Shown: positions 1 to 64,000 of the stretch, piece by piece | Numbering within the stretch: position 1 is the first letter of the stretch | Layout of the letters: each line of letters opens with the position of its first letter | Assembly: GCA_963681965.1 (NCBI GenBank) | Contig: OY820579.1 | Span: 3,008,001-3,072,000, forward strand | From: a bacterium | GTDB lineage: Bacteria > Electryoneota > JAOADG01 | DNA length: 64,000 nt | Direction of reading: 5' to 3' | The notes under the pieces: generated by a model | What the model saw: only the letters and a program-made list of their open reading frames with translations | Databases searched by the model: none | What the model was told of the DNA's origin: nothing | Made by a program: the position numbers and the translations under genes

Positions 1-404
1 TCGATCCCGGATACATGCGCAAATCGAGACGCGATCATTCGAGCCGATACTACATCGGTTGGGATTTTTGAGGTAATTCCATATTGCACCAAATAATCGC
101 GATCAAGTCCAATCCGATGGAAGTTAGGATTGGCAAGCGATTTTTTATCGAATGTAAAAATGGGTCGCAGTTCGGTTACGCCAAATTCATTGAGTATTCG
201 ATCGAATTCAGCATTTCCGGTTGGAACTGCAATTTTTCCATTCAACGAGCGATTAACGGATGAAGAAAATTCCGGAGAAAATCGGAGTGAAAGTCTGGTC
301 AGATCGTATTTATCTGGGCTGGCAAAAACCAATCCGGAGATAAGCGAAAAAAACAAAAAAAATGCCCATACAGATGGAATGGGCTTGCATCTACAATTGT
401 TCAT
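1..404 (-). CDS. 5' part of a secreted protein running off the window edge; N-terminus resembles an S8 subtilase pro-region
   Basis: Not in the ORF track. Manual translation from ATG at 404 (GAGGTG SD upstream) gives MNNCRCKPIPSVWAFFLFFSLISGLVFAS...TGNAEFDRILNEFGVTELRPIF...GLDRDYLV..., open to position 1, with a signal-peptide-like start. The S8 assignment is resemblance only. Confidence 0.6.
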   Translation of the reverse strand, partial: MNNCRCKPIPSVWAFFLFFSLISGLVFASPDKYDLTRLSLRFSPEFSSSVNRSLNGKIAVPTGNAEFDRILNEFGVTELRPIFTFDKKSLANPNFHRIGLDRDYLVQYGITSKIPTDVVSARMIASRFAHVSGI

Positions 405-581
405 CAGTCACCTCATCTCAGTAAGTACTACATATTACAATAAATCGTCTGAGTAATCAACTTTTCATAACGATCTCGAAATTTTTTTAACTCAGGGTCG
501 CCTGATTGATAGCATACCAATTAGTAGAGAAAGGCAAATTGGTTACTTTTGTACGCGAATTAGTCAAGTAAAATCAAAGAA

Positions 582-1619
582 TTAGAATCGAACAGGGGTT
601 GCAAATTGCTTCAAAGCATGATGCAAAGTGGACGATGCACGAATTTCTCCGACATGTCGACCAGCCCAATTTTTCAGAGTTCGAGTACCCCATCCGGTTT
701 TCGCGCCCCATTGAGCCGGAAGCAATCCCAGAACTTCCAACAAAATGACCGAAACGGCATCCCGGGCAGTCTGTTCGCCATCCCACATTTTAATTGCGAC
801 ACCAAGACCCAATCCAGTCGCGTTATCGTGCCAACCCATCGCATAATAGCCAGCAGCGCCAGCCTTAGCAATCAGTCCTTTGCAGGCATGCATCAAATCG
901 GTATCGATCCGTTTGTGTGTTCCGGCGATCATTTCCGGTCGTTCAGTCATTGCACGTCGAACAAGGGCAACATCTTTACCGTAACGCTCACCTTGCTCGG
1001 CAAGACGTGCAAATCCAGTTGCCATTCCACGTAAAGTGGGTCCCCAAGTCACAACCGAACAGTGGTCCATACCCATCGCAATATCGCTTAGCGAATCTTC
1101 GCAATAACGCGCAATCCTAGCTTTGATACGCTGTTGAACGGGGTGGCTTGCTAGATAGTAACCTTCTAAATCGTCGCCATATTTTGCTGCAGTGGCAAGC
1201 ATCGCTGCGTGTTTTCCCGAGCAATTATGATGTAAAATATCCGGTGTGCGACCTTCGCGGAGCAATGATCGACGGGTTTCTTCATCGATAGGTGGTTGAA
1301 TTCCACACTGCAGTGCGTCAGGAGTAACATTAATTCGATCCAAAATTCTCGCAACTGCACGTCGATGCATCTCTTCGCCGGAATGCGAAGCACAAGCGAT
1401 GGCAATTTCATCGATAGAGACCTCATCTCCCCAAACTTCAACAAACGGCAATGCTTGGAGCGGTTTCATTGAAGATCGAGTGAAGGGTCGATCATCGCTA
1501 TCGCCAAGGCTAAACAACAGGTCGCCATTGGCATTTGCGATGGCTACTGATCCGTGGTGAAATGTCTCGATATGATCGCCACGTGTCTGTTCGATCAATA
1601 CTGGTGCGGTGGAACTCAC
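582..1619 (-). CDS. L-asparaginase II family (Rhizobium AnsA-type, class 3) asparaginase
   Basis: Motifs RSSMKPLQA, CASHSGE, NCSGKH and AKAGA; GTG start with GAGGAG SD. Confidence 0.9.
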   Translation of the reverse strand: MSSTAPVLIEQTRGDHIETFHHGSVAIANANGDLLFSLGDSDDRPFTRSSMKPLQALPFVEVWGDEVSIDEIAIACASHSGEEMHRRAVARILDRINVTPDALQCGIQPPIDEETRRSLLREGRTPDILHHNCSGKHAAMLATAAKYGDDLEGYYLASHPVQQRIKARIARYCEDSLSDIAMGMDHCSVVTWGPTLRGMATGFARLAEQGERYGKDVALVRRAMTERPEMIAGTHKRIDTDLMHACKGLIAKAGAAGYYAMGWHDNATGLGLGVAIKMWDGEQTARDAVSVILLEVLGLLPAQWGAKTGWGTRTLKNWAGRHVGEIRASSTLHHALKQFATPVRF

Positions 1620-1833
1620 AATTGCTCCTCGTTAATATCTGCAAACACATTTATTTGAAACGAATTTCAAATTGTGTTCCTTCATATCCCCTTTGTGTAA
1701 TGGTAATGTAATAAGATTTTGCTTCAGGTGCTATTGAATTTTGGTCTTTGAAATCGCATTGTTTCACGGTAATTCCGAATTTCGCTATTTCACACGTATA
1801 TTTTTATATGACTGCTAAAAACAAGGAATATCG

Positions 1834-4800
1834 ATGAAATCACCGCATCTGCAATCGTTTCAGCAAGCATTATCACAACGCATTCTAGTGATGGACGGCG
1901 CGACTGGTACCGCGTTGGAGCGTATGCAGCCAACTGCAGCGAATTTTGGAGGAATCGACAAAGAAGGGTGTAACGAGGCACTCAACCTATATTCACCACA
2001 GATCGTCGAAGCCTTACATAAGACTTATATCGAAGCAGGCGCCGATATCCTTGAAACGAACTCGTTTAACGGTTCGACGTTAGTGCTAGGTGAATATGGT
2101 CTAGCCGATCAAATTATCGAGGTGAATCGACTATCGGCAGAATTGGCACGATCGGCTATCGACAAATACGGCACTGATCGTCAGATCTTTGTTGCTGGAG
2201 CTATGGGACCGACGAATCGGGCAATATCGATCACAGGTGGTGTCACATTCGATCAACTAGTTGAATCCTATCGACTTCAAGCTACTGGACTGCTTTTGGG
2301 CGGAGCGGATTATTTACTTCTAGAAACACAACAAGATAGCGTTAATCTGAAAGCGGCTTGGATTGGACTAACCAAGGCACTTAAGGAAAATGGCAAAACC
2401 GATGTACCCATCGCGATTTCGGTAACGATCGAATCGACTGGAACAATGCTCGGTGGTCAAACGATCGACGCATTGTATTATACCGTCGCATCACTGAACC
2501 CGGTTTATATCGGGATGAACTGTGCCACTGGTCCGGATAAAATGACCGATCATATTCGGTCTTTGTCGCAAATCTGTCACCGACCGGTTGCCTGCGTTCC
2601 CAATGCTGGTCTACCCAATACCGAAGGGAAATACAGCGAAGGACCGGAGCAGTTCCACCACATTTTCGATCGATTCCTTCGCGAAGGTTATCTAAATGTA
2701 ATCGGCGGCTGCTGTGGAACATCGGCGGAACATATCAAAGTGCTTCGGAAATTAGCCGACGAATACTCTCCGCGTATTCCGATTTTGAAAGCAAATCGCC
2801 GTACTCTCGCAGGTTCGGAACCGCTGGTCATCGACAATTTCATCCGACCGGTATTCGTTGGCGAGCGCACCAACGTGATTGGCTCCCGAAAATTCAAACG
2901 ACTTGTTGCCGAAGAGAAATTCGATTTAGCCGCTGAAGTTGGTAAAGAGCAAGTACACCGCGGTGCTCACTTAGTCGATCTCTGTACCGCCAATCCTGAT
3001 CGGGAAGAGTTGCACGATTTTCTGGCTGTACTCACTCCCCTCCTGCGAAAAGTTCGGGTTCCCATCATGATCGATTCAACCGATCCGGAAGTCGTTCATG
3101 CTGCCTTAAAATCGATTGGCGGAAAAGCGATCATCAATTCAATCAACTTTGAAGATGGCGACAAACGACTGGAGCAGATCTGTCCGGTGGCTAAAGAATT
3201 CGGTGCCTCGCTTGTCGTTGGTCTAATCGATGAAGACAAGCAATCCGGAATGGCTGTTACGCTTGAGCGGAAATTACAGATTGCCGAACGTGGATATAAT
3301 ACGTTGGTCGAAAAATGGGGTTTCGATCCCGGTGAAATTGTTTTCGACCCACTCACATTTCCCTGTGGAACCGGCGATCCGAATTACCGCGGTGCCGCAG
3401 CCGCTACTATTGCCGGTGTTGCCGAAATCAAGAAGCGCTGGCCGGAATGCATGACACTACTAGGAATATCCAATGTCAGTTTCGGGTTGCCTGATACCGG
3501 TAGGGAAGTGCTGAATTCAGTATTTCTTTACGAAGCGGTACAAGCCGGTCTTGACATGGCGATTGTGAATACTGCCGGACTGCACCGGTATGCCACAATT
3601 CCCGCTGAAGAGATCGATTTATGTGAAGACCTCCTATTCGAACGCCGTGCCGATGCTGTGAATCGCTTTGCCGCGCATTTCCGCGAAGCCAAAAAACAGC
3701 AACATGTTGACGAATGGGCACATCTGAGCAACGATCAGAAAATCACCGCCTGCATTGTCAATGGCGTTAAAGCGGGTCTCACCGACTATTTGGATATCGC
3801 ACTCAAAGACCGGCAACCATTAGAAATAATCAATGGTCCGTTGATGGATGGGATGAAAGAAGTTGGACGGCTCTTTGCGGATAACAAACTGATCGTCGCT
3901 GAAGTACTGGAATCGGCTGAAGCGATGAAAGCCGGTGTCGATCATTTAAAGCAATTCTTTGCACCCGGTTCAAAAACATCCACACGCGGAAAGATGTTGC
4001 TTGCCACGGTGAAAGGGGATGTACACGATATTGGGAAAAATCTGGTCGATATGATCTTCTCGAATAACGGGTATGAAGTGATCAATCTTGGCATCAAGAT
4101 CCCCCCGGAAACTTTGATTGCAGCGGTCTTGGAACATAATCCCGATTTCATCGGTCTCTCCGGTCTGCTCGTCCGCAGCGCGCAGCAGATGGTCATTACA
4201 GCGCAGGATTTTGCCGCTGCGGGTATCGATATCCCGCTCATGGTCGGTGGTGCGGCATTGACGCGAAAGTTTACCATGACGAAGATCGCACCGGAACATC
4301 TCGGACCGACATTTTATGCGCAAGAAGCGATGCAGGGACTGCAGTTAGCGAATCGACTCACCGATGATGACGAACGACCGAAGTTGGTTGACGAGTGGAA
4401 AGCAATCCAGCAACAACTGTTTGCATCATCTTCCGAAGAAATCGAGGAACTCCCCCCCGCTCCTTCAGGTTCGCGTTGGCACCCGATCGAGATTTTACGA
4501 GCACCCGATTTTGTTGAACATCATTTGCGCGAAGTACAGTTAGATGAAGTGCTTCCTCTGATTAATCCAATGATGCTCTATGGCAAGCATCTCGGTCTCA
4601 AAAATACCATGGCACGGCTGCATAAACCGACTGACAAACAGGCATGGGAGCTGCAGCAACAAGTCGAAAAAGTAATCGATCGCGCAGTGCATCTTGGTGT
4701 ATTGCGACCGCAAGCAATCTATCGGTACTTCAAAGCGGCAGCGATGAATGAGACGATAATAGTTGCCGATGGATCCGGTAATGAACTCACCCGCATTGAA

Positions 4801-5283
4801 TTCCCGCGCGAGCGTGTCGAACCATTTCGCTGCGCGGCGGATTGGATTCGACCGATCGAGCTAGGTGGCAATGATTCAATTGCGATGTTTGTCGTCAATG
4901 CCGGTCTGGAAGTTGGCAGATTGGCGAAAGAGTGGATGGAGGCGGGCGAATTATTGAATAGCCATATCCTCGCATCGGTCGCAATCGAGACTGCTGAGGC
5001 GACTGCCGAGTGGATACACAAAAAGATTCGTGCCGATTGGGGTGCTCCCGATCCAGCAACAATGGCATTCGGAGATTACATTAAGTGCCGTTACCGAGGT
5101 TTGCGAATTTCCTTCGGTTATCCGGCATGTCCACGAATCGAGGATCAGGCGATTCTGTTTGATCTATTGAAGCCGGAAAACAGTATCGGCGTGAAACTCA
5201 CTGACGGATTCATGATGGAACCGGAAGCGAGTGTCAGTGCACTGGTGTTCCATCACCCGGACGCTAAATATTTCTCGGCATAA
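1834..5283 (+). CDS. metH: Cobalamin-dependent methionine synthase
   Basis: DGATGT, GGCCGT (Zn/Hcy domain), GERTNVIGS pterin domain, DVHDIGKN B12-binding motif, SFGYPACP and MEPEASVS reactivation domain. Confidence 0.97.
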   Translation: MKSPHLQSFQQALSQRILVMDGATGTALERMQPTAANFGGIDKEGCNEALNLYSPQIVEALHKTYIEAGADILETNSFNGSTLVLGEYGLADQIIEVNRLSAELARSAIDKYGTDRQIFVAGAMGPTNRAISITGGVTFDQLVESYRLQATGLLLGGADYLLLETQQDSVNLKAAWIGLTKALKENGKTDVPIAISVTIESTGTMLGGQTIDALYYTVASLNPVYIGMNCATGPDKMTDHIRSLSQICHRPVACVPNAGLPNTEGKYSEGPEQFHHIFDRFLREGYLNVIGGCCGTSAEHIKVLRKLADEYSPRIPILKANRRTLAGSEPLVIDNFIRPVFVGERTNVIGSRKFKRLVAEEKFDLAAEVGKEQVHRGAHLVDLCTANPDREELHDFLAVLTPLLRKVRVPIMIDSTDPEVVHAALKSIGGKAIINSINFEDGDKRLEQICPVAKEFGASLVVGLIDEDKQSGMAVTLERKLQIAERGYNTLVEKWGFDPGEIVFDPLTFPCGTGDPNYRGAAAATIAGVAEIKKRWPECMTLLGISNVSFGLPDTGREVLNSVFLYEAVQAGLDMAIVNTAGLHRYATIPAEEIDLCEDLLFERRADAVNRFAAHFREAKKQQHVDEWAHLSNDQKITACIVNGVKAGLTDYLDIALKDRQPLEIINGPLMDGMKEVGRLFADNKLIVAEVLESAEAMKAGVDHLKQFFAPGSKTSTRGKMLLATVKGDVHDIGKNLVDMIFSNNGYEVINLGIKIPPETLIAAVLEHNPDFIGLSGLLVRSAQQMVITAQDFAAAGIDIPLMVGGAALTRKFTMTKIAPEHLGPTFYAQEAMQGLQLANRLTDDDERPKLVDEWKAIQQQLFASSSEEIEELPPAPSGSRWHPIEILRAPDFVEHHLREVQLDEVLPLINPMMLYGKHLGLKNTMARLHKPTDKQAWELQQQVEKVIDRAVHLGVLRPQAIYRYFKAAAMNETIIVADGSGNELTRIEFPRERVEPFRCAADWIRPIELGGNDSIAMFVVNAGLEVGRLAKEWMEAGELLNSHILASVAIETAEATAEWIHKKIRADWGAPDPATMAFGDYIKCRYRGLRISFGYPACPRIEDQAILFDLLKPENSIGVKLTDGFMMEPEASVSALVFHHPDAKYFSA

Positions 5284-5289
5284 GTCAAA

Positions 5290-5319
5290 CGGGCGTTCCA
5301 ACGAACGCCCGCTTTTTTT
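5290..5319 (+). terminator. Intrinsic terminator after metH
   Basis: CGGGCGTTC-CAAC-GAACGCCCG followed by a T-run. Confidence 0.75.
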
Positions 5320-5355
5320 AACCAAGCACTAAGCACCAATTCCCAAGCACCGCAA

Positions 5356-7791
5356 TCACATCCCCGGATGACCGCGCGGCGCATTCTTGCCGGGTCCACC
5401 ATCCATGAATGTCTTGAAGTTGTAATATAGAAGATTCTGTAGCTCAAAATTGGTGAAGCCTGCAGTGCGTAATGATTCGAGCTTATATTTATTTATGCCT
5501 GCAAGACCAATATTATCAAACGTATTGTGCTTGAGAAGTGATCGTAATGCTATATAAGAATACTCTGCTTCCTCTTCACGCATATTTATATTCACAGATC
5601 CGTTCGCTGATCCTTCAGTGAGCACAAATGAACCAAGTTTCTTTAATGAAGCTAGCAGTGACGAGTCCAATTGCTCAGTATGTAGATGAAAAATAGCTTT
5701 TTCTTTTAAAATTCCCGCAATCCTAAGAATCCCTTTCTGTCGCTCAGCAAAGTATTTCGACAGTTCTTTTGGATTACTAACCATCGGTTTGTCAGAATCG
5801 ATAATGAAACGAATGTTTGTTTCTTTCAGATCTTGATCAACTAATCTTCGTAAGGTGTCATCAGATGGGTAATTATCAGGTAGATCTATGAAAGTTACCC
5901 CTTCACGATTAAGTGTTTTCCAGCCAAATCTAAGCATACTGTTTGCTATAGTAATGGGTACACTAAACATTAGACCCCGATACGGATCTATTTTTGGAAA
6001 GTCTTTGCTGATGGAATCAGCAAGGATAGGATAATATAATTGTTGGAATCGTTTCCTTTCAGAAGCTAGCCTATCCAATATTATTCCTAATTGATTATCG
6101 CGATCGTCGTTCATAGCCAAAGGCTGTATTTTAACTGGATAGAAAGGTCTAATCCCCCTGTATAAAAAAGGTTGTATGACATTTTGTATTGAATAATTTT
6201 CAATTCCACATGTCTTAAAAAGAAAGTGATCATTTATTCGTTCTGCATCATTATTAAATCTTTCAAACCACGATGGTTTCTCATCAATTTTCACTGCATT
6301 CTCAATAAATCGGTACGCCAAATCTCCCACCTTACCCAGCGAACTCGCTTTCACATTTCCCAGCGTATCGTACGGAGTATGATAAGTATCGTACACACCA
6401 CCGATTGTACCGATGATGAATGAGGGAATCCCTGCCTCATCAAACGGAACATGGTCGCTGCCCGGGTACAATCGCCAGTACTGCAATCCCTTCCGAATAC
6501 TTTCCGGCAGCGAATCGACAATCGCTTGACCCATCTGCGGAAATTCAGCCAAACCACCGACACCAAGCGTATCGCCACCGGTACCGACCACATCCATACT
6601 GAGCGAAGCTTTCACATGATAGCCCGATTGCGATAAAGTTTTGACGAAATACGAAGATCCTAGCAAGCCCTCTTCTTCGGCTGTGTATCCGATAAATAGA
6701 ATCGATTGATTGTATTTCTTTCCCGATTTCGCGAACTGCTCCGCTAATTCCATCACAGTCGCTGCACCCGAAGCATTATCATTTCCACCATGATATATAT
6801 TACCTGCCGGATCCATACCGTGATGATCGAAGTGCGCTCCGACAACCACAATATCATTGCGGTGTGCCGGATCGGAAGCCGGCAACAATCCTGCTACATT
6901 CGCCAGTGGTCGCTTCGGATAAAACTTGCCACTTACCCGAACATCACCGATCGCTGTTAGCGCCACTGCGGCTGACTTCTTCAACTTCTTCGCTTCGTCA
7001 CGAAGTTGATCGGAAGTCTTACCACACGATTTCATTAGGATCGAATCGCCAAACGATTTCGCAATATTCAGTACTGGAAAGTCGGGTTGTGCGAGGGTAT
7101 CGAAGATTGCTGGCAATCGCGGTGGGTCGTTGTCGAACTGCAGGAAAGCCACTGCGCCGTATTTCTTGGCGGCAATCGCTTTCATCCCGGCAACTCCTTC
7201 CATATTCCACCGTACACCGGTAAAATCGGGAGTGCCGCGCATCGCCAGCACAATCGCCCCTTTCACATCGACCGAGTCATAATCGTTCCACCCTTTATCC
7301 GGAGCGTAGACACCGTAGCCAACGAAAACAATTTTCCCGGTCCCATGTCCGATTCCCGACCCTTTGTAAATATTCATCTGCTTCCAAAACGTCGCGGAAT
7401 CGCTCTTTCCATTTGGATACTTCACCACCAGATAACTCGGCATGGTGCAGTCGCCAGCCGGATAAGTGAATGGTTGTCGATACCCGGTTTTACCGAACGG
7501 TGGTTCCAAACCGATCCGCTTGAAGTGATCTTCGAGATATTTTTCCGCTCGATTTCCACCGAGAAATCCGGGATACCGACCTTGCAATGAATCCGAAGTC
7601 AGGACAGCTACATGGTGCATCGCTCGACCGGTGTCGAATGGCATTGGCGTGAGTTGTGTCTCATTCGCATCGGTTCGTGCATGTTGCCCCATCACTCCTG
7701 CCGGCTGTGCCAATGCAAAGATCACTACACCTAGCAGTGCAGACAATGCGATTAGAACTGATTGTTGCGCTTTCATATTCGTCCCGTTCAA
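5356..7791 (-). CDS. Secreted M28 family metallopeptidase with PA domain and a divergent C-terminal extension
   Basis: Signal peptide; LQGRYPG, GAHFDH, GGNDNASG, AEEEGLLGS, SDHVPF, YHTPYD; PA-domain VFVGYG...DYDSVDVKG. Confidence 0.9.
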   Translation of the reverse strand: MNGTNMKAQQSVLIALSALLGVVIFALAQPAGVMGQHARTDANETQLTPMPFDTGRAMHHVAVLTSDSLQGRYPGFLGGNRAEKYLEDHFKRIGLEPPFGKTGYRQPFTYPAGDCTMPSYLVVKYPNGKSDSATFWKQMNIYKGSGIGHGTGKIVFVGYGVYAPDKGWNDYDSVDVKGAIVLAMRGTPDFTGVRWNMEGVAGMKAIAAKKYGAVAFLQFDNDPPRLPAIFDTLAQPDFPVLNIAKSFGDSILMKSCGKTSDQLRDEAKKLKKSAAVALTAIGDVRVSGKFYPKRPLANVAGLLPASDPAHRNDIVVVGAHFDHHGMDPAGNIYHGGNDNASGAATVMELAEQFAKSGKKYNQSILFIGYTAEEEGLLGSSYFVKTLSQSGYHVKASLSMDVVGTGGDTLGVGGLAEFPQMGQAIVDSLPESIRKGLQYWRLYPGSDHVPFDEAGIPSFIIGTIGGVYDTYHTPYDTLGNVKASSLGKVGDLAYRFIENAVKIDEKPSWFERFNNDAERINDHFLFKTCGIENYSIQNVIQPFLYRGIRPFYPVKIQPLAMNDDRDNQLGIILDRLASERKRFQQLYYPILADSISKDFPKIDPYRGLMFSVPITIANSMLRFGWKTLNREGVTFIDLPDNYPSDDTLRRLVDQDLKETNIRFIIDSDKPMVSNPKELSKYFAERQKGILRIAGILKEKAIFHLHTEQLDSSLLASLKKLGSFVLTEGSANGSVNINMREEEAEYSYIALRSLLKHNTFDNIGLAGINKYKLESLRTAGFTNFELQNLLYYNFKTFMDGGPGKNAPRGHPGM

Positions 7792-7816
7792 ATCAATTTT
7801 TCAGAGTATCTACAAA

Positions 7817-10800
7817 TCAATGTTGCTTGATTTCACCCATCGGTCCCGGTCGATGGTCGGTATCGTAGACTGCTTGATTCATCAAATCGATGGCTTTGTC
7901 AAGTTGTGGATCGCGACCTGCAATGCGATCGGCTGGCGTCATCGGCACAGGATAATCGGGAACACAGCCGTGATGCTCTTCTTCCAGTTTCGTCCCATAC
8001 ACCCACCACCCTCGACCCGGTTGGCGGATATTGCCACCATTGATCGTTTGCCAACCACCGGTCGAAATGACGCCTCCCGCAGTTTCCCAACCGACAACGG
8101 GACCGCGTTTGATTGTCTGAATCGCATGGCTGAAGATCTCGGCATTGGAAAACGATCCTTCGTTACATAATACGGCAATCGGTTTATTCCACCGATACAT
8201 CGGTAATCGGTCCTGCGGAAATCCAATTCCACCACCCCGGCTAATCGTATAGGCATGCTGGGGTTGGGTCAATGTGGTTAATAACAGATCGCAAGTGTGA
8301 CCACCACCGTTATTGCGAACGTCAATAATCAAGGCGTCGCGTCCGTCGGCGGCAGCGTACAAATCGCGTTGGAACAGCTCCATGCTGTGTTCGTCCATCC
8401 CTTGGATATGGATATATGCCACCCGATTCTTAGACTTTTGAGTGACGGTTTCGCGATTTTTCTTCTCCATCTCCTGATATACCAATTGTCTGATCGCAAA
8501 CCAATTTGCCGGAATAACCGAGATTTCCTGTTCTTTGCCCTCTCGGATAATCGTCAAGAGCACCGGTTCACCGGTTTTCCCTTCCAACGGTTTATTCAAA
8601 TTCACTTCGGAAGAGACAGGTTCGCCATTGATCGCGGTTAGAATATCGCCAGGAAGGATTCGCGCTTGCGCTTTATCGCAAGGACCATTGCGAAGCACCG
8701 ATGCAACTTTCAATCCATTTGCCTTATATTTTCGATCGAATGTTAGACCCAGCTCCCCCGCGGTTTGGGTTTTATCGTCATTGCGTGGTTGCGAATAACC
8801 GGTATGACTTGAATTCAATTCACCAAGTAGTAGTTCGACTACATCTTCGAAATCGATATCCGATTTCACATTCATCGCATAGGTTCGATACTTATTGCGC
8901 AATGCTTGCCAGTTGGCACCATGCATCGTCGAATCGTAGTAAGTACTCCCTAATCGGCGCCAGCATTCATCGAGGATCTGAAGCCATTCCCCTGCTTGAT
9001 CGATCCTAAGAGTTGCACGGAAATTAGTATTCTCACTTTTACCTCCATCACTCCCAATGGAAGCCGGAGTGCCATTGCGAAGGAAATAGAAAGTCTTGCC
9101 ATCGGCATCTAGTGTGATACTACCGGGATTAGCACCACCATCAGTGACCGCTTTCAGATCTTCACCAAATCGATTCACCGAATATAAATCACGCTTCTTT
9201 TTCAAATCGGCAGTGAAGTAGAATCGATCTCCTTTCGGATGAATCGCAACGATATTTTCACCACCATTCATATCGGTAATGCGTCTGGCTCGCAAGTAAA
9301 TATCTTCAAAATCGATGACAACACTATCTGCAACTACTCCTTTCGCTTCCGATTTCTTCTCTTTCTTTCCTTTATGATCGGAATCCTTCTTGCTGTCATC
9401 GGATTTATTCTTGTCGCGGGTCTTTTCCCACTCTTTCCATTCTTCATCGGTGCGATCGTTATCGGATTTTCGCAGATAGACAAAATAGACATCCATCTGT
9501 TTGTGATGACGGAGAGATTGCCACGATAGAATGCGACCATCCGCTGACCAAACCGGATTCTCGTCATTGTCCGGGTGCATACTGATGTTTACTGGTGCGA
9601 TACTTCCGTCAACTGGAACGACCCAGATATCACTGTTGAAATCGTAATCTTCAGTTGCATAGGCAATCCATTTGCTATCCGGTGACCAACTGAATTGCGT
9701 TTCCGACCAGGTATTCACTAGGATGTGATCATCCGATCCATCGCTATTCATCATCCGCAATTGTCCTTTACCGTGGATATACGCAATACGATCCCCTTTC
9801 GGCGACCATTTTCCATCATGGCAATCGGCGCTATCTTTGGTCAAGCGGAGTAGATTGAAATGACGTGCTTTCCGGAGTGATACTTTTCCAGTGTCATCGG
9901 GAACGAGTAATGTCAGTGCCTGATAGCCCCATCGATCGGTGGTGAACAAAACGGTGTCGGTGGTTCCCGGCTTAAATGCAGGATTGCAATCGCGCGCGAC
10001 TGATGGCACCGGCACAACGGCTCTGCCACCCAATTCCCGATTGACCAATACAATTTCACCGTGAATCGTCATGGCATAATCAGAACCATCGCTGCTGACC
10101 GCCAATTCTTCAGCATTTGAACTAAACGTGACTTGATTGATCGGACTTTCGATTTCATCATCGGCGATATCGATCTTTAGTTGCTGGAGTTTACCTGGAT
10201 TCGCAAGATCCAGTAAGTAGAGTGAACTATCTGCCTCAATGATTATCCTATGAGTGGTTTGAGACAGTCTCGCGTAACGCGGACCGTCATCCTTAAACGA
10301 AGTGATTTGGATTTTGTTGGTGCCGTCGGAATTCATCCGCCAGATATTGAAACTTCCACTCGAATCACTGATGAAATAGACTAGATTGTCCCTCAAGCTC
10401 CACAGCGGATTGAAATCGTATCCCCGATGAGTCGTCAGTTGGACAGGATCTTTCCCCGTTTCATACCGGTAGATATCCGACTGATCGCTGCCGCGATACC
10501 CTTTCCGTCCGAATAACGTGTGTCCAATCGTCAGTAAATAGGTACTCTCTGAACCGACAGCAACCTCTTCGGCAAAACAATCCACTAATCTAGATGGAGT
10601 ACTTCCAGAAGTTTGAACTTGAAAGATCTGTGGCGACATTGGATAATCGAATTGTCCGCGTGCCGAGTAAAGAATCGATTTTCCATCTCTCGACCAATCT
10701 TGCACGAGTTCGGTCGTTTGTCCATAAGAGAGGCGAATTGGAGTGCCACCATTCGCGGGAATTGCGAAAATATCATGAGTTCCGCTGCGATCGGATGAAA

Positions 10801-11062
10801 ATGCAATGGTTTTTCCATCTGGCGAAAACATCGGCGATCGGTCATATCCAGGATTGGCAGTCAATCGCATCGCCCGACCACCAGCGGATGAAACCGTCCA
10901 AAGGTCACCTTGACAACTGAAAACTAACGTCGATCCATCGGGAGACAATACCGGATAACGTGGGAAAAAAGCAGTAGTAGCATGCACGATCGAGACCGAA
11001 AGTAACAAGAGAAGAGCGAGCATCGTCATAATATTATTGCGGTTAGGACAGTTCGGCATCAT
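7817..11062 (-). CDS. Tricorn-like S41 peptidase (PD40/beta-propeller repeats, PDZ, S41 catalytic domain)
   Basis: SPDG repeats, ELNSSH, IIDVRNNGGG, SFSNAE, GWETAGG; signal peptide. Confidence 0.92.
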   Translation of the reverse strand: MMPNCPNRNNIMTMLALLLLLSVSIVHATTAFFPRYPVLSPDGSTLVFSCQGDLWTVSSAGGRAMRLTANPGYDRSPMFSPDGKTIAFSSDRSGTHDIFAIPANGGTPIRLSYGQTTELVQDWSRDGKSILYSARGQFDYPMSPQIFQVQTSGSTPSRLVDCFAEEVAVGSESTYLLTIGHTLFGRKGYRGSDQSDIYRYETGKDPVQLTTHRGYDFNPLWSLRDNLVYFISDSSGSFNIWRMNSDGTNKIQITSFKDDGPRYARLSQTTHRIIIEADSSLYLLDLANPGKLQQLKIDIADDEIESPINQVTFSSNAEELAVSSDGSDYAMTIHGEIVLVNRELGGRAVVPVPSVARDCNPAFKPGTTDTVLFTTDRWGYQALTLLVPDDTGKVSLRKARHFNLLRLTKDSADCHDGKWSPKGDRIAYIHGKGQLRMMNSDGSDDHILVNTWSETQFSWSPDSKWIAYATEDYDFNSDIWVVPVDGSIAPVNISMHPDNDENPVWSADGRILSWQSLRHHKQMDVYFVYLRKSDNDRTDEEWKEWEKTRDKNKSDDSKKDSDHKGKKEKKSEAKGVVADSVVIDFEDIYLRARRITDMNGGENIVAIHPKGDRFYFTADLKKKRDLYSVNRFGEDLKAVTDGGANPGSITLDADGKTFYFLRNGTPASIGSDGGKSENTNFRATLRIDQAGEWLQILDECWRRLGSTYYDSTMHGANWQALRNKYRTYAMNVKSDIDFEDVVELLLGELNSSHTGYSQPRNDDKTQTAGELGLTFDRKYKANGLKVASVLRNGPCDKAQARILPGDILTAINGEPVSSEVNLNKPLEGKTGEPVLLTIIREGKEQEISVIPANWFAIRQLVYQEMEKKNRETVTQKSKNRVAYIHIQGMDEHSMELFQRDLYAAADGRDALIIDVRNNGGGHTCDLLLTTLTQPQHAYTISRGGGIGFPQDRLPMYRWNKPIAVLCNEGSFSNAEIFSHAIQTIKRGPVVGWETAGGVISTGGWQTINGGNIRQPGRGWWVYGTKLEEEHHGCVPDYPVPMTPADRIAGRDPQLDKAIDLMNQAVYDTDHRPGPMGEIKQH

Positions 11063-11180
11063 TACCCCTGGTTTGAGAAGCTTTGTTGGAATTGACCTAA
11101 TATAATTGAAAAACTGTCAATTCTTCTTGCATGTTGAATTGGCGATCGATAAACTTTGGTGCAGCAAAAGTGAGGAATAT

Positions 11181-11738
11181 ATGCCATTTTTATTTTTAAT
11201 TATTGCCTTAGTCGTCGTAATTCTATGGATTGTAGGAATTTATAATGGATTAGTGCGGGGACGTAAACAAGTCGACAATAGCTGGTCGCAAATCGACGTC
11301 CAATTGAAGCGACGCCACGATCTGATCCCCAATCTGGTTGAAACAGTCAAAGGTTACGCCAAACACGAGCGTGAACTTCTGGAAAACATTACCAAGGCGC
11401 GTGCTCAGGCAGTCGATGCCCGTGATCGAGGGATCGGTCAACAAATCTCTACTGAAAATGCTTTGAGCGGAATGCTTCGAAATCTGATGGTTTCAGTTGA
11501 AGCCTATCCCGATCTGAAAGCCAACACCAACTTTTTAGCACTGCAGGAAGAACTATCCAGCACTGAAAACAAGATTGGCTTTGCCCGACAGCACTACAAC
11601 GATGTTACGACGAATTACAATATTAAAACCGAAGTGTTTCCAAGCAATATTTTCGCCGGGATGTTCGGTTTCAAGCAGTGCGAACTGTGGCAAATCACCG
11701 ATGCCGCTGAGCGCGAAGCACCCAAAGTTTCATTTTAA
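11181..11738 (+). CDS. lemA: LemA family protein
   Basis: YNGLV...WSQIDVQLKRRHDLIPNLVETVKGY, YPDLKAN, ENKIGFARQHYN; start moved to ATG 11181 behind GAGGA. Confidence 0.95.
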   Translation: MPFLFLIIALVVVILWIVGIYNGLVRGRKQVDNSWSQIDVQLKRRHDLIPNLVETVKGYAKHERELLENITKARAQAVDARDRGIGQQISTENALSGMLRNLMVSVEAYPDLKANTNFLALQEELSSTENKIGFARQHYNDVTTNYNIKTEVFPSNIFAGMFGFKQCELWQITDAAEREAPKVSF

Positions 11739-11753
11739 TACTACTATCTCAGC

Positions 11754-12701
11754 ATGAACGAAACGAATCGAGTGACTTTTCTTACTCTTATTGCTCAGAA
11801 CAAGCGCGCCAGCATTCTGTTGACGGTACTGATGTGTCTTCTGATAATGATACTCGGCTTTGTCATCGGCAAAGCTTGGTTCGGCAATGGCGAAATCGGT
11901 ATGGCGCTTGCCTTTGTCTTGAGTGTCGTTTTCAGTTTCATCAGTTGGTACGGTGGTGGCGATATCATTCTTTCGATGTCGGGTGCAAAGCAAATTGAAA
12001 AGAAAGATCACCCGAAACTATTCAATGTGGTTGAAGAAGTCGCGATCGCCGCCGGCATCCCAATGCCGCGGATCTACATCATCGAGGATACCGCTCCGAA
12101 TGCCTTTGCCACCGGTCGCGATCCCGATAATGCGGTCGTTGCAATCACTCGCGGTCTACTCGAAAAATTGGACCGCGACGAGCTGCAAGGTGTGATTGCA
12201 CATGAAATCGCACATATTCGCAATTTCGATATCCGATTTGCGATGCTGATGGCAGTGATGGTCGGCGTGATCGTCTTATTAAGCGATTTCTTTTTGCGTT
12301 CGTCTTGGTTCGGATTAGGTGGTCGTAGACGCGACCGTGACAGCGATAGCGGCGGTGGCGGATACTGGTTTATCGTCGCATTGGTCTTGGCAATTTTAGC
12401 GCCAATCTTTGCGAAAATTATCCAATTGGCGATTAGCCGAAAGCGCGAATATCTTGCCGATGCGACAGCCGTTCAATTTACAAGATATCCTGACGGATTG
12501 GCGCGGGCTTTACAAAAAATCGCCGCAGACGAAGAACCGCTCGAAAGCGCAAATCGTGCGACACAACACTTGTACATCGTCAATCCGTTGAAGAATTTTA
12601 AACAAGGGGTCGATAGTGTGTTCAGTACACACCCCCCCATCGAATCCCGGATCGCACTACTTCGACAACTTGGTGCCGGTCCGACAACTACTCCCAAATA
12701 G
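11754..12701 (+). CDS. htpX: HtpX-like M48 membrane zinc metalloprotease
   Basis: PNAFATG, HEIAH (HExxH), SRKREYLAD, STHPP; classic lemA-htpX pair. Confidence 0.93.
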   Translation: MNETNRVTFLTLIAQNKRASILLTVLMCLLIMILGFVIGKAWFGNGEIGMALAFVLSVVFSFISWYGGGDIILSMSGAKQIEKKDHPKLFNVVEEVAIAAGIPMPRIYIIEDTAPNAFATGRDPDNAVVAITRGLLEKLDRDELQGVIAHEIAHIRNFDIRFAMLMAVMVGVIVLLSDFFLRSSWFGLGGRRRDRDSDSGGGGYWFIVALVLAILAPIFAKIIQLAISRKREYLADATAVQFTRYPDGLARALQKIAADEEPLESANRATQHLYIVNPLKNFKQGVDSVFSTHPPIESRIALLRQLGAGPTTTPK

Positions 12702-12707
12702 GAGGTA

Positions 12708-13241
12708 ATGATGGAAGAATTGAGCCAAGTACCGACCAATACTATTACTCAACCCTCGCCTACTGTTACTCAACCCACGCCGGTATATGCGGGATTTTGG
12801 CGACGTGTTCTTGCTGCGATTATCGATTCGATCTTACTTCAAGTCGTTATGTCGATCATCTCGGTCATTTTCGGTATCGGATCAGCCCTGTCGATGCTCC
12901 CGATGCTGGCAACGGATAACGACGCTGCAATTGCCGGAATGATTGCATCACTCGTCGCATCCATGATGATGTTGATCATCGTCTCAACGATTGTTAACTG
13001 GTTGTATTATTCGTTGATGGAAAGTTCTTCGCTGCAGGCGTCGCTGGGTAAGATGGCAATCGGTATCGTTGTTACCGATCTGGACGGAAATCGAATTACT
13101 TTTTCTCGAGCGACCGGGCGATATTTCTCAAAGATTATCTCGTCGATCATTCTCTGTATCGGCTACATCATGGTCGGCTTTACTGCGAAAAAACAGGGGC
13201 TTCACGATATCATTGCCGGTACGTTAGTCGTCAAAAAGTAA
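12708..13241 (+). CDS. RDD family membrane protein (copy 1)
   Basis: YAGFWRRVLAAIID, SLGKMAIG, KQGLHDIIAGT. Confidence 0.92.
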   Translation: MMEELSQVPTNTITQPSPTVTQPTPVYAGFWRRVLAAIIDSILLQVVMSIISVIFGIGSALSMLPMLATDNDAAIAGMIASLVASMMMLIIVSTIVNWLYYSLMESSSLQASLGKMAIGIVVTDLDGNRITFSRATGRYFSKIISSIILCIGYIMVGFTAKKQGLHDIIAGTLVVKK

Positions 13242-13330
13242 TATCGAATAATCATTCAATTTATGTAGAACCATCATCGCATTGCTCTCCAGCAGTGTGA
13301 ATTAACTAGAACCACTCTTCGGGAGATAAA

Positions 13331-13840
13331 ATGAGCGAATTGGAACAGCAACCGGTAACGCCAGTACCACCGCAACCGTTAGTCAATGCAGGATTTTGGT
13401 TGCGATTGCTAGCACATATTATCGATAAAATTATTGTTTCCTCTTTTCTTTCGATTTTTTCGGTCTTGTTCGGAATTAAAGCGGCAATATCGATGATTCC
13501 CATGTTGATCAATGGCGATGCTGCTACGATCACAACGTTCGTCACAACATTAATTTCATCGATGATGATGTTCATCCCGATCGCGATTCTGACTAAGTGG
13601 CTCTATTTCACGCTGATGGAGAGTTCCTCGATGCAGGCAACTGTAGGGAAAATGGCACTCGGCATCAAAGTAACCGATCTTAACGGTGAAAGAGTTACCT
13701 TTGCACGCGCAACCGGACGTCATTTTTCGAAAATCATCTCATCCGCGATTCTCGGTATCGGCTATATCATGGCAGCATTTACCGAAAAGAAACAGGGATT
13801 GCACGATATCATTGCGGGAACACTTGTCGTAAAAAAGTAG
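13331..13840 (+). CDS. RDD family membrane protein (copy 2, tandem paralog)
   Basis: AGFWLRLLAHIID, TVGKMALG, KQGLHDIIAGT. Confidence 0.92.
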   Translation: MSELEQQPVTPVPPQPLVNAGFWLRLLAHIIDKIIVSSFLSIFSVLFGIKAAISMIPMLINGDAATITTFVTTLISSMMMFIPIAILTKWLYFTLMESSSMQATVGKMALGIKVTDLNGERVTFARATGRHFSKIISSAILGIGYIMAAFTEKKQGLHDIIAGTLVVKK

Positions 13841-13867
13841 ATCGATTGATCACTCTTTGAATGACGT

Positions 13868-13901
13868 AAAAAAAACAGGCATCAGTATGCCTGTTTTTTT
13901 T
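13868..13901. terminator. Bidirectional intrinsic terminator
   Basis: A-run, CAGGCAT-CAGT-ATGCCTG, T-run, between convergent genes. Confidence 0.85.
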
Positions 13902-13916
13902 ACAATGTTGGATGAA

Positions 13917-14135
13917 CTATATCGACATGTCGATTGCTTGACCGAGGAAGCTCACACCGTCGGGACGGAGTCGTTTTTGAAGGTCTTCACGAAGTAATAT
14001 TACACCGGTCGGTTGGTCCAATGGCTGTGGATCGGGAAAAACGACCTCATCACTATACCTCCGACGTTCGCCGGGATAGGCTGAAAGCAAAGGATCCATC
14101 GGTCGAGGACCGCTAATTTCAAAATTTGCAGGCAT
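13917..14135 (-). CDS. Small hypothetical protein, 72 aa (ORF B), C-terminus LGQAIDMSI
   Basis: ATG at 14135 preceded by GAGGT SD; ends just before the bidirectional terminator; tail resembles the G-x-x-I-D-x-x C-terminal motif of YjfB-like small proteins (resemblance only). Confidence 0.55.
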   Translation of the reverse strand: MPANFEISGPRPMDPLLSAYPGERRRYSDEVVFPDPQPLDQPTGVILLREDLQKRLRPDGVSFLGQAIDMSI

Positions 14136-14203
14136 GTGCAAATACCTCAAGCAAAGAGTACAATTTGTCTCAAGTCGTACCTGATTATTGTCGATACATA
14201 ATC

Positions 14204-14349
14204 GCAGGCCAACGGGTTCCACCGCGCCGGTTCCCTAGGTGCAGTTGCCCTCCGGTCAGATCAGCTCTAGTTCCCACCGCCGGAACGGAGCCGTTTGAAC
14301 CTCCGTCGGTCTGGTCATCCAGTACCAGCGGGACTGAACCCTTGGCCGC
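14204..14349 (-). ncRNA. Candidate ~146-nt structured RNA of unknown family
   Basis: GC-rich intergenic block. Ends pair over ~25 bp (GGCCAA-GGGUUC...CGCUGGU with ACCGGCG...GAACCC-G-UUGGCC), with internal hairpins CUGG-AUGA-CCAG and GACGGAG..CUCCGUU. G.U wobbles work only on the minus strand. Confidence 0.6.
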
Positions 14350-14366
14350 CCAACTTTAAGTATTTC

Positions 14367-14399
14367 AAAACGACCCCACTAGCGATGAGCGGGGTCGTT
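14367..14399 (-). terminator. Intrinsic terminator-like hairpin overlapping the ORF A stop codon
   Basis: AACGACCCCGCU-CAUCGCU-AGUGGGGUCGUU followed by a short U-run. Confidence 0.6.
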
Positions 14400-14702
14400 C
14401 TGCTCTTCCTCCCGCGGGGTCACCGGTCCGGGGAGATCAAAACCATCGATTAAGCCAAGTCGATACCAACCCAATGAAATCGCTTCGGTGTCTTCGGGTG
14501 TTACCCCTTCGGACGATTCCGGAAGTGCCTTTTGAGCTTCAAACAGCATCCGACCGGCATCGGAAATCTCTACTACATCCACAATCTGATTCACCAGACG
14601 TTCGACTGAAACCGGCATCGATGTTACTTGCAGCGCATACGAAGCCGTGATTGACGGCACCGGCTGTACATTTGATTCAGGAATCGTCTGGAGCGCATTC
14701 AT
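14379..14702 (-). CDS. Small acidic hypothetical protein, 107 aa (ORF A)
   Basis: ATG at 14702 with GAGGT SD; contains DVVEISDAGR, similar to the D-x-V-E-I-S motif of FlgM-like small proteins (resemblance only). Confidence 0.6.
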   Translation of the reverse strand: MNALQTIPESNVQPVPSITASYALQVTSMPVSVERLVNQIVDVVEISDAGRMLFEAQKALPESSEGVTPEDTEAISLGWYRLGLIDGFDLPGPVTPREEEQNDPAHR

Positions 14703-14795
14703 TGGGATAACCTCTTTCAAACTCTCCGCTCATCCGGGATTGACACAGATGAGCGGTGACCTATGGGGGCGCAGTACTACTTCGTTAGATGCTTA

Positions 14796-14811
14796 TGCAA
14801 ATGCCGTTCCA
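14796..14811 (-). promoter_or_regulatory. Sigma54 (-24/-12) promoter
   Basis: Minus strand TGGAACGGCATTTGCA: GG-N10-GC with one mismatch to TGGCACG-N4-TTGCW, ~95 nt upstream of ORF A. Confidence 0.7.
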
Positions 14812-14863
14812 TACTGTTAAGTACAATCATATTAATTGGATAGAAAAAACGTGAATTGAGGAT

Positions 14864-14906
14864 CTGTTACGAAGAGGTAACAGTAACTTGAAGTATAGTT
14901 CAAGTT
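14864..14906. promoter_or_regulatory. Two adjacent inverted repeats, candidate activator-binding (UAS) sites
   Basis: CTGTTAC-N6-GTAACAG (14864-14883) and AACTTGAA-N6-TTCAAGTT (14885-14906), about 80-120 bp upstream of the predicted sigma54 start site. Confidence 0.5.
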
Positions 14907-15454
14907 GGCAGGTGACAACTTCCTCATAATAATCATATATTATTGTTATATTACGACTTAGGAAATTTCAATAACGTTACAAACAGAATTAGTTACACGT
15001 CGCTCTAAATGCTGGAGCAGATCAGAGATACACAAGAGAATCTGGTTTTTACTCAATTATCTGTGAATCTTTCCGATTGAAAAGTACTAGAAGTACTCGG
15101 CGATCTTCTCTTTCATCAAGCGAGGCTAAAATGCTCTTCATACTCAGTGAAGAACATTAGATAATTGTGTAAGATGATGTTAAGTCGTCCAAGTTCACTA
15201 ATTTTGATCAAATGAATTAATATTTTTTTGCCGATGTGATTGACCTTGAAGATCCACACTGACATATTACTCCTGTGAAGAAACAATTTATTAGATCTTT
15301 CGAGAGAATTCTTCACTGTTCATTTTGGCTTCACTTTTTTTATAATCGATGTACTTACTATTCCCTACAAGCAAACGTATTGTTCAAAATCGTCACATAA
15401 TTACTCAATTCAAATAGTCGATTTTTTTTTACCGATGGAGAGATCAATTTTTCA

Positions 15455-17044
15455 ATGATGCTTCTCGTTAAAAGCACACTAATTATTTTTCTCACTACTC
15501 TGCTCTGTCCATTGGCTCGAGCCAATATCTTATTTGTACCGACACAGTTTCAATCGATTGACAGCGCTGAAAGTTCAGCTTCGATGAATGATACAATAAT
15601 TCTATCCAACGGTTCCTATACCGATCAGATAACCCTACATACGTCATTGACGATTGGCTCATTTTATATACTCACTCATGACTCTAATTCGATACGGCAG
15701 ACGAATTGGTTACCGACGAATTCGATTCCATTAATCGATCCTGATTCAAATTCTGTCAATTTGATCGGATTGCACTTTATCTCGTCATCGCAACCAGTAA
15801 CTCAGTTTTGTGTTATCACCGGTCGAGCAAGTGGCTTTCAACTCGATCACTGTGTTTTTTCAGGTACCTTTGATGCCTCGCTAACCAACGTTGCAACCAT
15901 ATCTTTGAATCCTATTTCAGCCGCAAATTTCAATGTGACAAATTGCATTTTCGAGACTACGAATCTAAGTGCAGGTCGGTTGATTGCATTTCTGGGACCC
16001 AACGGTGGTCGGGTTTATATATCGAATTGCGTTTTTTTGGGTCGATCGACCGGTGCTGGACACACAATTTACATCACAAATACTTCAGGCAGCACAGTCG
16101 TTCGGAACTGCCAATTTCGCCATCACGGTGATGGCATTTATATCAGTAGTAATGCTAGTTATGTCGATGGTTGCGAATTTGTCGGATTAAACGATCAAGC
16201 AATTGTGATGCAGGGACGAACCGATTCTGCCATTGTTTCGAACTGTCGGTTCGATTCGATTTCTGCCAATTCAGGTATGTTTGGAGTTGTTGAGTTTTTT
16301 AGTAGTCCGGGTCGAAATATCATGCGGAACTGTACTGTTTCAAATGTCTTTGCTACGAATAATAGTTATTTGCTTTGGATTTCCACATCTTTGGTCCGGA
16401 TATATAATTGCTTGATGTATAACAATATCGTTCTACGTTTCATTAGCCTGACTAATGCTGATTCCGGTTCGAGTTTCGATTCGTGTCGAGTTCGGAATAG
16501 TAGTTTCTTATATGGAGTATATTCATTATCAAACACCCCACGGTTTCATATGTCCTGGTGTGATTTTGACGGAGTATATATTGATACATTGACTCGAAGT
16601 ATCGATTCAATATTTGCCCCGAATTGCTGGTGGGGTGATCCAACCGGACCACGTTATAATGGGAATCCTAATGGCTTAGGGATGCTACTCTCGAATAATA
16701 TTAATCCAATTCCGTGGCGTTTATCGCCCGTTTTTCCTACCGACGAAGTATCCGATCGCAACATTTCAGATCTCCTTCCGAATCGGATATCCGTCGATCC
16801 GGCATTTCCCAATCCATTCAACTCTTCCACCACGCTCTCCTACACCCTTCCGATCAATGCTCACATCGATCTTCGTCTGTACGATCTCAACGGACGTGAG
16901 ATGCAGACACTCGTCAGTCAGCGACAGAATGCCGGCACCTATCGTATACTGCTGGACGGTTCGGGGCATGCTAGCGGAACCTATTTTGTGCGATTGCAGG
17001 CAGGCGAATTTTCGAAGACTCAGAAGATCGTGCTGTTGAAGTAA
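15455..17044 (+). CDS. Secreted right-handed beta-helix (pectin-lyase-like) protein with T9SS/FlgD-type C-terminal sorting domain
   Basis: Signal peptide; VP.QFQSI..A start; repeated NC.F/GC.F beta-helix units; NCWWGDPTGP; FPNPFNSSTT...SGTYFVRL...KIVLLK. Confidence 0.8.
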   Translation: MMLLVKSTLIIFLTTLLCPLARANILFVPTQFQSIDSAESSASMNDTIILSNGSYTDQITLHTSLTIGSFYILTHDSNSIRQTNWLPTNSIPLIDPDSNSVNLIGLHFISSSQPVTQFCVITGRASGFQLDHCVFSGTFDASLTNVATISLNPISAANFNVTNCIFETTNLSAGRLIAFLGPNGGRVYISNCVFLGRSTGAGHTIYITNTSGSTVVRNCQFRHHGDGIYISSNASYVDGCEFVGLNDQAIVMQGRTDSAIVSNCRFDSISANSGMFGVVEFFSSPGRNIMRNCTVSNVFATNNSYLLWISTSLVRIYNCLMYNNIVLRFISLTNADSGSSFDSCRVRNSSFLYGVYSLSNTPRFHMSWCDFDGVYIDTLTRSIDSIFAPNCWWGDPTGPRYNGNPNGLGMLLSNNINPIPWRLSPVFPTDEVSDRNISDLLPNRISVDPAFPNPFNSSTTLSYTLPINAHIDLRLYDLNGREMQTLVSQRQNAGTYRILLDGSGHASGTYFVRLQAGEFSKTQKIVLLK

Positions 17045-17057
17045 TACATATTGTGAA

Positions 17058-17185
17058 GTAGGGGGGGCTCGCGAGCCCTCCCACCATTTATTTCGGAGGT
17101 CAGGCTTCAGCCTGACTCTTTTTATTTATTATTTTTTCAGTAGGGGCGTATGGCATACGCCCTTCGGTTCGTATGCGAACGAACC
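17058..17185 (+). repeat. Cluster of GTAG/GGAG-tagged REP-like palindromes
   Basis: GTAG-GGGGGGCTCGCGAGCCCTCCC (17058), GGAG-GTCAGGCTTCAGCCTGAC (17095), GTAG-GGGCGTATGGCATACGCCC (17140), GGTTCGT..ACGAACC (17166). Confidence 0.75.
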
Positions 17186-17589
17186 TTGCGTTACTTAGTC
17201 GAAGAGGCTATTCTCAAAGAACCCTTTATCATTGCTTTCTCCCCCTTACCGATGATTTGAACTTCTTGTATTGTCGTTCTCGTAGTACCTTTCGTTGAAG
17301 CAAAAGACTGTCTTCGACAGTTTTGGTTTCCGCTAGTATGATCTGTTGATCGAATTGATAGAGTTCGGTGAGTTGATCGCGAATCATTTGAATGATTACC
17401 GCTTTTCGATCTGAAGTAAATCCTACGAATTCCTGATGCATCGGAGCATCATTAATGATAGTAGCGACGCAATTCAAAACCGGGGATATGAGAAAATATG
17501 ATTTCCAAAATTCTCATGCTGGACCATGTTTAATATTGACTGATAATTTTTATTTTATTATTTTTGAAAGGTTAATTTTCGAGGCAAAA

Positions 17590-18939
17590 ATGCGTCATTG
17601 GCTTCGGGTTTTTACGGATATCGGCGAAAATTGGTTTGATTTCTTGCATTCTATCTGTATCACGCTTAACTGGTTATATAAATTTAAATTAGTTGCGATG
17701 ATGCTTATGTTGGTTTCCGTTTCAATTTCACAACCGAATCTTCCTCGCATTGGTCAATATCAACTCCAGTTTTTATCGTCCAATGAGCGCAATCTTGCGA
17801 TTCGTGATGGACACGCATTTGTTACTGGGTGGGCTAGTGGGTTAACCGTAATCGACTTTGCAAACCGGACATCGCCTTCCTTTGTCGCTAGTATTAATAG
17901 TATGGGAATGAACACGCGTGGTATTGCGCTGACCACTCACTATGCTTTCGTCACCAATCCCGACTCAGGTGTTTATGCCATCGATATTTCGCGATACGAT
18001 TCAATGCGAGTCATTTCGTATTTGCCACTTATCGGTGCATGCCGTATGAAAAGTCTGGGTATATATGCTTACGTTGCTGCTTTCGGTCGTGATACAACAA
18101 GTTCAGGGTTGTACATTATCGATATTTCCAATCCGAATGTGCTTGTAATCAATGGTTTCGTTCAAGTACGTCAGATTAATGCATTATGTATCGATAATGG
18201 AATTGCATTTTGTGCTGCGCGTCCCGGAATCGTCACCATCGACATTACTAACCCTGCTTCACCGATCAGAATTGGATCTGCAAGGTGTCCATATCCGGAT
18301 GGTATCGCTATTCAAAATCAGCGCGCGTACGTTGCGAACGACTCAGGACTTTGTATCTTCGACGTAAGCCAACCAGAGAATCCGGTTAGAATTGGATTTT
18401 ATTACATGGATGCACCTACTTGGACAACCGATATCTCTATACAAAATCAATTCGCATTTCTACCGGTGTTCGGAGTTGGTATTCGAATGCTAAATATGAG
18501 TAATCCATCTACAGTAACTTTGCTCGCAATGAATGAAATGCCTGACCAGCGCAATCGTATACATAGTTGCGTAATCGATGAAAACTTCCTCTATACTGCA
18601 GAAGCACAGTACGTTGGTGTATTCAATTTCACTTCATTTCTTCCGGTCGAAGAATTTTCGCAGTCAACGCTTCCTGCAAGTATAACAGTCTCACCGCCAT
18701 ATCCGAATCCAGCGAATGCTGTCACAACTATTGCTTTCTCACTTCCCAGCAATTCGTTTGTCGAAGCGATGCTCTATGATGTGTCGGGGCGGATTGTACA
18801 ACAACTCGTACACGAGCGAATGATTTCTGGGACTCATCGGATACAATTGAATACCCTCAATTTCCCAAGCGGAACATATTTCTGTCGCATAAAAACTGAA
18901 GACGAAATTCTGATTAAGAAGTTAGTTGTAATGAAGTAG
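17590..18939 (+). CDS. LVIVD-repeat beta-propeller protein with T9SS/FlgD-type C-terminal sorting domain
   Basis: Repeated GL.(I/V)ID(I/V)SNP..P units; YPNPAN...SGTYFCRI...KLVVMK. Start uncertain: ATG 17590 behind GAGG, or 17698. Confidence 0.8.
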   Translation: MRHWLRVFTDIGENWFDFLHSICITLNWLYKFKLVAMMLMLVSVSISQPNLPRIGQYQLQFLSSNERNLAIRDGHAFVTGWASGLTVIDFANRTSPSFVASINSMGMNTRGIALTTHYAFVTNPDSGVYAIDISRYDSMRVISYLPLIGACRMKSLGIYAYVAAFGRDTTSSGLYIIDISNPNVLVINGFVQVRQINALCIDNGIAFCAARPGIVTIDITNPASPIRIGSARCPYPDGIAIQNQRAYVANDSGLCIFDVSQPENPVRIGFYYMDAPTWTTDISIQNQFAFLPVFGVGIRMLNMSNPSTVTLLAMNEMPDQRNRIHSCVIDENFLYTAEAQYVGVFNFTSFLPVEEFSQSTLPASITVSPPYPNPANAVTTIAFSLPSNSFVEAMLYDVSGRIVQQLVHERMISGTHRIQLNTLNFPSGTYFCRIKTEDEILIKKLVVMK

Positions 18940-19127
18940 TAGCGTAAATTTACATGCTGCCATAAAGTAAATATCTATCTCTGAAATTGTTTGCGAAATC
19001 TGGCATCGGTTAATTTTAGCAAATTTGCATTATTCAGATCGTATTTTTGTGTAGTACTTAATTGTTCCTTCTTGAAAGAATTGGAAATATTGCATTCACC
19101 GATTATGTGTATTCATTAGTCGGGCGA

Positions 19128-20498
19128 TTACGCCGCAACTGTATCTTCACGAAGGGTACTGAGGTCGATTTCCAGTTGGACAATCTTCTCGTAGAGATTT
19201 TTGCGGGCAATCTTAAGCAATTCAGCGGCTTGCGATACATTCCCATCGCACTTCTGCAGCACCCGTTGAATAAATTCGCGTTCGAAATGTTTACGGGCAT
19301 CTTTCAGAGATAGCATCTCGCCAACACTCTCTACGGTTGTGCTTGTCGGTTTCAATTTATCGCCAAGATCGTCGACTGTGATCATATCGTCCGAAGCCAT
19401 CACCACGGCACGTTCAATCACATTCTCGAGTTCCCGGATGTTCCCGTTCCAACGGTACTGCTTCAGGGCTTGTAGCGCCTGTGCCGTGATGGTAATCGGC
19501 GCTTTCCCGCACTGCAAGCGAAACCGCTCGATAAAATGTTTGGCGATCGCTTCGATATCGTCGACACGTTCGCGTAATGGCGGTAATTTTATCGTAATCA
19601 CATTCAATCGATAGTAGAGGTCTTCGCGAAATCGACCCGCCTTCACCTCTTCATGCAGATCGCGCCACGAAGCTGCAATCACGCGCACATCGACCTTAAT
19701 CGTCTGTTCCCCGCCTACTCGCTCGAACGAGCGCTCCTGCAATACTCGCAATAATTTTACCTGCACCGATAGCGGAAGTTCACCGACTTCATCCAAAAAG
19801 ATCGTACCGGTATGAGCTAATTCGAATCGCCCCTTCCGCTGTTTTATCGCACCAGTGAAGGCACCCGCTTCGTGTCCGAATAACTCGGTTTCCAATAGCG
19901 ATTCCGGCAGCGAGGCACAAGAGACTTTGATATACGGTTTATTGCTACGATTCGAATAATGGCGAATCATGTTCGCCATTACCTCTTTGCCGGTACCGGT
20001 TTCACCCAAGATCAAAACAGTCGCAGGAACTTGCGCAATTTTATCGATCACCGCACGATACAGCTTGGACATCTCTTCATTGTGCGAAAAAGAGGGGAAT
20101 GGCACTGTCTTATTTTTTTCTTGTTGCGATGACCACTGCTTCGAGTATTTTTCAACCAATTCGAAAATTATTTTATAGGAGAGTGGTTTAATCATTAAAT
20201 CGACAGCTCCGCGTTTCATCGCGGTTACAGCCAATTCGATTTCCGGTCGCATCGTCGTTGCGATAACTGGTGTATTCGATCGATTGCGCGTACACCAGTC
20301 GATCAATTCCGTACCGCCGATATCCGATAGCACCAGATCGGTGATCACCAGATCGTAATGCTCGGTTTCCAATAGCTTCAATGCAGTCAAACCGTTTTTC
20401 TCAACGCGATATGTCCACCCAGCCGCTCGAAACTGCGAAACCAGTTGTTGAGCGGATTGCGTGTCTTCATCGACAATGAGTAAGTTCGGCTTCGCCAT
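19128..20498 (-). CDS. Sigma54-dependent response regulator (NtrC/AtoC/ZraR family: REC, AAA+, Fis HTH)
   Basis: GETGTGKE, ELFGHEAGAFTGA, FLDEVGE, FREDLYYRLNV, W.GNIREL.N, GNVSQAA..L.I.R..LY. Confidence 0.95.
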   Translation of the reverse strand: MAKPNLLIVDEDTQSAQQLVSQFRAAGWTYRVEKNGLTALKLLETEHYDLVITDLVLSDIGGTELIDWCTRNRSNTPVIATTMRPEIELAVTAMKRGAVDLMIKPLSYKIIFELVEKYSKQWSSQQEKNKTVPFPSFSHNEEMSKLYRAVIDKIAQVPATVLILGETGTGKEVMANMIRHYSNRSNKPYIKVSCASLPESLLETELFGHEAGAFTGAIKQRKGRFELAHTGTIFLDEVGELPLSVQVKLLRVLQERSFERVGGEQTIKVDVRVIAASWRDLHEEVKAGRFREDLYYRLNVITIKLPPLRERVDDIEAIAKHFIERFRLQCGKAPITITAQALQALKQYRWNGNIRELENVIERAVVMASDDMITVDDLGDKLKPTSTTVESVGEMLSLKDARKHFEREFIQRVLQKCDGNVSQAAELLKIARKNLYEKIVQLEIDLSTLREDTVAA

Positions 20499-22693
20499 TA
20501 CCAATTACCTATCGGTGCTTTCAGCGTGTCGGGAATAATTTTCTTCAACTCCGGTCCCGGTGTAAATCCTAACGGCTGTTTCAAGCTCTGCTGCAGGATG
20601 ATTCCCCAATGATAGTCGCGATTCGATTTCGATATCAGCCAGGTTAATTGTTCCCGCGCTTCCGTATTCCGACCGAGTTTGACCAGAATTTGATATTTAA
20701 GAATATTTGCAATGACGTTATCGATTTCGAAATCCAGAATTCGATTTATTCGCACTAATGCCGAATCGAATTTGGAATTTTTGAAATCGATTTGCGCAAT
20801 CCGGATCAGTACTTCCGTTTGCGTTGTGTCGATCTTTTCCGCCTCAACCAGCATCCGTCGCGCTTCGACCAAATCGTTCTTTTCCTGCAACAGTTGCCCT
20901 AAACCCAGAAGAACTTTCGGTCGATCGGTTTCGGAACAACTCCGCAAAAGTTTCCGATAGAGCTGCTCTTTCTCTTCCCGTTCCATCCGATTCAACGAGT
21001 CTTTCGGCGTTTTCACGATGATCGAATCAGATCCATCACTCTCTGAAAAACTAGTCGGGTCGATATCGGGTCCCGTCAAACCAATCCGGGTATACTCCTG
21101 CCGAGCCATATCCGAGAAACCCATCTGGTTATACAATCCTGCCAATTGAAAATGAGCTTCGTAAAAAAACGGTTCGATCGCTAACGCTTTGTGATAATTC
21201 TCGAGTGCTTCAAACAGTTTACCCTGCCGTTTGTTCACTTGTGCCCAGTTAAAATAATCCATCATCGGTGAGCGAAGACTGGATAAGAACGTGTTATCGT
21301 AGTTTGCGAGCAAAAAGCCCGGAACCAGACACATGATTCCCAGCATTACTTTATCGGCATTATGTTCGACAAGCTTGCGCGAGATATAATAAATTCCCGT
21401 AGCCGAAAGGAGTATTCCGATGGGAACGAGCGGAAAGCGGTATTCTGAACACGTGTAAAATAGCAGATTTCCAATGATGTAGGTAAGTGCTAAGATTATA
21501 ATTATAAGCCATTTACGCCAGAATTTATAAATCGCAAAAATACCTAATCCAGTAAACGTGAGAATAAAAGCCCACCCGAACGGGAGCATCCGAACCATGA
21601 CAGAATAGTCTTTAATGACGAAATATGTCAAATTGGTCGGTATTTCGGTCTTGTTGCTGAACCAAAGTAATTTGCGCCACTCTAATTTGAGGTAATTGAT
21701 CGGGTGGGTTACGATCCAACTTATTCCAGTTTTCAGCCAGTAGTTCGCTGCTTCATTTTGACTTAGTTCTCGACCTGTTCGTTTGGAAGCCTCAATCCGG
21801 TAATCAGCTTCTTCTCGATCCGGTTCAGCCGAAGTTAAAAATAACGGTTCATCGTAAATACCAGAGGCATTTTCGTTATTTCCAACCCAAAAAACCATCC
21901 CTCCGGAAGTCTGAGTCAATCCAAAATGACCGGAATAGCTGTAATTCCGAATGAGAAACGGGAGCATCACAATAATTGCTCCTGCGATCATTAATCCGGA
22001 TTTCTTTAATAAATCGAACCGATTCATTTGAAAAAATAGACCAAAAACCGGGTAAAGGAGCAGAAAAAGCATCGGGATCGGTCGGAATAAAATCGAGATT
22101 CCGATCATCGCACCACCGAGAACCGTTTTCCACCAAATCGTTTGTTGATCCACATCGATCAGGAAATACATTGCAGCTACTGTGAGAAAGAGAATGGGTG
22201 AGGTTGTTAAGATTGTACCGTTATAGACCGGTGTCATGTAATAACCAACCCACAACAACATCGCAATGCGAACAGCAGCCTCAGGTAGAAGCTTACGCGC
22301 CACTTTCAACATTAGTACAAGCGCGAATCCTTCGAGTAGCGTTTGGACGAACATCACCAGATATGGACTGGGAGTTACCAACCAATACAAAATGCCGACA
22401 AAGGTTGGATATCCCGGATTCATAAACCAAATGTCTTTTCCCCAGCCATGCTCGACGAATTTTAAAGCATATTGGTGATAATGAAGCGAATCAATGATCA
22501 AAGTATCTGTGATCGCGGTGCCATTGATTTGGATTAAATGAACGATTCGCGAGATCAACCAAACAATCCAAAGCAAAGCTGGTATTTTTGGGTGCGACCA
22601 TAACCGATCAATCGTGCGATAAATGGGGTCGAGAATTTCTGCAGATTTGTTCCGATTAGCCATGAGGTTCATCCTTTCCAGAGTTGTCATCAC
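20498..22693 (-). CDS. GT-C (ArnT/PMT_2-like) membrane glycosyltransferase with C-terminal TPR repeats
   Basis: DSLHYH..A, PGYP.F, RP, RNY...G.FWVGNN..ASG.Y, RFPLVP, many TM segments, then TPRs. Stop overlaps the regulator start (TAATG); exact start uncertain. Confidence 0.8.
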   Translation of the reverse strand: MMTTLERMNLMANRNKSAEILDPIYRTIDRLWSHPKIPALLWIVWLISRIVHLIQINGTAITDTLIIDSLHYHQYALKFVEHGWGKDIWFMNPGYPTFVGILYWLVTPSPYLVMFVQTLLEGFALVLMLKVARKLLPEAAVRIAMLLWVGYYMTPVYNGTILTTSPILFLTVAAMYFLIDVDQQTIWWKTVLGGAMIGISILFRPIPMLFLLLYPVFGLFFQMNRFDLLKKSGLMIAGAIIVMLPFLIRNYSYSGHFGLTQTSGGMVFWVGNNENASGIYDEPLFLTSAEPDREEADYRIEASKRTGRELSQNEAANYWLKTGISWIVTHPINYLKLEWRKLLWFSNKTEIPTNLTYFVIKDYSVMVRMLPFGWAFILTFTGLGIFAIYKFWRKWLIIIILALTYIIGNLLFYTCSEYRFPLVPIGILLSATGIYYISRKLVEHNADKVMLGIMCLVPGFLLANYDNTFLSSLRSPMMDYFNWAQVNKRQGKLFEALENYHKALAIEPFFYEAHFQLAGLYNQMGFSDMARQEYTRIGLTGPDIDPTSFSESDGSDSIIVKTPKDSLNRMEREEKEQLYRKLLRSCSETDRPKVLLGLGQLLQEKNDLVEARRMLVEAEKIDTTQTEVLIRIAQIDFKNSKFDSALVRINRILDFEIDNVIANILKYQILVKLGRNTEAREQLTWLISKSNRDYHWGIILQQSLKQPLGFTPGPELKKIIPDTLKAPIGNW

Positions 22694-23167
22694 ATCGATT
22701 CAACAAAACATCCTATCTCACTTCGATTGTACAATAAAATAGCTGATTTAGTTCCAATTAGGAACATTTATGTGTCGGTAATGGCACCAACCGGAAATAT
22801 AACGCTTTCTCCTTACATTGCATATTGGAGTTCTACCAGTTAAAACAATGAAAAACTAATATTTACATTTTCAAGAGAATTAACAACTTCCCGAATTAAT
22901 GAGTTTTTTTGAATCAATCTCTAAAAAATGGATTTTTACGAGATTTTCGATTAGTTTAATCTATTACAGAACAGTTCGGACGAAATCGCGATTATCGACC
23001 TCGTTTTCTTTTAGGGTATCATCCACGAACACCTGAATTCTATTACTAATAAGTGACTTTTTCGATTGGATAAACGACATTAATTCGAGTTGCTTTCTAC
23101 AGTTAATTATTGTATGTTAGCTCACTAATTCGTTCGCGAAATGAGCGGAAACATCAGGAGTAATCTT

Positions 23168-24778
23168 ATGAATATTCGTAAACTATTTCTTTTTGCACTG
23201 GTACTTGGAACAGCCGTCATTGCTAATGCACAAGTTGTTATTAACGAGATGCTGTATGAAACTTTTTATACTTCCAATGCCGGTTGCTTCACTGAATTAA
23301 AAGGTACCGCTGGAACATCACTCGATGGTTATTGGTTGGTTGGAATCGATGGCGCCTCTGGCGCGTACGACTCAGTTGCATTAACCGGTACTATTCCTAC
23401 AAGCGGTTACTTCGTGATTGCCAAAGACAATACTGTTGCCAATGCCAATCAAATTAGTACAGTTGTCGGATGGCACCAAGCTGGTGGTTCCACCGGTGGC
23501 TCGGGTGATAACGTTGTTCTCAAGAACAATGGCACGATCATCGACGCAGTTGGTTATGGAAATTTTGTTGGTCCCGATGCTTCTGCGATCTGGGCAGGAT
23601 TTCCGACTGACAACCGCTACCACTCAGCGTATGATCCATATCCTGCGATCAAACGTACAGCACCGGCAGATTCTGTAAATCAGACTCTCAGCCGTTTTCC
23701 GGATGGCGTAAATACCCAAGACAATCGACTCGATTTTCGCATTGCATTCCCGACCCCTGGCGCTGCCAACATTTGGGATGCACCTACGTGCGTCGATCGT
23801 ACACTTGCTCAAATCCGCCAGAATCGCACCAATGGCGTTCCGGTAGACTCCGGCGCTTATGTTCGCGTAAGTGGTACCGTTTGCTTCCCCTCAGGGTTGC
23901 TTCAGACCAACAATACTGCGATTAATGTGTACATTCAGGATCAAACTGCAGGTTGCAACCTCTACGGTATTTCGACTGCATGGTTACAATTCGGCGATTC
24001 GATCACGATCCAAGGGATCGTAATTCCGTTCCATGGTCGTACCGAAATTGGCAGTGCATTTCGTCAGCCTTACTTTACGATCATTAATCACGGACCAGCT
24101 CACGTAATGCCGACTCCAGTCGACGTTACTACCGCTGAAATGGCTTCTGCCGGCGCTGAAGCATACGAGGGTATGCTCGTTCGCCTTCAGAACGTGCAAT
24201 TGGTTTCTTTGGCTTCCGGATCATCGTTTGTTTATCCTCCTACTGCATCCGCAAATAGCAAGATCAACATCAACGACGGAACTGGTCAAGCAGTTATGTT
24301 CATCAACAAGGGTAGCAACTGGACTGGCTGGACTACTTATCCGGCGATCGGATCGACGTTGACCGAAGTCTGGGGTATCTGCGATCAGTATGCTTCCACA
24401 ACGGCACCACCGTTCAGTGGCGGTTACGAATTCAGCCCGCGATTTATTTCCGATTTCAGTCCGAACTCGTCTGTATCCGAAACTCCGATTCATGCGGTTG
24501 TCAATGATTTCCGACTTGAATCGGCTTATCCGAATCCATTCAATCGGACCACTGCTATTCGCTATAACATCTCTCAGGGTGAAATTGCGGATATCGCTGT
24601 CTACGATATTTCCGGTCGGTTGGTTGCCAATCTGGCATCGAACCTGAAAGCTGGAAACAATGTCGTATTTTGGAACGGTCGGAATTTAACGGGAACTACC
24701 GTTGCCGGCGGGATGTACATTATCAAGATGAACGGTATGAAGCACACTGCTACTATGAAGGCTGTGTACTTACCGTAA
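23168..24778 (+). CDS. Secreted protein with lamin-tail-like domain, OB-fold region and FlgD/T9SS C-terminal domain
   Basis: Signal peptide; VVINEM..., SLDGYWL, DAVGYG, PTPGAAN (LTD); YIQDQTAG, EAYEGMLV (OB); YPNPFN...WNG.N..G..VAGGMY. Start at ATG 23168 behind AGGAG. Confidence 0.82.
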   Translation: MNIRKLFLFALVLGTAVIANAQVVINEMLYETFYTSNAGCFTELKGTAGTSLDGYWLVGIDGASGAYDSVALTGTIPTSGYFVIAKDNTVANANQISTVVGWHQAGGSTGGSGDNVVLKNNGTIIDAVGYGNFVGPDASAIWAGFPTDNRYHSAYDPYPAIKRTAPADSVNQTLSRFPDGVNTQDNRLDFRIAFPTPGAANIWDAPTCVDRTLAQIRQNRTNGVPVDSGAYVRVSGTVCFPSGLLQTNNTAINVYIQDQTAGCNLYGISTAWLQFGDSITIQGIVIPFHGRTEIGSAFRQPYFTIINHGPAHVMPTPVDVTTAEMASAGAEAYEGMLVRLQNVQLVSLASGSSFVYPPTASANSKININDGTGQAVMFINKGSNWTGWTTYPAIGSTLTEVWGICDQYASTTAPPFSGGYEFSPRFISDFSPNSSVSETPIHAVVNDFRLESAYPNPFNRTTAIRYNISQGEIADIAVYDISGRLVANLASNLKAGNNVVFWNGRNLTGTTVAGGMYIIKMNGMKHTATMKAVYLP

Positions 24779-24867
24779 TAAAATTTGGGTCCGGTTCGAG
24801 CCAATCGGAAAGCAACCGGATGGTATGCTTGTCCCAACAGCCTCAACCGGCCCGCTAATTTTGAACA

Positions 24868-24902
24868 AAGAAGACGGAATTTCTTCCGTCTTCTTTGTTT
24901 TT
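24868..24902 (+). terminator. Intrinsic terminator
   Basis: AAAGAAGACGGAA-TTTC-TTCCGTCTTCTTT followed by GTTTT. Confidence 0.75.
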
Positions 24903-25000
24903 GCCTGAACTGTAACGATGAAGTCGATGCAATCAATCAATATCGTATCATATATCGATTCAATTAAGTAAATTGACCTCTACCCAATGGATGAACTTAT

Positions 25001-26164
25001 ATGAAACGTATTAAAGAACCTTCTACGAAGCACCGACGACCATTAAAAATTGGTATCTCTTGTTACCCCACTTATGGCGGGAGTGGTGTTCTAGCAACTG
25101 AACTCGGTATGGAATTGGCGCGCCGGGGACACGAAATTCATTTCATTACATATCAGTTTCCACATAGATTAGCCCTGTTCTCGCCCAATATCCGGTATCA
25201 TGAAGTAGAAGTGATCGAGTATCCATTGTTCGAGTACTACCCCTATTCTCTATCGCTTGCAAGTAAAATGGTGGAAGTTGCCGAGACCTCTGGACTAGAT
25301 ATTCTCCATGTTCATTATGCAATTCCGCATAGTATTAGCGCCTTACTTGCAGCCGAAATCCTGAAGAACAAGCTTCCCTATATCACGACACTTCACGGCA
25401 CCGATATCACACTAGTCGGTAACGATCGGAGTTTCTTGCCGATCGTTAAACTATCCGTTGATCGATCTCCCGGAGTGACGGCAGTATCACAATTTCTTGC
25501 CGACGAAACGGTCAAAACCTTTGAAGTGAAACGTAAGATAGATGTGATCTACAACTTTGTCGACGGTACCGAATTCAAACCGTTATCCGATACCGCAAAA
25601 GCAGTTAGCAGTTTCGCGCGAAATGTTCCTTTACTTGTCCATTTATCGAATTTCCGGGCAGTAAAACGGATTGGCGATGTCGTCGATGTCTTCCACCGCG
25701 TTCGACAGAACTGCGAAGCCAAATTGCTTTTTATTGGCGATGGACCAGACCGCTCAAAAGCCGAACACATGCTAAAAGAATACGGTTTATTCGAAGATTC
25801 GATTTTTGTCGGTAAACAACTCGCTATTGCAGATTTATTAGCAATGGCAGATCTCTTCCTCCTCCCTTCCGAAACGGAATCATTTGGACTGGCAGCACTC
25901 GAGGCAATGAGTTGCGAAGTTCCGGTATTGGCGTATCGAGTAGGAGGTTTATCGGAAGTTGTAGATGATGGTGAGACGGGATTTCTGCTACCATTGGGTG
26001 ATACTGCCGGCATGGCGGAAGCGGCATGCAAGCTGTTGGAGGCACCGAAACTACGTCGCGAAATGGGTAAGAATGCGCGTAAAACAGCGTTGGAACGATT
26101 TAGCAAGAAAGTTATCGTCGATCAGTATGAAGAGTATTACTATCAGTTCATCGGTCAAGAATAA
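25001..26164 (+). CDS. bshA: N-acetyl-alpha-D-glucosaminyl L-malate synthase (bacillithiol biosynthesis, GT4)
   Basis: KIGISCYPTYGGSGVLATELG, LHVHYAIPH, TTLHGTDITLVG, HLSNFRAVKR, ESFGLAALEAM. Confidence 0.95.
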   Translation: MKRIKEPSTKHRRPLKIGISCYPTYGGSGVLATELGMELARRGHEIHFITYQFPHRLALFSPNIRYHEVEVIEYPLFEYYPYSLSLASKMVEVAETSGLDILHVHYAIPHSISALLAAEILKNKLPYITTLHGTDITLVGNDRSFLPIVKLSVDRSPGVTAVSQFLADETVKTFEVKRKIDVIYNFVDGTEFKPLSDTAKAVSSFARNVPLLVHLSNFRAVKRIGDVVDVFHRVRQNCEAKLLFIGDGPDRSKAEHMLKEYGLFEDSIFVGKQLAIADLLAMADLFLLPSETESFGLAALEAMSCEVPVLAYRVGGLSEVVDDGETGFLLPLGDTAGMAEAACKLLEAPKLRREMGKNARKTALERFSKKVIVDQYEEYYYQFIGQE

Positions 26165-26168
26165 AAAA

Positions 26169-26199
26169 ATAGCGGAGTGGATTAACTCCACTCCGCTAT
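26169..26199. terminator. Terminator hairpin between convergent bshA and RND genes
   Basis: ATAGCGGAGTGGA-TTAAC-TCCACTCCGCTAT with an upstream A-run. Confidence 0.75.
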
Positions 26200-26219
26200 A
26201 GTGATTACGATCAGTCGTG

Positions 26220-29200
26220 CTATTCTTCTGACTGAAAACTCTCTTTGAAGCCGAATTTCCGCTTTATCGTCTCTAACACATCATATGCTACTGGAACGAT
26301 GATCAATGTAAGTAGTGTTGATGAAATCAATCCTCCAATCACAACAACACCCAGTGCAACACGGAATTCTGCTGATGGACCCCATCCCAACGCAGTAGGG
26401 ATCATACCGAAAATCATCGCAAGTGTCGTCATCAAGATCGGTCGTAACCGAATTGGTCCAGCAATTAATAAAGCTTCATGAATCGATTTACCCGTTCGAC
26501 GAATGCGATTGGTAAAGTCGACTAAAAGGATCGAATTTTTCGTTACCAATCCCATTAACATGATTAGTCCAATAAATGCAAGCATGTCAAATGGTCGATG
26601 CGCAAACAACAAACCAAAGAAACCACCGATCACTGCAAACGGCAATGCCAGCATGATTGTAAATGGGTGCAGAAAGGAATTGAATTGCGATGCAAGAACC
26701 ATATACACAAATAAAATTGCCAGCGCCAATGCTAAGTACAAGGTTCCGAAACTCTCCTTATTCTGTGAAACTTGCCCCTCATACTTCAAGGTGTAACCAG
26801 GAGGTAACTTATAATCAGCAATCTTAGCTTTAATATCGCTGAATACATCTCCCAGACTTCGTTTCTCAATATTGGAGTTGATGATTGCTTGCCGAGTGCG
26901 ATCTTGTCGGTTGATCTGCGAAGGACCGACTGTCCTGACTAATTCGACAAATTCCGATAACGGGATGACCCGACCATCGCGAAGCGGATAACCGTAGGTA
27001 AGCAATTTCTCAGGATCGGATCGATCAGCACGGTTGAACCGAACATAGACATCGATCTCGTCCTCACCATCGCGAAATGCGGTAGCTTTCGATCCATCTA
27101 CGATCGTTCGAATCATCGCACCGATTTCAGCCGCAGTAACACCGAAGCGAGCTAAATTCTCGCGTTTCATGTGGTATTGAAACTCCGGTTTACCACTTCG
27201 TAAGGAGTTATCAAGATCAACAATACCGGAAACCAATTTGATACGCTGCTCCAAATCCGATGAGATTTTCTTTAAAACACTCACATCGGGACCTTGAACA
27301 TTAATTTGAATTGGACGTTGAGTAATGGTTGCCGATTTATTGCGAATACCGGTTGCCTCTTCTGCCGAGACACGTAATCCGGGTACAGCTTGCACAATTG
27401 GACGAATTTCTTCGCGAATTCGTTTCGAAATACCGATATGATTTGCATTCACCAGGATCGAGGCTTGATTTGCCGAACCATCTTGAGTTCCAACTGTCGT
27501 ATAGTATGACGCGGTTTCAGGATGTTTCCGGACAATTTCTTCGACTTTTTGCACTCGCCGATTCATTTCAGCAAGTGAGATATCCTGCGATGCTTCCATC
27601 ACAATGGAATACTGTCCGCGATCGCCCCGGGCATCTCCGGCAACACCCACGACCGATACGACATAAACCGAACTGATCAAAGTGACGATTGCAATCAAGA
27701 CTACGATCAGCCGATGCGATAATGCCCACCGCAGCATGCCTTGATAATTATCGTCAAGCGATGATAGTAAATTTCCGATTTTGTTTCCCAATGCACTGGC
27801 ACCGCTTTTCCCCGATTCAATCTTCTTAAAGAAATATGCCGAAAGCATTGGTGCTAAAGTGAATGCTTCAATAAGCGATATCAGTACCGCAACGGTTATA
27901 GTAACTCCAAATTGCCGGAAGAATTTTCCGGAAATTCCCGATGTGAATGCGATTGGTAGAAATACAGATACGACTGTCGTGGTGGTTGCCAAAACAGCTA
28001 AGGCAACTTCAGAAGTAGCTTCTCGTGCGGCTTTCCACGGCGACAATCCCTTTTCCATCCAGCGGAAAATATTCTCACGAACAACGATTGCATCGTCGAT
28101 TAACAAACCGATTGAGAGTGAAAGCGCCATCAGGGTGATTAAATTGATCGTGTACCCGAAGATGTAGACAAAAAAGAAAGTTCCAACCAAACACACCGGT
28201 AATCCTGCCACTGTAATGATTGTTCCGCGAAGATCACGGAAAAACAGCATTACGACCAGTGATGCTAGAATTATCCCTTCAAGCAATGCTGCGACAACAT
28301 CATCCCGCGAATTTCGAATAAAATCCGAATCATCGATTGCTAGATCGGCATGCAATTGCGGAAAATCTTTGGTTAATGTTTCCATCGCTTCGCGGATACG
28401 CTTAGCAACTGCGACAGTATTTGCACCTGACTGTTTCCGGATATCGATCGTAACGGATGGCTTTCCATTGCTTCGCGAAATCTGTCGAACTTCTTTAGAG
28501 GTATCGCGAACAGTGGCGACATCGCGTAACCGGATTGGATAATCGCGCACTTCCTTTACGACAATTGAATCGAATTCCGATGACCGTTTAACCGTAGCAT
28601 TCGTTTTCAATAAAAATTCCTGCGCCCCGTTGGTGACACGACCTCCCGGCAGTTCAATATTGGCGCTACGAATTGCATTAGTAACATCGTTAATGCTGAT
28701 GCCATAGGTCGACAATCGATCGCGAGAAACCGATATGGCAATTTCCCGTTCTTCACCACCCACCAATGAGATCGCAGCAACGCCGTCAATTCGTTCCAGA
28801 AACGGTTTTAATTTTTTCTCGACGATATAGCGTAAATCGCCGAGGGTTACATTCGGATCATTGGATGTGATCCCGTACGTCACGATTGGTTGATCGGCGG
28901 GATCGAATTTTTCATATTGAGGTTGAAGAATATCCATAGGCAGATTTTTGCGGATATTTTCAACTTTTTCACGGACTTCGGCAGCCTGTTCCTTGGCACT
29001 AAGTTCCAATTCAAATTCAACAACGACGATCGAAACACCTTCGGTCGAAGTAGATCGAATCTTTTTAACACCTTGCAAAACCGCGAGTGCTTCTTCAATC
29101 GGCTTGGTTACCTGATTTTCGACATCTTCCGGAGATGCTCCGGGATAGGGTACCATCACCGAGACAATCGGCATCGAGATATCCGGAAACAATTCAACCG

Positions 29201-29297
29201 GTAATCGCGAATATCCGATTACACCTAGTACAATAAGTGCTAGTACGCACATTGTGACAAACACGGGATATCGTATCGAGACATCAGCTAGTTTCAT
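26220..29297 (-). CDS. RND efflux permease (AcrB/AcrD/AcrF family)
   Basis: LPVELFPDI, GLLIDDAIVVRENI, GLVTKNSILLVDF, RLRPILMTT. Confidence 0.96.
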   Translation of the reverse strand: MKLADVSIRYPVFVTMCVLALIVLGVIGYSRLPVELFPDISMPIVSVMVPYPGASPEDVENQVTKPIEEALAVLQGVKKIRSTSTEGVSIVVVEFELELSAKEQAAEVREKVENIRKNLPMDILQPQYEKFDPADQPIVTYGITSNDPNVTLGDLRYIVEKKLKPFLERIDGVAAISLVGGEEREIAISVSRDRLSTYGISINDVTNAIRSANIELPGGRVTNGAQEFLLKTNATVKRSSEFDSIVVKEVRDYPIRLRDVATVRDTSKEVRQISRSNGKPSVTIDIRKQSGANTVAVAKRIREAMETLTKDFPQLHADLAIDDSDFIRNSRDDVVAALLEGIILASLVVMLFFRDLRGTIITVAGLPVCLVGTFFFVYIFGYTINLITLMALSLSIGLLIDDAIVVRENIFRWMEKGLSPWKAAREATSEVALAVLATTTTVVSVFLPIAFTSGISGKFFRQFGVTITVAVLISLIEAFTLAPMLSAYFFKKIESGKSGASALGNKIGNLLSSLDDNYQGMLRWALSHRLIVVLIAIVTLISSVYVVSVVGVAGDARGDRGQYSIVMEASQDISLAEMNRRVQKVEEIVRKHPETASYYTTVGTQDGSANQASILVNANHIGISKRIREEIRPIVQAVPGLRVSAEEATGIRNKSATITQRPIQINVQGPDVSVLKKISSDLEQRIKLVSGIVDLDNSLRSGKPEFQYHMKRENLARFGVTAAEIGAMIRTIVDGSKATAFRDGEDEIDVYVRFNRADRSDPEKLLTYGYPLRDGRVIPLSEFVELVRTVGPSQINRQDRTRQAIINSNIEKRSLGDVFSDIKAKIADYKLPPGYTLKYEGQVSQNKESFGTLYLALALAILFVYMVLASQFNSFLHPFTIMLALPFAVIGGFFGLLFAHRPFDMLAFIGLIMLMGLVTKNSILLVDFTNRIRRTGKSIHEALLIAGPIRLRPILMTTLAMIFGMIPTALGWGPSAEFRVALGVVVIGGLISSTLLTLIIVPVAYDVLETIKRKFGFKESFQSEE

Positions 29298-30193
29298 GGC
29301 TGAGTACTCCCCGCCACGACAACTGTATCGCCATTATTAAGAAAATCTGCGCCACTACTGATCAGCGTATCGGCACTTGTGATTCCCGATCGAATTTCAA
29401 CGAGATCGCCCTCGCGAATACCGATCTCAACCGGTACTCTTCGAAATGCTGGAGCGCGATAGATCGCTGCAGTTGCTTTACCATTGTTCTCTTGGATTGC
29501 CGACCCCGGAACAAAAAGTGTCTCGTGTTGTTTATCGAGTAACCGGACTTTCAAAAACATGCCGGGCTTTATCCGTGAATCGACCAATCCGATTTCCACC
29601 GTCGTTGCCCGAGATTGTTCATTGGTAGTAGGATATATTTTCTTTACTAACCCCTTTATAACAGCGCCCGGAAACGCTTCGCATGAAAGCTCAGCAGTCA
29701 TACCTGTGCGTACTCGTCCGATGTCCTGTTGAGCAACCGGGACTTTAACGATAATCTCCGATATATCATCGATTGCGTAAATCGGCGTTTGGGAAGTAAT
29801 CGATGTTCCGTTATCGACAAATTTCTTCGAAATCACACCATTGGCAGGGCAGACCAGATCGGTCACAGAAAATTCTTGTGGCTGCAAATTCCGATCGATC
29901 TTTGCCAGCAGATCTCCCTTCTTTACAATCGAACCTACTGATACTTTCTGATCTAGAATTTTACCGCTTAAAGTTGAAGTGACAGTCACACTGCTGCTGG
30001 AAGCAGCATCTCCCCAAGTCTCGATTGCATCCGTTATGCTTTTGGAAATCGGCAGTGCGATCTCCACATGAGCTTTAACAACGACATTCGATTTTGAACG
30101 CAGAGCGGCTTTTTCTTGTACAGTCGATCGAACACGCCAAATTAGCAGCAGTACTATCAAGATGATGACAACCCATATAATCGCATTTTTCAT
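29294..30193 (-). CDS. RND periplasmic adaptor (membrane fusion protein)
   Basis: N-terminal TM, lipoyl-like V..G..VKKGDLL, PGMF, VPGSAI; ATGA overlaps with neighbours. Confidence 0.9.
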   Translation of the reverse strand: MKNAIIWVVIILIVLLLIWRVRSTVQEKAALRSKSNVVVKAHVEIALPISKSITDAIETWGDAASSSSVTVTSTLSGKILDQKVSVGSIVKKGDLLAKIDRNLQPQEFSVTDLVCPANGVISKKFVDNGTSITSQTPIYAIDDISEIIVKVPVAQQDIGRVRTGMTAELSCEAFPGAVIKGLVKKIYPTTNEQSRATTVEIGLVDSRIKPGMFLKVRLLDKQHETLFVPGSAIQENNGKATAAIYRAPAFRRVPVEIGIREGDLVEIRSGITSADTLISSGADFLNNGDTVVVAGSTQP

Positions 30194-31503
30194 TTCTCAA
30201 TCCTCTCCTGCAATTCAAATCGAAGTTCTCCGGTCGCTTTTTTTACACTAGCCAATGCTATTGTCCAATCATATAGCGCTTGTTCCCGACTCATGCGGGC
30301 AGTTGAAAGTGCTAACTCGGCATCGGCAACATCACGCGATGATGTTTGACCGCCGACAAATTCGTTTCGAGCCAATTGATAGGCTTCTTCTGCTTGTGTA
30401 ACGTAACGATCTTGTAGCCGCAATCGGCGCTCGGCATCGTCTAACGCGATCAATGCAAGTTTCATTTCGTTCGAAACAATCCGTTCAATATCAGAAGCTT
30501 GCCAATCGACTTGTTTTAACTGACTCTTCGATTGTTGCACTCTTGCTCGTGTCTGATGTCCATCGAATATTGGATAATTCAACTGTATTCCAATCGTCCA
30601 ATTCTGTTTTAAATCATTCGGATGAAACATATCCTGACCATTCGCCCAAATTAAATTCGCTGTCCCGTTGACCATGGGATAATACCCAACCTTGGATAGT
30701 TTGATACCGATTTCGGTTAGCGATTTCATTTGCTTCAACTGAGTGAATTCTATCCGCTTCTGAATAGCAACAGACATTAATGAATCGAGGGAATAATCTG
30801 TCAACCGATACTGAAGCGAATCAGACGGTTCATCGCTGTCATTGATCGATCGTCCAGTGAGATATGAAAGCATCCGAATCGCACGACTACGATTGGCTTT
30901 TGCCGATTCCCAATTCGTTAAAAATTGATCGGCTTGGACTTGTGCACGCAATAAATCGAATTTTGAGATTTGACCTGCTTCAAAGCGTTTTTGCGCAAGA
31001 TTGGCATTGTCAAACGACGATTCCTTCGACTTTCGCGCAACTCCCTCTACTTTTCGAGATAATACCCAATTCCAATAACTAGTCGTTACAGAATAAGCGA
31101 GATCCTGTTCAATTTTATCGCGATCGGAAGTACTTCGTGTTCGATTGATCCGTTGAAGTTCGATCGTGTTGCTCACGCGCTTTCCATCGAAGATTAGTTG
31201 AGACGCTTGAAAACCGAACCGATAGGAATTATCCGGTGAGAATTTAATAATCTGGTTGCCGAATTTTGCTTCGGTAATTACACCGTTATGCGTAACAATG
31301 CCATTTGCAGAAAGTGAAGGTAAGATTTGTCCACTGATTTCGTCTATCTTTGAATCCAATTCATTCGATTTCTCGATCAAAACCGATCGCTGAGCGTTGT
31401 ATTGCAGCGCATCGCGATAGCAATCGGAAAGCGACAAATTACTTGCAAATACCGATAATGGGAGTAAACAAAGAATTAATTGCACCAATCTGATGTGGGT
31501 CAT
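30190..31503 (-). CDS. TolC-family outer membrane efflux protein
   Basis: LPSLSA..., RFEAGQISKFDLLRAQ, YYPMV, PIFDG; start 31503 overlaps the marR stop. Confidence 0.92.
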   Translation of the reverse strand: MTHIRLVQLILCLLPLSVFASNLSLSDCYRDALQYNAQRSVLIEKSNELDSKIDEISGQILPSLSANGIVTHNGVITEAKFGNQIIKFSPDNSYRFGFQASQLIFDGKRVSNTIELQRINRTRSTSDRDKIEQDLAYSVTTSYWNWVLSRKVEGVARKSKESSFDNANLAQKRFEAGQISKFDLLRAQVQADQFLTNWESAKANRSRAIRMLSYLTGRSINDSDEPSDSLQYRLTDYSLDSLMSVAIQKRIEFTQLKQMKSLTEIGIKLSKVGYYPMVNGTANLIWANGQDMFHPNDLKQNWTIGIQLNYPIFDGHQTRARVQQSKSQLKQVDWQASDIERIVSNEMKLALIALDDAERRLRLQDRYVTQAEEAYQLARNEFVGGQTSSRDVADAELALSTARMSREQALYDWTIALASVKKATGELRFELQERIEK

Positions 31504-31958
31504 TGTTGTTGCTCCCATCGGTGCAATATTTGAGCAATTTTCGATAGATTGATTACTGATTGTTCAAACGTTTTTTGTTGACGAGGTGTCAAGCGATTTA
31601 AAAAATCGGTAAAACTAGAGATCATCATCTTGCGATGGCGATTCAAAAAGGAATGTCCTCGAGCCGAAAGCTTTAACTTCGTTTCTCGACGGTCTTCCGG
31701 ATTGATTTCACGTAAGATCCAACCCGATTTCACCAGTTTTTCGATCAATTCAGACGCTGCCGGAGACTTAATCTTCAGAGACTTCGCAACCTCTTTAAGA
31801 GTCCAAAATGGTTGCGTCGACATAACTGCAAGCGCTTGAAATTGCTGTACCGATAAATCGGGGGAATGCATCGCCTTCGATCCCATTCGGTGGAAAGTTT
31901 TCATCGTATCGTGAAAAATCATTACCAATCGTTCGGCTCGATCGTCATTACCAGCCAT
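31500..31958 (-). CDS. MarR family transcriptional regulator
   Basis: LSVQQF..L, wHTH, L.K.GWI.R..NPEDRR; heads the efflux operon. Confidence 0.92.
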   Translation of the reverse strand: MAGNDDRAERLVMIFHDTMKTFHRMGSKAMHSPDLSVQQFQALAVMSTQPFWTLKEVAKSLKIKSPAASELIEKLVKSGWILREINPEDRRETKLKLSARGHSFLNRHRKMMISSFTDFLNRLTPRQQKTFEQSVINLSKIAQILHRWEQQQ

Positions 31959-32010
31959 CGCTAACTCCGATATTTGATTGAGTATTTTTCGATTATGTAT
32001 AATATAATAC

Positions 32011-32047
32011 GTCGGTAACCGAACTAATAATAGGTCGGTAACCGAAC
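32011..32047. promoter_or_regulatory. Tandem palindromic operator upstream of marR
   Basis: Exact 14-bp direct repeat GTCGGTAACCGAAC at 32011 and 32034, each containing the palindrome TCGGT-A-ACCGA. Confidence 0.75.
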
Positions 32048-32280
32048 AATTCGGAGATCGAACACTAAATAAGCCGAATAAATGTATTATCTCAGTGCGG
32101 ATTTATCTTTTTACGAATCAATGAATAACGGCTTTGTGTTTGATCAGATTTGACTAAATATCAGAAATATTCAGTTATTCAAATACAGCGGTTCAGCGGA
32201 GTAATCACGTATCCTTAAGAGATATCACATTAGTGATAGATATTTTAAAAAAGTTTACTCGGAGAGGACGGGTTGACAAC

Positions 32281-32307
32281 AAAAAAGGCGGGTAATCCCG
32301 CCTCTTT
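32281..32307 (-). terminator. Intrinsic terminator after pgk
   Basis: AGGCGGG-TAAT-CCCGCCT with an A-run on plus (U-run on minus). Confidence 0.75.
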
Positions 32308-32326
32308 TCGGATACGTAATAACAGA

Positions 32327-33517
32327 TTATGCGTCGTCCAATGCTACAACTCCAGGTAGTTGTCGCCCTTCCATCAGTTCAAGTGAAGCGCCACCACCGG
32401 TTGAAACATGGCTGAAGCCTTCCGCCAACCCCATTTCCTGAACTGCTGCAGCGCTATCGCCACCGCCAATTACTGAAATTGCACCATCTTTGGTTCGTTC
32501 GACGATTGCTTCCGCTATTGCCCGGGTACCGTTGGCAAACGACGGCATTTCAAAGACACCTAATGGTCCATTCCAAAATATCGTTTGAGCGTCTTGAATG
32601 ATTTTTGTGTATTCATCGATCGTAAGCGGACCGATGTCGACGCCCATCCACTTCCCATCGAATTCGTCAGTCTTCATAATTCGCGAAGGTGCTTCATTCT
32701 TGAATTCTTCTATACTGATGTGATCGGATGGTAAATGAAGTTGTGTGATAGAATCGGAACACTTCGCAAGAATAGAATTTGCCAACTCAATTTTATCCTC
32801 TTCTACCAAGGATTTACCCGTCGGTCGACCTTGTGCCCGATAAAAAGTAAATGCCATACCGCCACCGATTAGCAACGCATCGAACTTACCAATCAAGTTT
32901 GTTATGACATCGATTTTACCGGATACTTTCGCTCCCCCAAGGATACCGATCAGCGGTCGTTTCGGGTTTTGTAATAATCCCACTAAATAATGGAGTTCAC
33001 TTTCCATCAGGAAGCCACCGACGCTCGGATGGAGAATATGGGTTACGCCTTCAGTAGAGGCGTGCGCACGATGCGCTGAACCGAAGGCATCATTCACATA
33101 CATTTCCCCCGCCTTCGCTAATTCTTGAGCAAATGCCGGATCGTTCTTTTCTTCTTCTGGATAAAACCGGACATTCTCTAGTAACAGTACTTCACCATTT
33201 TTTAATGCCATCGCCTTCGATAGGACTTCGCCGCCAATGCAATCATTGATAAACTGGACCGGTTGCCCGAGTAACTCAGTAAGTCGATCGGCAATCGGTT
33301 TTAGCGATGATTTTGGATCCGGTCCCTTCGGACGTCCGAGATGGGACATTAAAATCACTCTTGCACCGTGTTCAATTAAATATTTGATCGTCGGGAGCGA
33401 TTCGACAATTCTGCGATCGTCGGTGATATGTCCGTCACTCATCGGTACGTTGAAATCGCAGCGCACCAATACCCGTTTGCCAGATGGGTTAATATCCTTA
33501 ACAGTTTTCTTTTTCAT
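32327..33517 (-). CDS. pgk: Phosphoglycerate kinase
   Basis: [50 protein letters not shown]; start 33517 behind GAGGA. Confidence 0.98.
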
Positions 33518-33644
33518 AAGTTCCTCACATTGTTCCATAATTCGAAATTCGATATAAAAAAACACAAACGGCGAACGTTACCGCCCGCCGTTTATGATCG
33601 AAGAAAAATCTTATAGATGTTTTAGATTCGGGCGATCGCTTACG

Positions 33645-34640
33645 TTACTTCAACAGCATCATCAGGTCGACCACGCGGTTCGAATAACCCCATTCGTTGT
33701 CGTACCAGGATAATACTTTCACGAATCGTTTGTCCATTACTTGCGTGGATAAGCCATCGAAGACTGAAGAATGCTTGTTTCCCACCACATCGGCTGATAC
33801 GATTGGATCGTCGGTATATTCCAGAACACCTTTCATCGGACCTTCGGCAGCCGCTTTCATTGCAGCGTTGATCTCTTCAGCAGTGACGTCCTTGGCAACT
33901 TCGCAAACTAAATCGACTAGTGAACCATCCGGAGTCGGAACGCGAATTGCGATACCGTCGAGTTTCCCTTTCAAATCGGGAATCACTTTTCCGACAGCGC
34001 GTGCGGCACCAGTAGTAGTAGGTATCATGCTGAGTGCTGCTGCACGAGCGCGGCGAAGATCCTTATGGGGTAAATCGAGAACATTCTGATCGTTCGTATA
34101 CGAGTGAATTGTCGTCATCCACCCCTTAACAATACCGAAATTCTCGTGTAGAACTTTTGCAACCGGGGCGAGGCAATTCGTCGTACAGCTCGCATTCGAC
34201 ACAACTTTATGTTCTGGTTTTAACATGTCCTCATTGACGCCCATAACAATCATGGCATCGATCGGATCCTTCGCCGGGACAGTTAACAGAACCTTCTTTG
34301 CACCTGCAGTGATGTGCTTCTGCAGGTCTTCCATTTTGATAAATTTACCAGTCGATTCGATAACTACATCGACTTTGAGCGCCGACCACGGCAGTTGCGC
34401 CGGATCTTTGATTGCCGAAACCGGGTAGTGTTTGTCGCCAATGACAATATCGGTTCCCGAGACGGTCACTGTTTCGGGGAACTTACCATGTACACTGTCA
34501 TATTTCAATAAATGCGCCAATGTCGAAGCATCGGTGATATCGTTGATGGCTACGAATTCGACATCGGAACGGCGATATGCTGCCTTGAATACGAGCCGAC
34601 CGATTCGACCAAATCCATTAATGGCAACACGCAAAGGCAT
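33645..34640 (-). CDS. gap: Type I glyceraldehyde-3-phosphate dehydrogenase
   Basis: INGFGRIGR, SNASCTTNCLAP, WYDNEWGYSNR. Confidence 0.98.
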   Translation of the reverse strand: MPLRVAINGFGRIGRLVFKAAYRRSDVEFVAINDITDASTLAHLLKYDSVHGKFPETVTVSGTDIVIGDKHYPVSAIKDPAQLPWSALKVDVVIESTGKFIKMEDLQKHITAGAKKVLLTVPAKDPIDAMIVMGVNEDMLKPEHKVVSNASCTTNCLAPVAKVLHENFGIVKGWMTTIHSYTNDQNVLDLPHKDLRRARAAALSMIPTTTGAARAVGKVIPDLKGKLDGIAIRVPTPDGSLVDLVCEVAKDVTAEEINAAMKAAAEGPMKGVLEYTDDPIVSADVVGNKHSSVFDGLSTQVMDKRFVKVLSWYDNEWGYSNRVVDLMMLLK

Positions 34641-34908
34641 GTATTCCTCCAAAATTAACGATTATATGGGTGAACGGTGCGCGAATGCGATATCGAAGCG
34701 GCTATATCTATAGCACCTGAAACTTATAGAGGAGTATACTAAAAATAAGTAGTAAATAAAAGATCACAGCGACTTGATATCAATTATTCGCATTTTTGAT
34801 TTTGAAATCGATCATTATATTTCTCGATCAAACCATCATTACTATGTATTCAATCGGAACAATATGATTTATACTCCAATTGAAATCAAATGGTTCCGAT
34901 CCATCTCG

Positions 34909-34943
34909 AAAAAAAAACCGGGAAGCAGTTCTACTTCCCGGTT
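34909..34943 (-). terminator. Intrinsic terminator after pfk
   Basis: A-run, then ACCGGGAAG..CTTCCCGGT. Confidence 0.75.
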
Positions 34944-34962
34944 AAATCGATTAAAGCTGAGA

Positions 34963-36003
34963 TTAAAAGAATAAACTTGCGATCTCGTAAAACATTGGAT
35001 CGACGACTTTATTCTCCAAAACTGCTTCAGCTAATGGAACCAGTATAATGTCTTCCGAACGTAATGCGACCATCATTCCCCGCTCCCCATTGGCAACCGC
35101 ATCAACTGCCGCAATCCCAAATCGAGTAGACAAGATTCGATCGTAAGCAATTGGTATCCCACCGCGTTGAATATGACCTAAGTTGGTATAGCGTGTTTCA
35201 ACACCAGTCTTCGCCTCGATCTGATCGGCAACCCATTGACCGACCCCGCCCAATCGGACGTGTCCGAATGCATCGGTTTTATCCGACATCAGGAAGTTCT
35301 TCGGTTCCGCTTTCGGTACCGCCCCTTCAGCTACGACCACGATTGAAAACGGACGTCGCTGATGACGTTTCTTCAATTTTTCGCAAACCTCATTGATGTC
35401 GAACGGCATCTCGGGGATCAAGATCTCATCGGCACCGCCAGCGATACCTGACATAGTGGCAATCCAGCCGGCATGGCGACCCATCACTTCCACAACCATA
35501 ATTCGGTGATGCGATTCGGCAGTGGTCTGAAGTTTATCAATCGCCTCAGTCACAGTTTCTACCGCAGTATTGAATCCGAATGTATAATCGGTCCCCTTGA
35601 TGTCGTTATCGATTGTCTTGGGAACGCCGATCACTTGAAATCCCCGCTCGTGCATCCATAACGCCACACCGAGCGTATCATCGCCGCCAATCGGGATCAA
35701 TGCATCGATTTCAAATTTCTTCAAATGATACAAGATTCGGTCGAGATCTTCCGGTTTCTTGCGAGGATTCGTTCGTGAAGTGCCTAAAATCGTACCACCG
35801 CGACGAAGAATTCCTCCGACTGACAGCGAAGTCATCGGTTCGATCCAGCCTTCGATCAAACCTTTCCAACCATCGCGAAAACCAAACACTTCAAAGTCAT
35901 GTGTTTGAACCGATCGCCGCACAACCGCTCGAATCACGGCATTCAAACCTGGACAATCGCCACCGCCGGTAAGAATTCCGATTTTTTTCTTGCCTTCGCC
36001 CAT
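34963..36003 (-). CDS. pfkA: 6-phosphofructokinase (group III type, probably PPi-dependent)
   Basis: TGGGDCPGLN, GGTILGTSR, GGDDT, PKTIDND, EVMGRHAG, LGHIQRGG. Confidence 0.93.
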   Translation of the reverse strand: MGEGKKKIGILTGGGDCPGLNAVIRAVVRRSVQTHDFEVFGFRDGWKGLIEGWIEPMTSLSVGGILRRGGTILGTSRTNPRKKPEDLDRILYHLKKFEIDALIPIGGDDTLGVALWMHERGFQVIGVPKTIDNDIKGTDYTFGFNTAVETVTEAIDKLQTTAESHHRIMVVEVMGRHAGWIATMSGIAGGADEILIPEMPFDINEVCEKLKKRHQRRPFSIVVVAEGAVPKAEPKNFLMSDKTDAFGHVRLGGVGQWVADQIEAKTGVETRYTNLGHIQRGGIPIAYDRILSTRFGIAAVDAVANGERGMMVALRSEDIILVPLAEAVLENKVVDPMFYEIASLFF

Positions 36004-36122
36004 GATACTCCCTATTGAAATGTTATTCAAGAATATAGTAAGTGATTAGTTCATTTGCCATGAAGGATAATTCGTTTCGACGACTACCAATCAACCGATG
36101 AAAAGAATCGAAATGAAATCAC

Positions 36123-37421
36123 TCACGTTTTCGGTTTTTTCAAAAATTGCTCGCGTTCACTCGCAGTTCGATCGAAAATTGTACGAAACATCGCTTCAAT
36201 TTCCGGTACGAATTCGCGATTGCGTCGTGACATTGCGATCTTCGCAGTTTCAATCGCCTTTGTTAAACCATGTTCGCGCAACCACTCGGCACCACCCCAC
36301 GAGAACGACGGAACATAGGTTTGCGGAAAGCCAGCGCCGAACAAGTTACATGCAATTCCGGTCACAGTACCGGTATTTAATTGCAGTCCGATCGACGTCT
36401 TAGTATGATCGCCAAGCAGGCATCCAATATGCACTTCTCCGGTTTCGATTCGTTCACCTGCAATCGTGATCGTGATCGGTCCATAGGTATTTTTTAGATC
36501 GGAGTTATTCGTTCCGGCACCAATATTCACCCAACTGCCGATTACACCCGTTCCAAGATATCCATCGTGTTGTTTATTGGAATATCCCATCCACAACGTC
36601 TTCTGTATTTCTCCACCAAGTTTACAGACCGGACCAATACTCGACGGTCCGTAAAGCTTGATACCAGCCCGTAGGGTGCAATTCGAGCCGATCGCGAGCG
36701 GTCCTTTCAAAAATGCATGCCCTTCGATAATTGTTCCTTCGTCAATCCAAATGGGTCCATCCGATGCATCGATTACAATTTGTTTACCAATTTTCACTGA
36801 GGGATGAATAAAAATCTGATCGGGATTTTCTAACCATACCCCGGGTAAATCGCGCTGAATCAAAGGATGCGTGGTACTATTCGATAATCTACGCGCTATG
36901 TCAAGCGCAATTTCAGTTTCCTGACGCACCAAAACATCGAATGGCGTTTGCACCAATTCGAGTTCATTCTCGACTGAAATGACCGGGATACCCAGTTCCA
37001 TCCAATCATCGGTGATCCAACCTTCATTGGTTAACATCGCAAGTAATTTTTCCTGAGCATCGTGTTTCAGTGAAGCTGCCACGACAGTCTGGTCGCCACT
37101 TTCGGACATCACCGCAATCCACTCTTTATCAACCGGAAGCTTTTCTAGTAACGTTGCATCCCAGAGTCTACCATTAATGAACAACGCGATGTCGGTAATT
37201 GCTTCATTTACAACACTACCGGGATGGTAAAGTCGCTGCCACTCCACGAGATGCGGACGTACCCAACGATGCAATTTCCCGGAAAAGTGCGACAGCGCAC
37301 TCTCGCGGAGGATACCGCATCCCGACCTGATTGCCCATACCGGTCGCAAGAGAGCTACTCCCCCTAACCGCCGAACTTTTTCATCTTCCCAAAGAATGAT
37401 GTTGCGGAATTGATTATTCAT
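36123..37421 (-). CDS. GlmU-like putative sugar nucleotidyltransferase with left-handed beta-helix
   Basis: LLRPV..IRSG, FINGR, hexapeptide repeats, SNKQHDGYLG, WVNIGAGTNNSDLKNTY, VPSFSWG. Confidence 0.88.
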   Translation of the reverse strand: MNNQFRNIILWEDEKVRRLGGVALLRPVWAIRSGCGILRESALSHFSGKLHRWVRPHLVEWQRLYHPGSVVNEAITDIALFINGRLWDATLLEKLPVDKEWIAVMSESGDQTVVAASLKHDAQEKLLAMLTNEGWITDDWMELGIPVISVENELELVQTPFDVLVRQETEIALDIARRLSNSTTHPLIQRDLPGVWLENPDQIFIHPSVKIGKQIVIDASDGPIWIDEGTIIEGHAFLKGPLAIGSNCTLRAGIKLYGPSSIGPVCKLGGEIQKTLWMGYSNKQHDGYLGTGVIGSWVNIGAGTNNSDLKNTYGPITITIAGERIETGEVHIGCLLGDHTKTSIGLQLNTGTVTGIACNLFGAGFPQTYVPSFSWGGAEWLREHGLTKAIETAKIAMSRRNREFVPEIEAMFRTIFDRTASEREQFLKKPKT

Positions 37422-37627
37422 AGGTTATATTCCTTCTGTCCCGATCTAAACTCATTTTGTAGACCTGTAAGTGAAAATATACAACATTCTCTCAAGTCAA
37501 ACTTAAGAAAAAATGAGTTTTCCATCTCTAACTACTTGCAAATTTGATAAACGTGCGGTTATACTGTAGTTAACTTGATCTTGGGTGCTCCGGTCTTGTG
37601 AAGAAACGTTCATGAAAGGATGCTCCG

Positions 37628-37942
37628 ATGCAAACATTCATTAAAAAAGATGTAGTCGAGCGAACCGCCAGCAAAGCGAATGTCGATGTCAAAGAAGTCG
37701 CAAAAGTAGTGGAATCGGTTTTTACCGTATTGCGCGAAATTATGATGAATGCCGATCCCGGTGTTCGCATCGAAATTCGTGATTTTGGTGTATTTGAAGT
37801 GAAACAAACGGCGGCAAAACCGAAAGCGCGAAATCCGAAGAAACCGGATCAGGTGATCTATATTCCACCTCGGCGCAAGACGCACTTCAAGCCCGGAAAA
37901 TTGCTGAAGAATGCGTTAAAAGAACCGTTTGCTGTCGCTTAG
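37628..37942 (+). CDS. HU/IHF family DNA-binding protein
   Basis: RIEIRDFGVFEV, ARNPK, FKPGKLLK. Confidence 0.93.
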   Translation: MQTFIKKDVVERTASKANVDVKEVAKVVESVFTVLREIMMNADPGVRIEIRDFGVFEVKQTAAKPKARNPKKPDQVIYIPPRRKTHFKPGKLLKNALKEPFAVA

Positions 37943-37983
37943 TCCGCTCCTCTACTTACCAATTTAGTTTTTTGCGAATCGAA

Positions 37984-38008
37984 ACCGGCTTGAGATATTC
38001 AAGCCGGC
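37984..38008. terminator. Hairpin downstream of the HU/IHF gene (probable terminator)
   Basis: CCGGCTTGA-GATAT-TCAAGCCGG; weak U-tract. Confidence 0.5.
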
Positions 38009-38584
38009 TATCGTTTTCGATTCTCGATAGCTCCACAACCATTCGATAACTGATACTTAGTTGAAATCAGCACAGGTTAATTTTATCTATCTACATTTCT
38101 ATTTTCGCTATTATTTAATTCGATCTACTTTTATCCATATCGGTACTAATTATCAATTAATTAGAGGCAATCGGAAATCCTCAATATGCTTGCCGTAAAA
38201 TGCGCGTTTGACTCTGAACAACGGATATACCCTTTAAATATTCATTTAAGGTAATCGCAAAAGTTATCAAGAATATGAAAAAGAAGTGAGAAAATAAAAA
38301 CGGATTTCGAGAAAACAGTCGAAATCAAGAAAGCAGCTCAAAAACGGGGATTCTATCCTGTAGGAATCTGATTTTCTATTTATCGCAGTCTTAGGAATTT
38401 TTTTTCGAGTATTACTTACGATTCAACGCGACATCCGAAAACTTGTAGAGCTGGTTGTGAAAAGTTGAATTGACATCTGGCGTTTTTTTTAATTCGAAGC
38501 AAAAAGCCATTGGATCTCTTGGTCAGATGACTTTTCTACTTTCTATAAATTTAGCGTTTTCTTGCTTAGCTTTTTAACTGAGAT

Positions 38585-38617
38585 AAAAAAAACAGGAGCA
38601 ATCGCTCCTGTTATTTT
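38585..38617 (-). terminator. Terminator after the duplicated tRNA fragment
   Basis: A-run, AACAGGAGC-AATC-GCTCCTGTT. Confidence 0.7.
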
Positions 38618-38622
38618 GTATC

Positions 38623-38667
38623 TGTGAGCCACCAGGGACTCGAACCCCGAACCGACAGATTAAGAGT
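38623..38667 (-). pseudogene. Duplicated 3' half of tRNA-Lys (att-like repeat or pseudo-tRNA)
   Basis: 45-bp direct repeat of 38756-38800 with one mismatch, running from the anticodon loop to just past the discriminator. Confidence 0.85.
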
Positions 38668-38719
38668 TTTCTTGCACAACTCATAATTGAGCTTTGATCT
38701 CAATTGATCTATCTAAAAC

Positions 38720-38750
38720 GAAAACAGCCACCTATCCGATGGCTGTTTCT
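38720..38750 (-). terminator. Terminator after tRNA-Lys
   Basis: AAACAGCCA..TGGCTGTTT. Confidence 0.7.
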
Positions 38751-38757
38751 GTTTGTG

Positions 38758-38830
38758 TGAGCCGCCAGGGACTCGAACCCCGAACCGACAGATTAAGAGT
38801 CTGCTGCTCTACCAATTGAGCTAGCGGCCC
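38758..38830 (-). tRNA. tRNA-Lys (anticodon CTT)
   Basis: GGGCCGCTAGCTCAATTGGTAGAGCAGCAGACTCTTAATCTGTCGGTTCGGGGTTCGAGTCCCTGGCGGCTCA; cloverleaf; CCA not encoded. Confidence 0.96.
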
Positions 38831-38892
38831 ATTCCTAACGTGTGCACAAATTAACGGTATTGAATCCGAAAGTCAAGTCTCGTCATTTTCCG

Positions 38893-40200
38893 TTATTTTA
38901 CCAATCGCAAAGCAATTGTCTGCTTAAACTGCCTATTGTCGGTAATCTGCGCGAAATAATTTCCCGACGCTACACCAGTAGCATTCCATTCAAGACTTTG
39001 TTGTCCGGCACTGAACAATCGGTCGGCAATCGTCGCAATCTCTCGTCCCTGTTCGTTTACGATCGAGATATGAAGGGCAATCGGTTTCGCCAAATCGAAT
39101 CGGATCAGTGTAGTAGCATTAAACGGATTCGGATATGCGCGTAAATTGGAAATCTCCGGAAGCGGTGCAGTACGCGGTTCCGGCGCAGCATTCGATCCGA
39201 CAAACACAAAATCGGCATAAATCGGTAAATGATCTGCCCCATAATAAAGCGCTAGCGCTACACTGTCCGGGACAACCCCGTTCGGTAAACTTATGAGTGC
39301 GCCATTGAAGCGATTTCCATCGTTTCCAACTGTACGATGACTACCGACGATAAAATGCGATCCTGTTTCGGATTGTAAAGATACTGAAGGTAGCAGAAAA
39401 TCGAATCGATCGTCCAATCCACCACCCACACCGCCATCGCTTAGCGAGGATATCCGCGAGGACTGAGTGTGAATATATCGGTAAGCTTCGCCATCGTGCC
39501 AGACACCAGATGCCACCGGATCGAATGCGCGACCGTTGTTATTCGTCAAGCTTCCAGTCAATTCGGTGTAGGCAGGTTCGGTATTCGTGTAGAAATTCAT
39601 GTCGCCGCAGTAAATAAATCTCGCACCAGACGGCAAAGAATTTGCGTAATTGCGAGCAATCGTGGCTTCTGCCAATCGGTTCGATTCATACCCTTGCGAT
39701 GCTTTCAAATGCATTCCGAAAATATAGAAATCGCCGGTGGAATCGGAATGGATCGGTCGCATCCGAAACACATAAATGAGGCGTAGCGATGTCTCCAAAG
39801 TTGTCTGATTGATCAAACGTACTTTCGACGAACGATAAAACAAACCAATTTGCGTATCATTTCCATCGATATAAGTTGAAGTCAGCCAGTCGGAATCGCC
39901 CCACACATTCAATGCTTGATCGCGAAACAATGGCAATCCACTTGCGTCATTGAGTTCACCGCTGACGAGAATATCCGGGTGAGTGTAATGAATCGTCGTT
40001 CGAAAATATGGGATGCGGGCTGCACCAGCTTGATTCGAACCCGGAAAATTTAACAGATTGTATGCCATAATCCGCAGAGTATCACGGGTCTGAGCCGACA
40101 CTACGGACGCAAATAAACTGACAATGATGACAGCAGTTAAGACCACTGAAGAACGAGTACTACGCAATAAAGAATATTTCAAATACATTGAAAAACCCAT
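38893..40200 (-). CDS. Secreted endonuclease/exonuclease/phosphatase (EEP/DNase I-like) protein with T9SS/FlgD C-terminal domain
   Basis: RIMAYNLLNF, HLKAS, CGDMN, HTQS, DDRFDF, ADHLPI; YPNPFN...SGNYF...LRLVK. Start uncertain (40188 or 40200). Confidence 0.88.
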   Translation of the reverse strand: MGFSMYLKYSLLRSTRSSVVLTAVIIVSLFASVVSAQTRDTLRIMAYNLLNFPGSNQAGAARIPYFRTTIHYTHPDILVSGELNDASGLPLFRDQALNVWGDSDWLTSTYIDGNDTQIGLFYRSSKVRLINQTTLETSLRLIYVFRMRPIHSDSTGDFYIFGMHLKASQGYESNRLAEATIARNYANSLPSGARFIYCGDMNFYTNTEPAYTELTGSLTNNNGRAFDPVASGVWHDGEAYRYIHTQSSRISSLSDGGVGGGLDDRFDFLLPSVSLQSETGSHFIVGSHRTVGNDGNRFNGALISLPNGVVPDSVALALYYGADHLPIYADFVFVGSNAAPEPRTAPLPEISNLRAYPNPFNATTLIRFDLAKPIALHISIVNEQGREIATIADRLFSAGQQSLEWNATGVASGNYFAQITDNRQFKQTIALRLVK

Positions 40201-40442
40201 CAAGGTGTCAAGACAACGAAGTCGCAGACTGTGTCTGCGACGTGAACAAATCATGGATTAAAGATGATGTTGGGTCCGAAGAAACATAGGTACTATTCAA
40301 GAACCCACTCGGGAAACGAAACAAGTTAAGATGTGATCTAGACTTGCGTTTCTTCTAATAATTGTAATATACTACGAAAAATTCCTGAAAACACTTAATA
40401 CAATTCGAATCTGCCTTAGCTTCTGAACTTCCGATCCATTCG

Positions 40443-40468
40443 AAAAAAGCGGGTCATTCAACCCGCTT
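40443..40468 (-). terminator. Intrinsic terminator
   Basis: A-run, AAGCGGGT-CATTCA-ACCCGCTT. Confidence 0.7.
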
Positions 40469-40495
40469 CTTGAAAAATTGTACCGATATCGGTTA

Positions 40496-41233
40496 TTAAT
40501 CGTCTTCTTCCCAAGGTTTCTTCGTTGTCACCGGTGCAGGAGCAGCTTCTTCTTCGGCTAACCAATCCGGTTTATCCGGTTTCGCAGCTTCCTTCTCCTC
40601 TTCGGGAACCACTTTCTGATCGGTCAGTGCTTTATCGGCATTCACCATCTCTTCCACTTCAAGGGGAACTAGGTTCGGATCGTCAAAATGCCATGGTTTG
40701 GCTTCTTCGCCAATATCTTGTCCCAAGCGGCGATAAATCTTCGAACCATCGTCTTCCACTTCCCAAGGCTTAAAGTTGGTCTCTTCAACCTGACCCTCGT
40801 CTGCCAATCGCAGTACCATACCAGAACTTTTTTTCTTCTGGAACGGGTCAGCTATTGGTTTTTCGGTTGAAGCAGGTTTAACAATCTTCTTACAAATGGG
40901 ACAGGGTACATCATGGCTGGCAGGAACTGTCGGGTGTTTAGAGTTGTCGAGATAACCATTTCCACGATATTTATGATAATCGCGACAATTCCGCTCGAAC
41001 GCTTGTCGAGCAGTTTCAGCCAATTGGAATGTAAATCGGGTATACTTTTTCTTCTGCGATTGACGTCGAAGTTCCGCTTTTAGATCATCGTCGGAACGAC
41101 CGATATAACGGACACTTAGCTGTCCCCATACATCGTTGTGACCTAAACGGAATGTACCCGGACCCGATCGAGTGACATTCGACTCAATGATATCGTTTTC
41201 CAAGTCGAATGGTCCGAGTTGCTCGGAAGACAT
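40496..41233 (-). CDS. Hypothetical protein: GIY-YIG-like N-terminal domain with CxxC, plus acidic low-complexity tail
   Basis: PGTFRLG...RYIGRSDDDL...AFERNC..YH...LDN..HP...CPIC; strong AGGAGG SD. Confidence 0.7.
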   Translation of the reverse strand: MSSEQLGPFDLENDIIESNVTRSGPGTFRLGHNDVWGQLSVRYIGRSDDDLKAELRRQSQKKKYTRFTFQLAETARQAFERNCRDYHKYRGNGYLDNSKHPTVPASHDVPCPICKKIVKPASTEKPIADPFQKKKSSGMVLRLADEGQVEETNFKPWEVEDDGSKIYRRLGQDIGEEAKPWHFDDPNLVPLEVEEMVNADKALTDQKVVPEEEKEAAKPDKPDWLAEEEAAPAPVTTKKPWEEDD

Positions 41234-41519
41234 AGCTCCCTCCTTTCAGCCTTATAATTTGCAACAAAATTTCTCGGAATTCCACAGGCGCAAGGAGTTT
41301 ACTTCATCAGCTTACTCATCGTAGAACAATTCAAAGACTGCTGCATTGAAAAATACGGAATAACATCCCCGAAACAAATGTACTGTACTTTGCCTAACCG
41401 AGGTTTTAAATTGAATTGATAATCTCTTATTAATTAGTTAATAATAAATTTTACGGAAGCTAGTTGCTCGAATTCATTCTCTAATTCATCTTGTAGCATT
41501 CATTCTTGAGGAATCATCC

Positions 41520-42095
41520 ATGTCTGAAACCGATCTTATCCAAGAAATCGACCGACTTGAAAATGAGTTGAAAACGTCAAAACAACGATTGGCTGAGTTG
41601 CGGCTACAACTACCAATTCAACCGGTTACGAATTATACATTTACCGATCCGGAGCGCCGCAAAGTCACACTCTCGGAATTGTTTGGTGATCGGAACGAGT
41701 TGTTAATTGTTCACAATATGGGTAAATCGTGCCCATATTGCACGCTTTGGGCAGACGGCTTGAATGGTGTATACTTTCATATCGAGAGTAAAGTGCCGTT
41801 TGTGGTCTCAACACCGGATTCGCCTGATACGATTCGCGAATTTGCCGCATCCCGAAATTGGAAGTTCAAATTGGTCTCGACTCAGGGAACCAGCTTTAAG
41901 CAAGACTTGGGATTTGAGGTTGACGCAAGTTATTTACCGGGAGTGACGTCTTTTAAGAAAGACCCCGACGGTAAAATTTATCGCGTTACACAAACGCTGT
42001 TCGGTCCGGGTGACGATTTCTGTGCGGTCTGGCCGTTATTTGATCTGCTCCCTTCGGGAAACGAAGAGTGGCACCCTCGTTTCAAATATTTATAA
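41520..42095 (+). CDS. DUF899 family thioredoxin-like protein
   Basis: VTLSELFG, CPYCTLWAD, PGVTSF.K, FCAVWPLFDLLP. Confidence 0.88.
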   Translation: MSETDLIQEIDRLENELKTSKQRLAELRLQLPIQPVTNYTFTDPERRKVTLSELFGDRNELLIVHNMGKSCPYCTLWADGLNGVYFHIESKVPFVVSTPDSPDTIREFAASRNWKFKLVSTQGTSFKQDLGFEVDASYLPGVTSFKKDPDGKIYRVTQTLFGPGDDFCAVWPLFDLLPSGNEEWHPRFKYL

Positions 42096-42131
42096 CCAAC
42101 TTGAACAAGCGCTATCGATTTGGAAGAGTGA

Positions 42132-43193
42132 ATGGCAACTTATTCTAAAAAACGGTTTGTATCACCCTTGGATTGGCTCGATGACCCGCAATCCCCACCT
42201 GAACTAACGTTTCTGGTGGGTACCGATGAATGGGTCATCGAAAAGATGCTCGATAGCTTTAAAGCGATCCTTCAAATCGAAGATCTTGAATACGGTTTTT
42301 CGATTCTTCATTGCGACGATCTCACGCCAGAAGCTGCGATGGATGCGCTTCGCGGGGGATCGTTACTTTATTCCGGGCGGCGGCTGATTTTTCTCCGGGG
42401 AACTCCATCCGGTCGACAAGACAAGCTGCGAAAGATCCTTGAACAATCCGTCACTAAACTTGAACCAGAGCTTACTTATGTCGTCTGGCAACTCGAAGAG
42501 TATGATGGTTCGAAACGTCCGAAACTTTGGCCATATACTGCCATTCAGCCGAGTCTGATTATTCGCTTCGACGAGCGATCCGATGATGAGATGCTCCTTT
42601 GGGCTAAGTATCTGCTTCGGAATGCCGGACTGAAGTTGTCGCCGAAGGGTATTCAACAGCTAGCCAATTCCGCACAATTTCCCTATGAATTGAACAGCAT
42701 TGTCGAACAACTCCGGGTCTGGGCTGACGAACACGGCACCATTTCGGACGATGTGTTTGGTAAATTGGCGCTCGGTGAAATCAATTCCGTCGTCGAAGAG
42801 GTTGTATTCCACCTGCTGACTGGCAATCCGGATAAGATGCTTGCCGCTATCTATCGACTGGATGAGCAGACCGTTGCTCGCAATACCACGACGATTTTAT
42901 GGCGGGTAGGATCGATGCTTCACGAAGCTTGGCAATGGCTACTACCCGCGCGACCGACCGATCCGCAGAGTTATCGGTGGAATCCGTACCAACGGTTCTT
43001 TCAGGATTTGGAGCCGTATCGCGATCGCGTCACGGAAGCGGCAATCTGGGAAACGTTGGCGGATTTGTCCACTTTGGACACCAGTTTAAAAACTACCGGT
43101 GCTTTCCAACAGGAATACCGGTTATTGGTTCAGTCACTGCTCCCTGCAGCCAAGCGTTTCCAGTCGGGAACACAACGGAAAGCTCGTGCGTAA
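42132..43193 (+). CDS. holA: Probable DNA polymerase III delta subunit (divergent)
   Basis: FLVGTDEW, SLLYSGRRLIFL, W....L...GL.LS, L...D..LKT pattern; size ~350 aa. Confidence 0.65.
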   Translation: MATYSKKRFVSPLDWLDDPQSPPELTFLVGTDEWVIEKMLDSFKAILQIEDLEYGFSILHCDDLTPEAAMDALRGGSLLYSGRRLIFLRGTPSGRQDKLRKILEQSVTKLEPELTYVVWQLEEYDGSKRPKLWPYTAIQPSLIIRFDERSDDEMLLWAKYLLRNAGLKLSPKGIQQLANSAQFPYELNSIVEQLRVWADEHGTISDDVFGKLALGEINSVVEEVVFHLLTGNPDKMLAAIYRLDEQTVARNTTTILWRVGSMLHEAWQWLLPARPTDPQSYRWNPYQRFFQDLEPYRDRVTEAAIWETLADLSTLDTSLKTTGAFQQEYRLLVQSLLPAAKRFQSGTQRKARA

Positions 43194-43850
43194 ATGAAAC
43201 AGACTAGCGATCACGGCAACGATGTCGAAGACACCGACGAAATCACCGAGGTAGACGAAGGGATGCACGAACAATTGGCGGTAAAATTCGATCACACATC
43301 CGATCGGATTTTGATGCAACGGTTCCAAGCAGGCGAAGAAGAAGTATTCGTCACTCTGATGGAGCGTTATCAAGCGCCGCTCTATACGTTCATTTTGCGC
43401 ATGCTCGGCGATCCGGTTGGAGCGAAAGATATGCTCCAAGAGACGTTTATCAGGGTCTGGGAACGTCGCGATCAGTACCGTGAAATCGCACAATTTTCAA
43501 CTTGGCTCTATACCATCGCTGCCAATCTGGTTCGTTCCGAATTGCGAAAACGCAAACTTCGGCGCTGGATCCCGCTCGGTCATCACGACGACGACCAACC
43601 GGAAATCGATCCACCCGACGACGGTTTCCTTCCGGACGAGCTGGCAAACAGCAGTGGATTGCGAGTCAAAATCAATCAAGCATTGAAAAAACTACCGAGT
43701 GAATTTCGCGAAGCAGTGGTATTGCGCGACATCAACGACCTATCCTACGAAGAGATTGCGACGGCATTGAATGTGCCGGTAGGAACGGTGAAATCCCGCG
43801 TCAATCGCGGTCGGGCGCGGTTACAAGAAATGTTGAGACAATATTTATAA
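43194..43850 (+). CDS. ECF sigma-70 factor (RpoE/SigW-like)
   Basis: DMLQETFIRVW, FSTWLYTIAAN, LSYEEIA..L.VPVGTVKSRVNRGR. Confidence 0.95.
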   Translation: MKQTSDHGNDVEDTDEITEVDEGMHEQLAVKFDHTSDRILMQRFQAGEEEVFVTLMERYQAPLYTFILRMLGDPVGAKDMLQETFIRVWERRDQYREIAQFSTWLYTIAANLVRSELRKRKLRRWIPLGHHDDDQPEIDPPDDGFLPDELANSSGLRVKINQALKKLPSEFREAVVLRDINDLSYEEIATALNVPVGTVKSRVNRGRARLQEMLRQYL

Positions 43851-43869
43851 ACCATAACGGTGAGAAAGC

Positions 43870-44397
43870 ATGATCACTTGTACAAGATTCGAATCGATGT
43901 TCCCCAATGCAGTTGCAGGAAAATTAACACCGGAAGAAGCAGCAGAGTTTGCGGAACATCGCACACAGTGTCGGCACTGCGCCGGGTTCACCGAGGGTGA
44001 CGCGTATTATCGGATGCGGTTGCAGACCGTCGGTTTCGAGCCGAATGCACCACAACTTGATCTGAACGCGATTTACCGTGGACAACGAGCCCCGCAGAAC
44101 CGGACGTACAATTTGCCGATGCGTACTCTCAGCTTGGCTGCCGGTATCGTACTCGGGGCATTCGTGGTCGGCAAAGTGCTGTTGAACAATCCTGCAACAC
44201 TTTCTACACCCGGTGCAATCAATCAAGCGAATCGAATCGATACAGCGCTTCCAGCCACTCCAGCACAGCAATTCGTGTCGAGTACGGACGGTAAATCTTC
44301 AACCAAACCAGTCGATTCGGTGAAAAACAAAAATCAAACCACGCAACCGATACCGGATCAATTCCACGGATCGATGCAGAGCGTCAGCGGTAAATAA
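43870..44397 (+). CDS. Zinc-finger (ZAS, HxxxCxxC) anti-sigma factor with TM segment
   Basis: EHRTQCRHC motif, one TM helix, directly after the ECF sigma. Confidence 0.82.
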   Translation: MITCTRFESMFPNAVAGKLTPEEAAEFAEHRTQCRHCAGFTEGDAYYRMRLQTVGFEPNAPQLDLNAIYRGQRAPQNRTYNLPMRTLSLAAGIVLGAFVVGKVLLNNPATLSTPGAINQANRIDTALPATPAQQFVSSTDGKSSTKPVDSVKNKNQTTQPIPDQFHGSMQSVSGK

Positions 44398-44431
44398 CCG
44401 ACTTTTTGTATTACCTCCAACTGACCAACAC

Positions 44432-44457
44432 GAACGGCGACCTTTCGGTCGCCGTTT
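44432..44457. terminator. Terminator hairpin between convergent genes
   Basis: AACGGCGACC-TTTC-GGTCGCCGTT. Confidence 0.75.
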
Positions 44458-44488
44458 GTGATTTGAAATAATCTCATTGAAAATAGTA

Positions 44489-45040
44489 CTACTCTTCCCC
44501 ATCCTTCTCATCCGCTTCAGCGCCCGGTAATTCTTCCTGTCGATGCTGCTCCAGCGCATCCTGCAGCGCCTGTTCCGCCGAAATATTCGTCCAGCAAACC
44601 GCCTGAATTACCGGCCAAAACCGGTTCATCATCCCGAACCCCATAAACACCAGAGGACTGAGAAATTCCGCAGGAAACGCCTGTTTGTAATGAGGATACC
44701 CAACCCGAAAGCGCACTTCACCGGAATTAGAATCAAGTTCGAAATTCCCGAACGCAAGATCGAAATTGAGCCGATTGAGAATATCGAGGATTCTGCTCCT
44801 TTTCGACTTTGGTGCGCGGAACGAGTGTGTTGTTAATGCGAGAATATTGCTCTCGCCAATCATGAAGACTGAACTATAATTGGAATTGTCGAGTGCCATC
44901 CCGACTCGTACTGCTCGACTCGGGTCGATGACTTCGTATTCTAAGCCGGTCGAATCGAGAAAATCCGTCAACTGGCGGAATAATGGCAACGCCGTCGATT
45001 CCGACGGCGTTACGTTTGAAGATTGTTCCTGATCGCTCAC
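44489..45040 (-). CDS. YbjN-like (T3SS-chaperone-fold) protein
   Basis: [23 protein letters not shown]; GTG start overlapping the rho stop. Confidence 0.75.
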
Positions 45041-46287
45041 TGCTTGCCCATCGAACTAAGGAACTGCTCGTTGCTCTTGGTGCCGCGTATCCGGTCGCTG
45101 AGGAACCGCATCGCATCGGCTGGCGACAGATCGCCAAGCATATTGCGCAGAATCCAGATTCGGTTGAGTTCCATCTCGCCGAGCAACAGCTCTTCGTGGC
45201 GGGTACCCGACTTGTTGATGTCGATTGCCGGGAAGATACGCAATTCCGCCATGCGACGGTCGAGCACGATTTCGTTGTTACCGGTACCTTTGAATTCTTC
45301 GAAAATGACTTCGTCCATTCGACTGCCGGTATCGATCAATGCCGTTGCAATAATCGTCAACGACCCACCTTCTTCGATGTTGCGCGCCGCACCGAAGAAT
45401 TTCTTCGGCTCATAGAGTGCGGTAGCATCCATACCACCCGATAACACGCGTCCGGAATGCGGTGCGACAGCGTTGTGGGCACGCGCTAAGCGCGTTATCG
45501 AGTCAAGGAGAATAACGACGTCGTGACCGTATTCAACCAGGCGTTTCGCCTTTTCAATCACCATATTCGAGATCTGAATATGTCGTTCCGGTTTTTCGTC
45601 GAATGTAGATGAAATCACTTCGCCGTGAACCGTACGCTGCATATCGGTGACTTCTTCGGGACGTTCGTCGATCAACAGAACGATCAACAATACTTCGGGA
45701 TGATTGCGCGCAATCGAGTTGGCGATTTTTTGTAGAATAATCGTTTTACCGGCACGTGGCGGCGAGACGATCAACGATCGTTGACCTTTGCCGAGCGGTG
45801 TAAACAGGTCGATTGTACGACTGGTGATATCGCACCCTTCGTATTCTTCCTTGATTCGTTCGTTGGGATAAATCGGCGTCAGGTTATCGAACAGAATCTT
45901 GTTACGCGTCTCTTCGGGCGCTTCGAAGTTGATCGCTTCGACTTTCAAGAGGGCGAAAAAGCGTTCGCTCTCTTTCGGCGGGCGAATCTGTCCACTGACA
46001 ATGTGACCTTTGCGAAGCCCGAATCGCTTGATTTGCGAAGGGCTGACATAGATATCGTCCGGACCGGGGAGATAATTCGAGGTCGGGCTGCGGAGAAAAC
46101 CGTACCCTTCCGGTAAAATTTCCAAGACACCATTGGCAAAGATCAAACCGTCTTTTTCGGTTTGGCGTTCAAGGATCTTAAAAATCAAATCCTGACGCGG
46201 CATGCCTGAATAATCGTCGATTTTCAGACTCTTTGCGATGTCATTCAGTTCGGAGATTTTTAGCGATTTTAATTCGGCGAGTTCCAT
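45037..46287 (-). CDS. rho: Transcription termination factor Rho
   Basis: [48 protein letters not shown]. Confidence 0.98.
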
Positions 46288-46520
46288 AGGAGTTCTCAAG
46301 CGAGGGAAATCAGAAACGACAGCCTAAAGCCCCCCTCGACAGGGTCCTTAGCGTGGGTGTGAGAATGGGTTACAACGTTACGATCATACAGGAGAGTGCT
46401 CAGGTAAGGAGCTAACACTTCAGATATGCTGTAACGGAAGTTACAAGCTGTTGCGAGCATAGTCAAGATGAGATACGAAAAAATTACTCGAGATTGTGGA
46501 ATCCTAGTAACAAGAATAAA

Positions 46521-47831
46521 TTACTGGAAACGTGGAAGTAAAGAACCGACCAGATAATGCGATCCCGTTAAAACAATACAATCGTTGGGATTTGCCTCGC
46601 TTATGGCAGCTTTCAGCGCTGCTTCCGGAGTCGGAAATGAACTCGCCTGACAGCCACAATCTGTAAATAACTGTGCCAATTCACGTCCGTCGCGAGCTCG
46701 TTCTCCTGTTAGAGGAGCGGCATAGATAATTGGTTTAAGTGGCTGTAACTCCCCAACAACACCAGCGATATCCTTATCAGCCAACAACCCGATCACCAAT
46801 CGATAACGACCCTGTAACACCGGTTTCCGTGCCAGTAAAGTCTGTGTTAGCGCTGCCGCGCCAGCGGGATTGTGCGCCACATCGGCTACTATCAATGGGT
46901 TGCGTTGCAGCGGTTCCAATCGGGAGCGCCAGATAGTCTTCGGTAAACCAGATCGGATCGCGTCATTGGTGAACTGCGACAATCCTTGTTCCCGCACCGC
47001 CAACATGACACAGAGCACACCTTCGAGATTCTCGCGTTGGTGTTTTCCCTCGAGCGGTAACTCCAAATGATCTAGTCCTGCGAATTCGCGCTGTGCCTCT
47101 TCCGATAATTTCACCAATCGCACAATTTGATTTTTCTCAGGGGTGTTCTTTGCTCTTACCGCTTGAACGATCACAGTCGATCGGGCGTTCCGGTAAGATT
47201 TCGCTTTCCGATCAATGAAACGCTTTTCGAGAAACCGCTCGACTGCCGCCACCTGCCGTGAAGAAGTTGCGGCAGCACACGGTTTCCAGATGCCGGATTT
47301 ATCCCGCGCAATCGCCACCCGAGTATAACCAAGGATTTCAGTATGATCGAGATCGATCCGTGTCAAATGCGCCACCAGCGGCTGTACTACGTTCGTACAG
47401 TCCCACGTACCGCCCAACCCAACCTCGATGACATTCAGCGTCGTTTCGGTTTGCCGGAAGACTTCGAAGGCGATTGCGGTTGTCACTTCAAAAAATGTCG
47501 CCTGGAGATTTTCCGCAAGCGGTCGAATCGATTGTAACAATTCACTCACTGCATTGATCGAAACCATCGCGTCATTAATCCGGATTCGCTCCCGCCAGTC
47601 GATCAGATGCGGTGACGTATAGAGCCCGACCTTGTATCCAGCTTCCTGCGCGATGGCGGCGATCATGGCACAGGTGGATCCTTTTCCGTTCGTTCCGGTT
47701 ACGTGAATCACCGGAATTGCCAGATGTGGATCACCGAAATACGCAAGCAATTTCCGCGTCGTGTCGAGCGTACGCGTCATGCCGAAACGGTGACGCTGGA
47801 ATAGCCAGTCGAGATTTTGTTGGTATGACAC
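46521..47831 (-). CDS. folC: Folylpolyglutamate/dihydrofolate synthase
   Basis: HVTGTNGKGS, YTSPHL, EVGLGG..D.TN, DVAHN, GSHYLVG. Confidence 0.95.
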   Translation of the reverse strand: MSYQQNLDWLFQRHRFGMTRTLDTTRKLLAYFGDPHLAIPVIHVTGTNGKGSTCAMIAAIAQEAGYKVGLYTSPHLIDWRERIRINDAMVSINAVSELLQSIRPLAENLQATFFEVTTAIAFEVFRQTETTLNVIEVGLGGTWDCTNVVQPLVAHLTRIDLDHTEILGYTRVAIARDKSGIWKPCAAATSSRQVAAVERFLEKRFIDRKAKSYRNARSTVIVQAVRAKNTPEKNQIVRLVKLSEEAQREFAGLDHLELPLEGKHQRENLEGVLCVMLAVREQGLSQFTNDAIRSGLPKTIWRSRLEPLQRNPLIVADVAHNPAGAAALTQTLLARKPVLQGRYRLVIGLLADKDIAGVVGELQPLKPIIYAAPLTGERARDGRELAQLFTDCGCQASSFPTPEAALKAAISEANPNDCIVLTGSHYLVGSLLPRFQ

Positions 47832-48697
47832 TATTCCCCAACCACCTTAAGATATGCAGCCTCTAGTTCTTCGATCGGTATTGAGCGAATGAGTTTTGGT
47901 GCTTCTCCTAAAAACCGCTCTGCGACTTCGAGAAAATTTCCTCCGGCATCCGTTAAGTAAAGTGCCGGATCTTGGGTGGGTGCAACGACATCTGACGAGT
48001 TGGGAAGATTAGCCAAATTCCGAATCGATAACTCCTGCGCTACCACCGCCGCCGTTGCTTCGGCGCTGTCGATGGTCTGAACAGTGTTCCAAATCCGATT
48101 CAATAGCGGTTTCAACAACGGGTAGTGAGTACAACCAAGCAAGAGAGTATCGCAGTGAGCATAGCGCAGCGGGGCAAGATATTTCTCAACAATCAACTCG
48201 GCAAATGGCGTCTCGTAGTCACCCTCCTCGATGATTGGAACCAGTAACGGCGCCGCGACCGACACAACTTTGCAGGAATTATCGATGCGTTGAATTGCGT
48301 GCCGGTAAGCATCGCTATTCACAGTTGCTCGTGTTGCCAATACCCCGATGCAGGTTTTCGAAAGCGCTACTGCTGCAGCCGCACCCGGCTGTATCACGCC
48401 GAAAACCGGCACCGGCATCCGCTCGTGGAGTGAGGGAAGTGCCAAGGCACTGGCAGTATTGCACGCAACGACAATTGCTTTCACCGGTTGAAGCGACAAC
48501 CATGAACCAATTTGAAGGGCAAAACTTCGAACGATCTCTTTCGATTTCGATCCGTAAGGAACGCGAGCAGTATCCCCGAAATAGATAAAATCTTCTTCGG
48601 GGAGTTTTTTTCGCAATTCGCGCAAAACCGTAAGACCGCCGACACCGGAGTCAAAAACTCCGATCGGCAGTCTACGGGGTAGTATGGGAGTAATCAT
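47831..48697 (-). CDS. murI: Glutamate racemase
   Basis: FDSGVGGLTV, PYGSKS, VACNTAS, LGCTHYP. Confidence 0.97.
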   Translation of the reverse strand: MITPILPRRLPIGVFDSGVGGLTVLRELRKKLPEEDFIYFGDTARVPYGSKSKEIVRSFALQIGSWLSLQPVKAIVVACNTASALALPSLHERMPVPVFGVIQPGAAAAVALSKTCIGVLATRATVNSDAYRHAIQRIDNSCKVVSVAAPLLVPIIEEGDYETPFAELIVEKYLAPLRYAHCDTLLLGCTHYPLLKPLLNRIWNTVQTIDSAEATAAVVAQELSIRNLANLPNSSDVVAPTQDPALYLTDAGGNFLEVAERFLGEAPKLIRSIPIEELEAAYLKVVGE

Positions 48698-48716
48698 AGC
48701 GTAAAAATCACAGAAT

Positions 48717-51203
48717 TTACCGGATTACGACATTCACCAATTTATCCGGTACGACAACCTCTTTTACGATCGTATAACCGTGCGTGTATTTCAGATATGC
48801 TTCGTCATTGTGAAGAATATCTAACACTGCTTCGTTCTTCAAGCCACGTGCCATGGTAACATGACCTCGGACTTTTCCATTCACCTGCATCACATACGCA
48901 ACAGTATCTTCAACCAACCATTTGGGATCGGCTACCGGGAATGCTGCATCAAACAGATTACCGCTCTCCCCCAACCGTTCCCACGCTTCACAGAACAGAT
49001 GCGGAGCCAGCGGCGCGGCTGCTTTAACAATCCGCTTTACCGCGTGATTGAATGCAATTGTATCGATTTCACCGACATCCCACGCGTAGAATTCATTCAC
49101 GCAAGTCATCAGCGCCGCAATCGCGGTATTGAATTTGAATTGCCCGACACCACGTTCTACCGCGTAGGCGAGGTGATTCAACGCGCGTTCAATCTTTTCC
49201 GGGATAACACTATCGCCACCCGTTGCATTTTCTGCCCGTAACACCAAGCGCCAGATACGATTGACAGCACGTTCAATACCGGTGATTCCACCGTCGTTCC
49301 AGTCGCCACCGATCGCATAGTCGCCCATGAACATCAGGTACATCCGGAAGACATCGGAGCCGTATTGTTCGATGAATGGTTCCGGATTCACTACGTTGCC
49401 ACGCGATTTCGACATCCGAGCACCATTATGGGTGATAACGCCCTGATGAACCATCTTCTTGAAGGGTTCCTTGAATGAAATCAAACCCGCCTTCTCGAAC
49501 GCATGACAGATAAACCGCGCATAGAGCAAATGCCCGTAAGTATGCTCGGTACCACCGACATAAGTATCGACCGGTAACATTTTATTCACGATCTCGCGAT
49601 CGAATGGTTGTGTATCATCCTGAGCACAAGGAAACCGCAGGAAGTACCACGAGGAACAGACAAACGTGTCCATCGTATCGGGATCGCGATTCGCCGGTTG
49701 TCCGCATTTCGGACAAGTGGTATGAATAAACGAGTCGATTGCTTCCAGTGGCGACTTACCCACCGGACGATATTCTTTCACTTCACTTGGCAGTACCACC
49801 GGCAGTTGACTTTCGGGTACCGGTACGACACCGCAATCGGGACAATGGATCATGGGGATCGGCGCTCCCCAATACCGCTGTCGGGATACCGACCAGTCGC
49901 GCAGTCGGTAAGTGATTTTCTTGTTTCCCTTGCCGATCTTCTCCAATCGGTCGACGATGACTTTCCCGGCAGTTTCCGATGGTGTACCGGTTAAATCGTC
50001 GCCGGAATTCACCATGAAGCCCGGTTCGGTATACGCGACTTCCATCGCGATCGGATCGAGTTTCGTCTCTTTCGGTTGAATAACCACTTTGATCGGCAGA
50101 TCGAATTTACAGGCAAATTCAAAATCGCGTTGGTCATGCGCCGGAACCGCCATCACCACACCAGTACCGTAGCTCTCCAGCACATAATCGGCAATCCAGA
50201 TCGGTATTTGCGTGCCCGTTAAGGGATGCGTGCAATAAGCTCCGGTGAACACACCGGTTTTCTCGCGATCGGTCGCCATCCGATCAATCTCAGTCGCACG
50301 CAACGTCTGACTGATATACTCTTTCACCGCGCCACGTTGCCCTGCTACAGTAATTGTATCGACCAGACTATGTTCCGGTGCCAACACCACATAAGTCACG
50401 CCATAGAGCGTATCGGGACGCGTAGTAAAGACTTCCAGATCGCCAGAGCCATCCGACATCGGGAATTTGATCGATGCACCCTCGGATTTTCCAATCCAAT
50501 ACTTCTGCGACGATTTGGTTTTCTCCGGCCAATCGATACCGCCTTGATCCACCGGTCGATCCAATTCTTCCAACAGACTTTCCGCGAAATCGGTGATCTT
50601 GAAAAACCATTGCGCCAGCTTGCGTCGTTCCACCGCGGTGCCGCAGCGTTCGCAATTACCTCCAACCACCTGCTCATTGGCTAACACGGTTTGATCTTTC
50701 GGACACCAATTCACCGGAGCCGTTTTATAATCGACCAAGCCCTGTTTGTAAAGCTGCAGGAACACCCACTGCGTCCACTTGTAATATTCCGGAGTCGATG
50801 TATTGACTTCGTAATTCCAGTCGTACATCGTACCCATCCGACGCAATTGACCACGGATGAAATCGACATTCGATTTGGTCGAATCGGCGGGATGTACGTT
50901 GTGCTTGATCGCGAAGTTTTCGGCAGGTAATCCGAAGGCATCGAAACCCATCGGTTCAAACACATTGTACCCTCGCATCCGCTGCAACCGTGCAAAAGTG
51001 TCAGTGGGACCGTAATTCCACCAATGACCGATATGTAGTTTGTCGCCACTCGGATAAATAAACATGCAGAGAATGTACTTTTTCTCGCGATCGGATCGAT
51101 TCAAATCGACCTTGTGGTCGCCGCGAGTATCCCACTTGCTGCGCCATTTCTCTTCAATCTCACGAAATGGATAGATCTGAGTGTGGAAATTGTCTTCCGC
51201 CAT
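48717..51203 (-). CDS. leuS: Leucyl-tRNA synthetase
   Basis: MFIYPSG..LHIGH, DAFGLPAEN, FTTRPDT, YGTG.VMAVPAHDQRD, RMSKSRGN, QVNGKVR. Confidence 0.98.
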   Translation of the reverse strand: MAEDNFHTQIYPFREIEEKWRSKWDTRGDHKVDLNRSDREKKYILCMFIYPSGDKLHIGHWWNYGPTDTFARLQRMRGYNVFEPMGFDAFGLPAENFAIKHNVHPADSTKSNVDFIRGQLRRMGTMYDWNYEVNTSTPEYYKWTQWVFLQLYKQGLVDYKTAPVNWCPKDQTVLANEQVVGGNCERCGTAVERRKLAQWFFKITDFAESLLEELDRPVDQGGIDWPEKTKSSQKYWIGKSEGASIKFPMSDGSGDLEVFTTRPDTLYGVTYVVLAPEHSLVDTITVAGQRGAVKEYISQTLRATEIDRMATDREKTGVFTGAYCTHPLTGTQIPIWIADYVLESYGTGVVMAVPAHDQRDFEFACKFDLPIKVVIQPKETKLDPIAMEVAYTEPGFMVNSGDDLTGTPSETAGKVIVDRLEKIGKGNKKITYRLRDWSVSRQRYWGAPIPMIHCPDCGVVPVPESQLPVVLPSEVKEYRPVGKSPLEAIDSFIHTTCPKCGQPANRDPDTMDTFVCSSWYFLRFPCAQDDTQPFDREIVNKMLPVDTYVGGTEHTYGHLLYARFICHAFEKAGLISFKEPFKKMVHQGVITHNGARMSKSRGNVVNPEPFIEQYGSDVFRMYLMFMGDYAIGGDWNDGGITGIERAVNRIWRLVLRAENATGGDSVIPEKIERALNHLAYAVERGVGQFKFNTAIAALMTCVNEFYAWDVGEIDTIAFNHAVKRIVKAAAPLAPHLFCEAWERLGESGNLFDAAFPVADPKWLVEDTVAYVMQVNGKVRGHVTMARGLKNEAVLDILHNDEAYLKYTHGYTIVKEVVVPDKLVNVVIR

Positions 51204-51231
51204 GGCTCTGCTCCTCGGTTGTGTAATACAT

Positions 51232-51274
51232 AAAAAAAGGGGCGTACAAACGCCCCTAAAATACTCTCAGGGCG
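51232..51274 (-). promoter_or_regulatory. Attenuator of leuS: intrinsic terminator with overlapping antiterminator
   Basis: Terminator AGGGGCGU-UUGU-ACGCCCCU plus U-run ~30 nt before the leuS ATG; upstream CGCCCUGA can pair with its 5' arm UUAGGGGCG. Confidence 0.75.
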
Positions 51275-51281
51275 CAATCGA

Positions 51282-51389
51282 TCAGCACAATAGAAGCGAG
51301 CGGACAACATTCATTTGAATGGTCCGAACGAACATTGGGAATTGCATTTGTGCTGATTTCTTCAAAATTGGTCTGCTTTCGTTATTCAT
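51282..51389 (-). CDS. Putative leuS leader peptide (...MNVVRSLLLC*)
   Basis: 35-aa ORF (in-frame ATG at 51314 gives 10 aa) with CTT-CTA-TTG one codon before the stop, immediately upstream of the antiterminator. Confidence 0.65.
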   Translation of the reverse strand: MNNESRPILKKSAQMQFPMFVRTIQMNVVRSLLLC

Positions 51390-51411
51390 CGATGTATATA
51401 TAATACGAAAC

Positions 51412-51440
51412 AAAAATGCCGCCCGGAACGGGCGGCGTTT
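51412..51440 (-). terminator. Terminator after tRNA-Pro
   Basis: GCCGCCCG-GAA-CGGGCGGC with a U-run on the minus strand. Confidence 0.75.
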
Positions 51441-51446
51441 CTTGTG

Positions 51447-51520
51447 TCGGGGAGACTGGATTTGAACCAGCGACCCCTTGGTCCCGAACCAAGTGCGCTA
51501 CCGGGCTGCGCTACTCCCCG
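51447..51520 (-). tRNA. tRNA-Pro (anticodon CGG)
   Basis: CGGGGAGTAGCGCAGCCCGGTAGCGCACTTGGTTCGGGACCAAGGGGTCGCTGGTTCAAATCCAGTCTCCCCGA; CCA not encoded. Confidence 0.96.
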
Positions 51521-51532
51521 TGTTTTCGTTAC

Positions 51533-52243
51533 TTACCGATATTTACCGGATAACTTTCGAAAAACCTCTACTCCAATCATTCGCAAGAACCGGATTGTGT
51601 CCGGAATGCGGTGGATTGAACTGTCGGAATGCAAATATATAGTAGGGATTGGTACAAATGCAAGCCGCCATTTTTTCCAAACTCCCTGCAAGATCAATTG
51701 CGGTTCAAAATCAAATCGATTCCCGTCAACATGCAGCTCCGACCAGCGTGAAAGCCGCATCCAGCGAAATCCGCATTGCACATCGTGCAATTTACGAAAG
51801 GCGATACATTCCATGACAAAAGTACTTAACCGATTGGAACAGCGACGATCCCACGGCATCCCGGTCATATCGCTTAATCGATCCCCGACTACCAAATCGG
51901 CACGGCTCTGTTCGGCTAGCGCGATAAATCGCGGAATGAATTCCGGAGGATGCTGTCCATCGGCATCCAGTGTGATCACTGCGTCAAATCCATCTGCTAT
52001 CAACCGCTCGAAACCGAGTCGAAGCGCTGCCCCTTTGCCTTGATTGATCGGCAATCGTAAAATCAGATCCGTATCGGGCAAATCGACCACCACATCATCA
52101 GGAACGCCATCCAGCACCACATAGATTGATAGATCGGGAATCGTGCGCTTGATCTCTGCACATAGCTGATGCAATCGATCATCGACAGAGACGGTCGGTA
52201 TCAGTACCGCTGTGCGGAAAGTGGGTGTCGGAGTATTCGTCAG
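51533..52243 (-). CDS. GT2 family glycosyltransferase (DPM1-like)
   Basis: VVLDG, NQGKGAAL..G, TLDADGQH, VVGDR, DVQCGFR. Frame extends upstream of the TTG at 52174 to include the AVLIP first strand; CTG start proposed at 52243. Confidence 0.85.
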   Translation of the reverse strand: MTNTPTPTFRTAVLIPTVSVDDRLHQLCAEIKRTIPDLSIYVVLDGVPDDVVVDLPDTDLILRLPINQGKGAALRLGFERLIADGFDAVITLDADGQHPPEFIPRFIALAEQSRADLVVGDRLSDMTGMPWDRRCSNRLSTFVMECIAFRKLHDVQCGFRWMRLSRWSELHVDGNRFDFEPQLILQGVWKKWRLAFVPIPTIYLHSDSSIHRIPDTIRFLRMIGVEVFRKLSGKYR

Positions 52244-52271
52244 ATGGTTCCTATCGTTTACCGATTAGACC

Positions 52272-52293
52272 GTAGGGGCGAATCGCATTCGCC
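52272..52293 (+). repeat. GTAG-REP palindrome (left arm of an inverted pair)
   Basis: GTAG-GGGCGAATCGCATTCGCC, exact reverse complement of 53070-53091. Confidence 0.85.
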
Positions 52294-52325
52294 TTCATAA
52301 AAGATCAAGATTCAAGATAAAGAAT

Positions 52326-52363
52326 AGATCGCCACACTACGCTTCGCTTCGTTCGCGACGACA
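52326..52363 (-). repeat. YGTC-tagged palindromic repeat
   Basis: Minus strand TGTCGTCGCGAACGAAGCGAAGCGTAGTGTGGCGATCT, resembling the GTCATTGCGAG..GAAGC..GTGGCAATCT repeat class. Confidence 0.55.
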
Positions 52364-52390
52364 TATAACGAAACTAAGAAGGACCAAGCA

Positions 52391-53005
52391 CTACTCCCCA
52401 ACAACCGCGACAACCCGACAGGGTGATCCATCCAATTGATCGTAATTCAACGGTAAAGCAAACATAGTGAATTTCCGCGAGGGTAGTAAATCCAGATTCA
52501 CTAAGTGCTCAAGAATTAAGATATCATGTTGAAATAATGCTTTGTGTACTAAATAGGGTAATTGATCCGGAGATGGAGAGTCGATTCCGATCATTTTAAT
52601 TTTCTTCGCGACCAATTTCTCAACCAGTGGTAACCCGATTACCGGGATACTGTCGAAATAATCTTCGGTTCCAACACGTTTGGTGTGATCGGTACGAAAA
52701 ATTGCAAAATCGCCCGCTTCCAATTCATCGACATTCGCATCAATGATCTTCTGACCGCGAACATCGAATAAAATCGCTCGTCCGATAAATTGATCGATCG
52801 AATATTCGGACAGTTTTTTCCCATCCTCCCGAAAATGCCATGGCGCATCGATGTGCGTTCCGAAGTGCGTACTGGTTCTTACTTCATGTTCGTTCCAACC
52901 CTCGACATCGCAACGTGCAACCCGCTTGAATTCCGGCTGTGCCGTTCCGGGGTAAATCGGGGTCACTTCATTCAAAGTCATCGAGAGATCGATATACATC
53001 ATCAC
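52391..53005 (-). CDS. Cyclase family metal-dependent hydrolase (KynB-like)
   Basis: IDLS, THFGTHIDAPWHF (HxGTHxDxPxH), IGIDSPS, H..L, ILEHLVNL, DGSPCRVVA. Confidence 0.93.
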   Translation of the reverse strand: MMMYIDLSMTLNEVTPIYPGTAQPEFKRVARCDVEGWNEHEVRTSTHFGTHIDAPWHFREDGKKLSEYSIDQFIGRAILFDVRGQKIIDANVDELEAGDFAIFRTDHTKRVGTEDYFDSIPVIGLPLVEKLVAKKIKMIGIDSPSPDQLPYLVHKALFQHDILILEHLVNLDLLPSRKFTMFALPLNYDQLDGSPCRVVAVVGE

Positions 53006-53048
53006 AATATCCTATCCTGAATTATTTCATCCACGTAAAAAATATACT

Positions 53049-53091
53049 GTCAGGTTTCACCCGACTGAGGGCGAATGCGATTCGCCCCTAC
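53049..53091 (-). repeat. GTAG-REP palindrome (right arm, 53070-53091) plus adjacent degenerate GTCAGG..CCCGAC palindrome
   Basis: Reverse complement identical to 52272-52293; GTCAGGTTTCACCCGAC resembles GTCAGGCTTCAGCCTGAC at 17099. Confidence 0.85.
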
Positions 53092-53128
53092 AAAAAATAA
53101 TACGGCGCAGACAACATGCCTGCGCCGT
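53092..53128 (-). terminator. Terminator after rplI
   Basis: ACGGCGCAG..CTGCGCCGT with an A/T-rich tail. Confidence 0.65.
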
Positions 53129-53149
53129 TTAATAAAGATCGATCGAAGA

Positions 53150-53680
53150 TTATTCGCGGAATTGTTCCGGAATTTCCTCTTCCAGCGCAACCGGTTCTTC
53201 GGCAACGACTGCTTCCGGTTCCGATTGTTCGACGATAGCCTTTACATGGACATGGACCGATGCAGCGACTTCGGAATGAAGCTTCAATTGAACGACATGT
53301 TCGCCAATGGCTTTAATCGGTTCTTCCAGATCCAATTTACGACGGTCGACTTCGATATTCCGCTGTGCTAACATCGCCTGAGCGATATCCGACGACGTCA
53401 CAGCACCGAACATCTTGCCATCGATACCGATTCTCATCGGGATTTCGACTTCGATATGTCCCCATGCAGTCACGGCTTTCAACGCTTCCTTGCGCTGTTT
53501 TTCGCTGCGGATTTTCCAGCTACGGCGATACACATGTGCCAGTGTATTGCGGTTGCCCGGAGTATCGATCATCGCCATACCGCGCGGAATCAAGAAATTG
53601 CGGGCATATCCGTCTTTGACTTCCACTGAATCGCCCGGGACGCCCAGTCGATTCACATCTTGCTTTAATAATACTTTCAT
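53150..53680 (-). CDS. rplI: 50S ribosomal protein L9
   Basis: MKVLLKQDV..LG, VKDGYARNFLIPRG, GKMFGAVT. Confidence 0.97.
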   Translation of the reverse strand: MKVLLKQDVNRLGVPGDSVEVKDGYARNFLIPRGMAMIDTPGNRNTLAHVYRRSWKIRSEKQRKEALKAVTAWGHIEVEIPMRIGIDGKMFGAVTSSDIAQAMLAQRNIEVDRRKLDLEEPIKAIGEHVVQLKLHSEVAASVHVHVKAIVEQSEPEAVVAEEPVALEEEIPEQFRE

Positions 53681-53704
53681 ACTCGTTTCACCTCTGGGCT
53701 TGCG

Positions 53705-53938
53705 TTAGCGCGGGTTATCCGACACAAAAGGCAGTAAGCCCATGTGACGCGCTCGTTTGATGGCGATAATCAATTGTCGCTGGTGCCATGCGGTCGAACC
53801 ATTAACGCGACGAGGAATGATCTTGCCTTCTTCCGTAATGTACCGTTGCAGCATCTTCTCGTCTTTGTAGTCGATATAGAAAATGCCTGCTTCGGTGAAA
53901 CGGCACGGTTTCTTCTTGAATGACATCGATTTCTTCAT
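53705..53938 (-). CDS. rpsR: 30S ribosomal protein S18
   Basis: IDYKD, GKIIPRR, QRQL..AIKRAR. Confidence 0.97.
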
Positions 53939-53979
53939 TGCTCACCTTAGCTAGGATCCACTCTCCCGCGGATCTCGGG

Positions 53980-54393
53980 TTACAGATCGTTCGGGTAATC
54001 GGAATTGTGACCGTAACTCGGTTCATCCGATTCCAGAATCGTCACTTCTTTCTTATTCAAAAATTGTATTCGGCGTGCTTTGATTTCGACAACTGTACGA
54101 ATCGAACCGTCGTCGCCGCGTAAATTGCGACTTTGAAGTTCGCCTTCGACCAGTACTGCCGATCCTTTAACCAAATTCGCCGAGCAGTCTTCCGCCAACT
54201 TGTACCAGGCAACAATACCGATAAAGCAGACGTCTTCCTTCCATTGACCCGTATTGTCCCGGAACTTACGATTGGAAGCAATTATAAAATTCGAAACCGG
54301 CGTACCCGTAGTCGTGTGGCGGATCGTCGGATCTTTGATCAGATTCCCGGCGATAAGCACCGTATTTACGTCGGGCATACGCAATTCGGACAT
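53980..54393 (-). CDS. ssb: Single-stranded DNA-binding protein
   Basis: NTVLIAGNL.KDP, KGSAVLVEGELQSR; located between rpsF and rpsR. Confidence 0.95.
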   Translation of the reverse strand: MSELRMPDVNTVLIAGNLIKDPTIRHTTTGTPVSNFIIASNRKFRDNTGQWKEDVCFIGIVAWYKLAEDCSANLVKGSAVLVEGELQSRNLRGDDGSIRTVVEIKARRIQFLNKKEVTILESDEPSYGHNSDYPNDL

Positions 54394-54411
54394 GTAACTA
54401 TCGCTTTCCGT

Positions 54412-54864
54412 TTAATTACCCTCGACTGCGATTTTTTCCGCGATTGCTTCGGCTTCTTCTAAATTCTGCGGTCGATCCGGCGCATTTGCCGCATCCGCAC
54501 GAGCTGCTCGGTCTGAAACTTCAGTCGAAAGACGGGATCGAAGCGAATTCTGCTTGTCCATCAACTTGTCCATTCGCGGAGTGATGTAGAGCATCAAATG
54601 ACGAAGAACGCATTCGTTCAGTTTCAAAAGTTGTTCAACTTCTGCAACCGCGTTTGCCATCAGCATCATCGTGACTACAAAGTAAACACCGTGTGTGCGA
54701 CCTTTGATTTCGTATGCAAACCGACGCTTGCCCCAACGATTCCAATCGACAATTTCCGCGCCTTTGCTTTCCAACATCTGGCGGATTTTGTTCGCATTAT
54801 CCTCGATCTGCCCTTCGTCGAGAAGAGCGTCGATGGTAAACATCAACTCATATTTTCGCTTCAT
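54412..54864 (-). CDS. rpsF: 30S ribosomal protein S6
   Basis: RKYELMF, WGKRRFAYEIK, VLRHL. Confidence 0.95.
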   Translation of the reverse strand: MKRKYELMFTIDALLDEGQIEDNANKIRQMLESKGAEIVDWNRWGKRRFAYEIKGRTHGVYFVVTMMLMANAVAEVEQLLKLNECVLRHLMLYITPRMDKLMDKQNSLRSRLSTEVSDRAARADAANAPDRPQNLEEAEAIAEKIAVEGN

Positions 54865-54940
54865 TCGAAAGCCCCAAAAAAAGGATCAACAGATCGGTAA
54901 AGTCAATTCGTAGAAAATGCCGACCGGACAAACAATAAAC

Positions 54941-55537
54941 TTATAAAGACGAATCGCTATCGGTTTGAACTCGATTAAATTGATTCATCGCAACCACGAT
55001 ACCGGACTTAATGTAACATTCGACCGCTTGCACCGCACGATCGGAAATCTCGTCGATCGTTTTCCGCAGATCATCGGGTGGCGCCGAGAGCACCTTGTTG
55101 ACAAGATTACCGCTAACCCCATCCGCAGGACGAATACCCAGTCGAAGCCGGTTGAATACTTGCGTACCGAGACATTCAATTATCGATCGCACACCTTTGT
55201 GCCCACCATCGCTACCACTCCGCCGAATGCGAAGTGAACCGAGTTTTAAATCGTGGTCGTCGTAAATTACAAAGAGCTGTGATGGATCGCCGTTAAAAAA
55301 ATTTAAAACATCTGCAACAGCATGACCCGATAAATTCATGAAAGTGGTCGGTTTAACTAAAAGTACCGAAGAACCTTCCCACTCCCCTTTCGCGTAATGA
55401 TAGTCGCTTCGACCGGATCGAAAACTCAAAGCGGCGTTTCCTGCAAACCGATCGACGATCCAAAAACCCGCATTGTGCCAAGTATCGCGATATCGGTTTC
55501 CGGGGTTGCCTAAACCAACGATAATCGCAGTCGACAA
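54941..55537 (-). CDS. pth: Peptidyl-tRNA hydrolase
   Basis: IVGLGNPG, HNAGF, KPTTFMNLSG, GSDGGHKG. Confidence 0.96.
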   Translation of the reverse strand: MSTAIIVGLGNPGNRYRDTWHNAGFWIVDRFAGNAALSFRSGRSDYHYAKGEWEGSSVLLVKPTTFMNLSGHAVADVLNFFNGDPSQLFVIYDDHDLKLGSLRIRRSGSDGGHKGVRSIIECLGTQVFNRLRLGIRPADGVSGNLVNKVLSAPPDDLRKTIDEISDRAVQAVECYIKSGIVVAMNQFNRVQTDSDSSL

Positions 55538-55552
55538 CGGTAGTACGCTCTC

Positions 55553-56170
55553 TTATTCTTCCTTCTTACGTTCAGTGATCACTTCCGGAGCGGCAACTGT
55601 TTCAGTTGCAGGCTTTTCTTCCTGATGCTTGGCAGCATGAATAACGACAACGGTATCATCCGGATCGTCAATCAATCTTACACCAGCAGGCAAAGCAATC
55701 GAAGAAGCGTGAAGTTTTTCGTTCAGTTTCAGATTGGTGATATCGATTTCAATCTTGTCGGGAGCATCCAAAGGATTGGCTTCGATTTCGATGTGGTGCT
55801 TGATCTGTTCCAGCACTCCGCCATTCTTTACGCCTTCCGCAGTTCCTTTAATGTGAATCGGAAGGGACAATCGAATCAATTTTCCGGCTTCGACGATTTC
55901 GAGGTCGATGTGAACCAATGCTCCAGTCACCGGATGGCGCTGAAGGTCGCGAACGACGCAAGTTTTATCCAAACCGCCGATCAGTTTCAACATCGTCGGG
56001 TGTTTCAGCAGCGTAAACCGCAACTTATTCGCATCCATGGTGATGGGAGTCCCGCTACTACCTTTGTCACCATAAATAATACCGGGTACTTTTCCTGCGG
56101 CACGGGCGGTTCTTGCAGCCCCTTTGCCAATACCGTTTCGTAATTCGACTGCAATTTCCAAAACTGACAT
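55553..56170 (-). CDS. rplY: 50S ribosomal protein L25/Ctc
   Basis: GKGAAR..R..GKVPGIIYG, QRHPV...HIDL, GVKNGG.L. Confidence 0.95.
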   Translation of the reverse strand: MSVLEIAVELRNGIGKGAARTARAAGKVPGIIYGDKGSSGTPITMDANKLRFTLLKHPTMLKLIGGLDKTCVVRDLQRHPVTGALVHIDLEIVEAGKLIRLSLPIHIKGTAEGVKNGGVLEQIKHHIEIEANPLDAPDKIEIDITNLKLNEKLHASSIALPAGVRLIDDPDDTVVVIHAAKHQEEKPATETVAAPEVITERKKEE

Positions 56171-56267
56171 TTTACTTTCCTATCTCCCAACACCCGTGCC
56201 AGAAATTATTGTCTGCCAGGGAATGATTAGCGTGATCTCGATTAGATTTTCAAAAACCGGATCGGTA

Positions 56268-57215
56268 TTAAGATCTATTATAGTCGAACATCGAACTGAT
56301 CGATCGATCTTCATGTGTACAGAGTATCGCTTCGGCAAATTCACCGGCTACCGATGCTACGTGGACCCATTCCGGAATACCTTTCGGCAAATTCAGCGGT
56401 AATGTATCGGTCACGTGAAGCGCATCGATTTTAGAAGCTTCCAATCGATCGATTGCGTCGCCGGATAAAACCGCATGGGTACAAGCAACTTGAACGGAAT
56501 TGGCTCCGGCTCCGCGAATCGCCGTGATTGCCGCCGCCATTGTACCTGCTGTGTCGATAATGTCGTCGATTAGTACGACATTCTTGCCATTCACGTCGCC
56601 TAAAATATTCATCGCTTCGGCAACATTATGTGCAGCACGCCGCTTGTCGACGATCGCCAGATCGGCATCGAGACGTTTGGCATAAGCCCGGGCAATTTTC
56701 ATATTGCCCAAATCCGGAGAAACGATACACAAACGTTCAATCTTTTGCCGGCGGATGATATCGGTAAAAACCCGAGCCGCATACAAGTGATCGACCGGAA
56801 TGTTAAAGAACCCTTGAATCTGCGACGCATGCAAATCCATTGCCAAAACGCGATCGGCTCCTGCCGTGGAAATCAATTCGGCAATTAATCTTGCCGAAAT
56901 CGCTACACGCGGTTGATCTTTTCGATCTTGCCGGGCGTACCCAAAATACGGAACGACCGCAGTGATTCGGTCTGCCGAAGCCCGTTTTGCAGCATCGATC
57001 ATCAGCAACAATTCCAAAAGATGATCGGCTGGAGGATTAGTCGGTTGAACGATGAAGACATCGTTACCGCGAATATTCTCGGCGAATTTGACCCAAATTT
57101 CGCCATCAGCAAACCGCTTGATCTCGCATTCGCCTAGTCGTACACCTGCCAAAGTGGCAACTCGTCTGGCAAATTCGGGATTCGCAGTACCCGTGAATAT
57201 CTTCAGTTCCTGCAT
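56268..57215 (-). CDS. prs: Ribose-phosphate pyrophosphokinase
   Basis: FADGE, PYFGYARQDRK, DLHASQIQGFF, DDIIDTAGT. Confidence 0.98.
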   Translation of the reverse strand: MQELKIFTGTANPEFARRVATLAGVRLGECEIKRFADGEIWVKFAENIRGNDVFIVQPTNPPADHLLELLLMIDAAKRASADRITAVVPYFGYARQDRKDQPRVAISARLIAELISTAGADRVLAMDLHASQIQGFFNIPVDHLYAARVFTDIIRRQKIERLCIVSPDLGNMKIARAYAKRLDADLAIVDKRRAAHNVAEAMNILGDVNGKNVVLIDDIIDTAGTMAAAITAIRGAGANSVQVACTHAVLSGDAIDRLEASKIDALHVTDTLPLNLPKGIPEWVHVASVAGEFAEAILCTHEDRSISSMFDYNRS

Positions 57216-57240
57216 ATCGCCGTACTCGAGTGGTTATTTG

Positions 57241-57312
57241 CTGGGGCGGAGGGATTCGAACCCCCGGATGCGGGGACCAAAACCCCGTGCCTTACCACTT
57301 GGCGACACCCCA
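57241..57312 (-). tRNA. tRNA-Gln (anticodon TTG)
   Basis: TGGGGTGTCGCCAAGTGGTAAGGCACGGGGTTTTGGTCCCCGCATCCGGGGGTTCGAATCCCTCCGCCCCAG; CCA not encoded. Confidence 0.96.
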
Positions 57313-57319
57313 AAAAGCA

Positions 57320-57607
57320 TTATTCAGCCTCGTAAGAAATTCCATCGGGATCATCAATCAACTTCTGATGATATGTATCTAAAATCATCGCTTCCAGCTC
57401 TTGACGGAATTCGTTCGAAATGGGATGAGCGATATCCTTGTAAGTTCCATCCGGCATTTTTCGAGATGGCATGCAGACAAACAGACCCTGATTGCCTTGG
57501 ATGACTTTCAGTCCACGTACGACGAAGACATCATCCAACGTGATGTTGACGAATGCTTTTAAGCGATCTTCTTGTCGAAGATTGACATTTATCTCAGTGA
57601 CTTTCAC
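57320..57607 (-). CDS. spoVG: SpoVG family nucleic-acid-binding protein
   Basis: LKAFVNITLDD.FVVRGLKVI.G..GLFVCMPSRK..DG.YKDIAHPI. Confidence 0.96.
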   Translation of the reverse strand: MKVTEINVNLRQEDRLKAFVNITLDDVFVVRGLKVIQGNQGLFVCMPSRKMPDGTYKDIAHPISNEFRQELEAMILDTYHQKLIDDPDGISYEAE

Positions 57608-58494
57608 GCATCACCACATATTTTGTTTGTTTGCACTCCCCGTGACACCGGTTCGGTAACCCAAACTTGTCCGGGAAGTTGCCAAACCGCACACGAGGCT
57701 TCGCACGCGGATTTATCGGTAAAGTAAGCGATCTGACAACTCCCGCTTCCGCTAAGAGAAATCCAACGGGCGCCATGATCGAGCCAAAATTCAATCGCGC
57801 GATTCCACTCCGGAATGCGCGGTGCAACGACTTCTTCGAAATCATTGACGATTGATTCCTCTTTCCACCAGCAACCGGTGGAAAGAAAACGATCGTATAA
57901 GATAAGCGTAGGCTCATCCGGAGTCAAGCTACGACCGAGTAACCGGTAAGCCTCGCTCGTCGAAACACCCACTCCAGGATACCAAATCGCAAAGGCACCG
58001 GATACGGTTCGCGGAACATCCCGCAAACATTCACCTCGTCCACTTGCCTGCTGAAGCCCGCCGCGAATGAAAAAGGGACAATCGCTGCCAATACTTGCTG
58101 AAAAACGCTCTAATTCAATATCGGTACAAGGGGAATCGAATAATTGATTGATCCCAACCAATATTCCAGCAGCATCGGCTGAACCACCACCCAATCCCCC
58201 CCCTGGAGGAATAATTTTGTTCAAATGTATGCGAAACAGTAGCGGTTTACCTAAGTACTCACAGAGTTTCCGAGCTGCTTTCACGACGAGATTGGTTTCA
58301 TCCAATGGAACATCCCACTGTCCACTCGCAGAGAATGAAAAAACGTCTGCTTCTTCGATCGATAAATCATCGAACATAGATATCGATTGAAATAATGTAT
58401 CGAGATTGTGATAACCATCTGGTCGGCGGTTGAAAACCCGCAATCCAATATTAATTTTCGCCGGAACTGTCACTTTGATCGTTTGGTTATGCAT
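57604..58494 (-). CDS. ispE: 4-diphosphocytidyl-2-C-methyl-D-erythritol kinase
   Basis: PAKINIGL, RPDGYH, GLGGGSADAA, GSDCPFF, NDFE, LSGSGS. Confidence 0.95.
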   Translation of the reverse strand: MHNQTIKVTVPAKINIGLRVFNRRPDGYHNLDTLFQSISMFDDLSIEEADVFSFSASGQWDVPLDETNLVVKAARKLCEYLGKPLLFRIHLNKIIPPGGGLGGGSADAAGILVGINQLFDSPCTDIELERFSASIGSDCPFFIRGGLQQASGRGECLRDVPRTVSGAFAIWYPGVGVSTSEAYRLLGRSLTPDEPTLILYDRFLSTGCWWKEESIVNDFEEVVAPRIPEWNRAIEFWLDHGARWISLSGSGSCQIAYFTDKSACEASCAVWQLPGQVWVTEPVSRGVQTNKICGDA

Positions 58495-58532
58495 TGCCTC
58501 TAGTTCCTGTTCCACTTAAGTATTGATTGCGC

Positions 58533-58563
58533 AAAAACGGGGCGAATAATTCGCCCCGCTTTC
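58533..58563 (-). terminator. Hairpin between the wzc-like gene and ispE (probable terminator)
   Basis: CGGGGCGAAT-A-ATTCGCCCCG with an A-run on plus. Confidence 0.6.
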
Positions 58564-58583
58564 TAAATTGATCACTGGAAAAG

Positions 58584-60893
58584 CTACGCCTTCTTCTCTT
58601 CGTTCGCTTCGCGAGAGACACGCACGGGTACTGACTTCTTCTTCTCCCCACGGCTTCCGTAATAGTAGTAGTAATGATAGTAGTGATAGTAGTAATAATA
58701 CGATCCATAAACTCGCTTGATATCCAAACCGTTCAACACAACACCGGTTAGTTTCACACCGATACTTCTTAGAATCGAAATACAGCGTTGCACTTCACGT
58801 TTCGAGATGTAACCGGAGTGGGTTACCAGAATGCAACTGTCGGCAATTCGCGCCAGAATCGAGGCATCGGTAACAGCAATCAACGGAGGACTATCAAGAA
58901 CGATGATATCGTACTCGGCACGCAGGCGATCCAACAACGCCAGGAATGCATCCGAAGCAATGATTTCCGCCGGATTCGGTGGTACTTCACCGCAAGTCAA
59001 GATTTCCAAATTATGAATGTCGGTCGGTTTTAAAGCTTGATCCAGTGTAATCGTTCCCAAAAGAATATCGGTTACACCGTGATGGCGATCCAATCGGAAA
59101 TTCTTGTGCAGCGATGGACGTCGGAAGTCGGCATCGATCAACAGCGTCTTCATTCCAGCGCTGGCGATCGTGATCGCTAGATTCGATGCGGTAGTGGTCT
59201 TTCCTTCTTTCGTAGTGGCACTGGTCAGCAAAATAACTTGTTTCTTTTTGTCGAGATTCGCGAATAACAAATTCGTTCTTAACGCGCGATACGCTTCCGA
59301 AATCGGCGACTTAGGCGAGAAAGAGGTGATCAATCGAGTCTCGAGTTTGTCCCAAACCCGATCGTCGATCGATTTTCCTTCGCGACTTAACTTGCGCATA
59401 ATCTCTTCAAGATTGATGTACGGAATCGTTCCGATAATTTGGACACCAATCCGTTCCACGTCTTCAACGGTTCGAATCGAATTGTCGGAAAATTCAATCA
59501 ACAGCGATGCCGAAACACCGATCAACAAACCGAGGATCATACCGATAATAATATTGGCGCGTTTGTTCGGTTTTACCGGTGATCGCGGGGGTTTCGCTTC
59601 GTCGATGATGCGAATTTTGGCACCGCGTCCAGCTTCGGCAATGCGGGATTCTTCGTACTTTTCCTTCAACATCAAATACAATTTTTCGTTGAGTTGGGAA
59701 TCGCGCGTCAACCGTGCCAGCATCAACGATTTTTCCGGTAATACTTCTAGTTTCGCATCGTAGCCGTCGACGATCGTACGCAGTGCTTCGGCTTTGGCGG
59801 ACAACGATTTAATTTCGATTTCTACGCTAAGAATATTGTCATACAAGCGCTGAGTTGTACCCAGAGGATCACCGGAACCCATCGTGTTCGCAGCATACTT
59901 CCGGGTTTCTTCCTTCAACCGATCCTTGATCGTTTTGATCTCGTTTTCCAATGCCCGCGAAGTAATATCGGCACCGGGAGCGCCACGTCCCTGAATTGAG
60001 GCGAGTTGCGTCTGTTTGTCGGCGAGTTCTTTCATCAACGACTGAATCAATGGCGACGAAATCGAGCTGATATCTTCCACCAAATTCATTTTCGTATCGG
60101 ATAGTTCTTTCCGCAAATAATCCAATCGACGCAAGTTGGCATTCAAATCGGTTTCAGTTGAAGCTAGATCGGACCGGAATGTAGAAGATTGCTCGACTAA
60201 TTTACGGGTCTCTTCGTCCAGTGCCGGAATACGTTCTTCTTCTTGATAGTGTCGCTGGGCTTCCTCACTGGATGCCAAGCGAACGCGAACTTTATCCAAT
60301 TCGTCTTCTAAGAATTTTCGGACTTCGCTGACTTCGCCGCGCGATGCGTTTAAACTCTGTTCGTAGTAGGTTTGCGCAACTAGATTGGTCAAATACGACG
60401 CTTCGAATGAACTCGCACCTGTTACTTTAATGCGAACTACATCGTTGTCGTGAAAACTCGAAACACTAATTCGGCTCCGAAGCTCACCGACCTTATCATC
60501 GAAATTTGCATTGGATTGAATCAGTGAGATTTCTTGTCGATAGGGGGAAACATCGAGTTTCTTGACAACTTCTTCGGCAAGTGTCCGCGATTTTATCAAT
60601 TCGATTTCGTTTTTGATCCGATTCGAAAGTTGATTCGTTCCGGCAACAGCTAGCAGCGGAAGCGATTGATCCATTGCACTGGCACCTTCGACCAAAATCG
60701 AAGTATCGGTTTCGTAGACCGGATCCATACGAGATGTAAAAATCGCAGTAGAAGTAACGACTACGACAAACGATAAAAAGATGATCCACCGACCGCGGAA
60801 CAGCGCGCGAGTAACTCGCGACCAGTCCAGTGTACTGAATTCTTTTTCCTGTTCACTCTGTTGTTCGGGGACAAACTCGGAAGTCTGCAACAA
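58584..60893 (-). CDS. Wzc-like polysaccharide co-polymerase / BY tyrosine kinase
   Basis: Two TMs with coiled-coil periplasmic domain, EAYRALRTN, EGKTT, LIDADFRRP, VLDSPP, C-terminal Tyr cluster. Confidence 0.93.
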   Translation of the reverse strand: MLQTSEFVPEQQSEQEKEFSTLDWSRVTRALFRGRWIIFLSFVVVVTSTAIFTSRMDPVYETDTSILVEGASAMDQSLPLLAVAGTNQLSNRIKNEIELIKSRTLAEEVVKKLDVSPYRQEISLIQSNANFDDKVGELRSRISVSSFHDNDVVRIKVTGASSFEASYLTNLVAQTYYEQSLNASRGEVSEVRKFLEDELDKVRVRLASSEEAQRHYQEEERIPALDEETRKLVEQSSTFRSDLASTETDLNANLRRLDYLRKELSDTKMNLVEDISSISSPLIQSLMKELADKQTQLASIQGRGAPGADITSRALENEIKTIKDRLKEETRKYAANTMGSGDPLGTTQRLYDNILSVEIEIKSLSAKAEALRTIVDGYDAKLEVLPEKSLMLARLTRDSQLNEKLYLMLKEKYEESRIAEAGRGAKIRIIDEAKPPRSPVKPNKRANIIIGMILGLLIGVSASLLIEFSDNSIRTVEDVERIGVQIIGTIPYINLEEIMRKLSREGKSIDDRVWDKLETRLITSFSPKSPISEAYRALRTNLLFANLDKKKQVILLTSATTKEGKTTTASNLAITIASAGMKTLLIDADFRRPSLHKNFRLDRHHGVTDILLGTITLDQALKPTDIHNLEILTCGEVPPNPAEIIASDAFLALLDRLRAEYDIIVLDSPPLIAVTDASILARIADSCILVTHSGYISKREVQRCISILRSIGVKLTGVVLNGLDIKRVYGSYYYYYHYYHYYYYYGSRGEKKKSVPVRVSREANEEKKA

Positions 60894-60902
60894 GTTTCCT
60901 CC

Positions 60903-61619
60903 TTAAGAACGCAACTCGACGATCGATTTTGGAAATTCAACGAATAGTGCTTCGGCACGATCGCGATTCGTCCATTTAACAACTTGATGATAAGCCGATT
61001 GTAATCCGAGCGGACGGTGATCGTCATTGTGTCCATCGGAAGCCACTAAATCGGCTAGTCCTTTTTTAACGAGCATTTTTGCGACTTTCTGGATTTTTTC
61101 ACCAAAATCGCCGCGAATTGATCCAGCATTAATCTGTAGGAAAGCGCCATTTTCCTTGAGTTTTCGATATTCCGATTCAGAATCGATAATTTTGATATAT
61201 CGTTCCGGGTGCGCTACCACTACTTTTAATCCATTTGTGACCGTACGTCGAATTACTTCCTTGTAATTCGGGTGGTAATCGTACATCGGAAATTCGACCA
61301 GACACACTTTTCCAATACCGCTGTAAGTACCGCATGGATATCGGGTAAAAGCTAGTAAATCAGGCATGAGATAAATCTCACCGCCTCGAATCACTTCGAT
61401 TCGTAAATTCCACTCTTGGATTTTGGAACAACCTTCCAAAAATCGCTGCTCGATCTTTTGAAAGCTGTCGATATTCTCGCCCGACATCAAATGCGGAGTC
61501 CATGCGATCGTGGAAGTTCCTTCGTTGATCGCTTGGGTTAGCATTTGCAGCGTCATACCCCAAGACTTGCTTCCATCATCTATGCCGGGAAATATATGAC
61601 TGTGGAGATCAATCATCAA
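60903..61619 (-). CDS. CpsB/YwqE-type PHP-family tyrosine phosphatase
   Basis: IDLHSHI.PGIDDG, TPH, AHPERY, ASDGH. Confidence 0.93.
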   Translation of the reverse strand: MMIDLHSHIFPGIDDGSKSWGMTLQMLTQAINEGTSTIAWTPHLMSGENIDSFQKIEQRFLEGCSKIQEWNLRIEVIRGGEIYLMPDLLAFTRYPCGTYSGIGKVCLVEFPMYDYHPNYKEVIRRTVTNGLKVVVAHPERYIKIIDSESEYRKLKENGAFLQINAGSIRGDFGEKIQKVAKMLVKKGLADLVASDGHNDDHRPLGLQSAYHQVVKWTNRDRAEALFVEFPKSIVELRS

Positions 61620-61766
61620 ATTAATTTCTTTCCATGATAATCAAAGACTTAGATCATCCGCAGTCTTTTCACTCAGTTTACCGCAAACAATAAATATAGT
61701 ATAATTTTAACAAATCTACTCAAACGACATTTTGAATCGGGAAAGTCAACGCAAATGTGACTGAAA

Positions 61767-63995
61767 TCAATCGTTATCGTCGCGTTCCAGCATTTCTTCC
61801 AGAGTTTCCATGCTGATCAAAATTTCTCGTGGCTTCGAACCGTCAAATCTACCTACAATTCCAGCTTGTTCCAGTTGATCGAGAAGTCTTCCGGCTCGAC
61901 TATATCCGACTTTCATTCTACGGCGAATAATTGCCACCGATCCCTGTCCCGCTCGCACACAAACCCTTGCCGCTTCGGCAAAGAGCTGATCCCGATCGTC
62001 GATACCACCTTCATCGTCGCCCTTGTCGTCACGTGGCGGTTCGAGGATCAATGGAGCCGCTTGGGGTTGCTTTGCAATCCACTGCAGAATTTTTTCGGTC
62101 TCGCCACCTTCGATTAAACAGCCATGAACTCGAACGGGTTTCATTTCCCACGGTGGTGAAAACAAGGCATCGCCTCGACCCAACAACTTTTCGGCACCGG
62201 TTTGATCCAAAATCGTCCGACTGTCGGTCTGACTGGCAACTTGAAATCCCAATCGTGCCGGTAAATTCGCTTTGATCACACCCGTAATCACATTGACCGA
62301 AGGTCGCTGCGTCGCAACAACTAAATGAATTCCCGTGGCTCGTGCCATTTGAGAAATACGTTGAATCGGGTCTTCAATTTCTTTCGCTGAAGCAAGCATC
62401 AGGTCAGCCAACTCGTCAATCACAATAACGATAAAACTCAGTGGTTCGGCTGCTGCAGGGTGTCCCTGGCGATGTTTATCCCGATACTCTTTAAGGTCTC
62501 TGACACCCGCTTGCGTCAATAGATCCAAGCGGCGTTCCATCTCAGCGACACCTGCTTGCAATAACTTCACTGCTTGTGCTGGTTTTGTCACCACTGGATC
62601 CGCCCCAGCCAGTCTCACTAAATGATGATCTGCCAAAACTTTATACGGAGTAAGTTCCAATTGTTTTGGATCGATCAAGGCAATCTTGACTTCCGAAGGA
62701 GTCCGCCGCAACAACAATGATCCCAATAAACAATTGATAAACACAGACTTACCAGAACCAGTTGTGCCTGCAATCAACAAGTGAGGCAGCTTGGCTAGAT
62801 CAGTTACAACCGGTTGACCATCCGTAGTTAATCCAACAGCAACTGGTAAAATCCAACTCTCTTTCTGAAAGATTGTCGATTCAACAACTTCTCGGAATCG
62901 AACAATTCTCGGTTTTCGATTCGGGATTTCAATACCAACTGCCTCTTCTCCCGGAATCGGTGCGAGGATTCGGACACTGATCGCTCGCATTGCTCGCGCG
63001 ATATCATCCGAAAGGTTGGCAAACGCACTGACTTTCACGCCCGGTCCCGGAACGAAGTCGTATCGCGTCACGACCGGACCGGGATGAATCGTGCTGATTT
63101 TCGCATTAACATTGAATTCACGTAATGTCTGAAGCAGTTTCTCTGCCAGTTCCTCGTAGGGTTCATCCACCATTTCCACATCGTTGGGAATGAATAAATC
63201 AAGGGGTGGAAGTTCGTAGCGCCCTTCGTCTTCAATGAGTAGATCCGGTTCGTTTTCTTCGACGATCGCGACCTGTTCCGGCTTTACAATTTTTGCTCCG
63301 GAAGATGTCATCGATACAGTTTCGAGAGGCATTTCATGAATAACCGGTGGTGGCGGTGGCGGCTTTTCAACAATCTTGGGTTTGACAACCGGGATCGGTT
63401 TGATATATACCCGTTCCCTTCGCGAAGTTCGCCATCGTACCCAGAGGTTTTTAATTCTATTCCCGAAAACGATGCCGATAAATACGATCGAAAGTAGTAG
63501 CAGAATTAAGAAGGTACCGAGTGGATTTAACGCCTCATTCGTCAATCGAATGAAACCTCCACCCAATAAACCACTGGCATCGAAATCGAATGTTGCTTCG
63601 AGAAAATCGGGAAAGCTTTGCCAAAAACCTATCCAGCAAGAACTCAACCAGCAAAGCACGATTACCGGTAATAGTCCGCGCAGATAGGGAAATCGGCGAT
63701 TGGGAAAAAACAGGGAAATCGCAAACCATGCGAGTAATCCGGGAAGAAGAAATGTAACATATCGCCCAAATGTCATTTGAAGCGAGAAAAAAGCTAGATG
63801 ACTACCGACTGGTCCTAACGAATTAGCGTACTCACCAAATCTTCCGCCAGTTCCTCCCGGTGGATCGGCAGGTGAATATGACCATAATGATAAAATCCAG
63901 ACAATACAAACAAAAAGAAGAATCAGTGCAAGGATCCACCGACGTTTGGGAGCAGTTTCCTCGAGAGGAACATTTTTTTTTCGTCGACCAGCCAT
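61767..63995 (-). CDS. ftsK: DNA translocase FtsK/SpoIIIE
   Basis: N-terminal TMs, GIEIPN, PHLLIAGTTGSGKS, IDELADLM, ATQRPSV, gamma domain GYSRAGRLLD.LE. Confidence 0.97.
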   Translation of the reverse strand: MAGRRKKNVPLEETAPKRRWILALILLFVCIVWILSLWSYSPADPPGGTGGRFGEYANSLGPVGSHLAFFSLQMTFGRYVTFLLPGLLAWFAISLFFPNRRFPYLRGLLPVIVLCWLSSCWIGFWQSFPDFLEATFDFDASGLLGGGFIRLTNEALNPLGTFLILLLLSIVFIGIVFGNRIKNLWVRWRTSRRERVYIKPIPVVKPKIVEKPPPPPPVIHEMPLETVSMTSSGAKIVKPEQVAIVEENEPDLLIEDEGRYELPPLDLFIPNDVEMVDEPYEELAEKLLQTLREFNVNAKISTIHPGPVVTRYDFVPGPGVKVSAFANLSDDIARAMRAISVRILAPIPGEEAVGIEIPNRKPRIVRFREVVESTIFQKESWILPVAVGLTTDGQPVVTDLAKLPHLLIAGTTGSGKSVFINCLLGSLLLRRTPSEVKIALIDPKQLELTPYKVLADHHLVRLAGADPVVTKPAQAVKLLQAGVAEMERRLDLLTQAGVRDLKEYRDKHRQGHPAAAEPLSFIVIVIDELADLMLASAKEIEDPIQRISQMARATGIHLVVATQRPSVNVITGVIKANLPARLGFQVASQTDSRTILDQTGAEKLLGRGDALFSPPWEMKPVRVHGCLIEGGETEKILQWIAKQPQAAPLILEPPRDDKGDDEGGIDDRDQLFAEAARVCVRAGQGSVAIIRRRMKVGYSRAGRLLDQLEQAGIVGRFDGSKPREILISMETLEEMLERDDND

Positions 63996-64000
63996 TAGTT

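Follow-up and report, generated by a model that had tools for sequence, protein, structure and literature searches.

A predicted sigma-54-driven small gene and a predicted convergent sigma-28-dependent small RNA form a putative flagellar-regulon node in the bacterial phylum Electryoneota

Feedback on earlier flagellar tiers by sigma-28-dependent small RNAs is, to our knowledge, limited to descriptions from Campylobacter and a few cultured Proteobacteria. Among these, CjNC1 and CjNC4 of Campylobacter are sigma-28-dependent RNAs that, by prediction, target 5' UTRs of sigma-54-dependent genes through pairing and lead to partial repression; they are described as short paralogs, identical in 37 of 44 nt (PMC4626219). 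A two-sRNA circuit on the RpoN and FliA tiers is formed by CJnc230 and CJnc170 in C. jejuni, and flgM mRNA is a direct sRNA target; the RNA repressing flgM is reported to be RpoN-dependent and processed from flgE mRNA (PMC11187230). Sigma-28-dependent sRNAs of E. coli (MotR, FliX and others) tune flagellar synthesis post-transcriptionally and are described as UTR-derived (PMC10578931).

The locus compared here with these systems lies in a stretch of 64,000 nucleotides (positions 3,008,001 to 3,072,000 of contig OY820579.1), called the window, and coordinates refer to its first letter. The genome of the window (G000, 4.24 Mb) belongs to family f1 together with G001 (same genus), G002 and G003 (another genus), f3 is the sister family, and the phylum set searched comprised 79 genomes. 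The locus probably consists of separate transcription units that form a small flagellar-regulon node and is not a single operon. The proposed logic is like that of CjNC1 and CjNC4 (PMC4626219), in that a late tier acts on a middle tier; they share no sequence or structure relation with the RNA of the locus, which is predicted from sequence to be single-copy, about 190 nt long and multi-helix and to lie beside its proposed target gene. With the CJnc230/CJnc170 circuit (PMC11187230) it would share the RpoN and FliA tiers and an sRNA target encoding a small sigma-28 regulator, whereas in the locus the sRNA is predicted to be FliA-dependent and the target sigma-54-dependent, and the target protein, ORF A, is FlgM-like only below threshold. 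Unlike the UTR-derived E. coli sRNAs, the RNA apparently comes from a separate gene that has a promoter and, in relatives, also a terminator to itself. What the locus suggests is an RNA that is unrelated, structured and far larger, yet holds the corresponding regulatory position, in an uncultivated phylum.

All elements that an earlier note on this DNA had listed were recovered in place. The order of enhancer site, sigma-54 promoter, ORF A, GC-rich fold-back and ORF B was also found in another genus: in G003, the activator gene is followed by the upstream activating site (UAS), the sigma-54 promoter, ORF A, a GC-rich spacer of ~300 nt and ORF B, so that the synteny of ORF A, the GC-rich element and ORF B holds in a relative. 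Both ORFs turned out to be real genes, with pN of 0.37 and 0.29 and pS of 0.73 and 0.95 for ORF A and ORF B, respectively, between G000 and G003. Comparison of the sequences shows the promoters, the enhancer site, the coding status of both ORFs, the structure and strand of the predicted RNA and the co-occurrence with flagella.

ORF A is preceded on the minus strand by a sigma-54 (-24/-12) promoter, TGGAACGGCATTTGCA (14796-14811), with canonical GG/GC spacing. It is one of 19 strict TGG[CA]AC-N5-TTGC[AT] matches on both strands of the genome, which also carries rpoN (162.7 bits). Further upstream lies an enhancer-like palindrome, CTGTTACCTCTTCGTAACAG (14864-14883, strand-neutral), of the form CTGTTAC-N6-GTAACAG; it is the sole TGTTAC-N6-GTAACA in the 4.24-Mb genome, and its counterpart in G003, CTGTTACCTATCCGTAACAG, lies at the same place. 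The sigma-54 promoter and enhancer site proposed by the earlier note are thus conserved, as all 17 loci have TGGCAY-N5-TTG ahead of their ORF A homolog and the UAS is kept in G003; a related motif, GTGCTACGAAAAGGTGTCA, stands upstream of the sigma-54 promoter in 13 of 15 f3 loci, and a related UAS is present in 14 of the 17 loci overall. A second palindrome, AACTTGAA-N6-TTCAAGTT (14885-14906, strand-neutral), is unique in the genome; in the alignment of G000 and G003 it is absent at the G003 counterpart, and it was seen in the window's genome only. Between UAS and promoter, an AT-rich block (14823-14845, strand-neutral) is conserved in G003, with TTCTATC..ATTAAT and GTGATTGT retained in the same alignment; judging by the IHF consensus, it may be a DNA-bending (IHF/HU) site. 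Both trans-acting genes that had been pointed out in the window are present, namely an HU/IHF-family gene (37643-37918) and a sigma-54 activator gene (19128-20504).

NtrC-family activators of sigma-54 flagellar genes include FlgR, FleR and FlrC. The product of 19128-20504 (minus strand) is an NtrC-type response regulator with Pfam matches to Response_reg, Sigma54_activat, AAA_lid_14 and HTH_8 and a GAFTGA motif visible in the alignment, and thus resembles them in its receiver, AAA+ (GAFTGA) and Fis-type HTH domains, as well as in the upstream site, the -24/-12 promoter and the flagellated organism. It differs from them in that its enhancer is unique in the genome and that the adjoining gene encodes a TPR protein, with no histidine kinase gene next to it. 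In G003, a counterpart with 60% identity over 397 aa sits directly upstream of ORF A, and for this reason the window's protein is likely the cognate activator of ORF A. Because the enhancer site is unique in the genome, the activator appears to control this one promoter only, which would make the locus a one-promoter sigma-54 regulon composed of an activator, a unique enhancer and one small gene. A close ortholog of the activator was not found in G001, of the same genus, which also has neither flagellin nor the unit. The neighbouring gene for the 731-aa TPR protein (20498-22693, minus strand; Pfam TPR families) overlaps with its end the start of the activator gene, and the two therefore probably form one operon; in G024 and G015, too, the best match to the activator has a TPR protein in front of it. 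The N-terminus of the TPR protein gave a weak, sub-threshold match to PMT_2 (E 0.0017).

ORF A (14702-14379, minus strand) encodes 107 aa, has AGAGGT before its ATG and is under purifying selection (dN/dS 0.19, G000 vs G003). A hairpin with a stem of ~11 pairs in the fold (~14726-14756) lies in its 86-nt leader. The leader as a whole folds unremarkably (z -1.5, equalled by 15 of 200 shuffles), and the hairpin sequence is not kept in G003, whose ORF A leader has a shorter hairpin over the AGGA of the ribosome-binding site. At the other end of the gene, a strong hairpin that folds on both strands holds the ORF A stop codon in its loop (14368-14400) and, with TTTT on the minus strand, serves as the predicted ORF A terminator. 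By its sequence, ORF A is a member of a phylum-restricted family with the motifs RL..l.D.VEIS.aGR and eAi..WY..GY and with FlgM likeness below threshold only. This family was found in 21 of 79 phylum genomes, of which 17 are clear cases (G000, G003 and 15 of 16 f3 genomes) and four are weak. A word-based search with ORF A returned only itself, and the 22 database proteins that match it are all unnamed and have no Pfam domain. The view of the earlier note that the unit fits no known family agrees with the absence of any matching protein or RNA family in Pfam and Rfam.

The likeness to the FlgM-FliA pair (PF04316) lies in the small size of ORF A, in D.VEIS..a followed by AI..(G/S)WY at FlgM-like spacing and in the flagellar context; the differences are that ORF A stays below the Pfam threshold, has no profile or structure match and occurs in a genome with a separate FlgM-like gene. 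ORF A itself matched no Pfam family at E<=10, and the FlgM gathering score of 25 bits was not reached. Among 23 members of the ORF A family, four gave sub-threshold Pfam FlgM matches (best E 0.0026, 18.4 bits vs the cut-off of 25), which span the D.VEIS..a...AI..G.Y region. The flagellar hint in the earlier note, drawn from resemblance of the two ORFs to FlgM-like and YjfB-like proteins, therefore stands only in part: within f1 the unit occurs only in the two flagellin-bearing genomes, but neither ORF belongs to the Pfam FlgM or YjfB-like families at E<=10.

FlgM is described as a protein with an unstructured N-terminal part followed by helices. The AF2 model of ORF A (mean pLDDT 63, low confidence) shows 30 unstructured N-terminal residues and three helices, and this arrangement, the sub-threshold FlgM matches, the genetic linkage to a sigma-28 promoter and the co-occurrence with flagella in f1 would fit an extension of the preferred explanation, in which ORF A works as an anti-sigma-28 factor and is thus a divergent FlgM, the second in the genome. 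The two sides would then form a switch by mutual inhibition, with ORF A, made under sigma-54, acting on FliA and the sRNA, made under FliA, acting on ORF A; in Campylobacter, a sigma-54-dependent flgM is reported as the target of an sRNA (PMC11187230). This extension is nevertheless doubtful. The window's own ORF A is not among the members with a FlgM match, the family profile found no FlgM structure in the PDB at E<=10, and hhalign of the family against the FlgM-like gene of the same genome gave a probability of 0.4%. That gene (24 bits on Pfam FlgM) is located in the flagellar cluster, so that a FlgM candidate already exists in the genome, and the ORF A family was not clearly found in most flagellated families of the phylum. 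A complex prediction of ORF A (alignment A4) with the genome's FliA, run without controls, reached 0.01 against a mark of 0.32 and is given no weight either way. In the ESM Atlas, only unnamed clusters were found for ORF A and ORF B; the nearest named clusters (DUF3914, Cj0814, DUF3879, TP_0700 and DUF6033, at 0.86-0.90) are chance-level leads.

Downstream of ORF A lies the GC-rich fold-back (~14204-14350), a single-copy element with 60% GC vs 47% in the genome that folds on both strands. Pointing into it from the far side, on the plus strand, is a putative sigma-28 (FliA)-type promoter, TCAAGTC-N13-GTCGATA (14170-14196), an element missing from the earlier note. Its boxes and spacing are those of a sigma-28 promoter, with a -35 box of the TAAA/TCAAG type and a -10 box of the GCCGATAA type, and fliA is present in the genome (TIGR02479, 253.5 bits with a cut-off of 189.6 bits). 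When the 1.3 kb after ORF A was scanned in the 16 loci having sequence there, T[CA]AAGnn-N12/13-[GT][CT]CGA[TA][AG] was found exactly once, opposite to the ORF A strand and at the same place, in 16 of 16; the background density of 0.013 per kb and strand, from 112 matches found in 8.49 Mb, predicts ~0.02 chance matches per locus. The promoters of the genome's flagellin genes, TAAAGTT-N12-GCCGATG and TAAAGTT-N13-GTCGAAG, are similar. Only four of 25 strict sigma-28 matches in the genome have an ORF with a ribosome-binding site in the next 200 nt, flagellins accounting for two of them and the site at 14170-14196 for one.

The TCAAG..CGATA box might instead be another kind of site, such as a protein-binding site, a leader RNA motif or an ECF promoter on the ORF strand with a GGAACTT -35 box. 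The ribosome-binding site of the next gene always follows it after 10-35 nt, and its -35 box is TCAAG in most loci and TAAAG in two f3 loci, whereas the flagellin promoters of the genome have TAAAG. Several f3 loci read GGAACTTGAG on the ORF strand, which resembles an ECF -35 box. Such readings are nonetheless very unlikely, since the half-sites and the 12-13-nt spacing fit sigma-28, with a freely variable sequence in the spacer, the sigma-28 strand has terminators at a fixed distance from the box, and elsewhere in the genome a TCAAGTT-N13-GCCGATA box stands directly before a ribosome-binding site and ATG. Against an ECF promoter in particular, GGAAC is missing from the window and from G003, and L041 has just 28 nt from the putative -35 box to the ATG, too little to hold a -10 box and a transcription start as well as the visible GGGAGG ribosome-binding site.

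Read from the putative sigma-28 promoter, the fold-back becomes the core of a predicted structured sRNA of ~190-200 nt (14204-14400, plus strand), closed by helix P1 (14207-14219 with 14336-14347). The plus strand folds with -82.7 kcal/mol (z -4.4) and the minus strand with z -3.5, and for neither strand was any of 200 shuffles as good. Helix P1 is kept in 11 of 11 aligned f1 and f3 loci; in f3, 94% of its cells are paired, 14 G-U cells among them, and one CG/UA exchange occurs. The strand is distinguished by this helix, which has 10 pairs and a consensus energy of -15.9 kcal/mol on the sigma-28 strand vs six pairs, with A-C mismatches, and -11.4 kcal/mol on the other; one fold-back hairpin gains a U-G pair on the minus strand. 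Across the structure, which was derived from the same alignment in which it was tested, 90.7% of cells are paired; shuffles gave 84.1%, with none of the 500 as high, and sliding the partners gave 33-41%. No reading frame runs through the fold-back in both G000 and G003, as their alignment has gaps of 1, 2 and 3 nt there. Intrinsic terminators on the sigma-28 strand, 160-214 nt past the -10 box, are present in 9 of 16 loci including G003, where the hairpin equivalent to 14368-14400 carries the T-run TTTTTCT on the sRNA strand. This hairpin is likely the 3' end of the predicted sRNA in the window as well; there, the T-run is on the minus (ORF A) strand only, and the predicted sRNA end in G000 is therefore uncertain. 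The element is a candidate for a free-standing sRNA gene: a putative promoter, a conserved structure and the lack of a kept frame are present, whereas a terminator on the RNA strand is seen in nine relatives, and in the window the hairpin has its T-run on the other strand.

As MAFFT misaligned the inner helices, a pattern of the promoter plus the RNA 5' end, and no covariance model, was used for searching the genomes. It matched each of the 11 known loci and also G051, with a single site in every genome, and the nine other hits are at background level, a reversed control pattern giving 12. Rfam gave a best E of 0.65 within 13000-16000 of the window, on a terminator and reflecting only the hairpin, and in eight related loci only a sub-threshold mir-9080 match elsewhere (36.5 bits vs a gathering score of 100).

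The conserved sigma-28-type promoter, the strand-specific G-U pairs of P1 and the plus-strand terminators in nine loci are the reasons why the fold-back is best read as a sigma-28-dependent small RNA of ~190 nt, convergent with ORF A. The earlier note had placed it in a single sigma-54-driven transcript of the minus strand comprising ORF A, a structured RNA domain and ORF B. In such a transcript, the RNA could serve as a 3'-UTR element, as a regulatory leader of ORF B or as an sRNA released by processing. The three parts do share one strand and one order in both G000 and G003, the element also has a good fold on the minus strand, read-through is plausible in G003, which has no minus-strand T-run after the ORF A hairpin, and no clear separate ORF B promoter was found, the only candidate being a 9/12 sigma-70-like match at 14212-14184. 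A single transcript is still unlikely to be the arrangement. The RNA element has a promoter of its own that faces the opposite way in 16 of 16 loci, its terminators and G-U pairs in relatives fit the plus strand only, with P1 G-U pairs turning into A-C mismatches on the minus strand, f3 exchanges ORF B for unrelated genes and yet keeps the RNA element, and in G000 ORF A is cut off from the element by a terminator that has a T-run. A plus-strand sRNA could nevertheless coexist with read-through. The case illustrates that reading a single genome can put a structured RNA between two genes on the wrong strand.

A possible target of the predicted sRNA was suggested by f3, where the ORF A leader hairpin has the loop UGGCAG and the sRNA has one or two hairpins with the loop CUGCCA, the stems of which covary in four of five pairs. 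The sRNA loops are complementary to the leader hairpin and the ribosome-binding site of ORF A. Pairing was scored by counts of perfect complementarity and by windowed duplexes, as full-length RNAduplex gave long looped duplexes without meaning. At about positions 100-125, the f3 sRNA has 7-11 nt of perfect complementarity to the cognate leader, reaching 11 nt in G024 and 9 nt in G010. The mean was 8.9 nt for cognate pairs and 5.9 nt for 68 non-cognate ones with partners of other genera; in three of seven independent f3 lineages the cognate pair does not rank first in its row, and some of the complementarity is generic, to ribosome-binding sites as such. In f1, the loop motifs UGGCAG and CUGCCA are absent, and windowed sRNA-leader duplexes are no better than with shuffled sRNA: the best duplex of G000 has -23.1 (shuffled mean -20.8, minimum -24.1), and that of G003 is weaker than the shuffled mean. 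In the window, the predicted sRNA is fully complementary to the final 22 nt of ORF A. Two families keep the predicted sRNA along with its proposed target, and it shows co-varying pairing sites.

Put together, the activator (19128-20504) would bind the unique enhancer (14864-14883) and switch on the sigma-54 promoter (14796-14811), and the resulting mRNA would encode ORF A and end mostly at the hairpin over the ORF A stop codon. On the opposite strand, FliA would initiate at 14170-14196 and give rise to the structured non-coding RNA of ~190 nt, the GC-rich fold-back, which would run towards ORF A and terminate at the same hairpin. From these arrangements we infer that sigma-54 and sigma-28 act here, that the RNA is produced and that it represses ORF A; among the sequencing runs listed as containing the stretch, none is recorded as RNA. 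By analogy with f3, the sRNA may pair with ORF A mRNA late in flagellar assembly, when sigma-28 is active, and lower ORF A synthesis; in f3, this pairing would comprise a loop-loop contact with the leader hairpin and pairing over the ribosome-binding site. The window's sRNA would also be antisense to any read-through transcript reaching ORF B, a lineage-specific small-protein gene. A sigma-54-driven gene beside a sigma-28 sRNA gene would link two tiers of flagellar control. It is improbable that the locus is a self-contained bistable switch between the flagellar sigma tiers, with the sensor/activator pair, sigma-54 and a FlgM-like ORF A on one side and the FliA-made sRNA on the other; were it so, each side would repress the other, with the sRNA, made once FliA is free, stopping ORF A translation via kissing loops and ribosome-binding-site pairing, and ORF B, or the 430-aa protein found in its place in f3, would be the lineage-specific output.

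The link to motility comes from the distribution of the unit. Both flagellin-bearing f1 genomes, G000 and G003, have the activator, ORF A and ORF B, whereas G001 (96% complete) and G002 (100% complete) have no flagellin, no ORF A and no ORF B; this co-occurrence rests on four related genomes, and of the two that lack the unit, G001 was the one searched for the activator. Flagella were found in 71 of 79 phylum genomes and the unit is clear only in f1 and f3, and it is therefore no general part of the flagellar system. With ORF A and ORF B, two unnamed small-protein families may be linked to motility.

ORF B (14135-13917, minus strand) is an orphan small protein of 72 aa with GAGGT upstream. With its start only 34 nt from the predicted sRNA promoter, its mRNA has to begin within the sRNA gene of the opposite strand or past it. 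ORF B shares 72% identity (BLASTP local; 67% global) with the G003 protein, and synonymous sites are saturated (pS 0.95, pN 0.29). The AF2 model is mostly coil (pLDDT 56). The earlier note had treated ORF B as a core member of the unit, which does not hold across the phylum: only 2 of 79 genomes carry it, and in f3 its place is taken by unrelated genes while the RNA element is retained. No Pfam family was found for ORF B at E<=10, a YjfB-like one included, and a word-based search returned only ORF B itself and the G003 protein. Among 1.84 billion representatives, one full-length relative was present. Of 33 pattern-matched stretches in genome_contigs, two passed tblastn, over 24 and 14 residues and in unrelated MAGs, and none of 368 in metagenome_contigs was confirmed. 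Searching the ORFs downstream of ORF A in 16 other loci with an ORF B profile gave, besides the G003 protein, nothing under E 0.17. The idea that ORF B is an N-terminal remnant of the 430-aa f3 protein, with which it shares ..FLG.., was dropped, as it had no statistical support in the profile search. Beyond ORF B, an A-run, a hairpin and a T-run (13868-13901) make up a predicted intrinsic terminator that works in both directions and is shared with a convergent RDD-family gene.

The elements that the earlier note had listed in this locus are present in the sequence. In minus-strand order, these are two palindromes (AACTTGAA-N6-TTCAAGTT at 14885-14906 and CTGTTAC-N6-GTAACAG at 14864-14883), a near-consensus sigma-54 promoter (TGGAACGGCATTTGCA, 14796-14811), an 86-nt ORF A leader with a hairpin at about 14726-14756, ORF A (107 aa, 14702-14379), a strong hairpin with the ORF A stop codon in its loop and TTTT after it (14400-14367), a GC-rich fold-back (about 14350-14204), ORF B (72 aa, 14135-13917), and a terminator with an A-run, hairpin, and T-run (13901-13868). 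Each palindrome occurs once in the 4.24-Mb genome, and a strict sigma-54 pattern is matched 19 times on both strands of the whole genome. The fold-back is single-copy, and on each strand its fold is better than those of all 200 shuffles (minus, z -3.5; plus, z -4.4). No family match was obtained for it in Rfam, and none in Pfam at E<=10 for ORF A (residues 2-107 in all protein queries) or ORF B. Uniqueness, fold statistics, and the absence of Rfam and Pfam matches thus confirmed the observation. The terminator is bidirectional and common to ORF B and a converging gene row (11106-13840, plus strand) of LemA, an M48 peptidase, and two tandem RDD-family membrane proteins.

The order of ORF A, a GC-rich spacer (about 300 nt), and ORF B is conserved in G003, a genome of another genus of the same family (f1). 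Between the window's own genome (G000) and G003, synonymous sites are saturated and non-synonymous change is restrained, both in ORF A (pS 0.73, pN 0.37) and in ORF B (pS 0.95, pN 0.29), which identifies both as coding genes. Alignment of the two loci showed that four features are kept, namely the 20-nt palindrome (two spacer positions differ), an AT-rich block lying between it and the promoter, the sigma-54 promoter (TGGCACGGGAGTTGT in G003), and both fold-back ends; the palindrome at 14885-14906 had no counterpart in this alignment. TGGCAY-N5-TTG precedes the ORF A homolog in 17 of 17 loci, 14 of which carry further upstream a palindrome-related motif, GTGCTACGAAAAGGTGTCA (the window site reads CTGTTACGAAGAGGTAACAG on the other strand). 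In G003, the gene immediately upstream of ORF A, in the same orientation, encodes an NtrC-type sigma-54 activator that is 60% identical over 397 aa to the window activator (19128-20504), which has a receiver, an AAA+ (GAFTGA), and a Fis-type HTH domain. Since the activator adjoins ORF A in G003, an insertion or rearrangement in G000 is suggested, where the two are separated by two plus-strand genes (15455-17044 and 17455-18939) for proteins with C-terminal sorting domains of type IX secretion. The activator gene is also non-adjacent to ORF A in the sister family f3, where a search of four genomes gave one best match each (42-46% identity), clearly above the runner-up and full-length in three (the G036 match is cut at residue 381). 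As in the window, a TPR protein gene precedes the best match in two of three f3 loci examined.

The earlier note had interpreted all of this as a single sigma-54-driven unit in which ORF A, the structured RNA, and ORF B are read from the minus strand. The observed elements stood and this interpretation found partial support, but the strand and the promoter of the RNA had to be corrected by a sigma-28-type box, plus-strand terminators, and the pairing of a closing helix (P1), and this is the main correction. When the DNA 3' of ORF A was compared across loci, a conserved TTATCGGCA..N..AACTTGAG (in ORF A orientation) was found just before the next gene. Read on the opposite strand, this box is TCAAGTT-N12/13-GCCGATAA and has the form of a promoter of the flagellar sigma factor FliA, as predicted from sequence. 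It is TCAAGTC-N13-GTCGATA in the window (14170-14196, plus strand) and TCAAGTT-N13-GTCGAAA in G003. All 16 loci with sequence in the 1.3 kb after ORF A have exactly one such site there, on the opposite strand. The 17th locus (L048, G049:C109) was left out at a contig end shortly after the ORF A homolog. Its last ~100 nt resemble a sequencing adapter followed by a poly-A/CA run; this end is probably an assembly artefact, and the locus was therefore not scored.

In G000, the box pattern has 112 matches in 8.49 Mb (both strands), or about 0.02 expected per locus. A stricter pattern has 25 genome-wide matches, with an ORF and ribosome-binding site within 200 nt downstream of four, namely two flagellins, the site at 14170-14196, and one other. 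The genome is flagellated, with four flagellin genes, fliA well above the curated cut-off, and rpoN, and two of the flagellin genes have TAAAGTT-N12-GCCGATG and TAAAGTT-N13-GTCGAAG upstream. That the TCAAG form also occurs before a gene in G000 was seen outside the window at C1:839787-839813 (plus strand), where TCAAGTT-N13-GCCGATA stands immediately before a GGAGG ribosome-binding site and ATG. The protein encoded there contains a VRAHEAAHLAAAG motif. The ORF B start and the -35 box of the sigma-28 promoter are only 34 nt apart, so ORF B mRNA must begin within or beyond the RNA gene; the sole sigma-70-like candidate for ORF B was a 9/12 match at 14212-14184.

In nine of 16 loci, the sigma-28 strand carries intrinsic terminators (hairpin and T-run) at a distance of 160-214 nt from the -10 box, downstream of it. 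G003 is one of the nine; its hairpin beside the ORF A stop is followed by TTTTTCT on this strand and lacks a T-run on the other. In P1, AGGnCAACCG at the conserved 5' end pairs with CGGTTGnCCT some 130-150 nt further on (14207-14219 with 14336-14347 in the window). The outer part of this helix is kept in each of the 11 f1 and f3 sequences aligned. RNAalifold of nine f3 sequences gave 10 P1 pairs on the sigma-28 strand, including 14 G-U cells and a CG/UA exchange, versus six pairs with A-C mismatches on the ORF strand, with consensus energies of -15.9 and -11.4 kcal/mol, respectively. With the structure taken from the same alignment, 90.7% of cells pair on the sigma-28 strand, versus 84.1% when shuffled (reached in 0 of 500) and 33-41% for slid partners. 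The fold-back shows gaps of 1, 2, and 3 nt between G000 and G003 and, judged from sequence, is without a conserved reading frame. Terminators, P1 pairing, and the absent frame agree on a predicted plus-strand RNA. Within the window, a single feature speaks against this reading: the hairpin at 14368-14400 has a T-run on the ORF A strand only, which leaves the 3' end of the G000 RNA uncertain.

The combined pattern of promoter and RNA 5' end matched once per genome in the 11 loci and, at the edge of a contig, in a further f3 genome; elsewhere, nine matches versus 12 for a reversed control pattern correspond to background. An Rfam search of the relatives' RNA copies gave no family match. A sub-threshold match to mir-9080 (L063:1716-1822, minus strand; 36.5 bits against a gathering score of 100, E 1.2e-4) coincides in G036 with a long, perfect inverted repeat that lies in the spacer separating the small RNA from ORF A; the match is probably due to nothing more than a long hairpin.

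A possible target of the RNA is the ORF A leader. In most of f3, this leader forms a hairpin, CCGGUG-UGGCAG-CACCGG, and the RNA has one or two hairpins whose loop, CUGCCA, is the exact complement of the leader loop. The stems of these hairpins covary in four of five pairs around a constant loop, a pattern that RNA loops, but not DNA operators, would be expected to show. Positions ~100-125 of the f3 RNA, often CGUCUCC, are perfectly complementary over 7-11 nt to their cognate leader, at the ribosome-binding site or close to it. Both partners change together in some lineages (GTCGTCTCCGA with TCGGAGACGAC in G024, ACTCCGAAC with GTTCGGAGT in G010, and CATTCCATCC with GGATGGAATG in G015 and G032). 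Mean complementarity was 8.9 nt for cognate pairs versus 5.9 nt for 68 non-cognate pairs from other genera, and the cognate pair was not the best in three of seven independent f3 lineages. The f3 loop motifs are absent from f1, where the best RNA-leader duplexes were no better than with shuffled RNA. The window RNA would be antisense to the final 22 nt of ORF A and also to read-through transcripts, should any reach ORF B.

Small RNAs dependent on sigma-28 are already a known class. CjNC1 and CjNC4 of Campylobacter are sigma-28-dependent with 5' UTRs of sigma-54-dependent genes as predicted targets (PMC4626219), CJnc230 is RpoN-dependent and represses flgM, CJnc170 is FliA-dependent (PMC11187230), and UTR-derived sigma-28-dependent RNAs occur in E. 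coli (PMC10578931). The regulatory logic is alike, but the RNA here is unrelated, larger, and structured, is accompanied by an apparently dedicated one-promoter sigma-54 regulon, and belongs to a different, uncultivated phylum.

ORF A belongs to a family of ~100-aa proteins with the common motifs RL..l.D.VEIS.aGR and eAi..WY..GY, found in 21 of 79 phylum genomes (17 clear and four weak matches, the clear ones in G000, G003, and 15 of 16 f3 genomes). A large database held 22 matching proteins, all unnamed and without a Pfam domain, one of them assigned by its label to a Candidatus Electryonea clarkiae MAG. Based on these unnamed entries and the Rfam searches without a match, we claim that the RNA family is undescribed. 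The FlgM likeness noted earlier held only as a sub-threshold Pfam resemblance in four of 23 family members (best E 0.0026, 18.4 bits against a cut-off of 25); window ORF A did not match Pfam FlgM (E<=10), the family profile found no solved FlgM at E<=10, and hhalign against the genome's own FlgM-like gene found nothing. ORF A is therefore called a predicted small flagellar-regulon protein, with nothing firmer than a resemblance to FlgM, and an anti-sigma-28 role is rather unlikely. Its AF2 model, of modest confidence, has 30 unstructured residues followed by three helices. The canonical FlgM of G000 is probably the product of that FlgM-like gene, a 165-aa protein encoded outside the window (L015:1324-1821, ~1.505 Mb on C1) with two copies of a G.YD....V...IA.R motif and 24 bits on Pfam FlgM against the cut-off of 25. 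Its gene adjoins genes resembling fliD and fliS by eye, and the same flagellar region holds three strict sigma-54 promoter matches (1475648, 1483814, and 1492731).

Among the four related genomes of f1, flagellin, activator, ORF A, and ORF B are all found in G000 and G003, and flagellin, ORF A, and ORF B are all missing from G001 (same genus as G000, 96% complete) and G002 (100% complete); in G001, the one of these two covered by the activator search, no close ortholog was found. Flagellin is present in 71 of 79 phylum genomes, so the unit is not a universal flagellar component. Expression and function of the RNA, ORF A, and ORF B are predictions throughout.

ORF B was found in two of 79 phylum genomes and has one full-length relative among 1.84 billion representative proteins, where three other matches were short stretches of long proteins; none was confirmed in metagenome contigs. 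By these searches, ORF B is an orphan. In genus g5 (L044, L045, and L046), where the RNA is without P1 and the CUGCCA loops, two small ORFs of ~90-100 aa lie downstream in place of a 430-aa gene, and a second GTGCTACGAAAAGGTGTCA motif stands between the ORF A stop and the sigma-28 promoter, within the stretch that this promoter would transcribe. Most f3 genomes encode at the ORF B position a conserved acidic protein of ~420-450 aa (plus strand of L041:3019-4278, L039:6564-7844, and L049:6713-7972, and the corresponding position of six further f3 loci), without a Pfam family in the three copies scanned of nine seen. It begins with MS..L..S....FLGRN..SR.LG.S and ends with YGLGLGER.YGDY.RVA, and its gene is followed by a radical-SAM HemN-like gene.

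Follow-up and report, generated by a model that had tools for sequence, protein, structure and literature searches.

Genes and features at the locus

The window, meaning here the whole 64,000-nucleotide stretch of DNA that was analysed, carries a structured element between two genes of the minus strand, ORF-A and ORF-B, together with promoter-like motifs on both strands (Table 1). Contigs from four DNA sequencing runs showed no differences from the window across the parts that they covered. ORF-A is 46–47 % identical to its counterpart in G003, a genome of the same family (f1) and another genus, and its family alignment comprises 11 members. Among 5.8 billion proteins only 21 matched ORF-A, none of which is named or has a Pfam domain, and a PDB profile search with ORF-A found nothing. 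Before the ORF-A start, at a distance of 27–108 nt, a sigma-54-type motif ([TC]GG[CA]A[CT]-n5-TTG) is found in all 11 loci. ORF-B is 67–72 % identical to its G003 counterpart, also lacks a Pfam domain and is present in two of the 79 genomes of the phylum, with only two matches among the 5.8 billion proteins. The sigma-70-like match that could serve ORF-B overlaps the promoter and 5' end of the small RNA (sRNA) predicted below and is weakly kept in G003. Proteins near the element bear type-IX secretion sorting tails.

Table 1 Coordinates of the genes and of the predicted features at the locus
Feature	Position	Strand	Basis or remarks
ORF-B, orphan 72-aa protein	13917..14135	-	start codon 34 nt away from the -35 box of the sRNA, opposite strand
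Sigma-28-type -35 box TCAAGTCG	14170..14177	+	G003 keeps CTCAAGT at the same spacing
Sigma-70-like TTGGCC-17-AATAAT	14184..14212	-	consensus scan only, 9/12; possible ORF-B promoter
Sigma-28-type -10 box GTCGATAC	14190..14197	+	12-nt spacer; G003 counterpart GTCGAAAG in the same place
Structured core, predicted sRNA	14204..14349	+	folding; 146 nt against 145-153 nt in six relatives
Closing helix P1, 5' arm GC-A-GGCCAA-C-GGGUUC	14204..14219	+	duplex energy; identical in G003
Conserved block CCGCGC	14222..14227	+	two-sequence consensus fold; pairs with GCGGG at about 14328-14332, lengthening the closing stem
Conserved block GGUCAG	14254..14259	+	two-sequence consensus fold; pairs with UUGAACC at 14295-14301
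C/U-rich CCUCCGUC	14300..14307	+	anti-Shine-Dalgarno-like; counterpart of CGUCUCCG / CUCCGAAC in family f3
Closing helix P1, 3' arm GAACCC-UUGGCC-GC	14336..14349	+	duplex energy; two-sequence consensus fold
Hairpin ACGACCCC...GGGGUCGU	14370..14410	.	sequence and fold; plus-strand tail UUCUGCUCUUCC, minus-strand tail UUUUGAAAUACUU
ORF-A, 107 aa, function unassigned	14379..14702	-	convergent with the sRNA; no Pfam domain
Sigma-54-type promoter TGGAAC-n5-TTGC	14797..14811	-	read as TGGAACGGCATTTGC; before ORF-A

The genome, a single contig of 4.24 Mb, encodes FliA (253.5 bits), RpoN and four flagellin-domain genes, and Hfq was not found in it. An assignment of ORF-A to FlgM (PF04316) was considered and rejected: three of the 11 family members gave matches at E ≤ 1, the best at 0.0026 and all below the cut-off, and hhalign comparison with the genome's own FlgM candidate, which is encoded elsewhere, gave a probability of 1.5 %. 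Within f1 the module and a true FliA are both present in G000 and G003, and neither is present in G001 or G002.

A structured element outside the known RNA families

A preliminary description of the DNA had placed here a multi-branched RNA of about 146 nt, and each helix that it listed is indeed found where it had been put. These are GGCCAA/UUGGCC, GGGUUC/GAACCC and CGCUGGU/ACCGGCG, which enclose CUGG-AUGA-CCAG, GACGGAG...CUCCGUU and UCCGG...CCGGA. The predicted folds are multi-branched on both strands. The minus strand folds with −67.2 kcal/mol (z = −2.09; 11 of 200 shuffled sequences equally stable) and the plus strand with −64.7 kcal/mol (z = −3.37; none of 200), and thus the predicted fold of the element as a whole appears only moderately better than chance. 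Read by eye, the plus strand contains three GGA trinucleotides and the minus strand six, as had been reported, mostly within stems. The plus-strand core, as read from its sequence, has no ATG and no conserved open reading frame.

At Rfam gathering scores only three tRNAs matched anywhere in the window, leaving the element without a family, and in a search of both strands of 13850–14750 at E ≤ 10 no family was assigned to it. This agrees with the preliminary description, in which no riboswitch had been recognised, and supports the option of a new class that it had listed. Many dispersed copies would have pointed to a miniature inverted-repeat element (MITE); the genome holds one copy, the other nine matches being of 14–22 nt with E > 0.3, and since the element is single-copy it is not a MITE. 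The T-loop-like loop suggested a Y-RNA or tRNA-like RNA, and this idea was dropped: the loop, GUUCAAACGG, is not conserved in G003, and Y RNA, YrlA and tRNA-like families are absent among the five Rfam matches listed at E ≤ 10.

A two-sequence consensus of the window and G003 kept P1, CCGCGC/GCGGG and GGUCAG/YUGARCC and left the remainder of the fold unsettled; such consensus folds did not separate the strands. The CCGCGC/GCGGG pairs are unchanged between the two sequences, and the last pair of GGUCAG/UUGAACC is G.U in the window and G-C in G003.

A sigma-28-type promoter precedes the element

Two conserved boxes lie outside the fold on its plus-strand upstream side, reading TCAAGTCG-n12-GTCGATAC in the window and TCAAGTTT-n12-GTCGAAAG in G003, with CTCAAGT and GTCGA-A conserved between the two. 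They directly precede the 19-nt start of the element, which is identical in both genomes. The arrangement has the two-box architecture and spacing of the sigma-28 class 3 promoters described in the available portion of PMC2859248, where the consensus is TAAAGTTT-n11-GCCGATAA. Most sites in the second family of the phylum that we examined, f3, are close to that consensus (TCAAGTTC-n11-GCCGATAA), whereas the window site is a weaker variant that matches it at only five of eight and six of eight positions and has a 12-nt spacer. It resembles one of the host's own flagellin promoters: these read TAAAGTTC-n11-GCCGATGA and, for flaC, TAAAGTTT-n12-GTCGAAGG, and the flaC promoter shares both the spacer length and the GTCGAA variant with the window.

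On the strand antisense to ORF-A a sigma-28-type motif is found 156–455 nt past the ORF-A stop codon in 11 of 11 ORF-A loci; on the sense strand one locus of the 11 has such a motif, which is about what chance gives for that regular expression. Judged from the promoter, the sRNA would start at about 14204–14207, 7–10 nt after the -10 box, and hence exactly where the closing helix begins.

Genome-wide promoter scanning adds nothing to this, because a weight matrix trained on the f3 and flagellin promoters, without the f1 sites, was not discriminating: the window site fell outside the top 30 of the genome and a reversed-genome control scored equally high. A permissive matrix had picked out the element together with two flagellin genes; being circular, it was discarded.

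Homologues in three families of the phylum

In a BLASTN search of 41 relatives only G003 matched. Its element (L009, 1518–1667) also lies between the homologues of ORF-A and ORF-B, and in the nucleotide alignment the ends of the element are better conserved than coding DNA. Both genomes share the 19-nt stretch ATCGCAGGCCAACGGGTTC and, after it, ACCGCGC; further conserved blocks are GGTCAG, GCGGGA and ACC-TTGGCC.

With a profile of ORF-A, distant homologues were found in nine of 16 f3 genomes. A shared layout could be recognised in 13 genomes belonging to three families of the phylum (f1, f3 and f5), in which a sigma-28-type promoter facing the 3' end of ORF-A is followed by an RNA of about 145–153 nt and then by a spacer, usually with a terminator. 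Seven of the RNAs begin with (A/G)AGGNCA(A/G)YSG after the -10 box, a sequence that pairs with a segment 145–153 nt downstream, and their cores measure 146, 153, 145, 147, 147, 149 and 148 nt. The P1 5' arm of the window aligns with the AGGNCAAYSG of these relatives at the same offset from the -10 box. A pattern combining the promoter with the RNA 5' end occurred at 13 places in the 79 phylum genomes, against three for a backwards control. Six of the places were new. Two of them, in G052 (f3) and G017 (f5), include the closing helix and are convergent to a homologue of ORF-A (E = 4e-23 for the first and 3e-7 for the second), the place in G051 is truncated by a contig end, and the three without ORF-A are probably chance matches. 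In G005, G040 and G028, all of f3, the promoter and its position are kept and the RNA is not alignable, and in G020 the inner hairpins are kept and the closing helix is different. As the loci are related to each other, the family counts overstate the independent support.

The interiors of the f1 RNAs do not align with those of f3, and the 3' arms could not be aligned with MAFFT. R1, a covariance model made from no more than two nearly identical f3 RNAs, found G024 (E = 0.0098) and G036 (E = 0.44) again at their exact positions; the window escaped it, and G003 was matched only at noise level, on the opposite strand, the noise reaching 14 bits. Rfam searches of the relatives' loci returned only miRNA-type matches to long palindromes, below the gathering score. 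A metagenome scan with ORF-B gave 368 pattern stretches, none of which was confirmed. A 20-base pattern of the conserved block matched 14 genome contigs and 11 metagenome contigs, all from high-GC genomes; two of these 25 matches have TTGGCC somewhere downstream, and in no case does the similarity to the element extend past the 20 bases. The best reading of these data is that the RNAs form an undescribed family from a single small phylum, in which the RNA is always convergent to an ORF-A homologue.

The closing helix covaries and its G.U pairs point to the plus strand

Collecting homologues and testing them for covariation had been proposed as a check, and across the relatives the closing helix does covary by the count of our own script. 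The P1 duplex of the window has an energy of −22.1 kcal/mol, which was reached by one of 300 shuffled 5' arms and by none of 47 other segments of the same RNA. Each of the 10 RNAs examined contains P1, with an energy between −12 and −24 kcal/mol; between zero and five of 300 shuffled 5' arms reached the energy of each, and other segments of the same RNA rarely did. Two-sided changes occur at positions 2, 6, 10, 11 and 13 of the 5'-arm alignment: position 6 is C-G, U-A or G-C, position 10 is C-G or U-A, and position 11 is G-C in f1 and C-G in f3. In the f3 and f5 RNAs the CUGCCA loop of an inner hairpin is carried by wholly different stems (CCUG/CAGG, CCCCG/CGGGG, AUCCA/UGGAU and GCCG/CGGU).

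Read on the sigma-28 strand, P1 totals 113 Watson-Crick pairs, nine G.U pairs and no A.C, as obtained by per-sequence duplex optimisation with our own script, a procedure that leans towards pairing. In the duplexes as read by eye, the positions left unpaired hold U.U, G.G or A, and A.C is not among them. As the nine G.U pairs are mismatches on the opposite strand, P1 is best read as an RNA helix of the sigma-28 strand.

The preliminary description had taken wobble pairs as the mark of a functional minus strand. That argument does not hold, since the best whole fold of each strand contains G.U pairs and the window's own P1 contains none. The minus strand does fold more stably, in G003 (−71.8 against −61.5 kcal/mol) as well as in the window, and this may come from a strand bias in G and U, which would allow more G.U pairs. 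Taken together, the conserved promoter, the terminators of the relatives and the family-wide G.U pairs in P1 point to the plus strand, and the earlier minus-strand assignment is not supported.

The 3' end

The hairpin proper, 14370–14398, overlaps the ORF-A stop codon and is the likely end of the predicted sRNA. A terminator scan called it on neither strand of the window; its U-run is better on the minus strand (UUUU), the plus-strand tail being only U-rich. On the sigma-28 strand the scan did call canonical terminators in G003, as the counterpart of this hairpin, and in G036. Hairpins with U-tracts on that strand are visible in four more loci. The hairpin of G054, which has a long loop, was missed by the scan.

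Possible pairing with the ORF-A mRNA

Six loci combine an sRNA that has CUGCCA with an ORF-A leader that has UGGCAG, and the other five have neither sequence. The six are f3 genomes of five genera, in which the loop of a leader hairpin holds GUGGCAGC, the perfect complement of the sRNA loop GCUGCCAC. In addition, an f3 sRNA motif, CGUCUCCG or CUCCGAAC, forms perfect complements of 8–11 nt with the ORF-A ribosome site, the flanks being lineage-specific. Such complements between the CUCCG motif and the ribosome site were found in G024, G054, G010 and G055, for example GUCGUCUCCGA with UCGGAGACGAC in G024 and UCUCCGUCAA with UUGACGGAGA in G055.

The f1 RNAs lack the CUGCCA loop motif of f3. In the window, CCUCCGUC and its neighbours pair with the ORF-A leader near a GAGGUU site at −25.8 kcal/mol, an energy reached by three of 60 shuffled sequences. 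Nothing stands out in the corresponding G003 duplex, whose energy was reached by 55 of 60. When sRNA/ORF-A-leader duplexes were compared with shuffled sequences, most gave weak signals (z between +1.4 and −3.0); G055 was the one case in which none of the 60 reached the native energy. An RNAduplex target scan over 3355 crude start regions was uninformative, with the flagellins at ranks 382–1173. The complementarities suggest that the sRNA pairs with the ORF-A mRNA, with support limited by the relatedness of the loci and by the weak pairing in the window.

Interpretation and alternative explanations

We consider it probable that 14204–14349 is the core of a predicted plus-strand, sigma-28-dependent sRNA of about 200 nt that belongs to a new family. 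The promoter motif is conserved, its orientation and the synteny are constant, the closing helix covaries and terminators are present in relatives; transcription itself, its start site, its dependence on FliA and its target we infer. Transcription of the plus strand would begin at about 14204–14207, the first 16 bases would pair with 14336–14349 to close the branched core, and a short spacer with the hairpin at 14370–14398 would end the transcript head-on against the end of ORF-A. Judging by its promoter and by its occurrence alongside FliA within f1, the RNA would act as a riboregulator of the late flagellar stage (class 3).

Its most likely target would be the ORF-A mRNA, which C/U-rich and loop sequences of the sRNA would contact on the leader and the ribosome-binding site. 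In such a circuit sigma-54 would first turn on ORF-A, a small orphan regulator, and sigma-28, once active, would make the structured sRNA from the opposite strand next door. The sRNA would dock by a loop-loop kiss (GCUGCCAC with GUGGCAGC) and by its anti-Shine-Dalgarno stretch, and translation of ORF-A would be stopped or reshaped without Hfq or CsrA. Active sigma-28 would thereby feed back on a sigma-54-dependent gene, and the two genes, that of the sRNA and that of its target, would have remained neighbours and co-evolved across families. This predicted circuit from sigma-28 through the sRNA to ORF-A is offered tentatively, as a possible but doubtful one. A second possible mode of action follows from the ORF-B start codon, which lies 34 nt from the -35 box of the sRNA: the promoters of the two could be divergent and overlapping, and compete.

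The same structure might instead act in a minus-strand RNA, as an intercistronic segment or 5' leader of an ORF-A/ORF-B transcript that controls ORF-B, and a leader of this kind was among the candidates of the preliminary description. Both flanking genes lie on the minus strand, which is the more stable one in both f1 genomes, ORF-B and the element co-occur in the window and G003, and read-through from ORF-A is conceivable because the G003 hairpin has no minus-strand U-tract. However, the conserved blocks outside the fold fit a plus-strand sigma-28 promoter and no minus-strand feature, a minus-strand RNA would carry nine P1 mismatches across the family, and no Rfam cis-regulatory family matches. 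In the window, moreover, a hairpin followed by UUUU separates ORF-A from the element, and relatives have the same RNA architecture without ORF-B, a gene found in two genomes. We regard the leader as unlikely, a minority view of the locus. Still more improbable is a role at the level of DNA, in which the inverted repeats and a conserved 26-bp block would form a protein-binding site or an overlapping divergent promoter of ORF-B and the fold would be incidental. Such a role would suit the overlap of the most conserved stretch with the sigma-70-like TTGGCC-17-AATAAT, and Watson-Crick covariation alone cannot separate an RNA helix from a DNA palindrome. Yet the arms of P1 are 125–134 bp apart, G.U is tolerated on one strand only (nine G.U against no A.C), the constant core of 145–153 nt fits a folded RNA, and in the relatives that RNA is bounded by a promoter and terminators.

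The remaining explanations are hardly credible. A divergent 6S RNA that sequesters RNA polymerase holoenzyme, another of the earlier candidates, would also be non-coding with its 5' and 3' ends paired in a long stem, and it would fill a slot that is empty in this genome, where RF00013 has no match at E ≤ 10. At the locus neither RF00013 nor any other 6S model matches at that threshold, however, and the fold is branched where 6S RNA is a rod with a central bubble. With about 146 nt the core falls short of the usual 6S length, it follows a sigma-28-type promoter, and its distribution is limited to about 13 of the 79 phylum genomes. A chance fold of a GC-rich spacer or a decayed MITE, which we find equally implausible, would be in keeping with the modest whole-element z-scores (−2.1 and −3.4) and with ends that form a 13-bp inverted repeat; it would not be expected as a single copy that is syntenic in another genus, has ends more conserved than the neighbouring coding DNA and recurs with the same architecture in three families. 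Least plausible of all is the CsrA-titrating sponge that had been suggested from the six minus-strand GGA motifs, even though several lineages use CsrA in flagellar regulation according to the accessible parts of the literature. No CsrA gene (PF02599, E ≤ 0.001) was found in this genome, which is 99.91 % complete and a single contig, in a search whose control detected the domain in three of 14 control genomes (E. coli, B. subtilis and T. maritima), and the GGA motifs lie mostly in stems of the disfavoured strand.

Relation to known flagellar sRNAs

In function the predicted plus-strand sRNA comes nearest to two described systems, the first being the four sigma-28-dependent sRNAs of E. coli, which are derived from mRNA untranslated regions and are linked to Hfq in the keywords of the report (PMC10578931). 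In the available portion of that report these RNAs tune flagellar expression post-transcriptionally, and the RNA of the window shares with them the predicted synthesis under the flagellar sigma factor. Unlike those UTR-derived RNAs, it looks like a stand-alone gene that has a promoter and a terminator to itself, and Hfq was not found in the genome that carries it. It also bears no sequence or Rfam relation to them, as far as the accessible text describes them, and is set apart by the long 5'/3' closing helix, the branched core and the synteny with ORF-A.

The second, a parallel in wiring, is provided by Campylobacter jejuni, where CJnc170 (FlmR) is FliA-dependent and CJnc230 (FlmE) is RpoN-dependent and represses the flgM mRNA (Konig et al. 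2024, PMC11187230). In the part of that paper available, this pair is likewise wired between the sigma-54 and sigma-28 tiers, and one of the two sRNAs base-pairs with the mRNA of a small regulator and so closes a feedback loop, the logic proposed here. The direction differs, in that a sigma-28-dependent RNA would here act on a sigma-54-dependent mRNA. The lineages are unrelated, no sequence similarity to the C. jejuni RNAs as given there is seen, ORF-A is not demonstrably FlgM, and the system in the window is in all its parts a prediction.

In the accessible portions of the literature the riboregulators known to depend on sigma-28 come from a few Proteobacteria and from Campylobacter, and a literature search of titles and abstract openings, with supplements outside its scope, found nothing on the present phylum. 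If our reading is correct, a structurally distinct family that is absent from Rfam exists in a small and little-studied phylum of flagellated bacteria, apparently devoid of Hfq and CsrA, and its RNA has a fixed genomic partner in ORF-A and a testable pairing model. It would thus offer an entry to the post-transcriptional control of flagellar assembly outside the model organisms, and also to the function of the orphan ORF-A family with its 21 members in 5.8 billion proteins. Should the ORF-A circuit also be true, the sRNA would stand at the centre of a flagellar feedback loop not seen before. The correction of the strand matters in practice, as probes and mutants designed on the minus-strand call would be misdirected.

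Promoter and leader of ORF-A

A sigma-54-type motif precedes ORF-A (the 107-aa coding sequence convergent with the sRNA) by 27-108 nt in 11 of 11 loci (the window and L039-L048), the version in the relatives being TGGCAC/T-n5-TTG. In G003, a genome of the same family (f1) but another genus, the gene for a sigma-54-dependent response regulator lies immediately upstream. The 9-mer CCGCUCAUC of the ORF-A leader is found again at 14381-14389, in the 3' end of ORF-A and within the sRNA terminator hairpin. Hence, the terminator stem is complementary to the ORF-A leader hairpin, a complementarity that could be due to chance.

Features of the window outside the sRNA
Feature	Position	Strand	Basis
ORF-A leader hairpin, 9 bp, CCGCUCAUC...GAUGAGCGG	14726-14756	minus	sequence
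Sigma-54-type promoter of ORF-A, TGGAAC-n5-TTGC	14797-14811	minus	motif match
LemA, M48 peptidase, two tandem RDD-family membrane proteins	11106-13840	plus	gene run

Variation of the RNA among relatives

The antisense sigma-28 promoter beside ORF-A is retained at three loci of family f3, L045, L046 and L047 (genomes G005, G040 and G028). The RNA 3' of this promoter begins GGGAUG or AGGAUG and, as it does not align with the other RNAs of the family, may have been swapped for another, the promoter keeping its position.

At L042 and L043 (G054 and G010) the 5' half of the sRNA's own terminator, UGUUCCGGCUGCC, is an alternative partner for the sRNA 5' arm, which can form a duplex there in place of the closing helix P1. 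In G054 the energy of this duplex is as low as that of P1 (-24.3 kcal/mol in a wide scan; -22.0 versus -20.4 in a second computation). The two pairings are a possible conformational switch. L043 (413-475) and L040 (1224-1330) carry long, near-perfect palindromes in the interval from the sRNA terminator to ORF-A; the miRNA-family matches that these produce are sub-threshold and spurious.

FliA and other regulators

Two f1 genomes, G001 and G002, gave no match to FliA (sigma-28) above the family cut-off, the sole match being a paralogue at 98-106 bits, and both lack ORF-A, the 72-aa orphan ORF-B and the element, the G001 assembly being fragmented (720 contigs). Given these joint absences, the two may be non-flagellated relatives.

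Throughout G000, the genome containing the window, 6S RNA (RF00013) gave no match at E<=10, SRP RNA being detected normally, and neither Hfq nor CsrA was found. Outside the window, G000 has a near-consensus sigma-28-type site, TCAAGTTA-n12-GCCGATAT (C1:839787-839813), immediately 5' of a 350-aa ORF. Within the window, a clean, bidirectional-looking terminator (13868-13900) closes the LemA/M48 peptidase/RDD gene run.
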